A DNA stretch of 63,990 bases, counting the filler, from Asterionella formosa (Eukaryota): NCBI GenBank assembly GCA_002256025.1. It is 17 parts of 17 records of this genome, joined end to end, with 100 filler letters (N's around TTAATTAATTAA, not from the genome) between each part and the next. Parts side by side here need not be neighbours in the genome. Positions count along the whole stretch, not along the records: positions 1 to 21,364 come from NKIB01003031.1; 16 more parts are not named here. One strand, given 5' to 3'. This document shows, piece by piece, positions 1 through 63,990 of the stretch (position 1 is the first letter of the stretch; each line of letters begins with the position of its first letter). Position numbers and translations under genes: made by a program. The notes beneath the pieces are model-generated. The model was given only the letters and a program-made list of their open reading frames with translations, ran no database searches and had not been told where the DNA came from.

Positions 1-556
1 ATCATCATTGTACGAAACGAGTGCAAGGTCAGGGCGAAAGCGTTTAGAAGGAGGGCCCAAGATCTCGGTCATGATCTGCCAATATATTTTTATGAATTGA
101 GAGTGTCGTATGAATATACTACCGGTAGGGAGGGTCTTCAGTCAATCTTGGCTGTATCGTATGATAATGCATTTCGGGTGTATGGACAATGTATGGCTGC
201 TGGTACCAAGTGTACCTGCTACCAGGGTAGCCTGCTACCAGGTACAATGGTACCTGGTACCGGTAATTGTGTGGGCCAGGACAAGCAAGTAGCACCAATG
301 AAAAAACTACGCACCGTTACGACCGGTACTTATCTATGTATCAATCAATCATAGTACCAGGTACCAGGTACCAGGTACCGATAATAAGATTAATTACCGT
401 ATCATGATATATACCGGTATATCTCATAGTGCGTATAGCTAGCTAGTTCATAGATATTTTTATGCAGGAAAGAAAAGGAGCTCAAAATTATCAGTTGGCT
501 GAAGTCCAATTTTGCTTCATTCTAAAATCATTTATTCAAATTGCAAAAAGGTAATA

Positions 557-2674
557 ATGCTGCAGTCTCGAAGAGTGTTATTGTTAGTGTCGTCATCAAG
601 ACGATGTCACAGCAACAACAGCATCATTTCCTTGCAGTCACGACGAACAATTTCGAATGATACGAAGGAATCGGGATCCGAAGAAGTCAGGCGAGTCGTT
701 ACACCTGTACCTACAAAACGATCGTCGTCCTCCACCAACCCCCACGCCATCGTAGCCACTGCAGTGCTGGCCTTGTCCGTTGGCTTTGTACTTGGAAGAG
801 TCACAGCCCTTGAAGATGAGCAACACCGCGTGTACCGACAACCCACACGTGCATTGCCCAGCGGAGACCCCAAAACTTGCTGTGACTCGCGGGAGGAATC
901 GGATCTCACACAAGCACAACAGGACCTTCCGAAAATACTAGCTGCCATTGTCGGAGTCAACAATATCAGTGACGGAAGACACGAAACGACAGTTACCTCG
1001 CAATTCCTAAAGGGGGCCAGAATAGGAGGCGGTGGACAAGCCCTCGCCATTGTTACTCCACAATCTCTCAGAGACACCTTGGCATGTGCACAGGCTATTA
1101 TTGCAGCCGATTGTGTCATACTTCCCCAAGGGGCCAATACAGGCCTTGTTGGAGGGTCTGTCCCTCGCGTCGAATGGGACCGACCAGCAGTCATCATCAG
1201 TATGAAATACCTAGACACTTTCTTTCCCATTGATGATGGAAAGCGAGTTGTGTGCATGGCTGGAGCGGGTTTGGCAACCTTGGCAAATGTCATTCCGACA
1301 TGGTTCCCGGACCGAGAATCGCATTCCATATTGGGTTCCACGTTTTTGAATCCTACGACTGCGGCAGGCGTTGCGTTAGGGAGTGGAGGAACACAATTGA
1401 GAAAAGGACCAGCGTACACAGATCGGGCTTTGTATTTGAGAGTGTACAAGACCAAGTTTGGAGAGACAACTGTGGATGTTGTCAATACGCTTGGAATTGA
1501 AGGATTGGAAGATGATGATTATGTCAAGGGAGCAGTCGATGCATTGAAAGCATTAGACAATTACAGACAAGATGTCAAGGACAATGTCAAACGACAAATG
1601 GGCAAATCGTCGCAATCGGCAAATGGTAAGGCCAAGGCGAGCGACTCGGAGTATGCGGCAAGCATTTGTCATCATGATGAAACCGTGAGTCGCTTCAATG
1701 CAGACTGTCGAGGGGCAGATTGCAATCGATCAGAAGGGAAAGTATTAATTTTGGCTACTGTACACGACACATTCCCAAAGCCTCAAACGTCAAAATCGTA
1801 TTGGTTGTCCTTTCCAGACTTGGAGACAGCATTGGCCTTTCGAAAGGAAGTATGCCTTGACAATCCCATGGATCTTCCCATAAGTGTTGAGTACATTGAT
1901 CGAGATGCATTTGATGTCATTGACCGATCCGGTCGCATTCTGGCTGGTGTTATTAAGCTTGTCGGCTCGTCAGGAAGTCTAGTGAAGCACTTTTGGGGCT
2001 TGAAACGTCGGATCGAGTCCCTGCCATTTTCTGGGGCCGATTTATGGGTAGATAAGTTGATGTATACCTTGAACCCTATCATCCCACAAACCTTGCCTGC
2101 CAGGATCATGCAAGCTGGGAAAGAATGGGACCATCATATCGCGATGACTGTAGGGGAATATGCAGATGGGACTATGGATCGGCTTCTTGGACGAATGAAT
2201 GCTTTTACAGTCAAGTATGGTGCTGATAAGATTGTTGTCAATGAGTGCAAGACTGCTTCTGAGGTCAACAGCCTCACTGCCTTTCGCTTTGTTGCTGCCC
2301 CCGCCTTTCGAACATGGTGCATAGGGGAAGGCGTACAGGGCTTCAGTGTTGACTATGCCCTTCCCAAGAATGGAGGAATAGCACCTCCTCTCCCTGTGAT
2401 GCCACTGAAACGAATGCGTTATTCGCACTTTGGGTGCAACGTTGTACACGAAGATTTGGCGTTTGGGCTGGAAGTCGATACTGAAATGGTCAAGAAGGCA
2501 TTGAAGAAGACAATCGAACTTGAATGTGGTGGCAAGCTTCCAGCTGAGCATGGGCATGGAACCGAATACAACGCTCCACCCGAGACGCAAGAGAGATGGA
2601 AAAAGATTGACCCTCTCAATATGATGAATCCTGGCTTAGGAGGACTTTCTAACAAGTACAAATATCAAGAGTAG
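557..2674 (+). CDS. dld: Quinone-dependent (membrane-bound, E. coli Dld-type) FAD D-lactate dehydrogenase with N-terminal presequence and one TM helix
   Basis: Motifs GANTGLVGGSVP, ESHSILGS, GSGGTQLRKGPAYT, PAEHGHG and DPLNMMNPGLG run colinear with bacterial Dld. First ATG is at 557 (ORF track starts at TTG 512). Arg/Ser-rich N-terminus is followed by hydrophobic AIVATAVLALSVGFVLG. No intron needed. Confidence 0.85.
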   Translation: MLQSRRVLLLVSSSRRCHSNNSIISLQSRRTISNDTKESGSEEVRRVVTPVPTKRSSSSTNPHAIVATAVLALSVGFVLGRVTALEDEQHRVYRQPTRALPSGDPKTCCDSREESDLTQAQQDLPKILAAIVGVNNISDGRHETTVTSQFLKGARIGGGGQALAIVTPQSLRDTLACAQAIIAADCVILPQGANTGLVGGSVPRVEWDRPAVIISMKYLDTFFPIDDGKRVVCMAGAGLATLANVIPTWFPDRESHSILGSTFLNPTTAAGVALGSGGTQLRKGPAYTDRALYLRVYKTKFGETTVDVVNTLGIEGLEDDDYVKGAVDALKALDNYRQDVKDNVKRQMGKSSQSANGKAKASDSEYAASICHHDETVSRFNADCRGADCNRSEGKVLILATVHDTFPKPQTSKSYWLSFPDLETALAFRKEVCLDNPMDLPISVEYIDRDAFDVIDRSGRILAGVIKLVGSSGSLVKHFWGLKRRIESLPFSGADLWVDKLMYTLNPIIPQTLPARIMQAGKEWDHHIAMTVGEYADGTMDRLLGRMNAFTVKYGADKIVVNECKTASEVNSLTAFRFVAAPAFRTWCIGEGVQGFSVDYALPKNGGIAPPLPVMPLKRMRYSHFGCNVVHEDLAFGLEVDTEMVKKALKKTIELECGGKLPAEHGHGTEYNAPPETQERWKKIDPLNMMNPGLGGLSNKYKYQE

Positions 2675-4542
2675 TCTTTGAGAGCGAGGACTATCACAAA
2701 CTGAGGTGCAAGCAACCAACTTTTGAAGAAATAGGAAGGAAGATCACAGATTGAGCAGGACTTGCGGGTGGAAATTTTTACCAAACGCAATGTGAGAGTG
2801 TTGCTGGTTGTTTGCTAGGTCATAACTCAGTGAAGTCTTTGCACCAGATAGTTTGGATTAGTCAACTAAAAATCTCACAAAACATTCCTGCAGTTCCATT
2901 CTTTGGTTAGCAAGCCTTCCTGTTGACAGACTCTTTTACATGGTGATTATGTACTCCAACTTACAGTTAAACCATTCCCTAGTTCTCATGGTGTTCCTTA
3001 TGGCAGGAAATTGATTGCTTCTAGCATGGCTTCTCCTTGTAGCTACTCGAGTAGACTCCTGGTATGATACCTCCCAACACAGACACAGAACACCACATTA
3101 CTAGCAATCTATTTTATGAGGACTATTGTTTCTTGATGAAATCAACCATAGCTGTGAGCTCAAGCTGGTTGACCCCATTATTTGGTCGTGTGCTTCCATA
3201 TGAGCAAGATCCATTTCTGTTCATCTCTCCATGATGTGGAGAGTCCGAAAAAAGTATGTGATATGCATCAGACAATTGGGCTTGTTATTGTGTTCTTATA
3301 TGGAGGTTTACTGGTATATTTGCTTTTTGTTTACTAATCACTGTAATTTAGAGTCTGCTAGTAACGGTGGTAATCCAACAGTACAAGGTACCGCCAGGTG
3401 ACCAACTACCGGTGATACCGGTATAGGAGGATTACCTGTCTATATAGACAAACCACGCAGTTAACATCGGTTGCCGCATGAGGGTGGGAAACAAAACAAA
3501 CAAGACAAATCGACATTTGTAATATACTATGGCTGTATGGTGCTATTCTAACCTGCACTTCTATTCTATGCCCTCTACATTCAGGAAGTTGGTAGATACT
3601 ACGAATCAGTAGCTCTCACGCAGTAAAAGTTGCTAGAAAAATGCTTCTACACAATTTATTTGTTTTCCTTTGTTTGCTAATTGCTAGTTGCTTTTATAAA
3701 AGAGTGAGCTTAATGTAAATGTAAATTTGATTATATAATTTTGAAACTTCCAAGCTCGTGCATGTTTCAAAATAGAGATGATCTTCGGAGGCTAAGTTCA
3801 TTTGTGTTCCCAACTTGAACTGAGAATAAACTACATCCTCTTTGTCCTACTAAATGCATTTGTCTAATCTTGGCCTGTCTCAACTTAGGCCAGATGCTGC
3901 TTGATCGAAGAATGCTTACAGAATGATCCTGTTAATCATAAATATATCATATCTGGTTATATTCTTTAATGTGCCTTGATTTTGCGGACATATTCGTAAT
4001 TGTCTAATCAATCATTTATTGATTTGGCCACTAGTAGGTCTGGTGATCGCCTTCTAGGGTCCATTTAAAAGGTTAGAGAGAACTTCTCCTGAAAGTTCCT
4101 CTCTAAACTGGGGAACTTTACACGGGATATTTAACCATGTGTCCTTGAATCAGTCATCCTGTGGATTGTGGTACATGTTCCTAATCAGGTCACTAGAGAC
4201 GAAAATATATTGAAAATCTCATAACCTGATCTGAAGTCAGGAATCTCTGCATGTTTCAACTCAGGATAGGTAGTACAGGAATTCATATTCATACCGTTAT
4301 ATTGTCGTTATATGTGAATGATATTCATGCATGACTATGGGATATGCGAACACTTGGTGTCAGTGACGCCCATGAACTTTTGGAGACTGCACCAAAAATC
4401 GCCTGTCGTTTTGATTTTCAACAGTAGTGTTGTTGTCGTTCTTCCATCACTTTTATGGCTCCTCTCACTTCTCAACAAAGCGATCAAATAAGTGAATAAT
4501 TCTGCTCCTATCTTCACCACACGATAAACAAATTGATACAGC

Positions 4543-6075
4543 ATGCTTCGCTCCACTTCTTCGAAGGCTTCCAGAGTCTTGTCTTCCAGAGCCTTTTCAA
4601 CTCGACCCGGCCTCAAAAATGTGGTCGTCGTCGCTGGTGTCCGCCTCCCATTTTCCATGACATCCAGCATTTACAAGGATGAGCTAGCCGTTGATCTACA
4701 GCGCTTAGCCATTCAGGGTCTATTGACGCAAACTGCTCTTTCAAAGAGTGAGGTAGACTATGTCATTTGCGGCAACGTTATCCAAGAAGTCAGGACATCC
4801 AATATTGCTCGCGAGGCCGCCATTAATGTTGGTTTGCCCAATAGCATTGGCGCGCATACGATTGCTCAGGTATGTTGTATTCTAGGCTTGTACTATAAAC
4901 GATGCTTCTGCCCGTGTTGATATCACAAATGGAACAACTCACCCACTTCTATGCACAGGCCTGTATCTCGTCGAATGCCGCCATGTGCTCTGGAGCTGAA
5001 AAAATTATGACGGGTCATGCCGACGTGGTAATTGCAGGAGGTGCCGAAACTTTTTCAGATGTACCCATTCGCCTTACCCGTCCCATTCGTCAGAAACTCA
5101 TTACGCTACCAAAGGCCATGAAAAGTGGGGGTACACTAGGAGCCATTCGACACATGATGGCTGGGCTCAAAATGTCGGATTTGGCCTTGGAGACACCTGC
5201 GATTGCAAATTACACAACCGGGGAAGTCATGGGAGTCTCATCCGATCGATTGTCTGCAAAGTTTGGTGTATCACGGGCTGATCAAGACGAATTCACCGTT
5301 CGTAGTCATTTGAATGCTGCCAAAGCGCACGACAATGGGTGGTACAAGGGTGAAGTTATTCCATACAAGGGATCTACAAGTGAAAACGGAATCAAGCCCG
5401 ACTCATCAATTGAAAAAGCTTCGAAACTGAAACCTGCATTTGTGAAACCCTATGGAACGCATACTGCGGCTAATTCTAGCTTCTTGACTGATGGCGCTTC
5501 GGCGACTTTGTTGATGAGTGAAGAGAAGGCATTGGAGTTGGGGTATAAACCAATGGCATATCTGCGTGATTGGTCCTTCAAAGCGTGTGATCCATTCGAG
5601 GAACTCTTGTTGGTAAGTAGATTAGAAATGTGATATTAAATTTGTGGTGTAGTGGAAAGCTGTGCAAACGGTGGCCAGGGACTAGCTAACAATTGTTTCA
5701 ATTCCACAGGGCCCCACGTATTGCTCACAAGACGTCTTGACCCGTAACAACTTGGATTTGGAGAGGGATATTGGAGTCTTTGAGATCCATGAGGCCTTTG
5801 CCGGTCAAGTCTTGTCAAACCTCTCTGCCATGTCATCCCAAAAGTTTGCTGACACCAATTTTGGAGGGAAGAAGGTTGGAACAATCCCAGTTGATAAAAT
5901 GAATATTCATGGAGGCTCCCTGGCGATTGGTCATCCTTTCGGAGCAACAGGATGTCGATTAGTCACAACGGCATGTCGACGCTTACAAGAAGAAGGCGAG
6001 CGGTTTGCTTTGATAGCAGCATGTGCTGATGGTGGACTTGGACATGCTTGTATTTTGGAGCGATATGATAATTAA
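4543..6075 (+). CDS. Mitochondrial 3-ketoacyl-CoA thiolase (trifunctional enzyme beta subunit-like); exons 4543-4869, 4959-5612, 5710-6075
   Basis: GT-AG introns 4870-4958 and 5613-5709 splice in frame, giving IAQACISS (catalytic Cys), HEAFAGQ, GHPFGATG and CADGGLG. Mitochondrial-like presequence. Confidence 0.92.
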
Positions 6076-7567
6076 AAATACCAACATTTTTGTCGTTGTG
6101 TATAGTTTGCTTCTGTGTTGAAAAATTCCTTCTTTATGGATATCGGAACTTATCAACATGCATTGCTTCATAATGTAAAGATCTAAATACTACAAAATCT
6201 AGCTAGAATATGGTCACCTGACGAGTGCAGGTTGAAGAAACCCAATAATTAGAAGAAGATGATGACAAGAACATATTGTCTGTACCATTTGATGTGAGCA
6301 TGCACAGTCATCAGTGCCTGGTTAATAGTTCCTCATCACTACCAAAAACACTAAAAGTCTAAAAAATAAGAAATAGACCACTGGTAGACATTGAAAATGG
6401 ATGGCTCACTGTCTAAATTGGTTATTGTATGGGATGCTTGAAGAATAGCTGGCTCTTTAAAATGCACCTCTTTCCCAGAGTCCAGGCCCTTCCAATTTTT
6501 CGATTTCTCAATCAATAATTGTCCTTCGACCTTCTAATTTTCGCATGAGGTCCTTGAAATAGTCGATAGAAAACATTGTTGCAGCATTGTAGATTATGAT
6601 TTGAAAATTTGGAAAATGCACAATTTTTGTTTTTTCCTGAATTCCAGTCTACCGTGGTTTCACTGTTATCTTCGCTTGCAACGTGAATTCCAATGGAAGT
6701 ATAGCACATCCAGTACCCTATGCCTATGGACCACCTCCAGTAGTTTCTGATTCATTTTTGCAATTCAATGAGCTGCATTTGTGTTGAGAGAACATAATAG
6801 TGAGGTATACCCATTTGGTGCCTATCCATGACCCAGCATTGTGTGGGGCAGTCTCCACACAACACATTGAGATCGCTGAACTATTTTCTTGAATTTAAAA
6901 CTCTCCTCTTTGAAGTTATGCGTAAGCTCCTTGGTCAGGGCATTGTGCAATTCAATTTGCCCCATGATTGACCTCCAGAAAATATGCACATCCAAGAATT
7001 TACCTCTAACAATGACAGAATTAAACAAAAGACCCTGATATTCCAACCCTTTGTGCTTCATGCTTCCTATAAAGACATGGGACAATGGCATAAATTGTTG
7101 TGGTCATCCACTTGGTGTCAAAATGTATAATGATTGAAGAAAGGTTCAGTGTATTTAATGGACTTCTTGACCTTATGACCATTTTCAGGTACAGACCATT
7201 GCATCATTTCAGTTTCAACCTCAAATGATGCCTCAGAAGTCAACCGTTGTGTTTCCGCACATTCAGATTTTGATGTTGACCTCGTTGACCTCGTTACTTG
7301 GATGGTGAGATGCTCTACTGATTGAAAATTCAGACTAGATCCAGTCTATTAGACTGAATTCAGCCTAGCCGGAATGAATCCGATTTTTTATTTATGGAGA
7401 TGCTCGAAGGGTTAGTTAGTACCGGTATAAGCAAAAGCAAGAAAGCAACAGGAAACACAAATCGAAAGAAGGAGGCAGACCATCAGCCACCGCGATCATC
7501 ATGTTATTCCTACATGTAGGAGTAATAAATAAACCGGCGCATACCGGTACTATTATACAATGTTAGC

Positions 7568-8692
7568 ATGTCGAATGATTCGTTCCGCTCGCTTCTCTCG
7601 ACGTTTGAAGCTGCTACTGGTAGTCAGCCAACTTCAGCGAAGCTTTCAAAAGTAAACGGAGAAAATAATCCCGAGAAGCCCTTGATTGAGTTGACCACGC
7701 AGCTATTCAATTATTCGCAAATTCGACAATCGGCAAGCTCCAAATTGTCAGCACGATCATCTAGGAATATCAACCAAGTCAATGATCCTGTGCATGTGGC
7801 GGTATGTCTCTGTATAGTCGACACTCTACCTCACGCGCGAGTGTGGGAGTACTGGTGTGATCACGGGAACGCGAGAATATCTGCCCAGCTCTACCTCCAC
7901 GCCAAGCACCCAGGGGAGATTCGCAGTCAGTTTGCTCGCTCTAAGCTGCTACAAATATCACACAATCCCAACTGGAACGATGTACGAGTGGTTCATGCCA
8001 TGATTAGTCTAATGGAAGAAGCATTGAAAAACCCAAAAGTCACGCATATTATCTTTGGAACAGAATCATGCTTGCCAATTTGCCCCCTCAACGAGGTGGA
8101 GCTCAAACACAACCGTTCTTACATCCAATACTATGGCAAAGACAATTTCAATCGGTTCGATGAGCGAGAGGTTTGGGACGTGGTGAAACAATTTGTTCCT
8201 TCACAAGCAATTCACAAGGCCCTTCCGGGATGGTGCTGTTTATGCCGATCCCATGCGCAAACTATTCTTAACCTGCCGCAAGATTATTTGGAAGGTCAGC
8301 AACTATATACTGCGTTCACTGATTGTTGGGCTCCCGAAGAGGCTTTCTTCCCTACAGCGCTAGCATTGTTGGGACTGTTAGACGAAACAGAAAACAAGGC
8401 ATTGACATTTGCAGAATGGAACGATCGAGCAAGGGACCATCAAGATCGAGCCCATCCGCGAGTATGGGATGCCCTCTTTGATGCAGACTTGGTTCAAACA
8501 TTACGACACGTTCATGGATGCATTATTTTGCGAAAGGTAACGAGAGAAGTGCCACTCGGGGCTTGGTTGGAAGCTGTAGAAAAGACAGTAGTGGTTGAAG
8601 CTCGCAGTGGCACAAAGAGACCAGTCCAAGGTAACGACCACTTACAACCGCAGCCGAAGGCGCTAAAGGCAGTGCCAAAAACAAAGGGCTAA
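7568..8692 (+). CDS. Core-2/I-branching (Branch/DUF266, GT14-like) glycosyltransferase-family protein
   Basis: LPHARVW..LYLHAK, ALKNP..IIFGTESCLPI and PEEAFFPT resemble DUF266/Branch motifs. No N-terminal TM anchor seen. Confidence 0.65.
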   Translation: MSNDSFRSLLSTFEAATGSQPTSAKLSKVNGENNPEKPLIELTTQLFNYSQIRQSASSKLSARSSRNINQVNDPVHVAVCLCIVDTLPHARVWEYWCDHGNARISAQLYLHAKHPGEIRSQFARSKLLQISHNPNWNDVRVVHAMISLMEEALKNPKVTHIIFGTESCLPICPLNEVELKHNRSYIQYYGKDNFNRFDEREVWDVVKQFVPSQAIHKALPGWCCLCRSHAQTILNLPQDYLEGQQLYTAFTDCWAPEEAFFPTALALLGLLDETENKALTFAEWNDRARDHQDRAHPRVWDALFDADLVQTLRHVHGCIILRKVTREVPLGAWLEAVEKTVVVEARSGTKRPVQGNDHLQPQPKALKAVPKTKG

Positions 8693-8833
8693 TATAGATT
8701 TTGAACTCATCCTTGCTTTTCGTTGGTCCAGCGACGAGTGGCGGAAATAACATCTCAGCAGATCTACATGTTTCCTCGTGTATAGTTAAACGTTACATCG
8801 CCACAATAAGTGGCGTATTCTTCTTATTGCTCA

Positions 8834-11800
8834 CTACGTGTCAGTGCCAGTCATATATCCCATCCAATTGACTGTTTCGGTTGTAGTAATTGCCCTACGG
8901 TCGATTTGAAGATTGGATTCTCGAACTCCGTTTCGTAATTCCTCTGTAACTGTTGCCAGTTCTTGTTGGTTTAATGTCTCAAGTTGAATGGTCTTGCAAA
9001 CACTCATCACACCGTTCTTGTCGCCAGCCAGCAATGTATCCTGACGTTCTCCTTCTACCTTCAAGGCAGTAATGGCGCACCTGTGGGCTCTATCCATCAT
9101 TAAGTGCCGCATTTTGAGAATACGAGCATCATAGTCTAGCCCCCAAAAACGTATTTCTCCGTTAACGTGACCGGTAACAGCAACGATACCCTGGTCCATC
9201 CATTCTGGGCAATCAGTAGAAACTGCACAGCTTGGACGGGAATGAGGTCCGAAATACTCACCTGGTCCAACAGAGGACAAAAACTGGCCATTGATATCAA
9301 AGACGCTCAAGTGTGATCCGACCAAAGTAACAATATTGCCATTTTTGTGGTTTATCGACACCGAGATGGAAGGGTTGTCCGAGGCTGCCCCAGGGAGCTT
9401 TTTAGCCTTCTCTTTGAAAGGGTGTCGGAGGCGACGCATGAACGTAAGTGTTCGCAGGTCCCACAACAAGACATTTCCCATTGCGCAACCTGTAACAATA
9501 GTACCAAAGACAGTGCTCAAGTCAATGCAGGTGATGTGACCACCTTCGTGTCCGCAGAGAGTAGCACGGAGATCCATGTTCTGACCATCATATCTCCAAA
9601 CGCGTACCGTAGAATCTACGCATCCTGTGACAAGCCACAACCCATTCAGAGAAGCCTTAGCAAAACTGATTGGTGCTCTGTGCATGCAGTCGTGAATAGT
9701 CAACATCTTGTTCAGTTTATGGTGACGAGCAGAAGTTGTGGCCACATGTACACTGACACCGTTATTGGGTCCTCCGTATCTATAGTACTTCTTTTGAGGA
9801 ACAATCAGTGTACAATTACGACCAACTCCAACAATCTGGCCTTTTACCAAGCACATGTCACCGACAGATGCATCTGTTTGTCCAGCCATTCCCACCTTGA
9901 CTGTATCAGTTAGAGTGGGGCGCACGTGGACTCTCTGCGGGGCCCCTACAATACAAAATGGAGGAGTCAATGGAGCAAGGTAAGCAAGAGCTCCAAAGTC
10001 TATGCTTTTTTCTCTTAGCGACGTCTGGAAAAACCGCTGCGTGAAGGGTTTCCTTTCGATCATCTTCGGCGTCTGTCCAAAGTTCTGTGCAGATTGGATG
10101 GCTGATTCTCGAAGAATTGGGTCGTCAAGGGCATCGATATCGATATTTCCTTCGTACGAATAATGTGGAAAAACATTCAAAGCGGCTATCGCTTCTCTGC
10201 CCTTCTGCTTGTACCCAAAGACTAGATCAATCCACTGATGCAGATTCCGACTGACGTATTCACTCTCAAGCGCTTGGCGGTTAAGCCTGATGAATCTTTC
10301 AGGTGAACCTTTAGCCCAAACTGGCAGCGTTACATCATCAATAGTCTTTCCAGTCTGTGTTATTCCGAAATCGAATCCGTTCTTATTGTCGAGGAATTCA
10401 GGTAGATAGAAGAACTCCGGGATAAGTTCACGTACATCTTGTTGGTTCTCGGCACTTGCACTGCGCCAGCTACTACCAAGATTGTGAAATAAACGATCAG
10501 CAACGTCGAAACGACCGCCTTGCAAGCGTAATGCCAAACGACTGAAGGGTTCCAGACGCATCAAGTAGTACAGTACGTATGCTGCACAGGAATAATGAGT
10601 ACCGTAATGAGCAGGCTCCATACCACTCTCCTCGTACATGATATACTTCTCGCGGAACTGCTGCGCTCGCGCTGCGCCTTGACCTCCCATGGGCTTCGAC
10701 AGATCTCTGTATGTCTTGGGATTATCCAGATCAAGCTCCTCGCTCTCGTAGTCGGCAATTACCCAGGGAAAAACAGGGTATTGAGTCAAATCGTTGTAGG
10801 ATCTACCCGCGAATGAGTTCATATGCATCAGGAGGTCGAAATTCGTAATTTTTCCGCTGACCCATTGAGCGATAATCTTTGACTTCCATGAATTCATGAA
10901 CTTCTTGTAATTTATCGATGTGCCATAGCTGGAACTGAATATGCTATTTGGAAGTGGCGAGTTTAAGACCTTGTTGAGTACCTCTTCTCGCTCATTTTGG
11001 CTGTTGAAAGCGACGAGCGTTGCACTTCGATGAATATCAAAGAATTCTAGAGCGACATTCTGAAGTTGGTAACGACGCTGAAACACTGAATAAAGCTCAT
11101 TGAAAGAAATTCGTTGACTACGATGCTGATACGTGATATCTTCAGACTCGTCTTGGTCGTCTTTCGTCTTCCCGTGACCTCCGAGGGTATCGTGGTGATG
11201 ACGACTTTCTGCCCCTTCTTCTCCACTCTTTTTTCTCAAGTTGATGTAGAACGTTGACGTTTCCTTTTCGACACGCTCTATTTTCCCTTCTAAGCCTTCG
11301 CCCTCCGTCAACTCGAACCCATCGATGATATAAACAGCGCCACGGCACCAGAGTAGAAGGGCCTTTACAACTTCCAAGCCCATACATCTGCTGACATTGT
11401 ATGACTTCTCGGGCCAGTCTCCGGCTTCGAGCAGACCAGTGATGAGGTCATAACTTGAAGCATTAACGTTGTCTTCCTCTCTCTCATCATCGTCGTCATC
11501 ATCGTCGTGCCCTACCTGTGATTGACCACCGTTTAATTGTTCCCCTTCCTTGACCGTTGGTTGCAATTTCGTTTCTCCAGAAACTGACCCATCCTTTCTT
11601 CCAATACCCGATTCGAAGCCAGACAGAGTACTTGCTGCTATTGTGTCAGTGTCATAGTCGTCGAAGTCGTCATCATCGTCGTTGCCCGTCTTCTTAATCA
11701 ACTTGTTAAGCAAGGCGGCTGCATCTTCCAAGGATTCAGTTGGAACAAAAAACTCAGCAGTCGCCGTTCGCCTTCCTTGCCCACTTGATCGCATGCTGTG

Positions 11801-14800
11801 TCCTCCTGTTCCAAGGGAGCCCCTTATAATGGTCGAGAGCATTCCAGAGTCAACAGAAGGATCATCGTAATCTTCGTCTTCTTCGTCTTCCTCCAGAGTG
11901 ATTCCAATACCTGATTTATTACCGTTCCCTTCGTCGTCGCCTTCGTTCAATCCATAAAGGCCGTACCACTCGTAGTTGGGTAGCATTCTACGCCGTTGCC
12001 TTTCATATCCTTCGGTCAAATCTAACTTCCACCGAGTTACAAGCTCCGAGGACGAATATGCGTACCTGTTGCCAGGTATCTCTTCCTCGTCGCTAGATTT
12101 GTTTATAGTCTCCTTTTCCCTTGGAACTAGCGCATCTAGAAGTCTAGTCTTCGAAAAAGGCGTCAGGGCTTCTTCGTCGTACCAGGATTCCCCTTCCCAG
12201 ATAGAGCAGGTGCCCTTCAATTGCCGTAGTAGAACCTTCCACTGGAGTGCACCTGACGAGAGGTCATCAAATCCTTGGCGTTTCCAAAGTAACTGGCTCT
12301 CGGCAGTTTTTTCGTGGCTACGCTGAGATAACTCAGCACGCTCCAATCCGCCAAGAATGGTACGATCAGAAGAATCTTGTGAAGTCAGTCGAAGAAGCAT
12401 ACTCTTTTGTTCGTTTTCAATTGCATCCTCCGGTGTAGAAGTTCCCATCGCAAAACTTGGGAAAAGGCGAGTAGACAATGTGTGAATACTGAGAAAAACA
12501 GCGTCGACTTGCGATTGGTTTCGATCGAGCCAATCAAAGAAAGATGAGTATTTTTTCTTGGATCCATGGTTCGGTCCTCCTGATCGTCTTGGCACAGTGG
12601 ACACGTTCTCTGCGATCGTCGCCGCTTCGTGGGCAACAAGGAGCGCTCCAAAACCACCACGATTCATGATGTCGACGGTTTCCATTCGATCACCACGAGG
12701 CACCTCAGCAATGAGAAGTTCAGACATCATTCCCCTTCGTTGCTGCAAGAGTGACACCACTATGGTGACCGCAGTATCTCGTAAATCTTCACGCTGGTCA
12801 ACGAGGAGCATGTGAATCTCATCCATTAAGGCAACCACAAAGGCCTTGTCAGGTTCTTCCATGACAGTCAGGTCGGGATACGTACACTGGAGAGTAGGAG
12901 GGCAGCAACGAGCGAGGCTATCGGATTGCCACAGTGGGTACATTCGACTTCCAGGTGGTGGCGTTGGAAAAGAAGAATTCACGCTCATCTGCGACTGCCT
13001 ACGAGGACCTTGGTTTCCACCTCCACTGGGCACAATCAAAAGCGAGTTGATGTTTTCATTGACGATATCAAGAACAGCAGCCTTAAGATCTTCGTCACCT
13101 TCATCATATGGAAACATTGGACGACTGCGCCTGAGAGCAGTCAAACATGTTAACCGCGACAAATGAGCAGCGTCGGCTGCTAGCATGTTCTGCTCTGTAT
13201 TGCCAAGGGTTCTCGAGGCATATGTTCCAGTCGTAACGAGGCAGCTCAAAGTTGAAACAATGATGTTGACTGTTTCCAAGACAGGTTCGGAAGTAAAAAA
13301 GCCTGCCATTAGGCGATCAAGAAGCACTGAACTTACACCTATACAGTTGGCCAATGCAATTGGATCCCCGCGCTGAAGTGCGTCTTCAACGACACTCTTA
13401 CAATGCTCGATTAAAACAAGATGAAAGGCTTCAACTTGCTCTGGGGAAGCATGAATAGGAAAAGATCGAAACAGTGCACTGACAAGCGGAGCAGCTAGCG
13501 GACCGGTAAGCACCGCATGCGAAACAACCAGGCGCAGTAGCTGCACCATGCCGATACCACTGCTTCCGGTTTCTTCTTCTGGTCGGCCAACGAATCTCTC
13601 CGTAGCGGTCTCATTCTGGGGTATTTCAGCTAGACTGCCGCGTCGACGCATCTTTTTTACACCTCCTTGTTGCAGATTTGGCATGAAAATATCAGATACG
13701 GCTCTCCCCTGCTGCCGCTGCTGCATACGCTGCAACTTTTCGTCGTGAACTAGACACAGAGCTTGAGCGAGTGGTTCCAGAAAATCAGGAGTCCTACAAA
13801 ACTCCTGGAAGGCCGTCGAGAATCTGTGGCGATGAGACAGCAGCTGCAAAACAGCTTTATTAGCTTGTCTAGCCTTTCGTCCAAGCTCGTTATTAAAAGG
13901 GGTGAGCTGAATGTTGCGCCCAAGGCACTCTGCCAGAAGGGCAAAAATACCACATGATGGATCTGAATGGTGGTGAAGGCCACCATAGCCCAAGTCAATC
14001 ATCACTAACTCTGTCGTATCACTTTCGTTATCAAATACCTCACAAAGCTGAGAAGCATCTAAAACTCCGAAACAAGGGAGATGCAAGATGGGCGCGTGAA
14101 GTAACTGACTCAGCATAGACATGGTAATACTTGGACAAGTCGAAAATTTTGGGATGCTCAAGACTAGTGGAGCAAAGCCACCGGCTTCCTCGAAACTTGA
14201 AGCGAACATTGGCGAGCTCTGCAGCATTAGCATCATCAGACGGAGGACGGCAGAAGCAGATGCTTCTTCATGGCAACCTTCAAGTAAGCAAGCAAACCAG
14301 ACTGGAGTAAGTACCCCAGCAAATGCATTGAGAAAAGCCTGTGCCTGCTGATGCTTAGGATGGAAAATGAAATCATCGGAATTTGAACCGTCTGTTCCAG
14401 GGCGTCTCTTGCCTCGCATCAGAGTTGTCGTCAAGTATGTTTGGTTTGTGCTGGCACCTCCACCAGCGTGGAGGATAATTGTGGGTTCAGATGTTCCCTC
14501 TCCGTCTACTTTCTTGTCAGTTCCCGAGGCAACGATTTCATTGACTCCGTCAACAACCAACTCTTCGATTAATCGAAGCAAATATACTCTGGCGACAGGG
14601 CCTGGCATTAATTTCTCGTCGTCGTTACTATCCGATTCTTGGCCTGTCGGTTTCTGTCCAGATCCGCTCACTCGTCCGTTCGTTGAGATACTTATAGTAT
14701 AGATAGCTGCTTCTGCGATGGCCTCGAGATCACCAGGGGTTAGCATAAATGTAAGGACTCGCCTTAGAAGGGTTTTACATGCTTGAAGAAGTGCATTGTC

Positions 14801-17800
14801 AGGGTCACCACCAACAGATGTAGACTCTACAGAAGGAGGCTTACAATACCAAGCATTTTCAGCAGCATTCGAAGTTACCATGCCATCTGTATCTCCATTC
14901 CCGTAAGAAGTTTTGGCTTGAGACATTGCAATCTCTCCCAGCGTATAAAACTCGGCTGCTTCGAGCATAAGGTGAAGGGTCCATCGCACAATACCAAGCG
15001 AGTGCAAACGTCGAGAATTGAATGCCTTGTGTGCAGAACTTTGAGCAACAAGACCGTTCAAGAACGACAGCAATCGCAAAGGGAGATCGGGACCTGAGTT
15101 CCTCATATCCCAGACTTGGTGGTTTAACAAAAGATACTTCATGGCGTCCAGGTCGGCAAATACCCATCTATCAGAGTTTGGCCAAAGGTCCGAAATACGG
15201 CCTGGTTGGCCGTCACCGTTCATATATGCTTCCGCTTTGTCCATCTCCGATGGTTGAAAGCCGTGGACGGCGAAGGCAACGCACTGATCAAGTACGCTTG
15301 AATCCATGATCTTCTTCTGACGCAGCAACACAGCCAACATCTTGTATCCACCTCCTGCCTGAAGCATCTCAAGGTTTGGTGGATGTCTATGAACACTCTC
15401 ACGGATGAGACGGAGGGCAGGCGCAAGAGTTCGGGCTGAGCAAGCTGCATTTATGATGGGGAGAAGAATACTTGGTCCACCAACCCATTGGATATTGTCC
15501 GCAAAGCAGTGAGGAGACATTACACTTCCAGTTCCGTACACGATTGCATCAGAGGAGACATCTTCGTGATTTGAGTTTATTCTGGCAACATTAATCAGAC
15601 GCAACGCATAGCCCTTCTTTTTTGCGGATGACGATCCACTACGCATGCTGCTGTTATTTGATCCCGCCCGGAACCCAAACAAAACCAAGTCGGGATTGAC
15701 AGAACAGAGCAAACCGAGCGATGCCAAAGAGTCCGAGTTGAGCACTTGGTTAGCTCCTCTTTCTCGCGTCACCCTTCCAGCAGCTTCGAGTCTTGGAATG
15801 TCACGTCGCCTAAGAGCACCCGCGACACTTCCTTGTTCTCCACTTTCTGCCAACATGGCAAATGCTGAAGTACTGACAGCTGCGAGAGAAAGGCGTTGTG
15901 GTCTGTCGCCCCAAAACATACCTTGGAAATCAGGGCCACTCATGAAAATAGCTGTTGCATCGATATTTGTCAATATTGCACCAATCATAAGAGTTGGTCC
16001 AAGCTCCCAGGGTGGCAAAGTTCCGCGAACGTAGCCACTCACCGCAAGTTGTGGATTCGGGACACCGATGTGAACCCTTGCATTTGGAGGAAGATTCACA
16101 CTCTCGACACGAACCTCTGCTTCCAAAGGACGTCCATCTACAAACAAGCCGATTACTGCTTTTCTTGACAGCATGGGCCGCTTCGGCGGAAGGTATGTAG
16201 CCATGACGTGATGCCAAACACCTTGTCGTAACGGAGAAACAGGAAAGCATATTGGTTCATTTCGATATGATGTGGATGACAGAACAGTGAATCTCTGATT
16301 TTGAATATCATACCAGAGCGAAAGATAGTCATGGTTTGCAAAAAAAGCTGGGCTGGAAAGATCCAAGACAAACAAACTGCCATTCACGTCATCTGCTACA
16401 GGTTTTGTCATACGAAGCCAAACAGAGAAAGTAAATCCAATGCTTGCAAGGGGCGTCCAAATCCTCTCACCAGAGCTTGAAGACGGGGCTTGGGTTCCAG
16501 CAGTGCTAGCGCCACCATGCACTGCAGCAGAAGAGTCGATACTCTCAATCTCGAGGAATTTGACTCTCGATTCTTCGGCCATTTTGTAGAATCGCTCCTC
16601 AATTGGAATATCATGCAAGTAAACAGCAATTGTATTCAGAGTATCACCACCTACTTCGCACCGAGGCACTCTGTCACCACGTTCAGCGATAATTGAGAGA
16701 GTTTCCAGTCGATTACAGAAGTCTGATTCTTTGGCTTGCCATGCTTCGGACGCGATCACATGAGGTGAAATTTGTGGTTGGGTTGATTGGACCTTGACTG
16801 ATGAGCTGATAACAGGAAGGCGAATGCGCGTATCGTTACTGTCAGGCCTCAGAATGGGTCCAGCAATACACCGTAGCATTCCCACGAAATCCATGTAAGT
16901 CATACTAAAGGCAGCAATCCGTCTGAGCAACAGCACAAATCGAGAATAAAGGTGGTGAGATCGATCTACAAGGATGAGGGCAAACTCATTTCGGTTTGTC
17001 ATGCTCCAGCTCAAGCCGCACAAGGCTATTTGAGATAAAGTTGATCCTGTCATTTCAGGTGCACAAAGTCTCAGCATTTCATCGAGTGCTCGTTTGGATA
17101 ATAAAACTCCGGACTCAGTCATCGGCAAACATATAGCGACGCCCATAACTAGCCGAGAAGCGTCTGGGTTTCGCACAAATTGTGTCTTCATGGTTTCTTC
17201 CTTTTTTACATCTCTGTCCGAAGAAAACCGTAAAGATGGATCAACGAAAGCCAAGGAGAGATTCATCACTGCAAGGGCACCACGTGATGACTTCAAGATG
17301 CCAGTACCGGCAATTGCTGTTGCAAAATCGACATAAAAACCTCGTTGGTGGAGATACAGCTTGTTGTTGCCAATTGAGGATGCAAACATTTGGGAGCTGA
17401 ATTCTTCCGTAAGAACATCAGCAAAACCAGATGTCGCTGAAAGTGGTATGATCAAGGAGCTATGTCTATTGGCATTCGGTATAGTCGCCGCACTTAGTAA
17501 GCCAAATAAAATTTCGAGGAGCTTCATGGTGGCAGACTCTGTTGTCGTAGTGATATCCTTTTCATTTTTACGGCCGTTGCTTCGGTTATTTTCCATTTCG
17601 TGGACCACTCCTTCAAGACAAAGTGGTGCTCTAACTATACATTCAAACCCGGCACTCATTCGGAATGCATCTTGAGCCATGTCGCTTCCCTCAAGCACAC
17701 ATTTCAACATATTGAACACTGCTGCTTCACGAATAATGGTATGAGGGTTAATTGGTATTTTCTCTTGTTCAATTAGCTTCTGTTCTGGAGCCTTGATGTC

Positions 17801-20233
17801 GAAACTCAGCCCCCTTTTCCGCTTCGATACTGGTCTAAAAACAGAAATGCATTGCATTCTACCTGTCATCTTCGCGAAACTATCCAAAAGCTCAACTACG
17901 AAATCCATATCTTTTTTCATGACATCAAGATTTTTTTCATGGACCATCTTCGCTTCGATTACACCCAGTGCAGCGAACGACGCTTCTTCGCCCAGGTGGT
18001 TGACTGCTGTTTCCAGTAGTACGTTTAAGTTTTTTGGTCCACGAGCATCGTCGTAATTGATTGACGATCCAGCCGACTTCGAAACGATTAACTTAAGAAC
18101 TCGACAAATGGAAGTAAAAACGCGATCCAGTGGAGTTTTCAAAGGTGGCTCGAAAAATAACTTTCCGTCCATTTCGAACATGCCATTCTGATTTTCGGCG
18201 ATGCTGCCAGTAACTTGCATAACGTAGTCTAGTACTTCACCCAACTTGCTAGACAAAATTCCACCATCGATCATTATCTGTGAAACTCTATCGTCGAATT
18301 CTAGCAACTTTTCTAGTGTGCCGCACATCATTTCAGTATCCAACAAAAGTGACTCATATATTCGAGCCTCTTCTTCTGAATCTAATTCAATTCCGTTGGC
18401 TCCTTTCAGTAGACTCTTGCACAGTGCAAAGAATATCTCACTTGCAACAGTCAAGGGCTTCATTGGGTCTGTCCCTGCCACTCCTGTCAGTACATATTCC
18501 AATGTCTTCAAGATAAGAACCTTCAAGCTGATATCTTCAAAGGTTGGGAAAGCTAACAGGTAATATGATAGAATTCGGTGTCGCTCCTCTATGATGTCGT
18601 AGTTTTTTGCGTGGTCTGAATACATCTGCAAAGTAGTCACAAGAAGCTCCATTGCCAGATTAAATTCGTCGGTTCCACTCGCATTTATTCCTGCGAATCG
18701 AACGTTCAGAGCTGTTCGCATTGAGAAGGTCGCGAGCTCTGTCAAACTTTCTTCAGTGGAAATATCTGGGCGCTGGCCACCATAAACTTGATCGAACTCT
18801 TTCAAAAGAGGTACTGATCGAACCATCAATTCTTCTACGATATCAAAGGCGGCAGGGTTAGTCGCTAGCTTCATGTTTTCGTTATCTTGGTCTGGTCGGT
18901 GATCCATATCAACATTGTGATCGCCATTTTCAGTGTCCCCGCTCATTCGAGAAACCATATCAGGGTTAATTTCCGTCTTGCAACATGCTAGTGTCGTGAC
19001 AAGTTCCAGGAGCTTCTTCGCGTGCGCACTGTTTGAATTTGCAATTGCATAACAGAGAACATGATATCCACCTGCGGTGCTAAAGTCATGAAGCAACTCT
19101 AAGCATCGGTGATTGCAAGACTGAACAACCAGATTCACTACTGTCTTGAGTGCAACAACCCAAAGTCCAGCCTCTTCCGCCGCGTCTCCGTATAAACATA
19201 GCGTCGACGACGCCGACGACGACGCTGCGGCCATTCCACAAAGCTCTTTGATATCATCGGTCATGTGAATAATCATCTTTCGATCGCGAAGAAACCATAC
19301 CAACGATGTTGAAAGACAATGTTCAGAGAAAGCAATAATAACAGCAGACGCAGCGCCGGAAACGTGAACACCCGAAAGGGGATATGAAGCACCGGATAAC
19401 GCCAGAAGTCCGAAAAGGTGAGGTCGTAGTTGCTCGCCTACGCTGGGGTCTGTGCAAAGGAGACATAATAGCCTCGAGACCTTTGAAGTCGCATTCGTAC
19501 TTATTGACTGAGCTGCTCCTTGGCCTCGCTGCTGCTGTGCGTTCGCGTGTTGCAGCTCGAGGACTCGAAGCAGTCGCAGACAATGAATCAGATTTGGAGG
19601 GAGCTCGTTTTCCACACATCTCACCACAAACTTATCGCATTGCGAATTTTCCAGAAGTATATCGATATCAGATTCGTTTCTTGAAAACATCCCTCCCTGG
19701 TCTTCATCACTGCCACCAAGAAGCCTAAGTAATTGTGATTTCCATTCACTATGAGAACCTCCATGCTGTCGCCCACTTCCTTTGGCAGCCATGACAATTC
19801 GTTGCACCCCATCGCCGAGATTCCTTGCAGCTACGCTCACTCTTCGCTCCATTTCTGCATCTGCTGCAGAGGGCCCTCTTGCCATAAATGCCATGAATCC
19901 ATCTTTTTGCCTCGTTCTGGGACGCGATCAAAACAGGGTTAGCATTTGCAGCTGTTGAAATGACCATTTCTAACTTGCAATCTTTCCGCAACATGGCTCA
20001 ATCTTTGCCTCCTTCATTGTGTATCAAAGCACTTACGATTGAACAGCTCTAGTACTTCCTGGCATCCCTTGACGACCTCCTCGTTCACTTCCAGGACCCG
20101 GATCCGCTCCATCATACCCGCCAGTACCACCTGCTGTAGAATTAGTACCAGACCCTGAATCTGGAAGAGTTCCTGTGCCTCGATCATTGCGATCGTCGCC
20201 AGGATCTTTATTGCCAAATAACCAACCTCTCAT
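8834..20233 (-). CDS. BEACH-domain protein (ConA/LamG-like, PH, BEACH, WD40; WDFY3/SPIRRIG/LvsA-like); exons 20233-20037 and 19916-8834, 3759 aa
   Basis: BEACH motifs GRSYNDLTQYPVFPWV, HYGTHYS, DVRELIPEFFY, WIDLVFGYKQ and FGQTP, with C-terminal WD40 repeats. A 120-nt intron 20036-19917 (GTAAGT..GCTAAC..CCCAG) joins the 20233 ORF in frame to the 19894 ORF. Confidence 0.93.
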
Positions 20234-20689
20234 TTCTTTTTCTAATTACACAATATTTGGGGCCTAGCATTCAAAAAGGGATCCACAATATCGAATCTCC
20301 GGCGGCCTCCTGGTTGTTATAAGAAGTTTTTTGATGAGGACTTAAAAAGGAAACGGCCTTGCTATTCTCGATGACCGCGGTTTTCCTTTGCTCATTACGA
20401 GGATCTGTTCGGGAGTAGTGGTCACATTTTTACGTGTACTCCCTGTAGTTACGGCGCGGACAATGAGCGTACTGGTACCGGTACCAGAGGAAGGTCCAGT
20501 AATCGAGAAATAGTTTAGCTGAATGTTTTTTATGTAAAAAACGTGTTTTACCGGACCTTAGAAGCAGGTAGAATATGCTGTCGTGGAGGAGTTTCGAGAA
20601 TATTTTTTTGGTGGGTGGTCAAGAATACCAACCAGGTAGTAATCATGTGACCTTTGTGAACAAGCTATGTACCTGGTACCCTGGTACTG

Positions 20690-20865
20690 TGTTGAAACTG
20701 TTAATATCTGCATATGATGCTCCATACATGCGCCGTACGAACCATACCGGCGCAGCCACCAGATTAGGTACATGCGTGAGTGCTAACAACGATGTACTTG
20801 GAACAGCAATAGAATAGTCATAATATTGTAGTTCACCTTTATTCACGATAAGGTTCCCCTCAACA
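20690..20865 (+). mobile_element. Putative 5' LTR (176 bp) of a CoDi-type Ty1/copia retrotransposon
   Basis: Bounded by inverted termini TGTTGA (20690-20695) and TCAACA (20860-20865), about 150 bp upstream of a CoDi gag ORF. The 3' LTR is not in the window. Confidence 0.7.
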
Positions 20866-21012
20866 GAACTACAATATCTGTTCTTTCTCTCTTGTCCGCA
20901 CCTGCGAAGTTGCGGGTCTTGTCGACAGTGCAAACCAGCACTGGTCTCAACAATCAACCGTCCAGCACCGCTTGCCCGTTCGCTGTCCCTGTCTCTCAGG
21001 CCTTCTTCCACC

Positions 21013-21364
21013 ATGACGACTCCAATCGTTTCCGCTGTTTTCCCCTTCCCTCATCCGCTCTTGACGCCGATCGAGGGCAAACCTACAGCCTTCACTGTAA
21101 CCCGCCTTCGCAAGGAACTCTTTGCCAACGCTCGCTCTGTCCACTGTACCAGTGGTGGTGGTGCCAATGGTTTCCTTGGTATTGTCATGGCTGCTGCTCC
21201 TTATCTCTTACGTGCCGGTGAACCCTTTGTACCGCCTGAACATCCCGGCATCCAGCCGACACACAGTGCTACTGCAACACAGTCCCAAATCACTGCTGCC
21301 AACCGTCTCTTTGACACCTCCCTTGACGCATTCCGCCGTTACTCCCAAATCCGTGAAATTCTCC
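21013..21364 (+). mobile_element. Gag N-terminus of diatom CoDi-type copia retrotransposon, truncated by contig end
   Basis: FPHPLLTPIEGKPT...LRKELFANARSVHCTSGGGANGFLGIVM matches the gag start I recognise from diatom CoDi elements. The frame is open to the gap. Confidence 0.78.
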
Positions 21365-21464
21365 NNNNNNNNNNNNNNNNNNNNNNNNNNNNNNNNNNNN
21401 NNNNNNNNTTAATTAATTAANNNNNNNNNNNNNNNNNNNNNNNNNNNNNNNNNNNNNNNNNNNN
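21365..21464. other. Artificial contig spacer (N44-TTAATTAATTAA-N44); recurs at 42800, 44213, 45626, 47039, 48452, 49865, 51278, 52691, 54104, 55517, 56930, 58343, 59755, 61167, 62579
   Basis: Identical 100-nt spacers with a six-frame stop linker. Flanking fragments are 1313 or 1312 bp, consistent with length-sorted concatenation. Confidence 0.98.
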
Positions 21465-22356
21465 TAAAGGCTCATCCTCCAATCAAGGAATTTCAAGTTC
21501 AGAATATTGTGGATACCAGTTTGCTGCATCATATGCAGCTCGAGCTACTATTTATAGTACATTGTGTATTTTCACCAGGAACATGGGTTTTCCAACATGA
21601 TTTGATTACAGATATGTAATTGATATTGGGATATCAATGTCGATAAGTGATAATTGACAAATGACTACGTCGTGATAATTTCCGTTGTCATTCTTGCGAT
21701 TACAAGGTTGTTGATGAGGCTTTAATCCTATTGGATAATCCTACTACCTTGGATAACCATGGACGAGGTCCTTATTCTATTTATTCAAGTACATACCAAT
21801 GGTACAATTACTTGTCAACAAACTATGCATACTACGGAACGAATTAATATCCATTACATCCAACCTTTTCAAAGGTAAAAGGTTTTCCCTTGGTGTGGGA
21901 GAGTGAGCGATCTTGCGCATCAATACAGACGTATATAGGGTTAGTGTTATATCATACATGTATAAGAACTCAATAATGAGAGAACTCGACTAACCCTCAT
22001 TGTATACTTTGGTGTCGACTTGGAGAACGAGTTATACACAAGGATTAACAAATAAGCTCATATATTCAACAAATACTACTACTTCTAGTTAGATACTTCA
22101 CCTGGTACCAGGGTACATACTCCGGAGTACCAGTTATTATACATAGAATCCTACAAAATATAAAAATCGAATGTAAACCCGGCATAAATCATAGTCGTCA
22201 CATCACAGATGTTGGCACATGATAATGATAGACGAGTTGACAGTCATTTCATTTTATCTCAACAACTTGTCCATCATAATACATTGCCCTCCATTTATTA
22301 TAGTTAGTTTTGCAGATTGTGCGATAAGCTAAGCTGCCCGCTGTTCAGCCCACATC

Positions 22357-24285
22357 ATGTCGTCGAAAAGTCGAGAGACCATGCTCATTTCACTTGGCTC
22401 CACCGCCAATTCAGTGAGCTCTCATCTACTAAATCTCTATGGATTGGCAGCCACTACCTCCAATGAAGGATTCGATGCTACAGTGACTCATACTGTACAC
22501 CAGCATACTCTAGTTCCTCGAGTCTTGATGGTTGATGAGCCGCATCAATTCCAGCGAGTCCTCCATCATCAGGGCGACCAAATAACATCTTCCCAACATC
22601 ATGATCTGTCAATGGCTTGGACTGGACTAGTCGAGAAGCATGTTGTTGAGACTACTGCTACTCAGAAGGAGGACACGCCATCACTCGCATTATTAGAGCG
22701 GTTGCATGAAGCAGCAACATCATTGGCATACTCGGAACACTCTAGATATCGAGAGCATGAACGACAAAAGGACATGAACGACAGTGGCAGGCATGTAGAT
22801 TGGGACAGTCTTCACGACGAAGACAACGAAGAGGAAACTGATGAAGAGCTTGCTAGACGTCAGATAAGAGAACAACAGCAGTGGATCCAACGTACAAAGG
22901 AGCCGTTAGAACGGCAGATGGATTCTCTTTGGGACCAACAGGACAAGGAGCTACCATGGATTTACTATTTCATGCCTCCTTTCCCACCCTTGTTTGCCAC
23001 TTCGCTACCATTCGCCCGTGATTCTCATGTCGACGAGACATGGGATACCTATCAAAACGGAGCTACAGATCTAAAGAGCTGGAAGGAAAATGAAATGATC
23101 GAGCGACTACGGCATTTGTTGGAGGACTGCGACTCCTTGCAAGGTGTAGTACTTTTGACAGAGGGCTGTGGGATCTATTCCGGCTTGGCAGTAGCCTTGC
23201 TACAAGAGCTTTGTGAAGAAAGCAAAGCATCAGGAAGGCTGGTATTCAATGTTATCGATCCTCCAGAAGCAGATACTACTGATGAAGGCTGGCAGCCAGC
23301 ACACGTGAGGTTGGTGCGACGAAATATTCAAGGTGGTCTGGCACTTCATGGTTTGGCAACAAATTGTCACGCGATGCTACCGTTATCCGTGGGAAAAGAC
23401 AAGTCTATATTTCATGCTACAACACAGCTGGCCCTGGGACTGGAAACCGCAACTTTGCCATATAGAATTGACGGTCAAGGGTCGCAGATCGGTTTAGCAG
23501 GTGGATATTACGCCGGCACAAGCTATTCTAGCGCAGGTTATGGCATTTCGGAGCATTTGTCCTTTGGCGAGTATTTGGCATCCTTACAGCCGTCGCCACG
23601 CTTGAAACTATTGGAACTTGCATTATGTACAGAATCAGTAGATCTAGCTTCCATGCTTTTGGAGGGAACATCGTTGGAACGAGATTATCGAATGAGAACT
23701 CGGGGCCGCGATGCACATCTGCTTCGACCTCGCGAAGTGTTGCCCGGTGGTTGGCTTGAAGCCGACAGCCTCGTTAGTTGCTCTCCCAGGGCAGTGGGAC
23801 AACGGTCGCTACATCACCATTTTGGTTTATCTGGCCTTATGCGACCAGCATCAACCTCATCCGGTGCTTCCGACTATCTCACGTGTATTATGGAGAGCAT
23901 TGGAATTCGTTATCGTCCTGAGGTTTCTATGGGTACTGTTACAAGCAGGAGCATTCATCAATTGGTTGCAGGTGGTTATGGTGCTGGTTCCTATTGGAAG
24001 TCGATGCTATTCCCAGAGACTCCTGTATTGGCAATACTTTCCAATTCAACTCGAAGCTATTCTTACCTCAACTCACTGTCAAGCAGCATGAGGGATGGAT
24101 TGTCACGCAAATTCAATGGCTATCATAATCGTGATGTCATGCAAAATATTCTACCAGAAGCAGAGGACTGCAAAGAGGCAATGGAGTATTCCCTTGATCT
24201 CCGAGATATCTATCATCCACCCAATGGGAGTGGGTTGGGAGTGGATGAGGAGGGAAACTATTTTGATTATGGTACCAGGAAGTGA
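22357..24285 (+). CDS. Misato/DML1 (tubulin/FtsZ-related) family protein
   Basis: N-terminal RETMLISLGSTANSVSSHLLN, PRVLMVD, and central RLRHLLEDCDSLQG are typical of Misato. Confidence 0.8.
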   Translation: MSSKSRETMLISLGSTANSVSSHLLNLYGLAATTSNEGFDATVTHTVHQHTLVPRVLMVDEPHQFQRVLHHQGDQITSSQHHDLSMAWTGLVEKHVVETTATQKEDTPSLALLERLHEAATSLAYSEHSRYREHERQKDMNDSGRHVDWDSLHDEDNEEETDEELARRQIREQQQWIQRTKEPLERQMDSLWDQQDKELPWIYYFMPPFPPLFATSLPFARDSHVDETWDTYQNGATDLKSWKENEMIERLRHLLEDCDSLQGVVLLTEGCGIYSGLAVALLQELCEESKASGRLVFNVIDPPEADTTDEGWQPAHVRLVRRNIQGGLALHGLATNCHAMLPLSVGKDKSIFHATTQLALGLETATLPYRIDGQGSQIGLAGGYYAGTSYSSAGYGISEHLSFGEYLASLQPSPRLKLLELALCTESVDLASMLLEGTSLERDYRMRTRGRDAHLLRPREVLPGGWLEADSLVSCSPRAVGQRSLHHHFGLSGLMRPASTSSGASDYLTCIMESIGIRYRPEVSMGTVTSRSIHQLVAGGYGAGSYWKSMLFPETPVLAILSNSTRSYSYLNSLSSSMRDGLSRKFNGYHNRDVMQNILPEAEDCKEAMEYSLDLRDIYHPPNGSGLGVDEEGNYFDYGTRK

Positions 24286-25419
24286 AAGTTCTCTTCAGGT
24301 AATAGCTCTAAATAGTTTTCAAAATACTTTACTCCCTCCATTCTTATATAGTTACAACCAAACTTAATGGTGTGAGCTTTCATGAAGTGAGAGCTCTGAT
24401 AATTCTCCAGCCAACAATCCCCCCTACTTCAAAATTATTCCGAATTGAATGGTGTATATAATAAATGCTCGAAGTCTCCTCTAAATACCAGTAGTTGAAC
24501 TTGACCTCATTTTTGATGGCGCATTTTGACCCATGGTACAATATCTCACATCCGCATTCAGCTATGCCAATTGTCCTTGATTGTTCTCAGATGTCATTGC
24601 TTGGCTTTCACCTGTAGTCCTTGATTTTTTTCTTTCATTTCAATTTAGTTTCTTGCTGCTGTTACCCTTGATTTGGTGACCTTCACTGTGAATGTCTCTC
24701 ATGTTGGTGCTAGTGCCATCTCCACATCATCATGATTGTAGTTCACCATCATTAGTGCTTGTATTTTCCTTATTTCGCCAGTGATTAGATTGCTGCTTTT
24801 GACAGCCTTTGCTGGGCTGAGAAGCGACAATGATGCTGCTGGTTTGCTGGTATCTGTATGACCCGCTATGTATGAGCATTTGCTTTTTCGCCATGGTATT
24901 GACGTCGTTTCCCGACGATTCCCCAAAGGGAACTGGGAAGCCTGCGTAGCTTGACTGCCAGCGGGGTTCGCAAAAGTGCGTGGAACAAGTCGTTCTAGTC
25001 GCTGAGCGTGTTCTAATTGTATATACATGAACATAGAGTGTATACAAAAAAGTCGCGGCTACAAATACCGGTAGCTACCTAGAGTATTATCACTTACGCA
25101 CCGGAATAGAAATGCATACATTGAAATTCATACAGTATTGACTCTACATATGATACTACCTGGTACCTTATGTGCATTCTTACCGGTACCGTTAACAATG
25201 GTACATGATTCTCCGGGAGTCCGTAGTACGGATTATAAAATAACCTATTCGTTAAATCAATGCGAAGTCTGAATCTTTGTGTTCCTTTCCTCCGCCCATC
25301 CTCTCATCAGCCCCATTTTCTAACATAAGCGAAACCAGTCAACATCCTCACCACATTCAGGACTTGACTCTGTTTTAAATCTGGTCGTCGCGGTACCTCT
25401 TCATATGTGAAAGGCCGGC

Positions 25420-28141
25420 ATGGTGGAGTTTGGCTTGAAATTGGAGGACAACAAGGTGGCGGACTGGGCTGATAAATACATTGACTATGACAAGCTGAAG
25501 GAGATTCTACGACTCGCCAAGAATGCAATGAAGAAGAGAGATGAGATAATGATGCGCAAGCCGGATTTGGCGGCAGCAATCGAAACGGCTTTCAAGGAAG
25601 GACCCTCTCTTGCATTTTTTTCCCCTCAGCCAAGTTTCTCAAGTCTTACAAATCTGGACGTTATATCAGAAAGCCCCGAAGTCGACGAAGCCAGCAATCG
25701 CGAGGGCGATCAAGCGATTTCTTCCAGGCGCGACGAATCAGCAGCGTTGATCGATCGTAGTCGACAGATGTACGGAAGCGAAGCGTCATTGTTGAGCGTT
25801 GACACAGACTCATTTAGTAACAAACTGTACAGCAAAGTAACTGGGATCTTTTCCAAAACCAGGTACGAAACTTCAGTTCGCGCTAGACTACAGGAGGTTG
25901 AAATCTGTCATGTGCAATTCGAGACGGAATTGTTCAAAGAGGTACGCTTTGTATATCTTTGAACCTGATGTATGTACAACCTGTTTGGTCAAGCCGCGTG
26001 CTAATCTTCTGTCGTTTCGCAGCTGGACAGTGTAAATGCTTTCTACGACGAAAATTGCCTTCTACTCAATGAAAGACTCAATTTGTTGATCGAAAACGTC
26101 AAAGCATCAAGCGTTCTTCATACTTTTCATGATTCCAGTCGAAGCGTTGTCATGACGCCAACCGTTAGTAGGCGCAAGTCGGCGGCAGATTTTATTGTTA
26201 CAACTATTCAGTCTAATTTCGCAAGAAAGAAAAAAGAAGAAAAGCACGTCATCTATGATGCCCCTGACGAAGATCTCGAAGAAGATCAGAAGGAAAGCGA
26301 CGAACGCATTCGAGAGTCTGATTCCGTCCAGCGTGCATTAGTTGACCAGTACAGAACAAACAAGTTATTGCACAATTTTTCCATCATGAATTACACTGGA
26401 TTTATCAAGATAATCAAGAAGCACGACAAAACTTTCCCACAGTATAAGGGAAATTATAAGGATGTGGTAAATAATTCAAGTGTTTGCAATAATGGCAACG
26501 AGCTGGTTGTCTTGGAACAGAAAATGGAAACTTTATATGCTGACTGGTTCTGTGGTGGCGATCTCCGTGAAGCGCGGGCTCAAATGCTTCCAAAGCGCGG
26601 TGATGGTTTAGAGATGGATTGGTCTCAGCTTAGGTACGTAGCTTGACACACATAACACCTGATTTCATAGGGTCAAACCCACCTAACGTTTGAATACACA
26701 GGCTTGGATATCGTCTCGGTATGTGTGCAATTTTGGCAATGTGGGTTTGCTGGGATTGTGTATGGGGACTCGTAAAGGACGGCAACACGACAATCGGCGG
26801 AAGAACCGCATTTCCAGTATTTCGTGGATGCGGGGGCCTTGCTTTATTACATTGGTTATGGGGGGTTTCTGTTTACGTTTGGTCTCGACAACGCATCAAC
26901 TATATATATCTCTTTGACTTCAACCCTCGAATCGTTGACTCTGCCGTCACCATTTTCAATGACGCAGTCGACGAAACCCTGGTGTTTTTGACATGTATGT
27001 TATTGTATTACAAGGTCAGTCTCATACCCAATTTCCCATTTATGCGGATCCTTGCCTCGTTTGCTCACCAATTTACTGAAAATAGGCAGGTGCCCATGAT
27101 ATACCAAATTGGATCCCAGCTGGGTATTTCGCAGGTTTCCTTGTTATGTACACAATGTACAAGATGATCTTCCCCCTACGAACCCGTGGCCCAATGTGGC
27201 ACGCAATTTTTCAAGTTCTTATCGCGCCGTTTACCTCGCCAACTTTTTTTACCATCTATATGGCAGACGTTTTTACCAGTATGGTCAAGGTGTTTCAAGA
27301 CATAGCATGGAGTTTTGGTTTTGTTGTATCTGGTGACTTTTTGGTTTCTGAAGACAAGCATAGGTCTACTTCACATCCATGGAGCCATTCATTCTGGTAC
27401 AAGAACGTTTTGATCCCGCTTATTTGTTTATTCCCATTATGGATACGGTTTAATCAATGCCTGCGACGGTACATTGACACAGGAAAGCGAATGCCAAATC
27501 TGGCCAACGCATTGAAATACGCAATGTCGCAGACCGTTACTCTCTTTGGAGCATTCCACCCCCTGTATATGCTTCACAATCGAAACCAAGATGCAGTTTT
27601 TAACTACTTCCAGCTCTTTTGGATCATCTTGTTCATATCTTCTTCTCTGTACAGCTTTTGGTGGGACGTTGTAATGGACTGGGGACTTGGGCAAAGAGAA
27701 TATCAATTCCTTGGACCTCGCCTCATGTTTCCAGCTCGTTCAACTTATTACGCTGTTATGGCGGTTGATCTGGTTCTCAGATTCTTGTGGGTTTTGACAC
27801 TGATCCCGCCGCAATCTGGAGCAAGTTTTGAACTTCCTCAATATCTCACTGCTGTATCAATGGGATTGGAGTTGACTAGAAGAACAATATGGGGTTTCTT
27901 TAGACTAGAAAATGAGCACCGAAGCAACACTGGTCAATATCGCCGAGTGCAGTTTGTACCTCTCCATTTCACCACAGGTCATACGCACAACTACACTCGA
28001 GAGAAGGAGCACAAGGGTTCTCAAGTGTTGCTTGAGGTGGTCTTCATTACTATTTTGGTGATTGGGGTAAGTGTGACAAGTGTGGTTGCAGCCCAGCGCG
28101 CATCCCAACGGGTATCCCACATCAATTTATCAGAACTGTGA
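25420..28141 (+). CDS. SPX-EXS phosphate exporter (XPR1/PHO1/SYG1 family); exons 25420-25941, 26023-26633, 26702-27014, 27086-28141
   Basis: SPX motifs MVEFG..W..KYIDYDKLK, ELDSVNAFY and NYTGFIKIIKKHDK. EXS motifs ADVFTS, RFNQCLRRY, WDVVMDWGL and RRTIWGFFRLENEH. Three GT-AG introns splice in frame. Confidence 0.92.
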
Positions 28142-29027
28142 GCATCATAAAGCGTCCCTTGGAGTCTGGAACTACTGCGGGGTGTTCTGACACTGGCTGA
28201 GGTTTAATTTGTTGGAGGCTAAAGAAATTTGTCAGAGTATTTCCGGCACCATGCCGTCATTTATAGACATTCTGACCGCAACAGAATTGCCACTCAATTT
28301 CTAGTATAATAAAATTAGTGGTACCTGGTACCCTGGTACAGCAAAACAGAAGAAGGCTATCTTGCGTTGCTATGTAGCTCGTTCAATCGTTCTAGCGAGG
28401 ATACGGTTGCTCTCAATAACCAAGGTTGATTAGTTTGCAACTGTGTATACTCTGAATCCCGGTTCCATCATAAAAATAATAAATCTATCTTACTCCTATA
28501 ATCAGCCTAAGACTACAAATGTTATTCTGTTAGTTAGACCTATGTGGTCCTCCTTTCCGAGTCCTAGTACCAGGTACCAGGTAGTAGCAATGATTAGCTA
28601 TTTCTGCAAGCAAGTGCAGAAAACACAGCTAATTGAGTAATAAAGCAGCCAGAGCAATGTATCTTCATGGTGCAAAATCAAATTGAGCAGAGAATTTATA
28701 AGAGGACTTCAGGGATGGAACAGGTAAGTGGGATAGTAAGCACCTTGTCCAAGATAAATGTTTGACGTTGGACACCTACTCTGGAACCTTTTGAGTACCA
28801 GGTACCGTAGTACAGGCAGGATAGCAATTGTTGGGTTCGTCTCCCACACTCCTTGCCGTCCCGCACGGTCTTGCCTGCAAGTACAAGAAAAAGTGGGACT
28901 CGGCTGATGTTAGCATTGGTGCGTTTCTTCTTATGGAACAACAAACAACAAGAACGGAAGAGAGCTGTCGATTGATATGCGCATGCATCAATGCTTTCTT
29001 TGATTGGCTGATGGACCAGCACCAGCC

Positions 29028-30542
29028 ATGTTTAAATTGCGGACCAGCCTACATCAGGTGCTGAGAAGGAACGCAATCCTCATTTCGCCACCACTGCGAA
29101 ACCTTTCGGGTTTCCCATGGTTAAGTAGCCCATCGTCACAAGATGCGGAACACTTATTTCAGTGCATGGATCAGCGTGAAGGCTCCGTTGTTACTGATCC
29201 ACAAACTGTTGATCCGTACAACACCGATTGGAACAAACAATACAAAGGCACTTCGACGCTGTTGCTCCGGCCAAAGACAACCTCAGAGGTTTCGGCGATT
29301 CTGAAGTACTGCAACGAGAAAAAGATTGGAATTGTTCCGCAAGGAGGAAACACGGGGCTTGTTGGGGGCAGTGTACCTATTTACGATGAAGTCATCTTGA
29401 GCATGAAGGGACTGAACGAGATTGAGGGCTTGGATGAAGATACCGGAATACTGAGGAGTGGGGCTGGTTGCATTTTGCAACATCTTCAGGAATATACAGC
29501 AACTCGAAACTTTATGGTACCCGTAGATCTAGGAGCCAAGGGGTCATGCTGTATCGGTGGTAATGTGGCGACCAACGCGGGGGGACAATACTTTTATCGA
29601 CACGGCTCCCTTCATGCAAATGTTCTTGGCTTGGAAGTTGTGTTGGCTGATGGACGTATCTTGGATCTAATCTCGTCTGTCAATCTCAAGGACAACACTG
29701 GATACGATCTCAAACATTTATTCATTGGAGCGGAAGGAACACTGGGTGTGATTACCAGAGTTGCTCTCTTATGTCCACACCTGCCGCCATGTAGGAATTC
29801 AGCTTTCTTAGCTTGTAACACTTTTGAGGACGTTCTCACGACACTCAGGCTAGCAAAAGCAGTTTTGGGGGAAGTTATGTCTGCCTTCGAATACATGGAT
29901 AGAACTGTGTTAAATATGGTTGCAAAAGGGAAGGAGCTTCCGTTGGTGCAAGGCGACGGTTCAAGCTACCCTTTCTGTGTCTTGGTCGAAACTCAAGGCT
30001 CACAACAACAGCACGATATGGAAAAGATTGAGACATTTTTAGAGCAATCAACGGAACAAGGATGTGTTGTGGATGGTGTTTTGGCTCAAAACCTCACGCA
30101 AGTCCATGCGATGTGGGAGATTCGAGAATCATGCAATCCGATTGTATTGTCGAAAGGGTACATCTACAAATATGACATCTCGCTCCCAGTCGGAGACTTT
30201 CAGGATTTCATTGCAGAGATGAAAGGGCGAATTCGTGACCATCCCACAGCTCAGATGGTAACCTGGGGCCACGTCGCTGATGGAAATATGCACTTCAATG
30301 TCGTGACTCCAGGATCACATGAATTGGATGAAGCATTGAAGGAGAGCATAGAACCCTCTATTTTCGAGTCGGTTGTTCGGCGAGGCGGGTCTGTCTCAGC
30401 TGAGCACGGTTTGGGACAATGTAAAAATAACTACCTCCCAATGGCAAAAGGCAAGATAGCCTTGCAGTTGATGCATTCGATGAAAACCTCATTAGATCCA
30501 AATCGGATATTGAATCCGGGAAAATATTTGCCTTCTCCATAA
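29028..30542 (+). CDS. D-2-hydroxyglutarate dehydrogenase-like FAD-linked oxidoreductase, mitochondrial
   Basis: PQGGNTGLVGGSVP, DLGAKGSC.IGGNVATNAGG, KDNTGYDLKHLFIGAEGTLG, GHVADGNMH, SAEHGLG, LNPGK. First ATG at 29028. Confidence 0.88.
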   Translation: MFKLRTSLHQVLRRNAILISPPLRNLSGFPWLSSPSSQDAEHLFQCMDQREGSVVTDPQTVDPYNTDWNKQYKGTSTLLLRPKTTSEVSAILKYCNEKKIGIVPQGGNTGLVGGSVPIYDEVILSMKGLNEIEGLDEDTGILRSGAGCILQHLQEYTATRNFMVPVDLGAKGSCCIGGNVATNAGGQYFYRHGSLHANVLGLEVVLADGRILDLISSVNLKDNTGYDLKHLFIGAEGTLGVITRVALLCPHLPPCRNSAFLACNTFEDVLTTLRLAKAVLGEVMSAFEYMDRTVLNMVAKGKELPLVQGDGSSYPFCVLVETQGSQQQHDMEKIETFLEQSTEQGCVVDGVLAQNLTQVHAMWEIRESCNPIVLSKGYIYKYDISLPVGDFQDFIAEMKGRIRDHPTAQMVTWGHVADGNMHFNVVTPGSHELDEALKESIEPSIFESVVRRGGSVSAEHGLGQCKNNYLPMAKGKIALQLMHSMKTSLDPNRILNPGKYLPSP

Positions 30543-30751
30543 AGAGTTGTTTCAGTTCTACAGCTAACCAAGATTTGGCCTGAAGTCAGCTTTCTTGACA
30601 GAATTACTTTTATAATATAGATGAATTCATAACACTGTAGTTTTAAGCACAAAGGAAAGTCAATTCATCCTGTATGACAGAAACGGAAATCAATGGTGCA
30701 GTAAAATGGCGATGGATTACATTCAAAGTCTTCAAGAGATAGAAAGACAGC

Positions 30752-32633
30752 TTAGTTTCCCGACATCATAGCCTTTAGATCCTCGTGAGCATTCCCAGTA
30801 GGCATAATGTTGTAGTTCTCAACGAGGACACGCAAGACGTTCGGCGTGATATACGCCGGAATCGAAGGCCCTAACCGAATGTTCTTGACTCCCATACTTA
30901 GTAGGGTCAACAAAACGGCAGCAGCTTTCTGTTCCAAATGGCTTATAGCGAGGGATAGGGGTAAATCGTTAATAGAGCAATCCAACGCTTTTGCGAGCTC
31001 CGTAGCAACCACGATCGCAGAATAGGCGTCGTTACACTGACCCATATCCAATACGCGAGGAAGACCATTGGCGAGCTTTGCGCCCATAAGCTTTTCGCTG
31101 TTGATAAGACGGTTCTTTGCGCAACCAAGAGTCAAAATAATAGAGTCGTCAGGGGTCTCCTCGGCAAGTTCAGTGAAGTAATTCCTATCCCATTGCTGAG
31201 TGAAGAGCAAAGGTTAGCTAATCGATGCAACAGTGACAGCAGCAACAAAGTAGCAATTTCAATAATCTTACAGTGCCATCACAACCACCAATCAAAAAAA
31301 TGCGAGAAAGTGCACCCGACTTTGCCGCATCAATGATCTGATTTGCCAGAGGAAGGACCACACGATGATTGAATCCAACGGTATGATATCGGGCCGGTTC
31401 AATTGTCGTTTTGAATCCCTTCTCTTTCTGTGCCTGGGCTATCACAGGAGAGAAATCGCGGGTTTCGCCGATGTGTTCCACTCCATCAAACCCAACTTCG
31501 TTCATGGTGTAAATACGCTTCTTGTAAACACGACGAGGCTCAATAATGCAGTTGGTAGTCACAACGACTGGGCCAGGGAACATGGCAAATTCAATCTTTT
31601 GGTTTTGCCAGGCCGTCCCGTAGTTGCCAACAAGGTGAGAATGCTTCTTCAGTTCAGGGTATCCGTGGGCTGGAAGCATCTCGCCGTGGGTGTAAACATT
31701 GATTCCCGTGCCTTCCGTTTGTTCCAACAGAGCTTTCAGGTCAGCCATATCGTGACCAGAAATAAGAATTGCCTTTCCTTCAACAGCAGAAACTTTCACT
31801 TCGGTGGGCACCGGTGAGCCATAGGTATCAGCATGTGCCGCGTCAAGTAAGTTCAAGACTGCTCCGTTGATTTCTCCCACACGAAGCGCGTTGGCTAACA
31901 GCCCGTTCATGTCAGCTTTGTTCGAATCAAGCTTGGCCCAAACCTCATGAATGCCAGCCATGATATCCTCGCCGATAGTACCACGAATTTGCCACACGTG
32001 CGAAGCATATGCAGAGACTCCTTTTATTCCATAGGTTCCAATTTCATTCAAAGAAAAGCAATCATTATCTCCCATCCGATTTTGACGAACAGGAACTGAA
32101 ACTGCTTGCCCAAACTCCTCTAGTTCAAAATTCGTGAGACCGGAATGCAAGGACAGCTCAGCCACATGCCCAGTTGGAGTGTGATTTGGAACCAACTTCG
32201 CCAACTCTTCCTGGAATTTGATCCCTTCACGAATGTATGTGGCGATGCGATCCTCGGAGAAGTTAACGTTTGTCATGGTGCTAAACGCTGCTTTGATGGT
32301 CCATTCGTTGATGGCGGGAGACACCGGTATTCCAGCCTCTCGAGCAGCAACGGCCCAGATGGAGACGGTTTTGATCACTTGAATCAAGGTATCTTGAATG
32401 GCCGAAGTCTCTGGAGCTTTGCCGCAGACCCCAAGAGTCGTGCATGCGTAGTTATCTTTTGTTTGCTCACATTGACGACAAAACATGGCCGAATCGGTCA
32501 CCATGGGTTGTGCTGTCGAGAAAGATCTACTTTCTTGCAAAAACGAAGCTGGGTAAACAGTGGGACGAACAAAGCGAAACGCTGAATGAACAGAGCGACG
32601 GCCAATTTTCGAAGCAGCAAAGCGAAACATCAT
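30752..32633 (-). CDS. hcp: Hybrid-cluster protein (prismane; hydroxylamine/NO reductase); exons 32633-31272 and 31195-30752, 601 aa
   Basis: [14 protein letters not shown] (C-x2-C-x8-C-x5-C) and hybrid-cluster ligand motifs SGHD, THGEMLP, TTNC, GGCDG, LGCAK, GQCND, EQKA. A 76-nt GT-AG intron 31271-31196 splices in frame. Arg/Ser-rich presequence of about 45 aa. Confidence 0.95.
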
Positions 32634-33648
32634 CTTGACGAATAAATTACGAATTAAGATTTAGTGGACCGGTAGAATTATGTTATTGACGAAGAATATA
32701 GGATTGTGATGTTCTTTGCTTGAAGGGTCGGATGCGAATTTTTTTTGTGTCAATCGATTTTACATGAGATCGATGCATATTCCGGTAAATACGTAGCTAT
32801 CATTGGCTGTTGAAACACAGCGCCAAATTAACAAAGAAACTGTAGAATGTGTTCGCATTGGGGTATAGACATATTGCAATACGGATCTTACAAAAACATC
32901 AACCAAAAGGGGTTCGGATTCTCGTCGGATTCATCCTACATACCGGTACCTGGTACCGGTAGTATGTTCAGCCGAGTACCTGGTACTGGTACCAGGTACC
33001 TGATGGTAAGCTCGGTGTCACCTCAAGGAGATCAATTTTGATACTGTGGCTGATGCTTAAATGTTTTCTAGCGTTTACGAATACAAAATAAGAACGGTAC
33101 TGGTAGATTGAGGAATAGTACCGGTACCTGGGACCTGATAGAAGACCACACACAGGTACCAATTGCAAAACATTTGTATTTCTATACATATATTTTTATA
33201 GTCGAATGGTCGGCGATTACGCCAGAGCGAACGCAAATACCGCTATGTATGCCAAGAATAGGAAGTGAAGCCAAGTACCGGCACTTGAAGGTCACAAGGC
33301 CATAAGGGTGTCATCAATTTAACTGGTACCCTGGTACTACAAGGTACTGGCACTGGTACCAGGTACCGGTCCTGGCAGGCCACAAACGTTTTCCCATTTC
33401 TTTACCCATGAAGTGGTACATAGAGTTGTACCAGGTACAAGGGGGGTGGTACCGGTACCGGAATTCACTCCAAACGAGGTGCGAACGCATCGAACAATGC
33501 GTTAATCAAAATATCAAAACCAGACATGCGATGCCTGCACATGAAGCAATGCTCAGCAATCAATGTCAACATACGGTACGTAGCTTTGTGATAGCATCAC
33601 AAACATCGCATTTCATTTGCTCACAAATCGAGCGGATCATTTGATATA

Positions 33649-35547
33649 ATGATACACCTGACAAGCCTCTGTCGTTCTTTCTCTCACCATCTCCAAACCT
33701 TGAGCCTTGGCCAATTTTGTCGAACGACAAATCTATCCCAACGAGGATGCCTTTCCAGATTCATGAGCGCTTTGGCTTCGCCCAGGCCGATGCGCATTCT
33801 CTGGGGTTCCCAGGGAGGCACGGCTCAAATATTTGCCATGCAGCTCCAGGAAGCTCTTGAAGAGGAATATGATGGTGTCGAGGTTCAAACTATGGGTCTG
33901 AATGAATTCTCGCCCAGCGAGATTTTGAAAGCAAATGCACTCAACATTTTGGTTGTCAGTGTGACTGGCGTCGGCGAACCACCGGAGAATACACGAGAAT
34001 TCTATAACTATTTAATGAACGATCCTACGTTACCCGAATCGCTGGACTATGCAGTCTTTGGACTGGGTAATTCAAAAGCACATCCGAATCAGTACAATGT
34101 GATCGCTAAAGCTATTGATAAGAAACTAGAAGAAAATGGCGGCAACCGACTCTACGAATTGGGACTCGGTGATGACGGAGACTGTATTGAAGAAGATTTC
34201 GATATTTGGATGGGAAAACTAGTTTCTTCGCTGTCTAATGGGGGATTGAACATGCCGAATTGGGTTCAGGACGTTGCAGGAAATCATCCCGATATTGCGG
34301 TTGTTCAAGCTATCGAGCGAAGGGAGTCCTCGAGGTATCAACCGCTTATGTTGCTTCCGGCAGCGAACGATGCTGTCAGAGAAGATCTCTGTGATCTAGC
34401 GTCACCATATTACCAAGCAGATTTCAAAAAGTTCCTCGTGACTGAAAATAGACCCCTCAGCATCGGTGCAGGGGAACAGTCACTCAGAGAGATAGTAATC
34501 TCCACTGAAGGTCATGATGTCCAGTATGAAGCTGGCGATCATGTAATGATATACCCTAAAAACTCAAATTGCATGGTCGAAGCATATGAAGCCCTTATTG
34601 AAGTTGACCCTCACTCTATGATTGAAAGTGGCAACCTAAGTTCAAACTATCCGCATCCGACTTCCTTGACTATTGCTGAGACCCTGACTCACTGTGTCGA
34701 CTTGAGTGCAGTTCCTTCACCCGCCTTTGCTCGATTCCTTCTTGGTAGGAAGGAAATCGATTATAGAAACGAAGTTGCAAATCCTCGCAGAACTGCTTTG
34801 GATCTCATTCATGAATCAAACAAGATCCCGTCGCTTGAGGACTTGCTCTACGGTCTTCCAGCTTTGATGCCTCGATACTACTCTATTGCATCGTCCCCTC
34901 TAGCGAATCCTGATCAAATATATCTGACATATAGGCCAGTGAAATACGTATCTACTAGAGGCCATCTTCGCGAAGGTGTCTGCACGTCATATCTATCCAC
35001 ATTGGGTGTTGGCGAAACAGGTCAATCTTCCGTCATCGCCTCTATACGTTCGAATCCTTCGTTTCGGCTTCCCCTTGACAACTTGACCCCCATCTTGCTG
35101 ATAGCTGGTGGTTGTGGTATTGCTCCTATTCGATCTTTTCTTGAAGATCGGCTTGCGGGAGACCATAACAGCTTTGGAGACTCGCACTTATTTGTGGGCT
35201 TTCGTTCGCCCGGAGATGAGGTGTATCGGCCCTTGATGGACAAAGCTGCAGCTTGTGGGGTCATCAAGGATGTGCAAGTATCATATTCTAGAGGCTGTGT
35301 TTCTGCAGAGCAGAAGTGCTGTTTTGTCTCAGACACTGTCAGGGCTAACAGCTCGGTAGTTTGGGACTTGATAGAAGGCGGTGGTCACATCTATGTATGC
35401 GGAGGCGCCAGAGGCTTTGGAGTATCAATTGAACAGGAGTTGCTTTCTGTCTTCAAAGAACACAAGAAAATGGATTTGACTGAAGCTACCGATTATCTGC
35501 GTGAGCTTGTCAAAGAAGGGCGGCTCTGTGAGGATATTTCCGACTAA
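33649..35547 (+). CDS. Soluble diflavin (FMN+FAD) NAD(P)H reductase, CPR/NOS-reductase/CysJ fold, with putative mitochondrial presequence
   Basis: Flavodoxin motifs WGSQGGTA, TGVGEPPEN, AVFGLGN, LGDD. FAD motifs RYYSIASS, GVCTSYL. NAD(P) motifs GGCGIAP, YVCG. No N-terminal membrane anchor. Confidence 0.9.
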   Translation: MIHLTSLCRSFSHHLQTLSLGQFCRTTNLSQRGCLSRFMSALASPRPMRILWGSQGGTAQIFAMQLQEALEEEYDGVEVQTMGLNEFSPSEILKANALNILVVSVTGVGEPPENTREFYNYLMNDPTLPESLDYAVFGLGNSKAHPNQYNVIAKAIDKKLEENGGNRLYELGLGDDGDCIEEDFDIWMGKLVSSLSNGGLNMPNWVQDVAGNHPDIAVVQAIERRESSRYQPLMLLPAANDAVREDLCDLASPYYQADFKKFLVTENRPLSIGAGEQSLREIVISTEGHDVQYEAGDHVMIYPKNSNCMVEAYEALIEVDPHSMIESGNLSSNYPHPTSLTIAETLTHCVDLSAVPSPAFARFLLGRKEIDYRNEVANPRRTALDLIHESNKIPSLEDLLYGLPALMPRYYSIASSPLANPDQIYLTYRPVKYVSTRGHLREGVCTSYLSTLGVGETGQSSVIASIRSNPSFRLPLDNLTPILLIAGGCGIAPIRSFLEDRLAGDHNSFGDSHLFVGFRSPGDEVYRPLMDKAAACGVIKDVQVSYSRGCVSAEQKCCFVSDTVRANSSVVWDLIEGGGHIYVCGGARGFGVSIEQELLSVFKEHKKMDLTEATDYLRELVKEGRLCEDISD

Positions 35548-36419
35548 TATAATATCTACCGTTGGGACTGAACCGATTATCCGTCAACTTTGCATGGGTT
35601 GGCATTCTAATCTTACCGACAAGATTTGGTCAACTTTTTAGTGTTCAACATAGACTGACAGCGACAGTAGAGATCATTTGAATGAACCATCATGTTAATG
35701 TGGTAGCCAAACCGTCTTATTTTTACCTAGGACATTGCAATGCATAATAATTACGAGTTTCAGAGGCGAGTGTACAATTTAAAATTTAAATTATGCCGCA
35801 CTTGGTCTATTCGTGCTAGTATCACGCTTTCGATGATGCTTGCTTTGCTGAGACAAAAAATATCGAAGATCTTCATTGCTCGCCTTTCTTACCCTTTCTC
35901 GTTCCTCGCATCCACGAGGAACTTTCATGAGGAACTCCACTCTCTCATCTGATTTTCCAGAACATTTAGATGAAATTGAAATTGATTGTTGAAACAGGGA
36001 TCGAATGTAATCAGTGTTTTTGATCTTGGCTTTAAGCAATGACGGTTTTGGGAGAGGGTCGATGTGGAGCGATAACGGTGCTGATTGAGGTGTATTTTTT
36101 TGATTAGCAGGTCTGCGAACTTTTGTATAGTCGATGAGCTTGCTCGTTGATCGTGGCAAACCTGATGGCTTTGGGCTAGATTCAATGGCGAGCGACTGAA
36201 GTGCATCGTCTTTGTCAGGCCCAATTGGTTTGCTTGTTGATCGTGGTAATATACTACTTGGACCACCAGATAGGGCGGGATGTTTGATTCTCTTTTGGGA
36301 CCAGAAAAAAGCACATTAGATTGATATTCTGTATTACAGTTCCTGCAATTAACAATCAAACGTACATGTTCACAGCGAAACTTCTTGGTCTTGAAAAGAA
36401 AACTCACAACCTTTGTGAC

Positions 36420-39346
36420 AATTGATAGTTCGGTTCAATTTTAGCTAAGCGGGAACGACGTTCTGATAAGGCTGCTGAAATTGAAGACTCTTGATAACCT
36501 CATATGGACGAGTTTTGAACCGAATTACGACCTTTGTAGTGATTGAGCTCATTGACCAATTGATAATATCCTTTGGCAAGTGCAAAATGTTTTTCCCTCA
36601 GTTTGTCATGTACTTGTTGGTCTGTGCGATTAGAAAATTTATGATATGGTACTATGCCGTCCATCTGCATCCGGGAGTGTTTAATAGCATCATTGACAGG
36701 AGCCATTTTTCTTGTATCAACAACTGAAAAAGAAACGTCATCATTGCTGTCAGTATCAATTACGGGAGCCTTTGTACTATTAGCTGATGGTGTCCCCATC
36801 AACGTTGGGGTACTACCCCCACTAACTCCCTGTCGCAGATTGGTTTCCTTTGGATAATCGCCGATTCGCTTTTTCTTTGTAAACTCATTTTGGTACTTGC
36901 TTCTTTGTTCCATACCGGCAGTATTTGCCACATGTCGCTTGTTTGTTCCATGAACCTCTTTATGGTTTTTTGAAGACATTGTATTACTAGATAACTGTTG
37001 TCGTTATCTTCCATAAAATTCAATGATCTTAAATTCAGGTGTTGCTAGTTACAATGAAATGAATCATCAGCCACTACAAATAATATTTTACCATGTCTAG
37101 ATATGATGATACCATAAGATCAACAGTGCTATTTACATTATCATATACAAAATCAGAACCGAGTTTGAGTAATAGCATATCTTGTTTTCAATTATACGAT
37201 TATACAATCCTGAAACTATGATGCTTTACTGTCCCACTGTAGTAGCAACAGTCCTGAACATATGGTGTTCTGTTGCTCGCTTACTACTCCGACTGCCCTC
37301 TTTCAATTTTACGATCATACGGTCCTGAACTTATGATGCTTTACTGTCCCACTGTAGTAGCAACAGTCCTGAACATATGGTGTTCTGTTGCTCGCTTACT
37401 ACTCCAACTACCCTCTTTCAGTTTTATGATTATATGATCCTGAATCTATGATGATTTACTGTCCCGCTGCAATAGCAGCAGTCATGAACATATGGTGCTC
37501 TGTTGCTCGCTTACTACTCCGACTACCCTCTTTCGGTTTTACAATCATACAATCCTGAAACTGTGATGATTTACTGTCCCACTGCCGTTTAACAGTCCTG
37601 AACATATGGTGTTCTGTTGCTCGCTTACTACTATGACTACCCCCAGTATATCACTTCCTACTTGCTACTGGTAGACTACTCTGTATATATTTATATGATA
37701 AAATGTTATTGTCATATGATGTACCGGTACACATGAAGAACTCCTGCCCAAAAAAGGAGCTTAAACAATTTGCTACCAAAATCCTTGCGTATAAATTATG
37801 ATACAAATGGGTTATGACTTACACCAATTGAATGGTCTAACTAGTTAGTTCCAACGGACGTAAAAAATATTGATGCAAACAAATTTCAGAAACAATACCG
37901 GTACACGTCGTCGTGGAAAACAATGGACATATAGTGCATTGAATATTTTCGAATTATATATATGCGAATATGATCATCTCAACAATACCAGATGTTCCAT
38001 ATTGAGAGTGCCTTTGAATTTTATAAATGTACGACACTTGATATATTTATATATTTACAAATTTTATGACTATATCCATGGCATATATATTTGAAATCGT
38101 TCTGTCATGTTAACAAACAATGCCTGCTTCATGAAAAGAAACACCGTAGTAAAGCACATGACAAGAAAACAATTTTAACCAATACATAACGAAAAACATT
38201 GTGGCTTCGACACATTACGACTTCGAAGGATGGAGTATGTTCAAGGTAATGAAGCCATCAATGTGGTACTTGGATGACAATCGTTGGGAGGCAGGACAAC
38301 AACAAATTGTAAACTAAATGCACATTTCCTTTTTTCTCAGTTGATTCAACAGCTGGTTTCGCTTGTTGGGGAGCACCAATGTAAAACAAAACCAAATTGC
38401 GTAAGTGCTCTTGTCGCTCGTTGGACCTATTCACTTCTGTTGGAACAAAACTGATAAAATGTTTACCTTCTCTCAAAGTTAAGCTAACGAAAATGAATCG
38501 GTAAGTTTTATTCGACAACATTGGAAACCCCCTGAAACTTACTTATTCAAGATTTTACTGACAATTTACTATTACAGACTTATGCATCATTTGATTTGAA
38601 TTGTGGTAAGTGAAGCAAACAAGAGGATACGATGGAATGGTGTATTGTTGTGTCAGTGTAACATGTCTAGCTAACAAGTCATTCCTTCTCATGCTCATTG
38701 TTACTGTAACTGCATAGGATAATAAAACCGATCAAACAACGGAATAGTCGGCGAGTTCAGAATGACACTAACAGCAGGGAGAGAGACGCAACATTAGTAA
38801 GGCATTGCTTGGCACAAGATTTAGAATAGAGGAAGTAAAGGGTGAGACAGGAATATACATTGAGACAAGTGGAGAGGTGAGAAACATTCCTCGGGTAGCT
38901 GTCGAAACAGAAATATCATTGTTAAATTTGTTAATTAAATTACGATCTATTCCAATCCTTTTTGTACAATGCTTGTGATTAGAATTATGATCATGTTTAA
39001 GATAGATTTACGATGAAACAATTCACATGATAGCATAGAGTTGAGCTGATTTTAGGATGCGTTGTAGTAATGATTTACATCGGGCAATCACAAGAAGTGA
39101 AAATAATATGAGAAGGTTTATGATATTGATGAGAAATGTTGTTGATCAGTTTATATACATTGTGTGATGATAATGTTCTTAATATTATTATACTTCAAGG
39201 TCGGTAAAAAATTAATAAATCATCATAGTTACAAGATACCTTGATCATAGTTTTGATCCAAAAATTATCATAGATACGAAAATCCTGTGCCACGTAGCGT
39301 ACGACACCCTTGATCCTATATGCATGACACTTTTTATTTGCAGACG
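36420..39346. repeat. Dispersed AT-rich repeat family (unclassified, probably transposon-derived)
   Basis: Long homologous stretches occur in 42900-44212 (opposite strand), 54301-55256 and 61267-62578. Left boundary is uncertain. Confidence 0.85.
37185..37645. repeat. Tandem repeat, 115-bp unit x4, inside the dispersed family
   Basis: Marker TACTGTCCC at 37227, 37342, 37457 and 37572. Confidence 0.9.
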
Positions 39347-40039
39347 TCATGCTAACAGTTCCCACTTCCAAACTACAGATGTAGACTGGAAAATGATACA
39401 TTGAAAATGTTTTGTATGCTCTGTGGGTGATCTTCGATGTGTTGATTGTTGTTTATATCATTCCATAAAAGCAGTATTCAGCCCTTCTAGTCCAGACTGA
39501 TCTGTGTCAAGAATTTTTCTTGCTGAGATTGGCTCACGACTAAATATTGCTAGTAGATCGACTTCCACATCTTTGCCTTCAACATGTGTAGCCCTTTTAA
39601 TTAGGAGAAAATACTATTCAATGATGCATCTAAATTTAAAGGAAAGTAACAATAAGGTTTTCAAATTTAGCCTCAAAGAGAGACTGAAATCAGCCTAATG
39701 AGCCAGAAAGAACCTGGCTATAATTCACTCCCAATCATTCTTCCCACCATACCACCTGCAGAGCAAGATAGGCCAACTTTTGACGAAAACGATATTTCTT
39801 TAAGTAATTTAGGAAAATGTTTTTCTTATTTGCTGATTGATGACGATTTGCAGGATCATACTCTGAACACAACTCGGATTTGCTGCCTTATCAACCGGGT
39901 CAGCCAACCGTCTTCTAGCTTCACAATACAAATAGAAATCATTTTACATTTAGAACTTGCTGGCAACGACTACTAGAATTTGCTGACAAAGACTAGAACT
40001 TGCAGGCAAATACAAATAGATTTTCTGAAAGACCCTTAC

Positions 40040-41356
40040 TAGCTAATTGAATTGTTGAACAAACATTTGGTAGTGGTAAGAAGGTCTGCCATCTTGGTGC
40101 TAACATGGCCATGTAGATGCTGACCCAATCACCCCAGCACTCCAGCGGACTCATTGTGGAGTAGTTTTTTCAGGGTGATCGGCAGACATAATATGAATAT
40201 AGCTAGGTCTAGGTGGCTTGTTTGTGTTAGGGGATGCATGTCATGTTTGTGGATGAAGAAACAATTTTTAGCACTAGTAGTGCCAGTGGGCATGCTGGAA
40301 TTGGCCCCAAGGCTTTGGAACAACTGTTCAATCTCTAAACCATTGAAGGTGTCTCAAAGATGGGCTGTGCTACAAGTTAATTGTTCCTTGTAGCCAGCAA
40401 TCTTGCCAGTGTCTGGATGTAAAGCAGGGCCATGGAAGCAACATTCAATGACAATATTGGCTGCCAACAATGCAAAGTGATGGGAGCGGTGCACATGATA
40501 TGTTTGTTCAAGGCAGCTGGAGGGACCGGGCGCAGAGACTTGCATTGGACTTTGCGTCGTTGACAGCCCTGTATACTAGTCGCTAAGAAGTCATAAGTTC
40601 AAGCTGGTTAGTACTGTGGGCATGCAGTATAGCAGGCTTGGGGAAATACGTAAAAGGAAGTGGCCACCAGTAGGAGTGGGGGAACTGGTTTGGACTGAAG
40701 GTCCAGACCTACAAGAGGATCGTCAAAAGTGATATTCAAGGAAGGGGGTACCACCCTCAGAGACAGGTAAGAGCGCTGGAGGGTGCAGGCAAAGGGGCCA
40801 TGATAGGGTGATCAGGAATTGTAGTATGAACTGGATTGCATGGCACTTCCAGTGTAGTGTCCATCCTCCGTGGTGGAACAAGGACGCGGTTTGGTACAGT
40901 GGTATCAGGGGTGGAGGGAAACCATCATAAGGTCAAGGAGCTGTTGCAGGGTGGCGTAGTGGGTATGTGAAAGGGGAGCAACTGGAGAGCGCGAAGTGGG
41001 GTTGGCCAAAGCATGCGCAATATCTTGTAAGCTGGTCGAAATAATATCGATGGATGAATTACAAGGTAAGACCACTTTGGTAGTAAACCATGACACTGTA
41101 TTGCAGATACGCATTGAATGGGTGTCTCACATCCAAATGCAATAAGAGTCGACTGCAGGGCCCATGTACCAGCCCTCAAGGGCAAGCGGGGACCATGTCA
41201 TGCGGTGTTGTGCTTTAGCATGAACCCTACAGCCAGGGGGGGGGCAGAGGGGTATAATTTGTAATCATAGAAACCATTCACTTGGGACCATGCAGACAAT
41301 TTTGGATTGATACGGAACCCACTTAGAAAATTGAGGGTGAGTTCAGCTTTGGGGAA
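40040..41356 (-). pseudogene. Degenerate CoDi/copia pol remnant (integrase C-terminus to start of RT)
   Basis: Fragments in shifting frames: KAELTLNFLSGFRINPKLSAW, RICNTVSWF..LQDIAHAL, HPDTGKIAGYKE, MPTGT..FFIHK, VSTKMADL..KCLFN. Confidence 0.75.
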
Positions 41357-41423
41357 TGGCTTAGTGGTTAACACACCTTCTGTGGTGGCGGGTTCGATTC
41401 CTGCATTTTCCACCTCTCTTTTT
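41350..41423 (+). ncRNA. tRNA-derived sequence (pseudo-tRNA or SINE head) with Pol III A and B boxes
   Basis: A box TGGCTTAGTGG at 41357-41367, B box GGTTCGATTCC at 41391-41401, T-arm GCGGG/TTCGATT/CCTGC, imperfect acceptor pairing, T5 at 41419-41423. The anticodon/variable arm is too short for a functional tRNA. Confidence 0.5.
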
Positions 41424-41571
41424 CATGTAGTCGCTAGGGTTCTGGGGGGTGCGGTGACGAAAAGATAGGTCCCATTGTATCGTATGGACGAATAAAACCA
41501 GTACAAATTGTTTCCATTTATTTGGGCCCAAGTGCGATTATTGGATAGCTTTAGCGAACTATAAAATTTAA

Positions 41572-42799
41572 GGTTGCTGCATTTGAACCCCTAGCTCGAG
41601 GTAGGGTTAATAAAATAATATTCAGTCAGACTAATCAAACACATACTTTACAAGTATAAATTAAAAATGTATAACGCTCAACGGAGCTTTCACCAATAGA
41701 CACCCTTACCATATGCTTAAATACAGTCTTCGGACAAAGTAGGGGTGTAGGTTCACTCAATATATCGTCAGTATATAGGATCTGGTCAGAAACTGCAGAA
41801 AGGAACTTCGGTTTTTTAGCTATGCTAAAAAGACTCGAAATTTCGGGGGAAATCTGTTTATTTGGCATAGTAAAAAAACCGAAGTTCCTTTCTGCAGTTT
41901 CTCGCCAGAAGTTATATACTGGTGCTATTTGAAAGTTACCTATGTATCTAAATCGCCGTCAGACCCAGCCAACGTTTAGCTACCGTCGTCCAAAAACTCG
42001 ACAAAATCGGCCTTTTCTACGGTCGCCAAAATATCGGAATCAGAATTATTAAGTGCCGAAACATCATCATTGGAATGGCAGTCGTGTGCCGGAATTTTTA
42101 GTCCTAAAATCTCCTGTCCAAAAAATTCCATTGTAAGTACCCGCTTCCACATACATAATATGATTGGTGAGCATGAAGTACATTCCTCTGTTTGATTGGC
42201 CTGGTTTGCGAGGTCGTGCAAACCCACGCTGGCCACATTGGATTAACATGTAACATTTTCTTGGGTGTACTGACAGTCCGGTGCTATATTCACGACGGGT
42301 ACCAGTAGATGATCATCATTGGACATACCGGTACGCGTACCGCTCCTTGGGTGCACTTTCAAATATTTGCCGAGCCGCCGGGTCGTATACATGACCCATA
42401 TTCGTCGATAGGAGAATACATTGTAGTACTGGTGTATGCACATGAAGCGATGTAGAACCTAAATATATATATATATATATGTGTGTATTAAACGATTTGA
42501 ATATGTCGAACGGATTCAATGCATAGCATATAAAATCGTTAATCGGAGTATAGAGTGTCCATGCATACATGTTGATCGTATTTTAGCATATATATACATT
42601 CAGCGACTTAGAGTGTCAATATATATATTTAGCGATTTTGACAAGGAATCTATGTACGTATTCGCAAATTTCCACTGATTCAAATATTTCAAATGGAATC
42701 ACGTCATTCAAAAATAGCTAATTAAATTCTTAATTCCAGGGATTTTTCGCAACCCTAAGCAATATTTTAATTTTTGCCTAGGGGTTCAAATGCAGCAAC
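41572..42799. mobile_element. Non-autonomous TIR element (~1.23 kb), possibly PIF/Harbinger-like
   Basis: Perfect 22-bp inverted repeats GTTGCTGCATTTGAACCCCTAG (41573-41594) and its complement (42778-42799). Left flank reads TAA|GG. No long ORF. Contig ends in the right TIR, so the TSD cannot be confirmed. Confidence 0.8.
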
Positions 42800-42899
42800 N
42801 NNNNNNNNNNNNNNNNNNNNNNNNNNNNNNNNNNNNNNNNNNNTTAATTAATTAANNNNNNNNNNNNNNNNNNNNNNNNNNNNNNNNNNNNNNNNNNNN

Positions 42900-44212
42900 A
42901 TATGTTTTACTACGATATTTCTTTTCACAAAGCAGGCATTGTTTGTTAACATGACAGAACGATTTCAAATACATTCGCCATGTATATAGTCAAAAAAATT
43001 GTAAATACATCAGGTGGCGTACATAAATAAAATTCAAAGGCACTCTCAATATGGCACATCTTGTAAACCCATGATGATCATATTTGCATATACATAATTC
43101 GAAATCATTTAATGCACGATATGTCCATTGTTTTCTACGACTTCGTGTACCAGTAATGTTTCTGAAATTTTTCTTGCATCAATATTTTTATGTCAGTTGG
43201 AACTAATTATTTAGACCATTCAATTGGTGCAAGTCACAACCCATTTGTATCATTATTTATACAAGGATTTTGGTAGCTGATAATTTAAGCCCCTTATTTG
43301 GCAGGAGTTTTTCATGTGTACATAATACGATCATAACATTTTATCATATACATTAAGAGGGATCATAACATTTTATCATATATACTGGTATACAGAGTAC
43401 CAGTAGCAGGTAGGCAGTGATATCCTGGGGGTAGTCGGAGTAGTAAGAGAGCAACAGAACACCATATCTTCAGGACTGTTGCTACTGCAGTGGGACAGTA
43501 AATAATCATAGTTTCAGGATCGCATGATTGTATGATTGAAAACAAGATATGCTATTACTCAAATTCGGTTCTGATTTTTTTGTATATGATAATGTAAATA
43601 GCACTGTTGGTTTTTATGGTATCATATCTAGACAGCGTAAAATATTAGATGTAGTGGCTGATGATTCATTTCAATGTAGCTTGCAACACCTGATTTTAAG
43701 ATCATCGAACAGTAGTAAGCAAGACAACGACAATACTGCCGGTATGGAACAATGAAGCAAGTACCAAAATGAGTTAACAAAGAAAAAGCGAATAGGCGAC
43801 TATCCAAAGGGACCCAATTGGCGACAGGGAGTTAGTGGGGGTACTGACCCATTGTCGATGGGGACTCCATCAGCTACTAGTACAAAGGCTCACGTAATTG
43901 ATACTGAAAGCGATGATGAGCGACGTTTCTTTTTCAGTTGTTGATACAAGAAAAATGGCTCCTGTCGATGATACCATTAATTACTCCTGGATCATAATAT
44001 TTCTAATCGCACGGACCAACAAGTACATGACAAACTGAGGGAAAAACATTTTGCACTTGCCAAAGGATATTATCAATTGGTCAACGAACTCAATCACTAC
44101 AAAGGTCGTAATTCGGTTCAAAACTCGTCCATACGAGGTTATCAAGAATCTTCAATTTCAGCAGCCTTATCAGAACGTCGTTCTCGCTTAGCTAAAATTG
44201 AACCGATCCATC
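42900..44212. repeat. Copy of the dispersed repeat family (reverse complement of ~36425-38145) with a single 115-bp unit
   Basis: Direct sequence similarity, e.g. the shared segment encoding NELNHYKGRNSVQNSSI. Confidence 0.9.
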
Positions 44213-44312
44213 NNNNNNNNNNNNNNNNNNNNNNNNNNNNNNNNNNNNNNNNNNNNTTAATTAATTAANNNNNNNNNNNNNNNNNNNNNNNNNNNNNNNN
44301 NNNNNNNNNNNN

Positions 44313-44761
44313 ATCCTACTGTGCAAGAATATGGTTGTGCAGCACTACAGAACTTGACTGTGAATGAAAACAACAAGGTGACGATTGCTGCAGCAGGAGG
44401 TATCACTACGATTCTGTCTGCAATGAAGACTCATTCCTCCAATGCTACTGTGCAAGAAAATGGTTGTGGAGCACTTAGGAACTTGACTATTAATGAAAAC
44501 AACAGGGTAACGATTGCTGAAGCAGGAGGTATCACTATGATTCTGTCTGCAATGAAGACTCATTCCTCCAATGCTACTGTGCAAGAGCATGGTTGTGTAG
44601 CACTACAGAACTTGGCTTTGAATGAAAACAACAGAGTGAAGATATCCAATGCTGGTGCAAAAGCCGTTATTGAGGCTTCTATGCGAAATCACCCATCGAA
44701 TGCTGATGTTCAAGAAAATGGTAATGGAGCACTTCGCAATTTGACCCATTGTGGGAAATGA
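44313..44761 (+). CDS. C-terminal fragment of armadillo-repeat protein (43-aa repeats)
   Basis: Repeats of VQE.GC.AL.NL..NENN.V.IA.AGGIT.ILSAMKTHSSNAT with a 129-bp DNA period (44321, 44450, 44579, 44708). 5' end is cut by the gap. Confidence 0.85.
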
Positions 44762-45490
44762 TCATTATGGTAATAATTAGGAGGATCATTTAGTTTATAT
44801 TATTGTAATTACGGAACTGTTATGTTTTGATTATCAATAAGTAGGGTATGTTTTTGTTAAACTGTTTGTTGAAATTTACTTTTACACTCTTCTTTATGGA
44901 TGTTTCTCTGATGATGATACATACATGGTGAGCGATGCTTGTTTTGTAAACTCGTTCATTTTGCATACAGAAGGATCCATCAACATGGACATGGACATGG
45001 AGATGAATAGCACACCGTCACCATCTGGGGGTAGCCGGAATGAAACAAGTCCTTATATAATGTATTCGCAACAGCAACAAATCAGAAATGATTCCTCGGA
45101 GAAAGTGATGAGTGAGTACCAGGTACTGGTACCAAGTACCTGTCGTATCCCCGTCGTCTTGATCTACAGTATTAGGGGTTTATTATATATAGAGAGGAGG
45201 ATCAGAACAGCTGGATATGTTCCGATCCTGAGAATTTGAGAAAAAGGATTACGTATGCACTATTTACAGGAAGAGAGGAATGGATTGACCATTGGAGGTC
45301 ATTTCCATTTTTCACAATTTATATCATAATTTTAGTTTACGTTTTACATTTTAACCTTTATTATCCGGTATTGCCACTGAGAATATCGTCACTGTTTAAG
45401 ACGGTTTCTGGTTAAGAAGGTTAGCCAGCCCCCATTTTCCCTCCACTACCTAATATAAAGTTATGTATAGTGATCACGTTTTTACTATTT

Positions 45491-45625
45491 ACATAGCAAA
45501 ATACTATGGCCCATATTTCGATTCATGACGTAAGTTTGCAATATATTAGCTTTTTTGATGAAAATTTACACAGCAAAATACTATGGCCCATATTTCGATT
45601 CATGACGTAAGTTTGCAATATATTA
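45491..45625. repeat. 77-bp tandem repeat running into contig end
   Basis: AGCAAAATACTATGGCCCATATTTCGATTCATGACGTAAGTTTGCAATAT occurs at 45495 and 45572. Confidence 0.85.
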
Positions 45626-46362
45626 NNNNNNNNNNNNNNNNNNNNNNNNNNNNNNNNNNNNNNNNNNNNTTAATTAATTAANNNNNNNNNNNNNNNNNNN
45701 NNNNNNNNNNNNNNNNNNNNNNNNNTGGTGACAACAAATCAAGTACGTAGCTAAATGTAGAACAGGCTCTCCGCTTTCAATAGGTCTGTTTAATTAGTAA
45801 TGAAGCTTCATAATTCAAGAGATATGAAGTTTTTAAAGTTGATGATTATGGTTGTTTTGTATGACTATCAATATTATATTCAAATTCTGGTTTCGATTAC
45901 CTTATTGTTCACTCTAAAGCTTTTTCCTGCCACAATATTATTTGTCCGTTGCATCATCTACCCATTTATTATTAATTGTTTTCATTTTTTAAACCTTAAA
46001 TAATAATGCGTTTGCCTTTTAACTCAAATATTATTTCAGTTTTTGTGTCAATAATCTTACTTTCATTTGTTTTGATGATGGTTTGGTATAGATTTATATA
46101 GGGATTATTTACGTTCGTCACTAATTAGTGTTCTGCTTACATCAGGCTACTGGTTTGGTATTACTACTATGACAGATGTCAGCCAAGCGAGAATTTTTTG
46201 TTTGATTGCTTGTTTGCTTCTCCACCTTCGCCTCCACCTTGCTCCGCTTCCGCCTCCTTGTTTCGTCGCTTCCTTCATATTCCTCCTCTCAGCCAGCCAC
46301 CCTTCATATTCTTCCTTGACCGAAGCATGCAAGGCAGTGCGGCTGGAATTTCAATTTCCCCC

Positions 46363-47038
46363 TTATGTGTCAGCACAATTGTCAACTCCAGGCCAAGGGG
46401 GGAGAATAGGAGGGATGGTACTCGCAGCAAGAACCACAGCAGTTTTGATCTCTTCTTCTGGCGCCTGCTGGTCTCCTCGGTGTGAGGTCTCTCCCAAGCG
46501 GGTAAGTAGGGCTTGTCTTGTTTGTGGTACCGGGAAATCTCCGCTGCGTCGAAACCATCGCACAAGGATCTTAATTTCAGGAACTGACAGCATATGCTCA
46601 GGCTTGTTGGCTGCGCGTAGAGCCATAAATTTGTTTCGTAGCTTCATAAATTCATGCTGCCTTTTGTTTTGACGCTCAATAACCAGTTCCTCTGCCTTTC
46701 TCTTTCTCACCAGTGCAGATGCAAGCACATTTGGTCCAAGAGCATGAATGCCAGCAGATGCCAATAGGCCGGCAGAGATTCTTTTCTTGTGGGAGTCGAG
46801 ATGGGCGTGGGCAGTTTCCTTGCGCTGACGGGCTTGGGCATCAAGGTCGATTCCATTTCGAGCATCTTCACGATTCCTGTATTCAACAACACGGTCAACT
46901 AGAGTGCCAGCATATCCATCTGACAGCTTTAATTCTTGGGGAGAAGTAGCATTTCCAGTGTTGTTGTTTTGGGTGCCATTTTTCAATGTTGTCTTTGTAA
47001 GTTGGATTTCAGAGTGATTGAGAACATTATAGTTGAGT
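46363..47038 (-). mobile_element. C-terminal part of a pogo/CENP-B-like transposase-family ORF
   Basis: Open from the contig edge (LNYNVLNHSEIQLTK..LSDGYAGTLVDRVVEY..EIKILVRWFRR). Homologous to the element in 47139-48451. Superfamily call is by recall only. Confidence 0.5.
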
Positions 47039-47499
47039 NNNNNNNNNNNNNNNNNNNNNNNNNNNNNNNNNNNNNNNNNNNNTTAATTAATTAANNNNNN
47101 NNNNNNNNNNNNNNNNNNNNNNNNNNNNNNNNNNNNNNGTATTATAGAGATTATTACTGAACAAATTTTTCTTCGTGTCGCCAGAAAATATTGTCAGTTG
47201 GCCCCAAAAATTATGTGGGTTTCTAAAATAATTATGGAAGTTGTCGAAACTATTTTAGTTCACTCTGTCCATATATATATTGTATCATGCATCATATTTT
47301 TTTGTGATGTCATACCCTTAAATTATGTACGTAGCTAAATTCGTCATATTGGGCCACCCAAATAATTAATTTGGGTGATCATATTTGACTAGCGTTTTTT
47401 TTGTGGCGGCTGTACCAGTAATCGGCGTTGTAGATGTATCAACACCACTGCAATATCGCCCTCATCCCTACTAAGCTCCTGCCCTCCCACAAGCACAAC

Positions 47500-48413
47500 A
47501 TCAAGAGGCCGAATTGGATATGGAGAATCCTTTTCTCCACAGCAACAAGTCTCCAAATATCTTGCCAACAAGTTTTCTGGTTATTGGAAGCGGCGCATCG
47601 CTGTTGCGCTTGTACCATGTCACCACTGTTTTCAGTTCAGCTACGTTGTAGCTTTCAGCTTCCTTTCCAGTCTCTCTGATGGCCTGTACCTTCTGTGACA
47701 ATTCAAAAACCGTTGATTCAATTTCTGCTTCTTGTTTTGTTCCTGGATTTCATGCCGGTGTTTGATTTCCAGCATATGCTCAAAAAGCGGTGGTCCTAGA
47801 AAAGTGTTTCCAACAGCAAAGTGCAGTCCTGTGGTCATTCATTTGTGTGTGTCGATTGCTGCTTGTGTTGTTTGCTTTCTTTTCCTTGCATGTTCTGCTG
47901 CATCATTACCATTTCGCACATCTTCTCTGTTTATGTATTCAACAATTTGATTTGTAAGAGTTCCTGAAAGTCCTTCTTGCAGGTTGAGCTGGTCTGGTGT
48001 AATAGAGGTTCTGTTGCTGTGTTAGATTCAATTCAATGGGAAAACACCAAATTTCGTCAGCTGTATTTCAGGATTCAACAAGCAATTATAGTTCAAAGGT
48101 CCCCAGCCTCGCTCTGCTACCGCTTTTTTGTTTGTGCGTAATCTCGCAAAACTTTTTTCCCAAGAAGTGAATTTGCAAGTTGCAGTCCCTCTCGGCATGT
48201 GATGGGCGAACGCATTTTACTCAACTGATCAATGAGCTCCACAATGTAAAGTTCCACTTCAAGCATAGGTGAGAGGCATTCTGTGTTTGTTCCTTGATGG
48301 TTTTTTCTTTTTGCACATGTTCTAACTGTTTCGAAATTAATATTGACAGCAGGAAGAATACCAATTGCCTCCTTTTCTCTCAGTATTATACAGGTAAGTG
48401 TATTTCTCTTCAC
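47500..48413 (-). pseudogene. Internally deleted, frameshifted pogo/CENP-B-like transposase
   Basis: HTH-like SPMLEVELYIVELIDQLSKMRSPITCREGLQLANSL is joined near 48163 directly to WEKSFARLRTNKKAVAERGWGPLNYNCLLNPEIQLTK. Downstream frameshifts. Confidence 0.55.
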
Positions 48414-48551
48414 TCGTGATTCTCCTCCTTTTTCTTTTTCCTCTTCTCTCANNNNNNNNNNNNNNNNNNNNNNNNNNNNNNNNNNNNNNNNNNNNTTAAT
48501 TAATTAANNNNNNNNNNNNNNNNNNNNNNNNNNNNNNNNNNNNNNNNNNNN

Positions 48552-49549
48552 GGTTGACGGCCATTATTTCAGTGTCAGTGACGGAACCTGAGTTTGAAGG
48601 ACAAACCAAGGGTCGCCTCGGAAACCCAGAAGTTCGTCCTGCTGTAGATGCCCTACTATCAGCCGAATTAACAAAACTTTTGGACTTCAACCCAGAAATT
48701 CTGGATGCCATCTACAACAAGGCATGTGAAGCACAGCAAGCGTCTATTGCAGCTCGAGCTGCTCGTGATATGGTTCGACGTAAGACCCTTTTGACTTCGA
48801 CGGTCTTGCCTGGAAAATTGGCAGATTGCGCTTCACGTGACCCATCCGTTTCGGAGATTTTCATTGTTGAGGGAGACTCTGCAGCAGGAAGTGCCAAGCA
48901 AGGACGAGATCGTCAAACGCAAGCTATACTTCCTTTGAGAGGAAAGATTCTCAATGTTGAACGAGTTGCTGCCGAGCGTATCTACCAAAACACTGAATTG
49001 CAGGGTCTGATTTCTGCTCTTGGTCTCGGAGTGAAGGGATCTGAGTTCGAAGTTGACAAATTGAGATATGGACGCGTTATTATAATGACGGATGCCGATG
49101 TTGACGGAGCACATATACGCGTTCTCCTTCTGACTTTCTTCTTTCGGTATCAACGAGAATTGGTTGAAAACGGCCACATCTGGATTGCGCAACCTCCGTT
49201 GTACAAGTTATCGACGGGATCGAGTCGTAGTAAGAAAGAAACGTACTGCTACACCGAGGAGGAAAAAGTGAAGGTCATGAATGAAATGGGATTCAATGAC
49301 ATTGAAAAGGCCGTTTCCAGTGGCCAGGTTGCAATTCAGCGTTTCAAGGGATTAGGCGAAATGATGCCCAAGCAGCTGTGGTCGACTACCATGGATCCCG
49401 ATACACGGACCATGCTGCAAGTGACGGTGGATGATTGCGCGCTTGCTGATCAAACCATGAGTATACTCATGGGAGATGCAGTTGCTCCTCGACGAAATTT
49501 TATTTCCAACAACGCCGCTAGTCTCAAAATGAATGATTTGGATGTGTGA
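48552..49549 (+). CDS. gyrB: DNA gyrase subunit B, C-terminal half (probably organelle-targeted, nuclear-encoded)
   Basis: [67 protein letters not shown]. 5' end truncated. Confidence 0.93.
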
Positions 49550-49964
49550 AACAATTATTATAATACAGCCCACAATTAAACAGCTGGTTATTGTCAGGGT
49601 TTTGATTGGTAAACCATTTTTAGTCATTATTTATCACTCCGCCCTTTAGTAAAAATGCTAAAGCTAGTTGCTGATATCAATGCACTGCAAATTTGAACAA
49701 TATAACGTGCCCTGAATTTTGCTGTGAACCACATGGGTCTATCTATCTTTAGATTCTAATGCATGTGTGCTAGATCATTTATTCACTGATTAGCCCCCTC
49801 CACGGCCCTTCATCCAAGAGACACCGTTACCAAGGTTTCCAGACCTGCTTCCTCCCATCATTGCNNNNNNNNNNNNNNNNNNNNNNNNNNNNNNNNNNNN
49901 NNNNNNNNTTAATTAATTAANNNNNNNNNNNNNNNNNNNNNNNNNNNNNNNNNNNNNNNNNNNN

Positions 49965-51240
49965 TCAACTGTGAAAAGTTTGCTCTCATTTCAGAATGCA
50001 AATTTGTAAATCGATCTCTGACACCAGGTAAAATAGAGTCAATTCTAAGATCCACTGGATCCTGAACCAAATTCAGATGATGACTCATATTCTTTAAAAA
50101 TTCTTTGAACTCTTCACAGTTAAACACATCCAGCCAATGTGAACAAAAAATGACCCCGACCATTCAATATCATTGTTGCTGCATCTTGCAGAATGATGAC
50201 ACAGAGGCAAGAGAGCAAATTAAGAAAAGCATAGGCGGTAGAATTGATAGCTGCATCAATAGATTCAATTTCTTTTTCAATAAATGGAAAGATAGTTTGT
50301 TGCAGGGTGATTGAAGGTTTGATGTGATCTCGTGGCAAAAAACACTTTCTTTTTCATCTGGATGGCCAGCCATAACACGCATGGCTTTCATTGGCAGTTT
50401 AGCTGAATAAACATCACGTCGAGTATCCACATTCCAATTTCCAAGGTCATTGATGTTATAGCCATCAAGTTCATCCAGTTCTGCTTTGACTGAACCAGCT
50501 GATCGACCAAAATGCACGAAATGTTTTGAAATAATGCCAAGGTGTCTGCAAGCATTCTTCATGTTACTCGCATATGCCTGATCAGTTACTGAAATAGTGT
50601 TGTCGAAGCCCCGAGAATCTGTCAACAGCTTAATAATGAACCAGGCTTTGTTTGAAGTAAAATCAAATGATTCTGCTTCTCCATTCTGCATAAATCTTGC
50701 CATTAAATGAAATCCAAGAGCACCAATAGCACACTCATTGACATTATGATGTCGAATACAACGTCCATAAAGAGTCTTTAAACCATTTGTTTTCCCAGTA
50801 GCAATGCGCATCACATGAATTAAAATATCCTCTAGACTATTTTTATCCTTGTGTAACAAGGAACAAAGATCACTAAGTTCGCACTTAAAGAGTGATTCGC
50901 CTCTTAAGATCCCATTTGTTGTCATCAAAAGACAATATCGATCACGTAAAGATGCCACTGAATAAATGGATGATAACGAATTTTTTTTAAAGAAAAAATC
51001 TTCAAGTCTTGGTATATCTTGAGCAGCAGTGTATGGCGTGAATTCACTTGTCAATTTTTCATCGAAATTGCTTTTCGCAATTTGTGTCTTTCTCATTTTT
51101 ACTGTCTTCAGCAATCTTTTGACACGGCCAGACATTAGTACTTCCTTGGTTATGTTGTTGCATCCTCCATCCCGTTGTTGTGCATGCAAATCTAGGATGG
51201 CTGATCGATATTGATTGAGTACACTATATCCAATTGGCTT
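49965..51240 (-). pseudogene. Crypton-type tyrosine recombinase (NDC10_II-like), frameshifted
   Basis: LRDR..GILRGES, GKTN, RHHNV.ECAIGALGFHL..RF, HFGR, GNW and DVYSAKLP..AMR.MAG give the R-K-HxxR-W-Y set. Frame breaks near 50340 and 50135. Confidence 0.8.
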
Positions 51241-51377
51241 GTCTGAAATCCAATCAGTGTTGGAAATTACAGATTCANNNNNNNNNNNNNNNNNNNNNNN
51301 NNNNNNNNNNNNNNNNNNNNNTTAATTAATTAANNNNNNNNNNNNNNNNNNNNNNNNNNNNNNNNNNNNNNNNNNNN

Positions 51378-52445
51378 TTGATGATGATGAAACCCTGGCA
51401 ATCTCAAATTCACCATTTCCATCTTCTTCAATCAGAAGAGAATATCGAGTACCTCCTGTTTTGGATTTCACAATTCCAACGTCAACTGGGACAGCTTCCA
51501 ATTTATATTGCAAATCTCCAATATCTTCGCCAAGAAACTGACTACAAGCGGTTCCGATCACCATGTTCTCCACCATTCTCGCCCCACTTTGAATATCCAT
51601 GACATCTTTGCGTTTCTGGGAAGTCCTGGCTGGTAATTTACACAAGAATTTAAGATTCTTTTCCATTGGGCCTCCATTAAAAACCTGTGGACTTCCGAAA
51701 CGATGAATGTTTCTTACAGTATGCATCTGTTGATGAAACTTCGCAAGCTTCCATCCCTGAGAGGTTGTTGTTCTCGGGCATTCTTTTACCAGCTTAGTAA
51801 AATAGTTGACAACGCTTTGGTGTTCCTGTGGTAAATTTCCCACATCAAAACTCTCTTTACTAAACCAGGCATTGTAGCAGAGCATCCCTTCGAATAGACC
51901 TTGAAAGTTTCGAATTTCTTGATTGGTCATACCACTTTCTTCTCGGCAGATTTTGATTCCAGCATCACATGCCATGACAACACAGGCAATAAGCATCACT
52001 CCGATTCTTTCGTTAGCAGTTATTTTCGTTTTGCAACCATGAAAGCCGAAATTGAAGGAACAACGAGGAAGGTCTCGGTCACTCTGGTGAAGGAAGAGTT
52101 TAGATATTTTGTTGAACAACTGGTCAAACAGTTTTCGATTGGAATTACCCTTTACTGTTTTGGGACGCCCGATCATATAAGAATATAGCTCCATGAGGTG
52201 ATCCATTTATTCTTCTTGAATGGAATGGAGTCTTTTAGGAGGAACGTGCCCATTAACACCAAGAGGATCGCCACCAAAACACAACTGATACCAAAAGGGA
52301 TAGATGAATCTTTGGCTCACCTTATCCAATAAATCTTTTATGCCCCGGATTAATAGTTCCTCGTAATCAATCTGACCTACAGGACTGCATTCATGAGATG
52401 GATTGTCCGTTTGATCAAACGGACAATCACATTCACGACACATGG
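51378..52445 (-). pseudogene. Plavaka-like transposase, diverged subfamily with in-frame stop
   Basis: Homologous to 52791-54103 (CRECDC, FGGDPLG.NGH, HQSDRD.PRC, GWK..KFHQQMHTVRNI.RFGS). TAA at 52207-52209 interrupts LHSIQEE*MDHL. Confidence 0.7.
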
Positions 52446-52790
52446 TGACGGAAGCAGCCACAGAGGCCAAGCCACTGGACTGAACAGGAGGGGGGGGGAT
52501 GATGGGGGAGGACTGAGGGATTCATAGGGGGAATGAAAGGAGAGGTCCTTTCAGCTTGCATCGCCTTTTATTTATGCATATAGCTATTAGATAGTATTTC
52601 TCTCGGTAGATTCATTTAGTGTCTGAATAGATTTTTTTGTTATGTTAAAATATATAACGACGTCACTTTGCATTCTTCTCTACCTAAATTNNNNNNNNNN
52701 NNNNNNNNNNNNNNNNNNNNNNNNNNNNNNNNNNTTAATTAATTAANNNNNNNNNNNNNNNNNNNNNNNNNNNNNNNNNNNNNNNNNNNN

Positions 52791-54103
52791 CCAATCCCAG
52801 ATTGATGCATCCCAATAATGTGTCATTTGATTTTTCTGATCCCTGCAAGGCTCCACAACCGTCTGATGTCCGTTCAGAATTACACACCGGGAGTTGGTGG
52901 ATTGACGCTCACAACTGTCTGTGCATTCAACCTAATGATTTTCTCGTCCCTCTCATGTTTTTCATTGATAGAACACACACTGTAGAAAATTCTAAATTCA
53001 CCATGGAGCCAGTTTTGTTTTCTCTTGGGATTTTCCGTACAACTGTAAGGAACAAAGTCATTGCTTGGCGCCCCCTTGGTCTAATACCAAAACTTGATGG
53101 TCAGAGTCTTGCATTGAACAAAAATATGACTGCTGACGATAAGTGCAAGGATTATCACACAATTTTGGCAATTATATTGTCGGGAGTTCAAGAGACTCAG
53201 AAATCTGGTGGCTTCAAGTATAATTTCAATTTCCATGGCAAACAGCATAGCCTGGTTGTAAAGGTACCGGTCGGGTTGGTGCTTGGCGATGCGGAAGGAT
53301 TGGACAATCAGTGTGGGAGGATTAAATATTACCTGAAAACTTTTCGTCTCTGTCGGGAATGTGATTGTTCATACGACAAATTAGATAAACCATCAATCAA
53401 ATGCTCTCCAGTAGGGCAAGTGGGTTATGCTGCCCTATTAGGAATGAACGACAAAACACTAATGGATGCCGTGTCACAACGTTTTATTACACCTTGCTGG
53501 TATGCGCTGGATTTTGGTGGAGATCCATTGGGAATCAATGGCCATTGCCCTCCTGAAAAGTTGCACTCAATACATGAGGGAATGATGCGTTATCTCATTC
53601 TTCTGTTCTCGGTAAAGTTCGGCACTGTTACCTCTGCTCAGGGGTTGAAAAATAGAACCGCTTTTGATACATTATTTATAAAAGTGTCAAAGATGATGCA
53701 ACATCAAAGCGATCGGGATATGCCAAGGTGCAATTTTCATGGTGGATTCCATGGATGTTTTCCAAAGATAACAGGAAATGAAACCGTTGGGGTAATGCTT
53801 GTTGCTTGTTTGGTAATGGCTACAGACGCCGGAATCAAGCTTTGCAAGGATAAGGTTGGAATGTCAATGCAGGAAATAAAAGACATCCAAATAATTTTCG
53901 AGGGCATGGTTTGTTATAATTCCTGGTTCAGCCAAGAAAGTTATGACGTACATCGATTGATGGAAATTGATTGTCAATCCATTGTCAAGTACTACACAAA
54001 ATTAGTCAAGATTTTCCCAAGAGAAACGACAGAGCAAGGCTGGAAAATGACAAAGTTTCATCAGCAGATGCATACTGTCCGAAATATCGAACGGTTTGGC
54101 AGT
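52791..54103 (+). mobile_element. Plavaka-like transposase, internal fragment (copy A)
   Basis: SELHTGSWW..LVPLMFFIDRTH..EPVLFSLGIF..RNK..AWRPLGLIP, GDAEGLD..C, CRECDC and KFH. Frame is open across the contig. Confidence 0.75.
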
Positions 54104-54300
54104 NNNNNNNNNNNNNNNNNNNNNNNNNNNNNNNNNNNNNNNNNNNNTTAATTAATTAANNNNNNNNNNNNNNNNNNNNNNNNNNNNNNNNNNNNNNNNN
54201 NNNTACTACCTGGTACCGGTAGTAACTCGTCAGCCTGGCTAATTATCGCGCCAGTTAAATTCATAAAAGCAATATCATGATAACTACCGGGTAGGTATGC

Positions 54301-55256
54301 CAGAACATATGGTGTTCTGTTGCTCGCTTATTACTCCGACTATTGGTTTTAGTTTTACGATCATACAATCCTAGAACTATGATGATTTATTGTCCCACTG
54401 CAGTAGCAACAGTCCTGAACATATGGTGTTCTGTTGCTAGTTTACTACTCCGACTACCCCCACCAGCATATCACTTACTACCTGCTACTGGTACTCTGTA
54501 TATATATATGATATATTGTTATTGTCATATGATGTACCGGTACACATGAAGAGCTCCCGCCCAAAAAGGGGGCTTAAACAATTTGCCACCATAACCCTGG
54601 CGGTTATGACTTACACGGTTCACGTAGTCGTGGAAAACAATGGACATATAGTGCATTGAGTATTTTCGAATTATGTATATGCGAGTATGATCATCTCAAC
54701 CATATCAGATGTTCCATATCGAGAGCGCCTTTGAATTTTATAAAATGTATTACGCTATATATATATATATATTTACAAATTTTATTACTATATTCATGGC
54801 CAATATATTTTTCAAATCGTTCTGTCACGTTAACAATCAATGCCTGCTGCTTCATGAAAAGATACGTCGTAGTAAAGCACATGACAGCAAAGAAAGTTTA
54901 CGCAATACATAACGAAAAACATTGTGACTTCGACACATTGCGCATTCGAAGGATGGAGAATGTTTAAGGTAATGAAGCCATCAATGTGCGTGGTACTTGG
55001 ATGACAATCGTTGGGAGGCAGGCAGGCAGCACAACAACAAATTGTTAACTAAACGCACATTTCCTTTTTTCTCAGTTGATTCAACAGCTCAAACAAAACC
55101 AAACCAAATTGCGTAAGTGCTCTTGTCGCTCGTTGGACCTATTCACTTCTGTTGGAACAAAGCTATCATGACTACTAGCTAACAAATCATTCCTTCTCAT
55201 TGTTTCTGTAACTGCATAGGACCATAAAACCAATCAAACAACGGAATAGTCGGCGA
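54301..55256. repeat. Copy of the dispersed repeat family (same strand as ~37480-38755, with internal deletions)
   Basis: Direct sequence similarity. Contains about 1.5 of the 115-bp units. Confidence 0.85.
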
Positions 55257-55616
55257 AAAATGCTAGTATGGCTTGTCAGCTCACGCATTGTTGTTGACAA
55301 CAGGCAGGGACAATGAGGTCCGGAATGGAAGTTGTTCTGGTAAGATTGCTGCGCTATTTTGACGGCTATATGAGCAACGCTACTGATATCTCACACTGAT
55401 CTTCCTCTACATTCAATTGACATTGCAGCAAACCCTTTCAGTGCAGGAGCATTCGCATGCCGTTCCGAATGAGCAGGCTTTATTTCATTAATGAAACTCT
55501 TAAATTTAGTTGAATGNNNNNNNNNNNNNNNNNNNNNNNNNNNNNNNNNNNNNNNNNNNNTTAATTAATTAANNNNNNNNNNNNNNNNNNNNNNNNNNNN
55601 NNNNNNNNNNNNNNNN

Positions 55617-56929
55617 ACTGCCAAACCGTTCGATATTTCGGACAGTATGCATCTGCTGATGAAACTTTGTCATTTTCCAGCCTTGCTCTGTCGTTTCTCT
55701 TGGGAAAATCTTGACTAATTTTGTGTAGTACTTGACAATGGATTGACAATCAATTTCCATCAATCGATGTACGTCATAACTTTCTTGGCTGAACCAGGAA
55801 TTATAACAAACCATGCCCTCGAAAATTATTTGGATGTCTTTTATTTCCTGCATTGACATTCCAACCTTATCCTTGCAAAGCTTGATTCCGGCGTCTGTAG
55901 CCATTACCAAACAAGCAACAAGCATTACTCCAACGGTTTCATTTCCTGTTATCTTTGGAAAACATCCATGGAATCCACCATGAAAATTGCACCTTGGCAT
56001 ATCCCGATCGCTTTGATGTTGCATCATCTTTGACACTTTTATGAATAATGTATCAAAAGCGGTTCTATTTTTCAACCCCTGAGCAGAGGTAACAGTGCCG
56101 AACTTTACCGAGAACAGAAGAATGAGATAACGCATCATTCCCTCATGTATTGAGTGCAACTTTTCAGGAGGGCAATGGCCATTGATTCCCAATGGATCTC
56201 CACCAAAATCCAGCGCATACCAGCAAGGTGTAATAAAACGTTGTGACACGGCATCCATTAGTGTTTTGTCGTTCATTCCTAATAGGGCAGCATAACCCAC
56301 TTGCCCTACTGGAGAGCATTTGATTGATGGTTTATCTAATTTGTCGTATGAACAATCACATTCCCGACAGAGACGAAAAGTTTTCAGGTAATATTTAATC
56401 CTCCCACACTGATTGTCCAATCCTTCCGCATCGCCAAGCACCAACCCGACCGGTACCTTTACAACCAGGCTATGCTGTTTGCCATGGAAATTGAAATTAT
56501 ACTTGAAGCCACCAGATTTCTGAGTCTCTTGAACTCCCGACAATATAATTGCCAAAATTGTGTGATAATCCTTGCACTTATCGTCGGCAGTCATATTTTT
56601 GTTCAATGCAAGACTCTGACCATCAAGTTTTGGTATTAGACCAAGGGGGCGCCAAGCAATGACTTTGTTCCTTACAGTTGTACGGAAAATCCCAAGAGAA
56701 AACAAAACTGGCTCCATGGTGAATTTAGAATTTTCCACAGTGTGTGTTCTATCAATGAAAAACATGAGAGGGACGAGAAAATCATTAGGTTGAATGCACA
56801 GACAGTTGTGAGCGTCAATCCACCAACTCCCGGTGTGTAATTCTGAACGGACATCAGACGGTTGTGGAGCCTTGCAGGGATCAGAAAAATCAAATGACAC
56901 ATTATTGGGATGCATCAATCTGGGATTGG
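55617..56929 (-). mobile_element. Plavaka-like transposase fragment (copy B)
   Basis: Reverse complement of 52791-54103 with identical endpoints and identical translation. Confidence 0.75.
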
Positions 56930-57029
56930 NNNNNNNNNNNNNNNNNNNNNNNNNNNNNNNNNNNNNNNNNNNNTTAATTAATTAANNNNNNNNNNNNNNN
57001 NNNNNNNNNNNNNNNNNNNNNNNNNNNNN

Positions 57030-58342
57030 ACTGCCAAACCGTTCGATATTTCGGACAGTATGCATCTGCTGATGAAACTTTGTCATTTTCCAGCCTTGCT
57101 CTGTCGTTTCTCTTGGGAAAATCTTGACTAATTTTGTGTAGTACTTGACAATGGATTGACAATCAATTTCCATCAATCGATGTACGTCATAACTTTCTTG
57201 GCTGAACCAGGAATTATAACAAACCATGCCCTCGAAAATTATTTGGATGTCTTTTATTTCCTGCATTGACATTCCAACCTTATCCTTGCAAAGCTTGATT
57301 CCGGCGTCTGTAGCCATTACCAAACAAGCAACAAGCATTACTCCAACGGTTTCATTTCCTGTTATCTTTGGAAAACATCCATGGAATCCACCATGAAAAT
57401 TGCACCTTGGCATATCCCGATCGCTTTGATGTTGCATCATCTTTGACACTTTTATGAATAATGTATCAAAAGCGGTTCTATTTTTCAACCCCTGAGCAGA
57501 GGTAACAGTGCCGAACTTTACCGAGAACAGAAGAATGAGATAACGCATCATTCCCTCATGTATTGAGTGCAACTTTTCAGGAGGGCAATGGCCATTGATT
57601 CCCAATGGATCTCCACCAAAATCCAGCGCATACCAGCAAGGTGTAATAAAACGTTGTGACACGGCATCCATTAGTGTTTTGTCGTTCATTCCTAATAGGG
57701 CAGCATAACCCACTTGCCCTACTGGAGAGCATTTGATTGATGGTTTATCTAATTTGTCGTATGAACAATCACATTCCCGACAGAGACGAAAAGTTTTCAG
57801 GTAATATTTAATCCTCCCACACTGATTGTCCAATCCTTCCGCATCGCCAAGCACCAACCCGACCGGTACCTTTACAACCAGGCTATGCTGTTTGCCATGG
57901 AAATTGAAATTATACTTGAAGCCACCAGATTTCTGAGTCTCTTGAACTCCCGACAATATAATTGCCAAAATTGTGTGATAATCCTTGCACTTATCGTCGG
58001 CAGTCATATTTTTGTTCAATGCAAGACTCTGACCATCAAGTTTTGGTATTAGACCAAGGGGGCGCCAAGCAATGACTTTGTTCCTTACAGTTGTACGGAA
58101 AATCCCAAGAGAAAACAAAACTGGCTCCATGGTGAATTTAGAATTTTCTACAGTGTGTGTTCTATCAATGAAAAACATGAGAGGGACGAGAAAATCATTG
58201 GGTTGAATGCACAGACAGTTGTGAGCGTCAATCCACCAACTCCCGGTGTGTAATTCTGAACGGACATCAGACGGTTGTGGAGCCTTGCAGGGATCAGAAA
58301 AATCAAATGACACATTATTGGGATGCATCAATCTGGGATTGG
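57030..58342 (-). mobile_element. Plavaka-like transposase fragment (copy C)
   Basis: Reverse complement of 52791-54103 with identical endpoints and identical translation. Confidence 0.75.
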
Positions 58343-58442
58343 NNNNNNNNNNNNNNNNNNNNNNNNNNNNNNNNNNNNNNNNNNNNTTAATTAATTAANN
58401 NNNNNNNNNNNNNNNNNNNNNNNNNNNNNNNNNNNNNNNNNN

Positions 58443-59754
58443 AAGGTCAGATGACGACGAAGGGACAACAGCTTTGCTCTCGTCCACGATCATGCGTTCC
58501 TTGTCAATTTGATGCAGAGAATTGACCTTTTCCCCAAAACTGTTATTTGCAAAGTGGATTTCGTTGCGAGGAGAAATATTCGCCTGCCTAATGCCGAGTG
58601 ATTGACACAATGAATTATTTTCCTTCTCGTTAACAATGGTATTTTCAATCTCCATCATGGCAAGTATATGATCACTTTTCTCCATCATCGGCGTTGACCA
58701 TTGAATTTTCTGTTGGGCACATTCAAGGTCGTCCTTGGCGGTTTGGAGTCTTTTCAGTACAGACTCGTTCTCGTTCGTTAGTTGGTTGACCTTTAGGGTT
58801 AAATGTTTCACTGCTTGCTGTGAGGCTTCCAAGTCCGTGCCATACTTCTCTGTCTTGCTCTTTTCCATCTCATCAGAAACTTGAATGTATAGTGATCCAT
58901 CCATGCTGCCAAGGTCACTTGCCGGCTGTCGAATAGCCTGCATAGATAGTGTCTCCCGTGAGTTGATGTGTTCCCCTAAAGGTTCCAAAATAGCTCCTTC
59001 AAATGTACTATCCTCGTACCAGATTGCTTCATTTGATTCGCTGAAATTCAATCGAGCTTCTTCCATCTGTTTTATTATCTGTTCCTCGTCATCAAACAAG
59101 CGGCTCGACAACGATGGTTTGTGAAAAGTGGCATCAAGGACAGCATCAAAGTCAGGAGAAAACGTGTCCCCGTTGTTACTGTGACTAACGCCATTGGCAC
59201 TTCCAGACTCTGATTGAAAGTCCAAGGACTCCTTTAGGAAATCTACCAAGTGTGTCATCCTTAGTAAACGGTCATTGGCTACAGAAATCTTGGCATTAAA
59301 CACGTCCTGAATTCTTTTTGTTTGTAAGTCGATGGCAACAAGAGTGGATGCTGTCATTTCATAAAACTCTTCTTGTAACTGATGCTTGGTTCTTTCGACT
59401 TCCGCACGTGCATCTCTTGCCTCCTGTTCATAGACATGACATTTCCTATGAACTTTAATGAGCTCTTCTTCCAAATCAATCTCAATTTTGCTAGGGGGGA
59501 TTACTGATTCCATCCCCGTAAGCATGGCAACTTGAGCCAAGAGGGCGTCTTTCTCCTTTGTGAGTTGCTTCCATCCCTCGAGACTTACTCCTTGAGTGGT
59601 GTCGCTAAGCTGTCGTTCCAGTTCCATGACTCGATCAGTCACAGCATGTTCTCTAGCCAGTTCTGACTCTAATGTTCTAGCCAGCACTCTGGAGGTTGGT
59701 GAGCCAATGTTTGTCCTTGACTCCAATGTTGATAAGTCTGTATATTTCATCGTT
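58443..59754 (-). CDS. Internal fragment of a large coiled-coil protein, function unknown
   Basis: Frame is open across the contig, with E/K/Q/L-rich heptad-like segments. No family recognised. Confidence 0.6.
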
Positions 59755-59990
59755 NNNNNNNNNNNNNNNNNNNNNNNNNNNNNNNNNNNNNNNNNNNNTT
59801 AATTAATTAANNNNNNNNNNNNNNNNNNNNNNNNNNNNNNNNNNNNNNNNNNNNTAAACATTCTCCATCACTGAATGTATATATACATATAATACGATCA
59901 ACATATCTGTGTCAGAGAATCAAGCTGGCAGCATGGCAAATATCGTTGATGACTATACTGGTAAGAAACAAAAAAACGCAACAATCAACC

Positions 59991-60440
59991 ATGAGCGAAA
60001 TTACACATCATCATCACAACAAGGGGGATGATCAATTCAACTACAGTCATGATACCTGTCCAACATGTCAAGACCGGTTGATTGTAGAGTCAGATGTGGA
60101 GGGATGTGAGAGTCGCATCTTCTGCGAATGCTGTGATTTTGGATGCCCTGAATGTCAGTGCCGATGGGATGAAGTCGAAGAGTTGGTGGAAAATTTCTTA
60201 GAAGATGATAACATTCTCAGCAAACTGAAGGATGAAGAGATTACGGCGTCAAGAGCCCGCAACCTTCTCTACAAGTTTTTATTCAGAGTTTACTGTGGAC
60301 CATTGGGAAAAGGTGTTCGCATGGAACTTCCTGACTGTAGTTTGAAGGGGGTTCGATCCCAATTGAAAAGCAAGGACAGAAACGAAGAGTACACTGGCTT
60401 CAAACCAGTTTCTAAATGTTCAAAATCTAGTAGTGATTAG
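59991..60440 (+). CDS. Small Cys-rich protein resembling the P2X7 cytoplasmic ballast (Zn-binding) domain
   Basis: CPTC..C..CECC..CPECQC.W, then R..LY...Y.GPLGKGVRMELPDC...VR.......EYTGFK. Confidence 0.6.
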   Translation: MSEITHHHHNKGDDQFNYSHDTCPTCQDRLIVESDVEGCESRIFCECCDFGCPECQCRWDEVEELVENFLEDDNILSKLKDEEITASRARNLLYKFLFRVYCGPLGKGVRMELPDCSLKGVRSQLKSKDRNEEYTGFKPVSKCSKSSSD

Positions 60441-61266
60441 CTTATTTTATTTTTTTCATTCACTTCAATAGAATATTTGACATCAATGCACCTAGTACGT
60501 ATGTTGTTTCAAACTCATCCTCTAGAAGTGAGGTGGCATGTACTCTTCTTGTTTTCTAAATTATTTTGTCAACGTTGTTTTATAATTTATTAATTTAACA
60601 CATCAGAAATAACAACAAACAACATAGACAACTAAAGCAGCATGCCGCGCTCCAGTGGTGGCCGTCTTTTAGCAGAAATTGGAGTTGGTGGTCATGGACA
60701 TCGGAATATAGTCAACGACGAAAATCAGAATTGGTGGTGTCCTACGCACAATCAAACAACCTCCTCCTACAACAATCACATCTACCATTCAACCAGCTTT
60801 TTAGCAAAGCAGGAATCAAGTCATCGATTATCCTTTATTGTCGACATTGCTGCAGGAAAATGTGTTTTGCAGAACATGTGTTAGTAAATTTAATGACGAA
60901 TATAGTAAACAAACTGTTCGTGCCTTTGTAACTTACCTACAAAACAATAGTGCCTACCACATTACAATGGCAGAGCAATTTGATTCTTTTTGGAACAAGA
61001 CTTGTTAGAAAAATCAGTAATGCAACCGTTGATTGTTGTGTCATCGGAGACCTACGGGTTGGCAAGTGGCTGCCGTCAAAATAACATGTTTGACCTGCCC
61101 AAAACAGGTTGCTAAACTCGAATCTGCAAGAAGCTGCAACAACGAAGATGAAGACCACGGTGAGATNNNNNNNNNNNNNNNNNNNNNNNNNNNNNNNNNN
61201 NNNNNNNNNNTTAATTAATTAANNNNNNNNNNNNNNNNNNNNNNNNNNNNNNNNNNNNNNNNNNNN

Positions 61267-62578
61267 GGTACTACTCCGACTACCCCCAGTATATCACTTA
61301 CTACCTGCTACTGGTACCCTGTATGTATAAATGATACATTGTTATTGTCATATGATGTACCGGTACACATGAAGAACTCCCGCCCCAAAAAGGGGCTTAA
61401 ACAATTTGCTACCAAAATCTTTGCGTATAAATAATGATACATATGGGTTATGACTTAGTACACAAATTGAATGGTCTAAATAATTAGTTCATGATGCAAA
61501 CAAATTTCAAAAAAACAGTACCGGTACGCGAAGTCGTGGAAAACAATGGACATCGAATTATCTATATGCAAATATGATCATCTCAACAATACCAGATGTT
61601 CCATATTGAGAGTGCCTTTGATTTCTATAAATGTACGACACTTGATATATTTATATATATACAAATTTTACATGGCAAATATATTTGAAATCGTTCTGTC
61701 GTGTTAACAAACAATACCTGCTTCATGAAAAGAAATATCGTAGTAAAGCACATGACAAGGAAGGAAAAGTTTACGCAATAACGAAAAACATTGTGGCTTC
61801 GACACATTGCGCCTTCGAAGGATGGAGTATGTTTAAGGTAATGAAGCCATCAATGTGGTGCTTGGATGAAAATCGTTGGGAGGCAGGACAACAACAAATT
61901 GTAAACTAAACGCATATTTCCTTTTTTCTCATTTGAATCAACAGCTCGTTTCGCTGGTTGGGGAGCACCAATGTAAAACAAAACAAAATTGGTAAGTGCT
62001 CTTATCATTGGACTTATTCACTTCTGATGGAACATCACTGACGGACACGCCACTTTACCTTCTCTCAAAGTTAAGCTAACGAAAATGAATCGGTAAGTTT
62101 TATTTGGGAACATTGGAAACATGAAACTTACTTATTCAAGATTTTACTGACAATTTGCTATTACAGACTTATACATCACTTGCTTTGATTTGGCTGTGGT
62201 AAGTGAAGTAAGCAAAAGGATACGATGGAATGGCCTGATGTTGTGTCAGTGTAACATGTCCAGCTAACAAGTTGTTTCTTCTCATTGTTACTGTAACTGC
62301 ATAAGACAATCAAACCAATCAAACGGAATAGCCGCGTCTGTAAATAAAAAATATCATGAAAATATGATCAAGGGTATCGTACGCTAAGTGGCACAGGATT
62401 TTCGTATATATGATAATTTTTGGATCAAAAATATGATCAAGGTATCTTGTATCTATGATGATTTATTAATATGTTACCGACCTTGATGTATAATGATAAT
62501 AAGAACATTATCATCACACAATGTATATAAACTGATCAACAACATTTCCCATCAATATCATAAACCTTCTCATATTAT
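61267..62578. repeat. Copy of the dispersed repeat family (collinear with ~37625-38750, then inverted match to 39346-39103)
   Basis: Direct sequence similarity in both segments. Confidence 0.85.
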
Positions 62579-63370
62579 NNNNNNNNNNNNNNNNNNNNNN
62601 NNNNNNNNNNNNNNNNNNNNNNTTAATTAATTAANNNNNNNNNNNNNNNNNNNNNNNNNNNNNNNNNNNNNNNNNNNNACTTTGGTGTAAAATTTGAGTT
62701 AGATTAGTGCGGAACTGTACACTATATTGACATAATGGGTTCTGTTCATCAACGTATTTGCAAACTACCACTCTTACAGAAAATTATTTATAGAATAAAC
62801 TGATGTCGTTCTCACACATGATACCATACCGGTACCAATAACAGTACATGTAACATGTATGATTATTTTATTTATGTCGCAGAGATTTGTAGAAAAGCGT
62901 ATTTATGAACGAGTCGTCTCCATATCGGCACCCAGATTAAAAGTACCTAACTCTGGCTGTACCCAGATTTTAATGAACTTCGAACTACTGGTACCGGTAC
63001 CGGTATGTAATGGGGATGTGTGTTGTGTGTTGTGTGTTGTGTGTTGTGCACCACCCCCAACAAGGGACCGTGTTACAAAATAACGGTAGACAACCTATTC
63101 CGGGTACGGGTAATTGTTATATGTACCGGTAGCACTTTAGTAAGTACCTAGAATAGACCTAGACTAACGGTACCGCTACGGCTACCGCTACCACTACTGC
63201 TACCGCACCCGCGAATGCGAATTATATATATGACGTGCATAACATTATAATAATTTGTAACATTTTTACATGACCATCACTCTGGTAAGTACAACAAAGT
63301 GCACTCACTTCTACATATTGATATCAAAAGACAAACAGCACGTACTAACACATTCATTCTCATAACAGTT

Positions 63371-63660
63371 TCCATCTACCGGTATAGGATTAGTCATACT
63401 GTGTGCTACAGTTACATGTCCAGCCCTAGAAGGGCTGGATGCTCTATAGGGAAGACGCCTAGAGGCGTCTTCCCTTTGCCCTAACCCTAACAATATAGGG
63501 ATGACGACTAGAGGCGTTGTCCATTTGCCCTAACACTAACCCTCCATCTATAGGATTAGTCATACTGTGTGCTACAGTTACATGACCAGCCCTAGAAGGG
63601 CTGGATGCTCTATAGGGATGACGCCTAGAGGCGTCATACCCATTTCCCTTTTACCCTAAA
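63371..63660. repeat. Tandem duplication (~170 bp) of hairpin-containing units with CCCTAA motifs
   Basis: TAGGATTAGTCATACTGTGTGCTACAGTTACATG.CCAGCCCTAGAAGGGCTGGATGCTCTATAGGGA.GACGCCTAGAGGCGTC occurs twice. Confidence 0.85.
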
Positions 63661-63990
63661 TCAAAAAAAAATGTGGTACCATTTATTTGAGATCTGGCCA
63701 TTGCAAATCAGTGAGACAGGGTATGCTGCTTTTGCATACTGCAACAACTGTGATATCCCCCCGGGTTTGAGGAATATTGGATTTCACAGAATCAGAAATG
63801 CTTTGTCTGGGACTTAAATAAATCAAAAAAATCTTTGTAAACATTTTGTGCCATCCAGCCGCTTTACACATTTTTGTAAACTTTTTCAACACATTGTGGT
63901 GATCGGAAGTATGTACCTGGACACCATAGACACTTTTGCCACACTTCCAGATCAGATCAATTGCAGGAAAATTGCAGTTTTTGGGTACAT

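Follow-up and report, generated by a model that had tools for sequence, protein, structure and literature searches.

The DNA analysed here (the window; 63,990 nucleotides from Asterionella formosa, assembly GCA_002256025.1, in 17 joined parts) contains, at the end of its first part, the 5′ end stub of an LTR retrotransposon, with a 5′ LTR and the beginning of gag in front of an assembly gap (Table 1). Judged by the proteins of its relatives, the element is a diatom Ty1/copia-type LTR retrotransposon.

Table 1. Features of the element stub, with positions along the window
Feature	Position	Strand	Evidence or remark
Flanking host DNA, TGTTGAAAC	20690..20698	+	Contigs of 4/4 runs diverge before 20699; LTR starts of L003 and L004 match 20699
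5′ LTR, 167 bp, TGTTAA...TCAACA	20699..20865	+	Loose contig ends before 20699 and behind 20865; both LTRs of L003
TCATAA, conserved Inr-like motif with the predicted start T20821	20818..20823	+	31-sequence comparison; fit to TCAH(+1)W
5′ arm ATATTGTAGTTC, proposed self-primer, whose 3′ end would be C20834	20823..20834	+	Complement of 20866-20877; homologous arm covaries
31-nt loop, remainder of R/U5, with a small inner hairpin (20835-20839 with 20850-20854)	20835..20865	+	RNA fold
3′ arm GAACTACAATAT, putative primer-binding site (PBS), from the first base after the LTR	20866..20877	+	Exact complementarity; loose contig ends; L030
First 117 gag codons, ATG at 21013, cut by the gap	21013..21364	+	Translation; gag relatives
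Assembly gap, N runs around the linker TTAATTAATTAA	21365..21464	.	Remainder of the element, including the 3′ LTR, missing

LTR boundaries and relatives of the element

For boundary mapping, contigs of four public runs (one DNA, three RNA-library) were placed on 20560-21160. In all four, the contigs match from 20699 on and differ before it, and the flank 20560-20698 has zero cover. L003 is a metagenome contig of 5.6 kb that shares 98.9% identity with the window stretch and carries the window LTR at both ends of a 5.4-kb internal region; TGTTAATATC follows the flank at its 5′ LTR and follows GGTGAGGGTG at the start of its 3′ LTR. Because of the contig divergence and these junctions, the LTR is set at 20699-20865. 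An earlier note on this DNA had started it at 20690, which is wrong; the flank happens to begin with TGTT. The right end at 20865 given in the same note, the boundary on which the finding depends, stands, since contigs of the DNA run X5 and the RNA-library run X18 match up to this position and then diverge from the window. Upstream of 20699, the sequence in three RNA-library runs ends in GGTGAGGGTG, a polypurine-like tract, and RNA-library contigs span the internal 3′ region, the LTR and gag, which could be due to graph merging, read-through or DNA as the source. No second LTR was found in the window (one search used a query from 20690, including 9 flank bases), and the sequence after the gap gave no match to the related element loci.

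A search with the gag N-terminus in a representative library returned 1749 relatives at E<=1e-3. When a 12-sequence gag alignment was run against metagenome contigs, 235 stretches matched and 36 were confirmed, leading to 35 loci. Three of them (L001-L003) belong to the window's own family, with 97-99% gag protein identity and 98.5-99.6% identity to the window over LTR and leader, and the other loci have 42-86% gag protein identity (L035 has only a 28-residue match). Among viral contigs, the exact PBS pattern had 0 matches, and the gag alignment had 202 pattern matches with zero confirmed.

In L001 and L030, gag is followed by one stop codon and then by a pol of about 1350-1380 residues in the same frame. 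The L030 pol contains RVT_2 at residues 809-1005 (36.9 bits; cut-off 31.6). In L001, RVT_2 at residues 914-1030 scores 20.9 bits, below the Pfam cut-off, and the integrase-linked SH3_retrovirus domain lies upstream of it at residues 441-497 (25.5 bits, below the cut-off of 27). The reverse transcriptase (RT) region has 1511 relatives at E<=1e-10; the named sequences among them belong to the diatoms Fistulifera, Cylindrotheca, Fragilaria and Nitzschia, and some are called “Reverse transcriptase Ty1/copia-type”. The assignment to diatom copia-type elements follows from RVT_2 in the pol of relatives and from these named diatom sequences, the copia-type RT and the domain order having been tested on L030 and L001 since the window carries gag only. 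The Tf1/sushi group, which belongs to Ty3/gypsy, is excluded because of RVT_2 and the integrase-linked domain upstream of RT. LTRs of the related loci are very short (128-224 bp). For CoDi, the diatom copia groups of Maumus et al. (2009), a range of 153-844 bp is given (PMC2806351); the 167 bp of the window LTR and the diatom names of the relatives fit CoDi, a label that we use as putative.

Several features of the relatives were observed in addition. In all loci long enough (16 of 16), gag ends at a single stop (TGA, TAG or TAA) and pol continues in frame, for example at L001:1289-1310 and L030:1362-1383 as well as in 14 more loci; the window gag is cut before this site. A GGGGAGC-like motif (GGGAAGC, GGGGAAC, GGGGAGT) is conserved six bases after the gag stop, and from sequence the two together resemble a signal for programmed read-through. 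In front of the 3′ LTR, the polypurine tract is a near-invariant G[AG]GGGTG, mostly GGTGAGGGTG (e.g. L003:5530-5539), and is kept across families whose LTRs, starting with TGTTGA or TGTTAA, are otherwise unalignable; before window position 20699 it exists only as loose contig ends. Many metagenome contigs (e.g. the whole of L001, whose repeat period is 5418 nt, and L002:4438-4604) are circularly permuted or run from the pol 3′ end through the polypurine tract, one LTR and the PBS to gag. They are probably assembly collapses of two LTRs, and one-LTR circles or tandem copies would look alike. L006:555-951 has tandem LTRs of related families 15 nt apart, with a spacer that ends in the polypurine motif. 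It is a rearranged or recombinant copy, and its extra LTR end (15 nt, then a new LTR) was set aside as boundary evidence.

A covarying stem at the LTR boundary

As the earlier note had claimed, the LTR contains a 12-mer (20823-20834) whose exact reverse complement, at 20866-20877, follows the last LTR base. The 64-kb window has no further perfect copy of this 12-mer, 20866-20877 carrying it on the minus and 20823-20834 on the plus strand; at <=1 mismatch there are 3 matches versus 0.30 expected. The resulting stem of 12 bp allows no extension, A20822 being opposite C20878. The RNA fold of 20815-20885 reaches -15.2 kcal/mol, compared with a shuffle mean of -6.58 (z -3.73), and 2 of 200 shuffles are as stable. 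A search of the 450 nt preceding gag for perfect stems with loops of 20-70 nt returned this same 12-bp stem as the longest, while 20 shuffles gave at most 9 bp. The stretch is unchanged in contigs of independent public runs. No TGG-type start follows the LTR in the window, again in agreement with the earlier note, and ARAGORN detected no tRNA genes in the window.

A stem at the same place exists in 30 of the 31 related loci that show the region (35 loci in total), the exception being L007, where the region is present with no stem and the LTR is largely deleted. Most of these stems (26 of 30) have 10-15 contiguous Watson-Crick pairs from the LTR boundary. Of the other four, L009 has 9 pairs and a G-U, L012 and L020 each pair at 11 of 12 positions, interrupted by a single internal mismatch, and L034 pairs at 10 of 12. 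The remaining loci are cut off upstream (L023, L029), carry unrelated upstream DNA (L028) or show a weak partial match (L035). A position-blind search was also run on the 450 nt in front of every gag start, looking for the longest perfect stem that closes a loop of 20-70 nt. The homologous stem or its outer part won in 29 of 35 loci and in the window, at 8-15 bp, versus 4-9 bp in coding regions of the same length and at most 11 bp in shuffles (20 per sequence). In the winning stems, a conserved CATAA immediately precedes the 5′ arm, and the LTR end, TCAAYA or a variant, immediately precedes the 3′ arm. The loop is 26-40 nt long in 31 of 31 sequences.

The 5′ arm occurs in 14 different variants, and the 3′ arm follows each change. 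For the covariation test, 31 sequences were reduced to 23 distinct rows by dropping 8 duplicates. On four measures none of 500 shuffles reached the observed value, counts that are not probabilities and overstate independence because the rows have common ancestors: of 273 cells, 95.2% pair (shuffled mean 74.9%), 9 of 12 pairs are changed on both sides (5.2), 57 cells are changed on both sides (15.6), and the covariation score is 0.541 (0.147). Two results are independent of the shared-descent problem. When the partner is slid by 1-3 columns, pairing falls to 23.5-39.2%; and L016 and L018, which share 95% identity in the last 80 LTR bases and all of the 18 bases after the arm, have two 5′-arm differences, both compensated in the 3′ arm. 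RNAalifold, given no structure, predicted 10 of the 12 pairs, and compensatory changes occur in 8 of these. Complementarity of the post-LTR bases in related families, which the earlier note had named as a check, is thus present in the 30 loci, with arms that covary.

The small hairpin inside the loop was considered as a clade-wide feature of the U5-IR type and rejected, for it holds only in the window's subgroup. Across the relatives 72.8% of its cells are paired, and both-side change is seen in only 1 of 5 pairs, a weak covariation.

Proposed self-priming and its alternatives

In LTR elements the start of minus-strand synthesis sets the end of U5 and with it the end of the repeated part, so the 3′ end of the primer has to pair there. 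By this logic of LTR formation the 3′ arm is taken as the PBS, because the repeated LTR ends where the arm begins. In both families whose right end is fixed, namely the window family and L030, no base separates the LTR from the 3′ arm. In L030 both LTRs end in ACATCAACA, followed by GAGCTACCTAAC at the 5′ LTR and by CCAGGCTC at the 3′ LTR, so that the repeated part ends directly before the arm. The first base of the 3′ arm is G in 31 of 31 sequences and none of the 31 starts with TGG. The sequence downstream of the arm is unconserved between families.

A single host RNA cannot fit all families because there are 14 arm variants, and the own 5′ arm fits every stem-bearing family; on this argument from arm diversity, complementarity to a host tRNA fragment is improbable. 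Many arms contain TAGCTC or TAGTTC, which we take to resemble the start of a tRNA D arm. The idea that the 5′ arm is a tRNA 5′ fragment was rejected, as L022 and L018 lack both motifs and the copy inside the LTR would be left unexplained.

The hexamer in front of the arm is TCATAA in 21 of the 31 sequences, CCATAA in 5, GCATAA in 3 and TCACAA in 2. In other words, CAYAA stands directly before the arm in all 31, though elsewhere the LTRs have diverged beyond alignment. An initiator-like motif of diatoms, TCAH(+1)W, was proposed by Kadono et al. (PMC4686930), and 23 of 31 sequences fit TCAHW. The match hints at a transcript start at about T20821, two bases before the arm and in line with the start near 20823 suggested in the earlier note, and it is a hint only because the motif is common, being reported for 67.9% of P. 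tricornutum 5′ flanks in the same paper. Pairing would begin 2-3 nt after the predicted +1. A start at 20821 would give an R+U5 of about 45 nt and leave about 31 nt for strand transfer after primer removal, which is short.

We consider it likely, with a probability of roughly 0.8, that the element primes its own reverse transcription in a Tf1-like manner by pairing of the LTR-internal arm with the PBS. This interpretation, put forward in the earlier note, is supported by the covarying arms of related families and by the position of the 3′ arm at the LTR boundary in two families. Transcription would start from the conserved TCATAA. The RNA from about +3 to +14 (20823-20834) would then fold over the loop and pair with 20866-20877, a pairing that both the sequence and the covariation show. 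By analogy with Tf1, the RNase H of the element may cut after C20834 and free a 3′ OH, from which RT would extend the primer through the loop (U5/R). The LTR boundary is observed where such synthesis would begin, and under this proposal the repeated LTR ends exactly at 20865 because the extension runs through the loop. The strong-stop DNA would transfer to the 3′ R, and later plus-strand synthesis would copy the primer back into the PBS. Such re-copying would keep the arms complementary as families diverge and would account for the clean covariation. A host tRNA would not be needed.

The stem might instead be a conserved RNA structure with another role (packaging, dimerisation or translation control), while a host RNA primes at the same or a nearby site. 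Covariation proves that the pairing is kept, not its purpose, and retroviral leaders also carry conserved U5 stems. Moreover, the fungal GalEa copia elements are described with a hairpin at the PBS position whose role is obscure (PMC5445492). However, the LTR ends exactly at the 3′ arm, which means that DNA synthesis must start on the arm, and a PBS further downstream would lengthen the LTR. The 14 arm variants, which no single host RNA could match, and the unconserved sequence downstream of the arm also speak against it, and we regard this explanation as improbable.

Somewhat less probable still is a 5′ arm in U3, upstream of the transcript start. The RNA would then carry the arm at its 3′ end only, and the pairing of arm and PBS would be either long-range or in trans, with the RNA of another copy or a short LTR transcript as the trans partner. 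Priming would still rely on sequence of the element itself, but with no Tf1 fold-back. The unusually short R/U5 given by the start above, which is itself a prediction, would be in its favour, but the conserved Inr-like motif is found directly before the arm in all families, and the short loop in all 31 sequences suggests a constrained local hairpin. Chance or an assembly artefact, for which it could be said that the window has one LTR and no 3′ LTR for comparison, can practically be dismissed: about 156 LTR positions x 4^-12 give roughly 1e-5 per element, the stem recurs with differing sequences in 30 of 31 loci and is the same in independent runs, and the longest-stem search, the arm comparison and the covariation test all refute it.

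Comparison with known priming systems, and the insertion site

To our knowledge, self-priming has been demonstrated at the bench only in Tf1-type gypsy elements. In Tf1, the first 11 nt of the transcript are described to pair with the PBS, with an RNase H cut between bases 11 and 12 (PMC7175516). As in the diatom elements, the PBS of Tf1 and Tf2 (S. pombe), Tj1 (S. japonicus) and the Tf1/sushi group is reported to adjoin the LTR; their priming involves no tRNA, as is proposed for the diatom elements (PMC7175516, PMC4600332). The Tf1 PBS is likewise described as complementary to a short LTR segment at the transcript start, a start that is predicted in our case (PMC7175516). The arm is 11 nt in Tf1 versus 10-15 in diatom elements, and pairing starts from +1 in Tf1, whereas in the diatom element it would start about 3 nt after the predicted +1. 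In contrast to the Tf1/sushi elements, which are Ty3/gypsy with RT before integrase, the diatom element has RVT_2 with the integrase-linked SH3 domain before RT. Tf1-type priming has been shown experimentally, while the diatom elements, with their LTRs of 128-224 bp, are described here from sequence.

The earlier note was not aware of self-priming being described for copia elements. It has in fact been predicted already, for the plant Ty1/copia TAR lineage by Neumann et al., and an earlier proposal concerns Houba and Osr-1, as the account in PMC6317226 has it. According to this account, TAR resembles the diatom elements in being Ty1/copia with self-priming predicted from sequence; it is, however, a land-plant lineage, unlike the diatom clade, and the likeness is drawn from published statements, not from sequences. 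Half-tRNA priming is listed in the same source for Osser, Bryco and Gymco-II (1/2 tRNA-Met) and Bianca (1/2 tRNA-Ile), lineages which share with the diatom elements a copia PBS with no TGG start (PMC6317226). A half-tRNA PBS matches a host tRNA and is expected to be constant, whereas the diatom PBS varies by family and matches the own LTR.

GalEa is a branch grouped by its authors with diatom CoDi, and it is described as having no tRNA-type PBS (PMC5445492). Like the diatom element, it has a conserved hairpin right after the 5′ LTR, called a “conserved hairpin site” (PMC5445492). Its first motif, palindromic over 9 bp, takes in the final A of the LTR, and the authors state there that no complementary LTR/U5 sequence was found and that the Tf1 model does not fit (PMC5445492). 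In the diatom element, by contrast, the partner is inside the LTR and the 3′ arms are non-palindromic, which rules out a conserved hairpin site of the GalEa type. Full-text searching found no literature on how diatom copia elements are primed. Primer-binding sites go unmentioned in the main text of Maumus et al. (2009), whose additional file might list one (PMC2806351).

The idea of self-priming in copia is therefore already known from the plant prediction, and what is added here is the anatomy across a diatom copia clade, the whole of which shows it with unusually clean covariation. It offers a testable replication mechanism for abundant elements in ecologically important algae. Annotation pipelines that require a tRNA-type PBS may drop these elements and undercount diatom copia; the LTRdigest filter, for instance, keeps LTR candidates only with a tRNA-type PBS (PMC7466962). 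The result also bears on whether tRNA or hairpin priming is older, a question raised in PMC3601003, and on the role of the unexplained hairpin in the fungal GalEa elements, described as PBS-less (PMC5445492). A far-reaching extension, which we put forward tentatively and consider unlikely, is that self-priming is ancestral and universal in the diatom-wide copia clade (a large one, as public data contain >1,500 pol and about 1,750 gag relatives), the drifting primer/PBS pair acting as a family-specific lock that is independent of host tRNAs. On that reading the pair would drift freely, since every cycle would copy the primer into the PBS anew. If it were also true for CoDi and GalEa, it would support hairpin self-priming preceding tRNA priming in LTR retrotransposons.

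Around the insertion site, two further observations were made. A single ORF of 3686 codons (window 8834-19894, minus strand) ends about 800 bp upstream of the LTR insertion. The motif CTGGTACC has 24 sites in the window versus 1.04 expected, a number that 0 of 100 shuffles reach, and the sites are often clustered (e.g. 200-374, 20472-20487, 20673-20680, 22102-22111, 28325-28580 and 32950-33362). It could be an intergenic or promoter motif, and perhaps reflects an insertion-site preference; GGTACC is located within 25 nt of the insertion point in 3 of 9 true 5′ flanks (the window, L004 and L010).

What the first reader, a model, noticed from the sequence alone, without database searches (positions are those of the whole stretch)
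30752..35547. Head-to-head hcp + diflavin reductase: candidate eukaryotic, mitochondrial replacement for the bacterial Hcp-Hcr NO-reduction module
Seen: an intron-containing hcp and a soluble FMN/FAD reductase diverge from a shared 1015-bp spacer on one contig, and both have Arg/Ser-rich, acid-poor N-terminal extensions. Known: E. coli Hcp is a high-affinity NO reductase (to N2O) fed by the co-transcribed NADH oxidoreductase Hcr (FAD + 2Fe-2S). To my knowledge no dedicated electron donor is established for algal HCPs. This Hcp has C-x2-C-x8-C-x5-C spacing, not the class II spacing that goes with Hcr. Inference: the neighbour is a dedicated non-Hcr Hcp reductase co-regulated from a bidirectional promoter, forming an organellar NO/hydroxylamine sink and a possible N2O source.
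Basis: partly seen in the sequence, partly recalled or inferred. Interest (0 to 1): 0.85.

Follow-up and report, generated by a model that had tools for sequence, protein, structure and literature searches.

The report
Diatom Hcp with paired flavin reductase
A diatom keeps the gene for a nitric-oxide/hydroxylamine-reducing iron-sulfur enzyme back-to-back with the gene for an unusual soluble two-flavin reductase, both apparently sent to the mitochondrion, which makes the reductase a strong candidate for this enzyme class's unknown electron donor.

Summary
Its 76-nt intron is spliced out in RNA contigs of 3 runs. A 632-codon diflavin reductase diverges from it across 1015 bp.

The interpretation passed every test I could run.
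- The divergent pair recurs in 7 of 8 testable metagenome loci of the family and in 0 of 64 loci of other diflavin reductases.
- 56 of 74 long Hcp relatives from other eukaryotes are fusions of a diflavin reductase to Hcp, using a different reductase lineage.
- The diatom reductase belongs to a separate clade. It lacks CPR's membrane anchor and the FAD-stacking Trp at CPR's C-terminus.
- Both proteins and their orthologues carry mitochondrial-type presequences ending in R-x-F-S.

Not shown: binding, NAD(P)H preference, substrate (NO or hydroxylamine) and co-regulation. The complex prediction was not folded.

The held literature calls the partners of class I Hcp unknown, and my searches found no paper linking Hcp to a diflavin reductase. 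This scan noted a similar pair earlier in Naegleria gruberi.

Verdict: a new variant of the Hcp-plus-reductase module, of high interest.

The parts
30752..31195 (-). hcp exon 2 (147 codons, 31195..30755) plus stop codon 30754-30752
   Evidence: Translation P0002. Prismane profile positions 369-513. The exon junction is in RNA contigs.
31196..31271 (-). hcp intron, 76 nt, GT..AG, phase 0, placed just after the GGCDG hybrid-cluster motif
   Evidence: Sequence. The joint 31195/31272 'skips 76' appears in runs X1, X2 and X5.
31272..32633 (-). hcp exon 1 (454 codons). It holds a presequence of about 49 residues with an R-S-F-S-T motif, then the C-x2-C-x8-C-x5-C motif for the [4Fe-4S] cluster, and most of the hybrid-cluster domain.
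   Evidence: P0001. Pfam and NCBIfam. PDB alignment. N-termini of orthologues.
32634..32821 (-). hcp 5' leader, as far as RNA contigs reach
   Evidence: X1 record 2 reaches 32821 and X2 record 10 reaches 32805. Contigs cannot fix the true start.
32822..33441 (.). Core of the shared spacer, the presumed bidirectional promoter. No spliced or high-depth RNA contig of X1, X2 or X5 covers it. It holds a cluster of GGTACC(W)GGTAC repeats at 32937-33466.
   Evidence: The repeat is dispersed through the window and is not specific to this pair. No k-mer is shared with the spacers of five related loci above shuffles.
33442..33648 (+). Reductase 5' leader, as far as RNA contigs reach. The contigs start at 33442 (X1), 33526 (X2) and 33586 (X5). 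Out-of-frame ATGs lie at 33497-33563. An in-frame stop lies at 33592-33594.
33649..35547 (+). Diflavin reductase CDS (632 codons plus stop). It comprises a presequence of about 47 residues (R-F-M-S at 37-40), an FMN domain, an FAD domain with the R-Y-Y-S-I-A-S-S motif, and an NAD(P)H domain. The C-terminus ends ..E-D-I-S-D, without the Trp that CPR carries there.
   Evidence: P0003. Pfam. PDB alignment. Family columns. The X5 contig 33586-35624 covers the whole CDS.

Best explanation
This is a nuclear two-gene module of a diatom. It encodes a mitochondrial hybrid cluster protein (Hcp, with class-I-type cysteine spacing) and its dedicated electron donor, and the two genes are transcribed divergently from a shared spacer.

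The donor is a soluble diflavin reductase derived from the CPR stock. It belongs to a distinct family that I call the 'EDLAD' family after its C-terminus.

Proposed path (inferred): NAD(P)H gives a hydride to FAD. Electrons then pass one at a time through FMN to the N-terminal [4Fe-4S] cluster of Hcp and on to the hybrid Fe-S-O cluster. There NO is reduced to N2O, or hydroxylamine to ammonium.

Shown here: the gene structures, transcription of both genes, splicing, the conserved divergent linkage, the separate clade of the reductase, and presequences of mitochondrial type on both families.

Inferred: physical electron transfer between the two proteins, the nucleotide used, the substrate and the compartment.
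For: 1. Linkage in metagenome loci. Among the loci fetched with the reductase family profile, 16 are family-level (36-47% identity) and 8 of these have at least 1 kb upstream. Seven of the 8 (L002, L006, L007, L008, L009, L012, L015) carry Hcp on the opposite strand upstream, head-to-head, 0.3-1.8 kb away. L006/L007 and L008/L009 are near-duplicates, so 5 of 6 are distinct. None of the 64 loci of other diflavin reductases has an Hcp match. L002 is 95% identical to a Skeletonema dohrnii protein, so the linkage also holds in a centric diatom.

2. Linkage in the hit lists. Sixteen reductase hits share the 'longest contig' length and a source with an Hcp hit, on contigs of at least 6987 nt. These include Seminavis robusta (39711), Cylindrotheca closterium (340335) and a Bacillariaceae MAG with adjacent locus tags SGBAC_005909/005910.

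3. Fusions. 56 of 74 Hcp relatives longer than 795 aa carry FAD_binding_1 with Prismane, mostly also Flavodoxin_1. The reductase is N-terminal and Hcp C-terminal (Pfam on P0253). They come from fungi, an ichthyosporean, oomycetes, a pelagophyte and others. Their Hcp part has the same C-x2-C-x8-C-x5-C spacing.

4. A distinct family. IQ-TREE puts the EDLAD group on one side of a branch (21 rows, SH-aLRT 96) and the diatom core likewise (13 rows, 100), apart from the CPR-like rows (FastTree). An N-terminal hydrophobic anchor is present in 0 of 82 family proteins against 33 of 37 CPR-like neighbours. CPR's penultimate Trp aligns with Ser/Ala.

5. Targeting. An R-x-[FYLW]-[SAC]-[STA] motif lies in the last 35 presequence residues of 47 of 89 Hcp orthologues (2.3 expected) and 40 of 82 reductase orthologues (3.1 expected), but of 0 of 37 CPR-like neighbours.

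6. Expression. Both mRNAs are assembled in the same polyA/cDNA libraries, and the reductase contigs include the upstream ATG.

7. Literature (passages read). [quoted passage not shown] Acanthamoeba HCP is mitochondrial by microscopy and is induced by anoxia (PMC13632651).
Against: - No direct evidence of binding or electron transfer.
- The fusion reductases are a different lineage: 21-30% identity to P0003 and a separate clade with support 100. They show that Hcp can be fed by a diflavin reductase, not that this one feeds it.
- Linkage is not universal. L018 (37% identity, 2862 nt upstream) has no Hcp. In Cyclostephanos tholiformis the two proteins sit on contigs of different length, 227562 and 941198.
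- By my reading of the and tables, 41 of the 57 reductase hits on contigs of at least 6.9 kb have no length-matched Hcp among the 120 listed Hcp hits. That listing shows only the best 120 of 8000, so this proportion understates linkage.
- Divergent gene pairs can persist through shared promoter elements without any functional link.
- No conserved promoter word was found.
- The FMN domain is as acidic as CPR's, median net charge -14 against -16, so nothing in its overall charge points to a new partner.
- Co-occurrence across whole genomes could not be tested.
Confidence: 0.65

Rival explanations
1. The reductase is a general-purpose mitochondrial diflavin reductase. It would feed, for example, a mitochondrial P450, cytochrome b5, haem oxygenase or an Fe-S assembly step. 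On this reading its position next to hcp reflects only a shared, long-lived bidirectional promoter.
For: - It is closest to CPR among solved structures: 220 bits, against 131 for CysJ and 96 for MTRR.
- Its FMN domain has CPR-like charge.
- Linkage is absent in L018 and apparently in Cyclostephanos.
- Members of the wider EDLAD clade outside the diatom core were not shown to be linked to Hcp.
Against: - The head-to-head arrangement survives while reductase identity falls to about 40%, in both centric and pennate lineages.
- Hcp is independently fused to diflavin and other reductase modules in many eukaryotes.
- No other acceptor is suggested by any neighbouring gene.
Confidence: 0.2
2. The reductase is simply the diatom orthologue of a known enzyme (microsomal CPR, NDOR1/Tah18 or methionine synthase reductase), and its position next to hcp is chance.
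For: - Source annotations call the relatives 'NADPH-ferrihemoprotein reductase' or 'P450 reductase'.
- The language-model search lists NDOR1 and CPR clusters at 0.95.
Against: - No membrane anchor: 0 of 82.
- No C-terminal Trp.
- A separate clade from the anchored, Trp-ending rows.
- Lower PDB scores to the MTRR FAD part (96 bits) and to the NDOR1 FMN domain (53 bits, against 76 for the CPR FMN domain).
- A mitochondrial-type presequence.
- Recurrence of the pair excludes chance.
Confidence: 0.05
3. The pair works together, but not in the mitochondrial matrix. It would act in the cytosol (if the shorter reductase start at Met39 is used), in the plastid or in another compartment.
For: - A public gene model (P0004, 594 aa) starts at Met39.
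- RNA contigs cannot fix the transcription start.
- Out-of-frame ATGs lie at 33497-33563.
- No targeting predictor was available.
Against: - The R-F-[LM]-S motif spans that Met and is conserved in the closest orthologues, whose presequences lie upstream of it.
- Neither family shows a signal-peptide-like hydrophobic core: no TM-like window in 0 of 82 reductases and low hydrophobicity in the Hcp presequences.
- All three RNA contigs include ATG 33649.
- HCP is mitochondrial in Acanthamoeba (PMC13632651).
Confidence: 0.1

Closest known systems
E. coli Hcp-Hcr (class II hybrid cluster protein with its co-transcribed NADH oxidoreductase)
   Same: An Hcp encoded next to a dedicated pyridine-nucleotide-dependent flavoprotein that would feed its N-terminal [4Fe-4S] cluster. 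The overall Hcp sequence is closest to PDB 7DE4, at 510.8 bits. That 7DE4 is the E. coli protein is recalled.
   Different: The partner is not homologous to Hcr. It is FMN + FAD diflavin and has no FAD_binding_6 or 2Fe-2S domain. The Hcp lacks the longer class II Cys motif, which PMC10502027 ties to work with HCR. The genes are divergent eukaryotic transcription units and not an operon, and the products carry mitochondrial-type presequences.
Eukaryotic diflavin reductase-Hcp fusion proteins (about 1160-1280 aa). They are uncharacterised. [quoted passage not shown]
   Same: The same three reductase domains and the same Hcp type with C-x2-C-x8-C-x5-C spacing, but on one polypeptide. This points to the same electron path.
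   Different: The reductase part is a separate lineage: 21-30% identity and its own clade. It ends in Tyr/Phe-containing junctions and has a neutral FMN domain. The Hcp parts are only 33-43% identical to the diatom Hcp.
NADPH-cytochrome P450 reductase (CPR)
   Same: Best match among solved structures over the whole length, residues 45-630. Same domain order. Conserved R-Y-Y-S FAD motif.
   Different: No membrane anchor. A mitochondrial-type presequence in its place. No FAD-stacking Trp at the C-terminus. The column of CPR's 2'-phosphate Arg is not conserved (R in the query; commonest residues S 17, T 4, A 3, G 3, K 3 of 37; the role of that Arg is recalled). A separate clade.
Assimilatory sulfite reductase CysJ-CysI
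   Same: A soluble diflavin flavoprotein that feeds a metallo-enzyme reducing a small nitrogen or sulfur oxyanion-type substrate. This is the closest mechanistic analogue. CysJ is the best NCBIfam model.
   Different: The score of 226 bits is far below the CysJ cut-off of 668. The acceptor is Hcp and not a sirohaem protein.
Head-to-head Hcp + CPR-like reductase pair of Naegleria gruberi
   Same: As described there: the same arrangement, the same two domain families and mitochondrial presequences on both.
   Different: I could not obtain the Naegleria sequences, so it is not tested whether its reductase belongs to the EDLAD family (searches found no look-alike).

Membership tests
Hybrid cluster protein (Pfam PF03063; NCBIfam NF003658 hydroxylamine reductase) | Full-length match to the family models above their cut-offs | tested here: met
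   Prismane scores 303.6 and 173.1 bits on the two exons and together covers profile positions 1-513. NF003658 scores 453.6 bits on exon 1 alone, against a cut-off of 367.
Hybrid cluster protein | Four N-terminal Cys for the [4Fe-4S] cluster and seven conserved hybrid-cluster ligands | tested here: met
   H294, E318, C362, C451, C479, C508 and E542 (P0124 numbering) are invariant in 35 orthologues and are identical in the two printed PDB alignments, 7DE4 and 1GN9. That these seven are the ligands is recalled; PMC10502027 states only that there are seven conserved ligands.
Class I Hcp | Short Cys motif C-x2-C-x8-C-x5-C, no class II insertion, and the roughly 100-residue middle region retained | tested here: met
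   Spacing read. PDB 7DE4 has 3+1 extra residues within the motif. The alignment to the class I chains 1GN9 and 1E2U runs end to end, while the 506-residue chains 7E0L and 7WSX match only from query residue 246.
Class II Hcp with Hcr | Long Cys motif (C-x2-C-x11-C-x6-C) and an adjacent Hcr gene (FAD + 2Fe-2S) | tested here: not met
   Motif. The neighbour has Flavodoxin_1, FAD_binding_1 and NAD_binding_1 only. The overall sequence is nevertheless nearest to 7DE4.
NADPH-cytochrome P450 reductase (CPR) | FMN, FAD and NADPH domains in this order | tested here: met
NADPH-cytochrome P450 reductase (CPR) | N-terminal membrane anchor | tested here: not met
   A 19-residue window with Kyte-Doolittle mean of at least 1.8 occurs in 0 of 82 family presequences, against 33 of 37 CPR-like neighbours.
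NADPH-cytochrome P450 reductase (CPR) | Penultimate C-terminal Trp stacking on FAD (its role is recalled) | tested here: not met
   Query Ser631 aligns with the Trp of human CPR. In the family this column is A in 33 and S in 4 of 37. The 15 commonest endings cover 104 of 120 proteins, and none holds W.
NADPH-cytochrome P450 reductase (CPR) | Placement inside the CPR clade | tested here: not met
   The EDLAD rows form one side of a branch (96) against the anchored, Trp-ending rows (89). The rows carry no names, so the label 'CPR-like' rests on the anchor, the Trp and the PDB scores.
CysJ (sulfite reductase flavoprotein) | NCBIfam TIGR01931 at or above its cut-off | tested here: not met
   226.2 bits against a cut-off of 668.15
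NDOR1/Tah18 and methionine synthase reductase | Orthology to named members | tested here: inconclusive
   PDB scores are lower than for CPR: MTRR 95.6 bits, and the NDOR1 FMN domain 53 bits against 76.5 for the CPR FMN domain. No named references could be put into the tree because the listing of cluster members was off. Both are cytosolic proteins ending in Trp, by recall.
Eukaryotic reductase-Hcp fusion family | Reductase part orthologous to that of the fusions | tested here: not met
   21-30% identity and 47-144 bits. The fusions form their own clade with support 100.

The most novel reading that the evidence does not exclude
Trp-less, anchor-less 'EDLAD' diflavin reductases are the long-sought physiological electron donors of class-I-type Hcp in eukaryotic mitochondria. 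The pairing is old: it is kept as a divergent gene pair in diatoms and, per earlier notes of this scan, in Naegleria, and it is re-invented as gene fusions with another diflavin lineage in fungi, oomycetes and others. On this reading it gives diatom mitochondria an NAD(P)H-driven NO-to-N2O (or hydroxylamine-to-ammonium) route. That route would operate in darkness and anoxia, and would link diatom nitrate respiration to marine and lake N2O release.
Probability: 0.35. Interest if true: 0.85.

Novelty: new variant of a known kind. Interest (0 to 1): 0.72.

Why it matters
A 2023 structural paper states that the electron-transfer partners of class I and class III Hcp are unknown, and that finding them matters for understanding how the classes separated (PMC10502027, passages read). 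Reviews of algal nitrogen cycling leave open whether algal HCP is an NO reductase at all (PMC7412212, passages read).

A conserved gene pair, together with independent fusions, names a concrete and testable donor. With it, the activity of eukaryotic Hcp can be reconstituted with its own reductase and NAD(P)H in place of artificial dyes.

Diatoms store and respire nitrate in dark, anoxic sediments (cited in PMC7412212), and HCP transcripts rise at depth in field diatoms (PMC6787086). A mitochondrial NO/hydroxylamine sink with its own reductase would therefore bear on N2O budgets and on diatom survival in the dark.

Tried and rejected
- **Own genome.** None is held, so paralogue counts and genome-wide co-occurrence could not be done.
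- **Protein atlas.** It lists NDOR1 and CPR clusters at equal score and does not discriminate.
- **Shared promoter words.** In six spacers (the window plus L002, L006, L009, L012, L015), the best 8-mer, CCGAACCC, occurs in 4 of 6. That is within the shuffle range.
- **GGTACC(W)GGTAC repeats in the spacer.** They are real (38 matches against 0.42 expected) but occur in several other intergenic places of the window and in none of four of the five related spacers. I rejected them as a pair-specific element.
- **Net charge of the FMN domain.** Family -14, CPR-like -16, fusions 0. No signal of adaptation.
- **Supplements of PMC13632651.** Searched for an Hcp partner. Only abundance rows for the HCP accession were found, and no annotation of a partner. 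File 3 was cut when stored, so a partner listed there could have been missed.
- **Earlier findings by place and by sequence.** Nothing.
- **X7 contig across the spacer.** It runs 31976-34054 at depth 7 with 34 differences and 18 gaps. I read it as DNA or a related strain, not as a joint transcript.
- **Relative depths of the two mRNAs.** Not used, as the tool warns against ranking genes by contig depth.

Full report
**What is there**

The window region holds two divergent genes.
- hcp lies on the minus strand. Exon 1 is 32633..31272 (454 codons), the GT..AG intron is 31271..31196 (76 nt), exon 2 is 31195..30755 (147 codons) and the stop is 30754-30752.
- The reductase is a single open frame on the plus strand from ATG 33649 to the stop at 35545-35547 (632 codons).
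- The two ATGs are 1015 bp apart.

Pfam and NCBIfam confirm the families. Both hcp exons match Prismane, and the hydroxylamine reductase model scores 453.6 bits on exon 1 alone (cut-off 367). The reductase has Flavodoxin_1, FAD_binding_1 and NAD_binding_1.

The nearest relatives of both proteins are diatom proteins, so the window is diatom nuclear DNA by homology.

**Transcription**

RNA contigs of four public runs were laid on 30600-35700.
- The joint 31195/31272 (skips 76) is in 3 of the 4 runs (X1, X2, X5; two studies). This confirms the intron. The 601-aa product equals the length of the transcript-derived protein P0124, which is 99% identical.
- hcp contigs run upstream to 32821 (X1) and 32805 (X2).
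- Reductase contigs begin at 33442 (X1), 33526 (X2) and 33586 (X5). All of them include ATG 33649. It is the first in-frame ATG after the stop at 33592-33594.
- About 620 bp (32822-33441) are left as the presumed promoter core.
- Contigs cannot fix transcript ends or rank expression. What is shown is that both genes are transcribed in the same libraries.

**The Hcp**

The N-terminal motif reads C-x2-C-x8-C-x5-C. In the alignment to the best PDB match (7DE4, 510.8 bits), the PDB chain has 3+1 extra residues inside this motif. The class I structures 1GN9 and 1E2U align end to end.

PMC10502027 (passages read) says that the longer Cys-rich protrusion of class II is what works with HCR. The same paper says that the partners of class I and class III HCPs are unknown.

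The seven positions that I recall as hybrid-cluster ligands are invariant in 35 orthologues. So this looks like a functional Hcp with class-I-type cluster geometry on a body closest to the 7DE4 sequence.

**The reductase**

Among solved structures it is nearest to CPR over its whole length:

| Solved structure | Score (bits) |
|---|---|
| CPR, full length | 220 |
| CysJ | 131 |
| nNOS reductase | 130 |
| MTRR FAD part | 96 |
| CPR FMN domain | 76 |
| NDOR1 FMN domain | 53 |

It is nevertheless not a canonical CPR.
- A search of 1.84 billion cluster representatives shows a family with scores from 685 down to about 256 bits, and then CPR-like proteins at 237 bits or less.
- FastTree on 131 rows and IQ-TREE with a mixture model on 45 rows both put the family on one side of a branch. 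In one search the wider group has 21 rows (support 96), the diatom core 13 rows (100), the CPR-like rows 16 rows (89) and the fusion reductases 8 rows (100).
- No family presequence has a membrane-anchor-like window (0 of 82), against 33 of 37 CPR-like neighbours.
- The C-terminus ends ..E-D-L-A-D, or ..E-D-I-S-D in the query. CPR's penultimate Trp aligns with Ser631. In the family that column is Ala in 33 and Ser in 4 of 37.
- The column of the Arg that in CPR binds the 2'-phosphate of NADPH (role recalled) is Arg in the query but mostly Ser, Thr, Ala or Gly in the family. NADH use is therefore possible but not shown.

**Is the pairing more than chance?**

Metagenome loci. A profile of 37 family members fetched 80 metagenome loci.
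- Sixteen are family-level (36-47% identity).
- Eight of these have at least 1 kb upstream of the reductase.
- Seven of the 8 carry Hcp upstream on the opposite strand, 0.3-1.8 kb away. Two pairs are near-duplicates, so 5 of 6 are distinct.
- The exception, L018, belongs to the earliest-branching lineage of the core clade.
- None of the 64 loci of other diflavin reductases has an Hcp match.
- L002 is 95% identical to a Skeletonema dohrnii protein, so a centric diatom shares the arrangement.

Hit lists. Independently, 16 reductase hits and Hcp hits share contig length and source on contigs of at least 6987 nt. These include Seminavis robusta, Cylindrotheca closterium and a Bacillariaceae MAG with adjacent locus tags.
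- Two further length coincidences (2764 and 1954 nt) are on contigs too short to hold both genes. I count them as chance.
- Counter-cases: Cyclostephanos has the two genes on contigs of different length. By my reading of the and tables, 41 of the 57 reductase hits on contigs of at least 6.9 kb have no length-matched Hcp among the 120 listed. That list shows only the top 120 of 8000 hits. At least one 'miss' (P0122, which is L008) is in fact linked.

**Fusions**

Of 74 Hcp relatives longer than 795 aa, 56 carry FAD_binding_1 with Prismane, mostly also Flavodoxin_1. The reductase is N-terminal and Hcp C-terminal (Pfam on P0253).

The named ones come from chytrid and zoopagomycete fungi, Sphaeroforma, the oomycetes Aphanomyces and Thraustotheca, and the pelagophyte Chrysophaeum.

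Their Hcp part has the same C-x2-C-x8-C-x5-C spacing. Their reductase part is a different lineage from the diatom one. So eukaryotes have coupled this type of Hcp to a diflavin reductase at least twice, once by fusion and once by divergent gene pairing.

Other fusions join Hcp to cytochrome b5 plus a b5-reductase-like module (P0295) or to rubredoxin plus a flavin reductase (P0298). They make the same general point.

The only mention of such a fusion that I found in print is a table note on Cyanophora (PMC8003979).

**Compartment**

Hcp orthologues have a median of 57 residues before the first Cys. Reductase orthologues have a median of 56.5 residues before the flavodoxin motif. These stretches are basic, Ser/Thr-rich and acid-poor.

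| Protein set | R-x-[FYLW]-[SAC]-[STA] motif in last 35 presequence residues | Expected from shuffles |
|---|---|---|
| Hcp orthologues | 47 of 89 | 2.3 |
| Reductase orthologues | 40 of 82 | 3.1 |
| CPR-like neighbours | 0 of 37 | not computed |

This is the R-3 type cleavage motif of the mitochondrial processing peptidase (established knowledge, recalled).

In the query reductase the motif is R-F-M-S, and a public gene model starts at that Met (P0004). Conservation of the motif in the closest orthologues, and the RNA contigs, favour the longer form.

HCP is mitochondrial by microscopy and is induced by hypoxia or anoxia in Acanthamoeba (PMC13632651, passages read). No targeting predictor was available here.

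**Mechanism proposed**

NAD(P)H reduces FAD, then FMN, then the Hcp [4Fe-4S] cluster, then the hybrid cluster. There NO is reduced to N2O, or hydroxylamine to ammonium. The electron path follows from what is known of diflavin reductases and of Hcp-Hcr. None of its steps was tested here. The complex prediction was not folded.

**What is known, and novelty**

- 'hybrid cluster protein' with 'diflavin': 0 papers.
- 'HCP', 'cytochrome P450 reductase', 'nitric oxide' and 'protist' together: 0 papers.
- 'hybrid cluster' with 'P450 reductase' and 'fusion', 'hybrid cluster protein' with 'fused' and 'eukaryot', and 'hybrid cluster protein' with 'flavodoxin' and 'mitochondri': judging from the listed titles and abstract openings, none of the papers returned deals with such a partnership.
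- Diatom papers treat HCP as a stand-alone 'hydroxylamine reductase'. The library lacks most subscription journals. I did not see van Lis et al. 2020 (FEBS J); I know it only through citations.
- Earlier AI notes of this scan describe a similar head-to-head pair in Naegleria gruberi and say that it recurs in distant eukaryotes. My diatom data agree with that. I could not test whether the reductases are the same family.

I class the finding as a new variant of a known kind: an Hcp with a dedicated reductase, where the reductase is non-homologous to Hcr.

**Verdict**

Confidence in a dedicated partnership is 0.65. Interest is 0.72.

Noticed in passing
window 212-379, 20668-20680, 28320-28806, 32937-33466, 45115-45140: There is a dispersed heptad-like repeat, GGTACC(W)GGTAC: 38 matches with at most 1 mismatch, against 0.42 expected. 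It clusters in intergenic stretches. The copies in the hcp-reductase spacer also appear as loose ends of many unrelated RNA contigs. It could be a genome-wide promoter or transposon-derived element of this diatom.
   Followed up: partly
window 29028-30542 (+): The convergent neighbour of hcp is an FAD-linked oxidase (FAD_binding_4 + FAD-oxidase_C; D-lactate/D-2-hydroxyglutarate dehydrogenase-like) with a basic N-terminal extension. Its stop lies about 210 nt from the hcp stop, and the X5 RNA contig on hcp runs 1712 nt beyond 30600 towards this gene.
   Followed up: partly
window 33649-33765: A public gene model of the reductase (P0004, 594 aa) starts at Met39. This cuts the conserved R-F-[LM]-S presequence motif, so the model is probably 38 residues too short.
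   Followed up: yes
proteins P0295, P0298, P0299: There are other Hcp fusions: Hcp + cytochrome b5 + b5-reductase-like module (P0295), rubredoxin + flavin reductase + Hcp (P0298), and a 4Fe-4S ferredoxin domain + Hcp (P0299). Hcp has been joined to several kinds of electron-donor module.
   Followed up: partly
P0003 residue 548 and family column: The residue aligned with CPR's 2'-phosphate-binding Arg is Arg in the query, but in the 37-member alignment the commonest residues are Ser (17), Thr (4), Ala (3), Gly (3) and Lys (3). Together with the missing C-terminal Trp, this hints at relaxed or NADH-directed coenzyme use.
   Followed up: partly
window 36001-63990: G+C drops from about 0.45 in the first 36 kb to 0.33-0.41 in most 2-kb bins after 36 kb. 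The bin 40001-42000 is an exception, with G+C 0.455 and a strong GC skew of 0.18.
   Followed up: no
window 31976-34054: One low-depth contig of run X7 (an RT-PCR metatranscriptome) crosses the whole spacer with 34 differences and 18 gap positions. It is probably DNA or a related strain, and not a joint transcript.
   Followed up: no
Seminavis robusta, Epithemia clementina: Some diatoms have two Hcp paralogues (Seminavis P0199 and P0207; Epithemia P0217 and P0226). In Seminavis only P0199 shares its contig length with the reductase.
   Followed up: no
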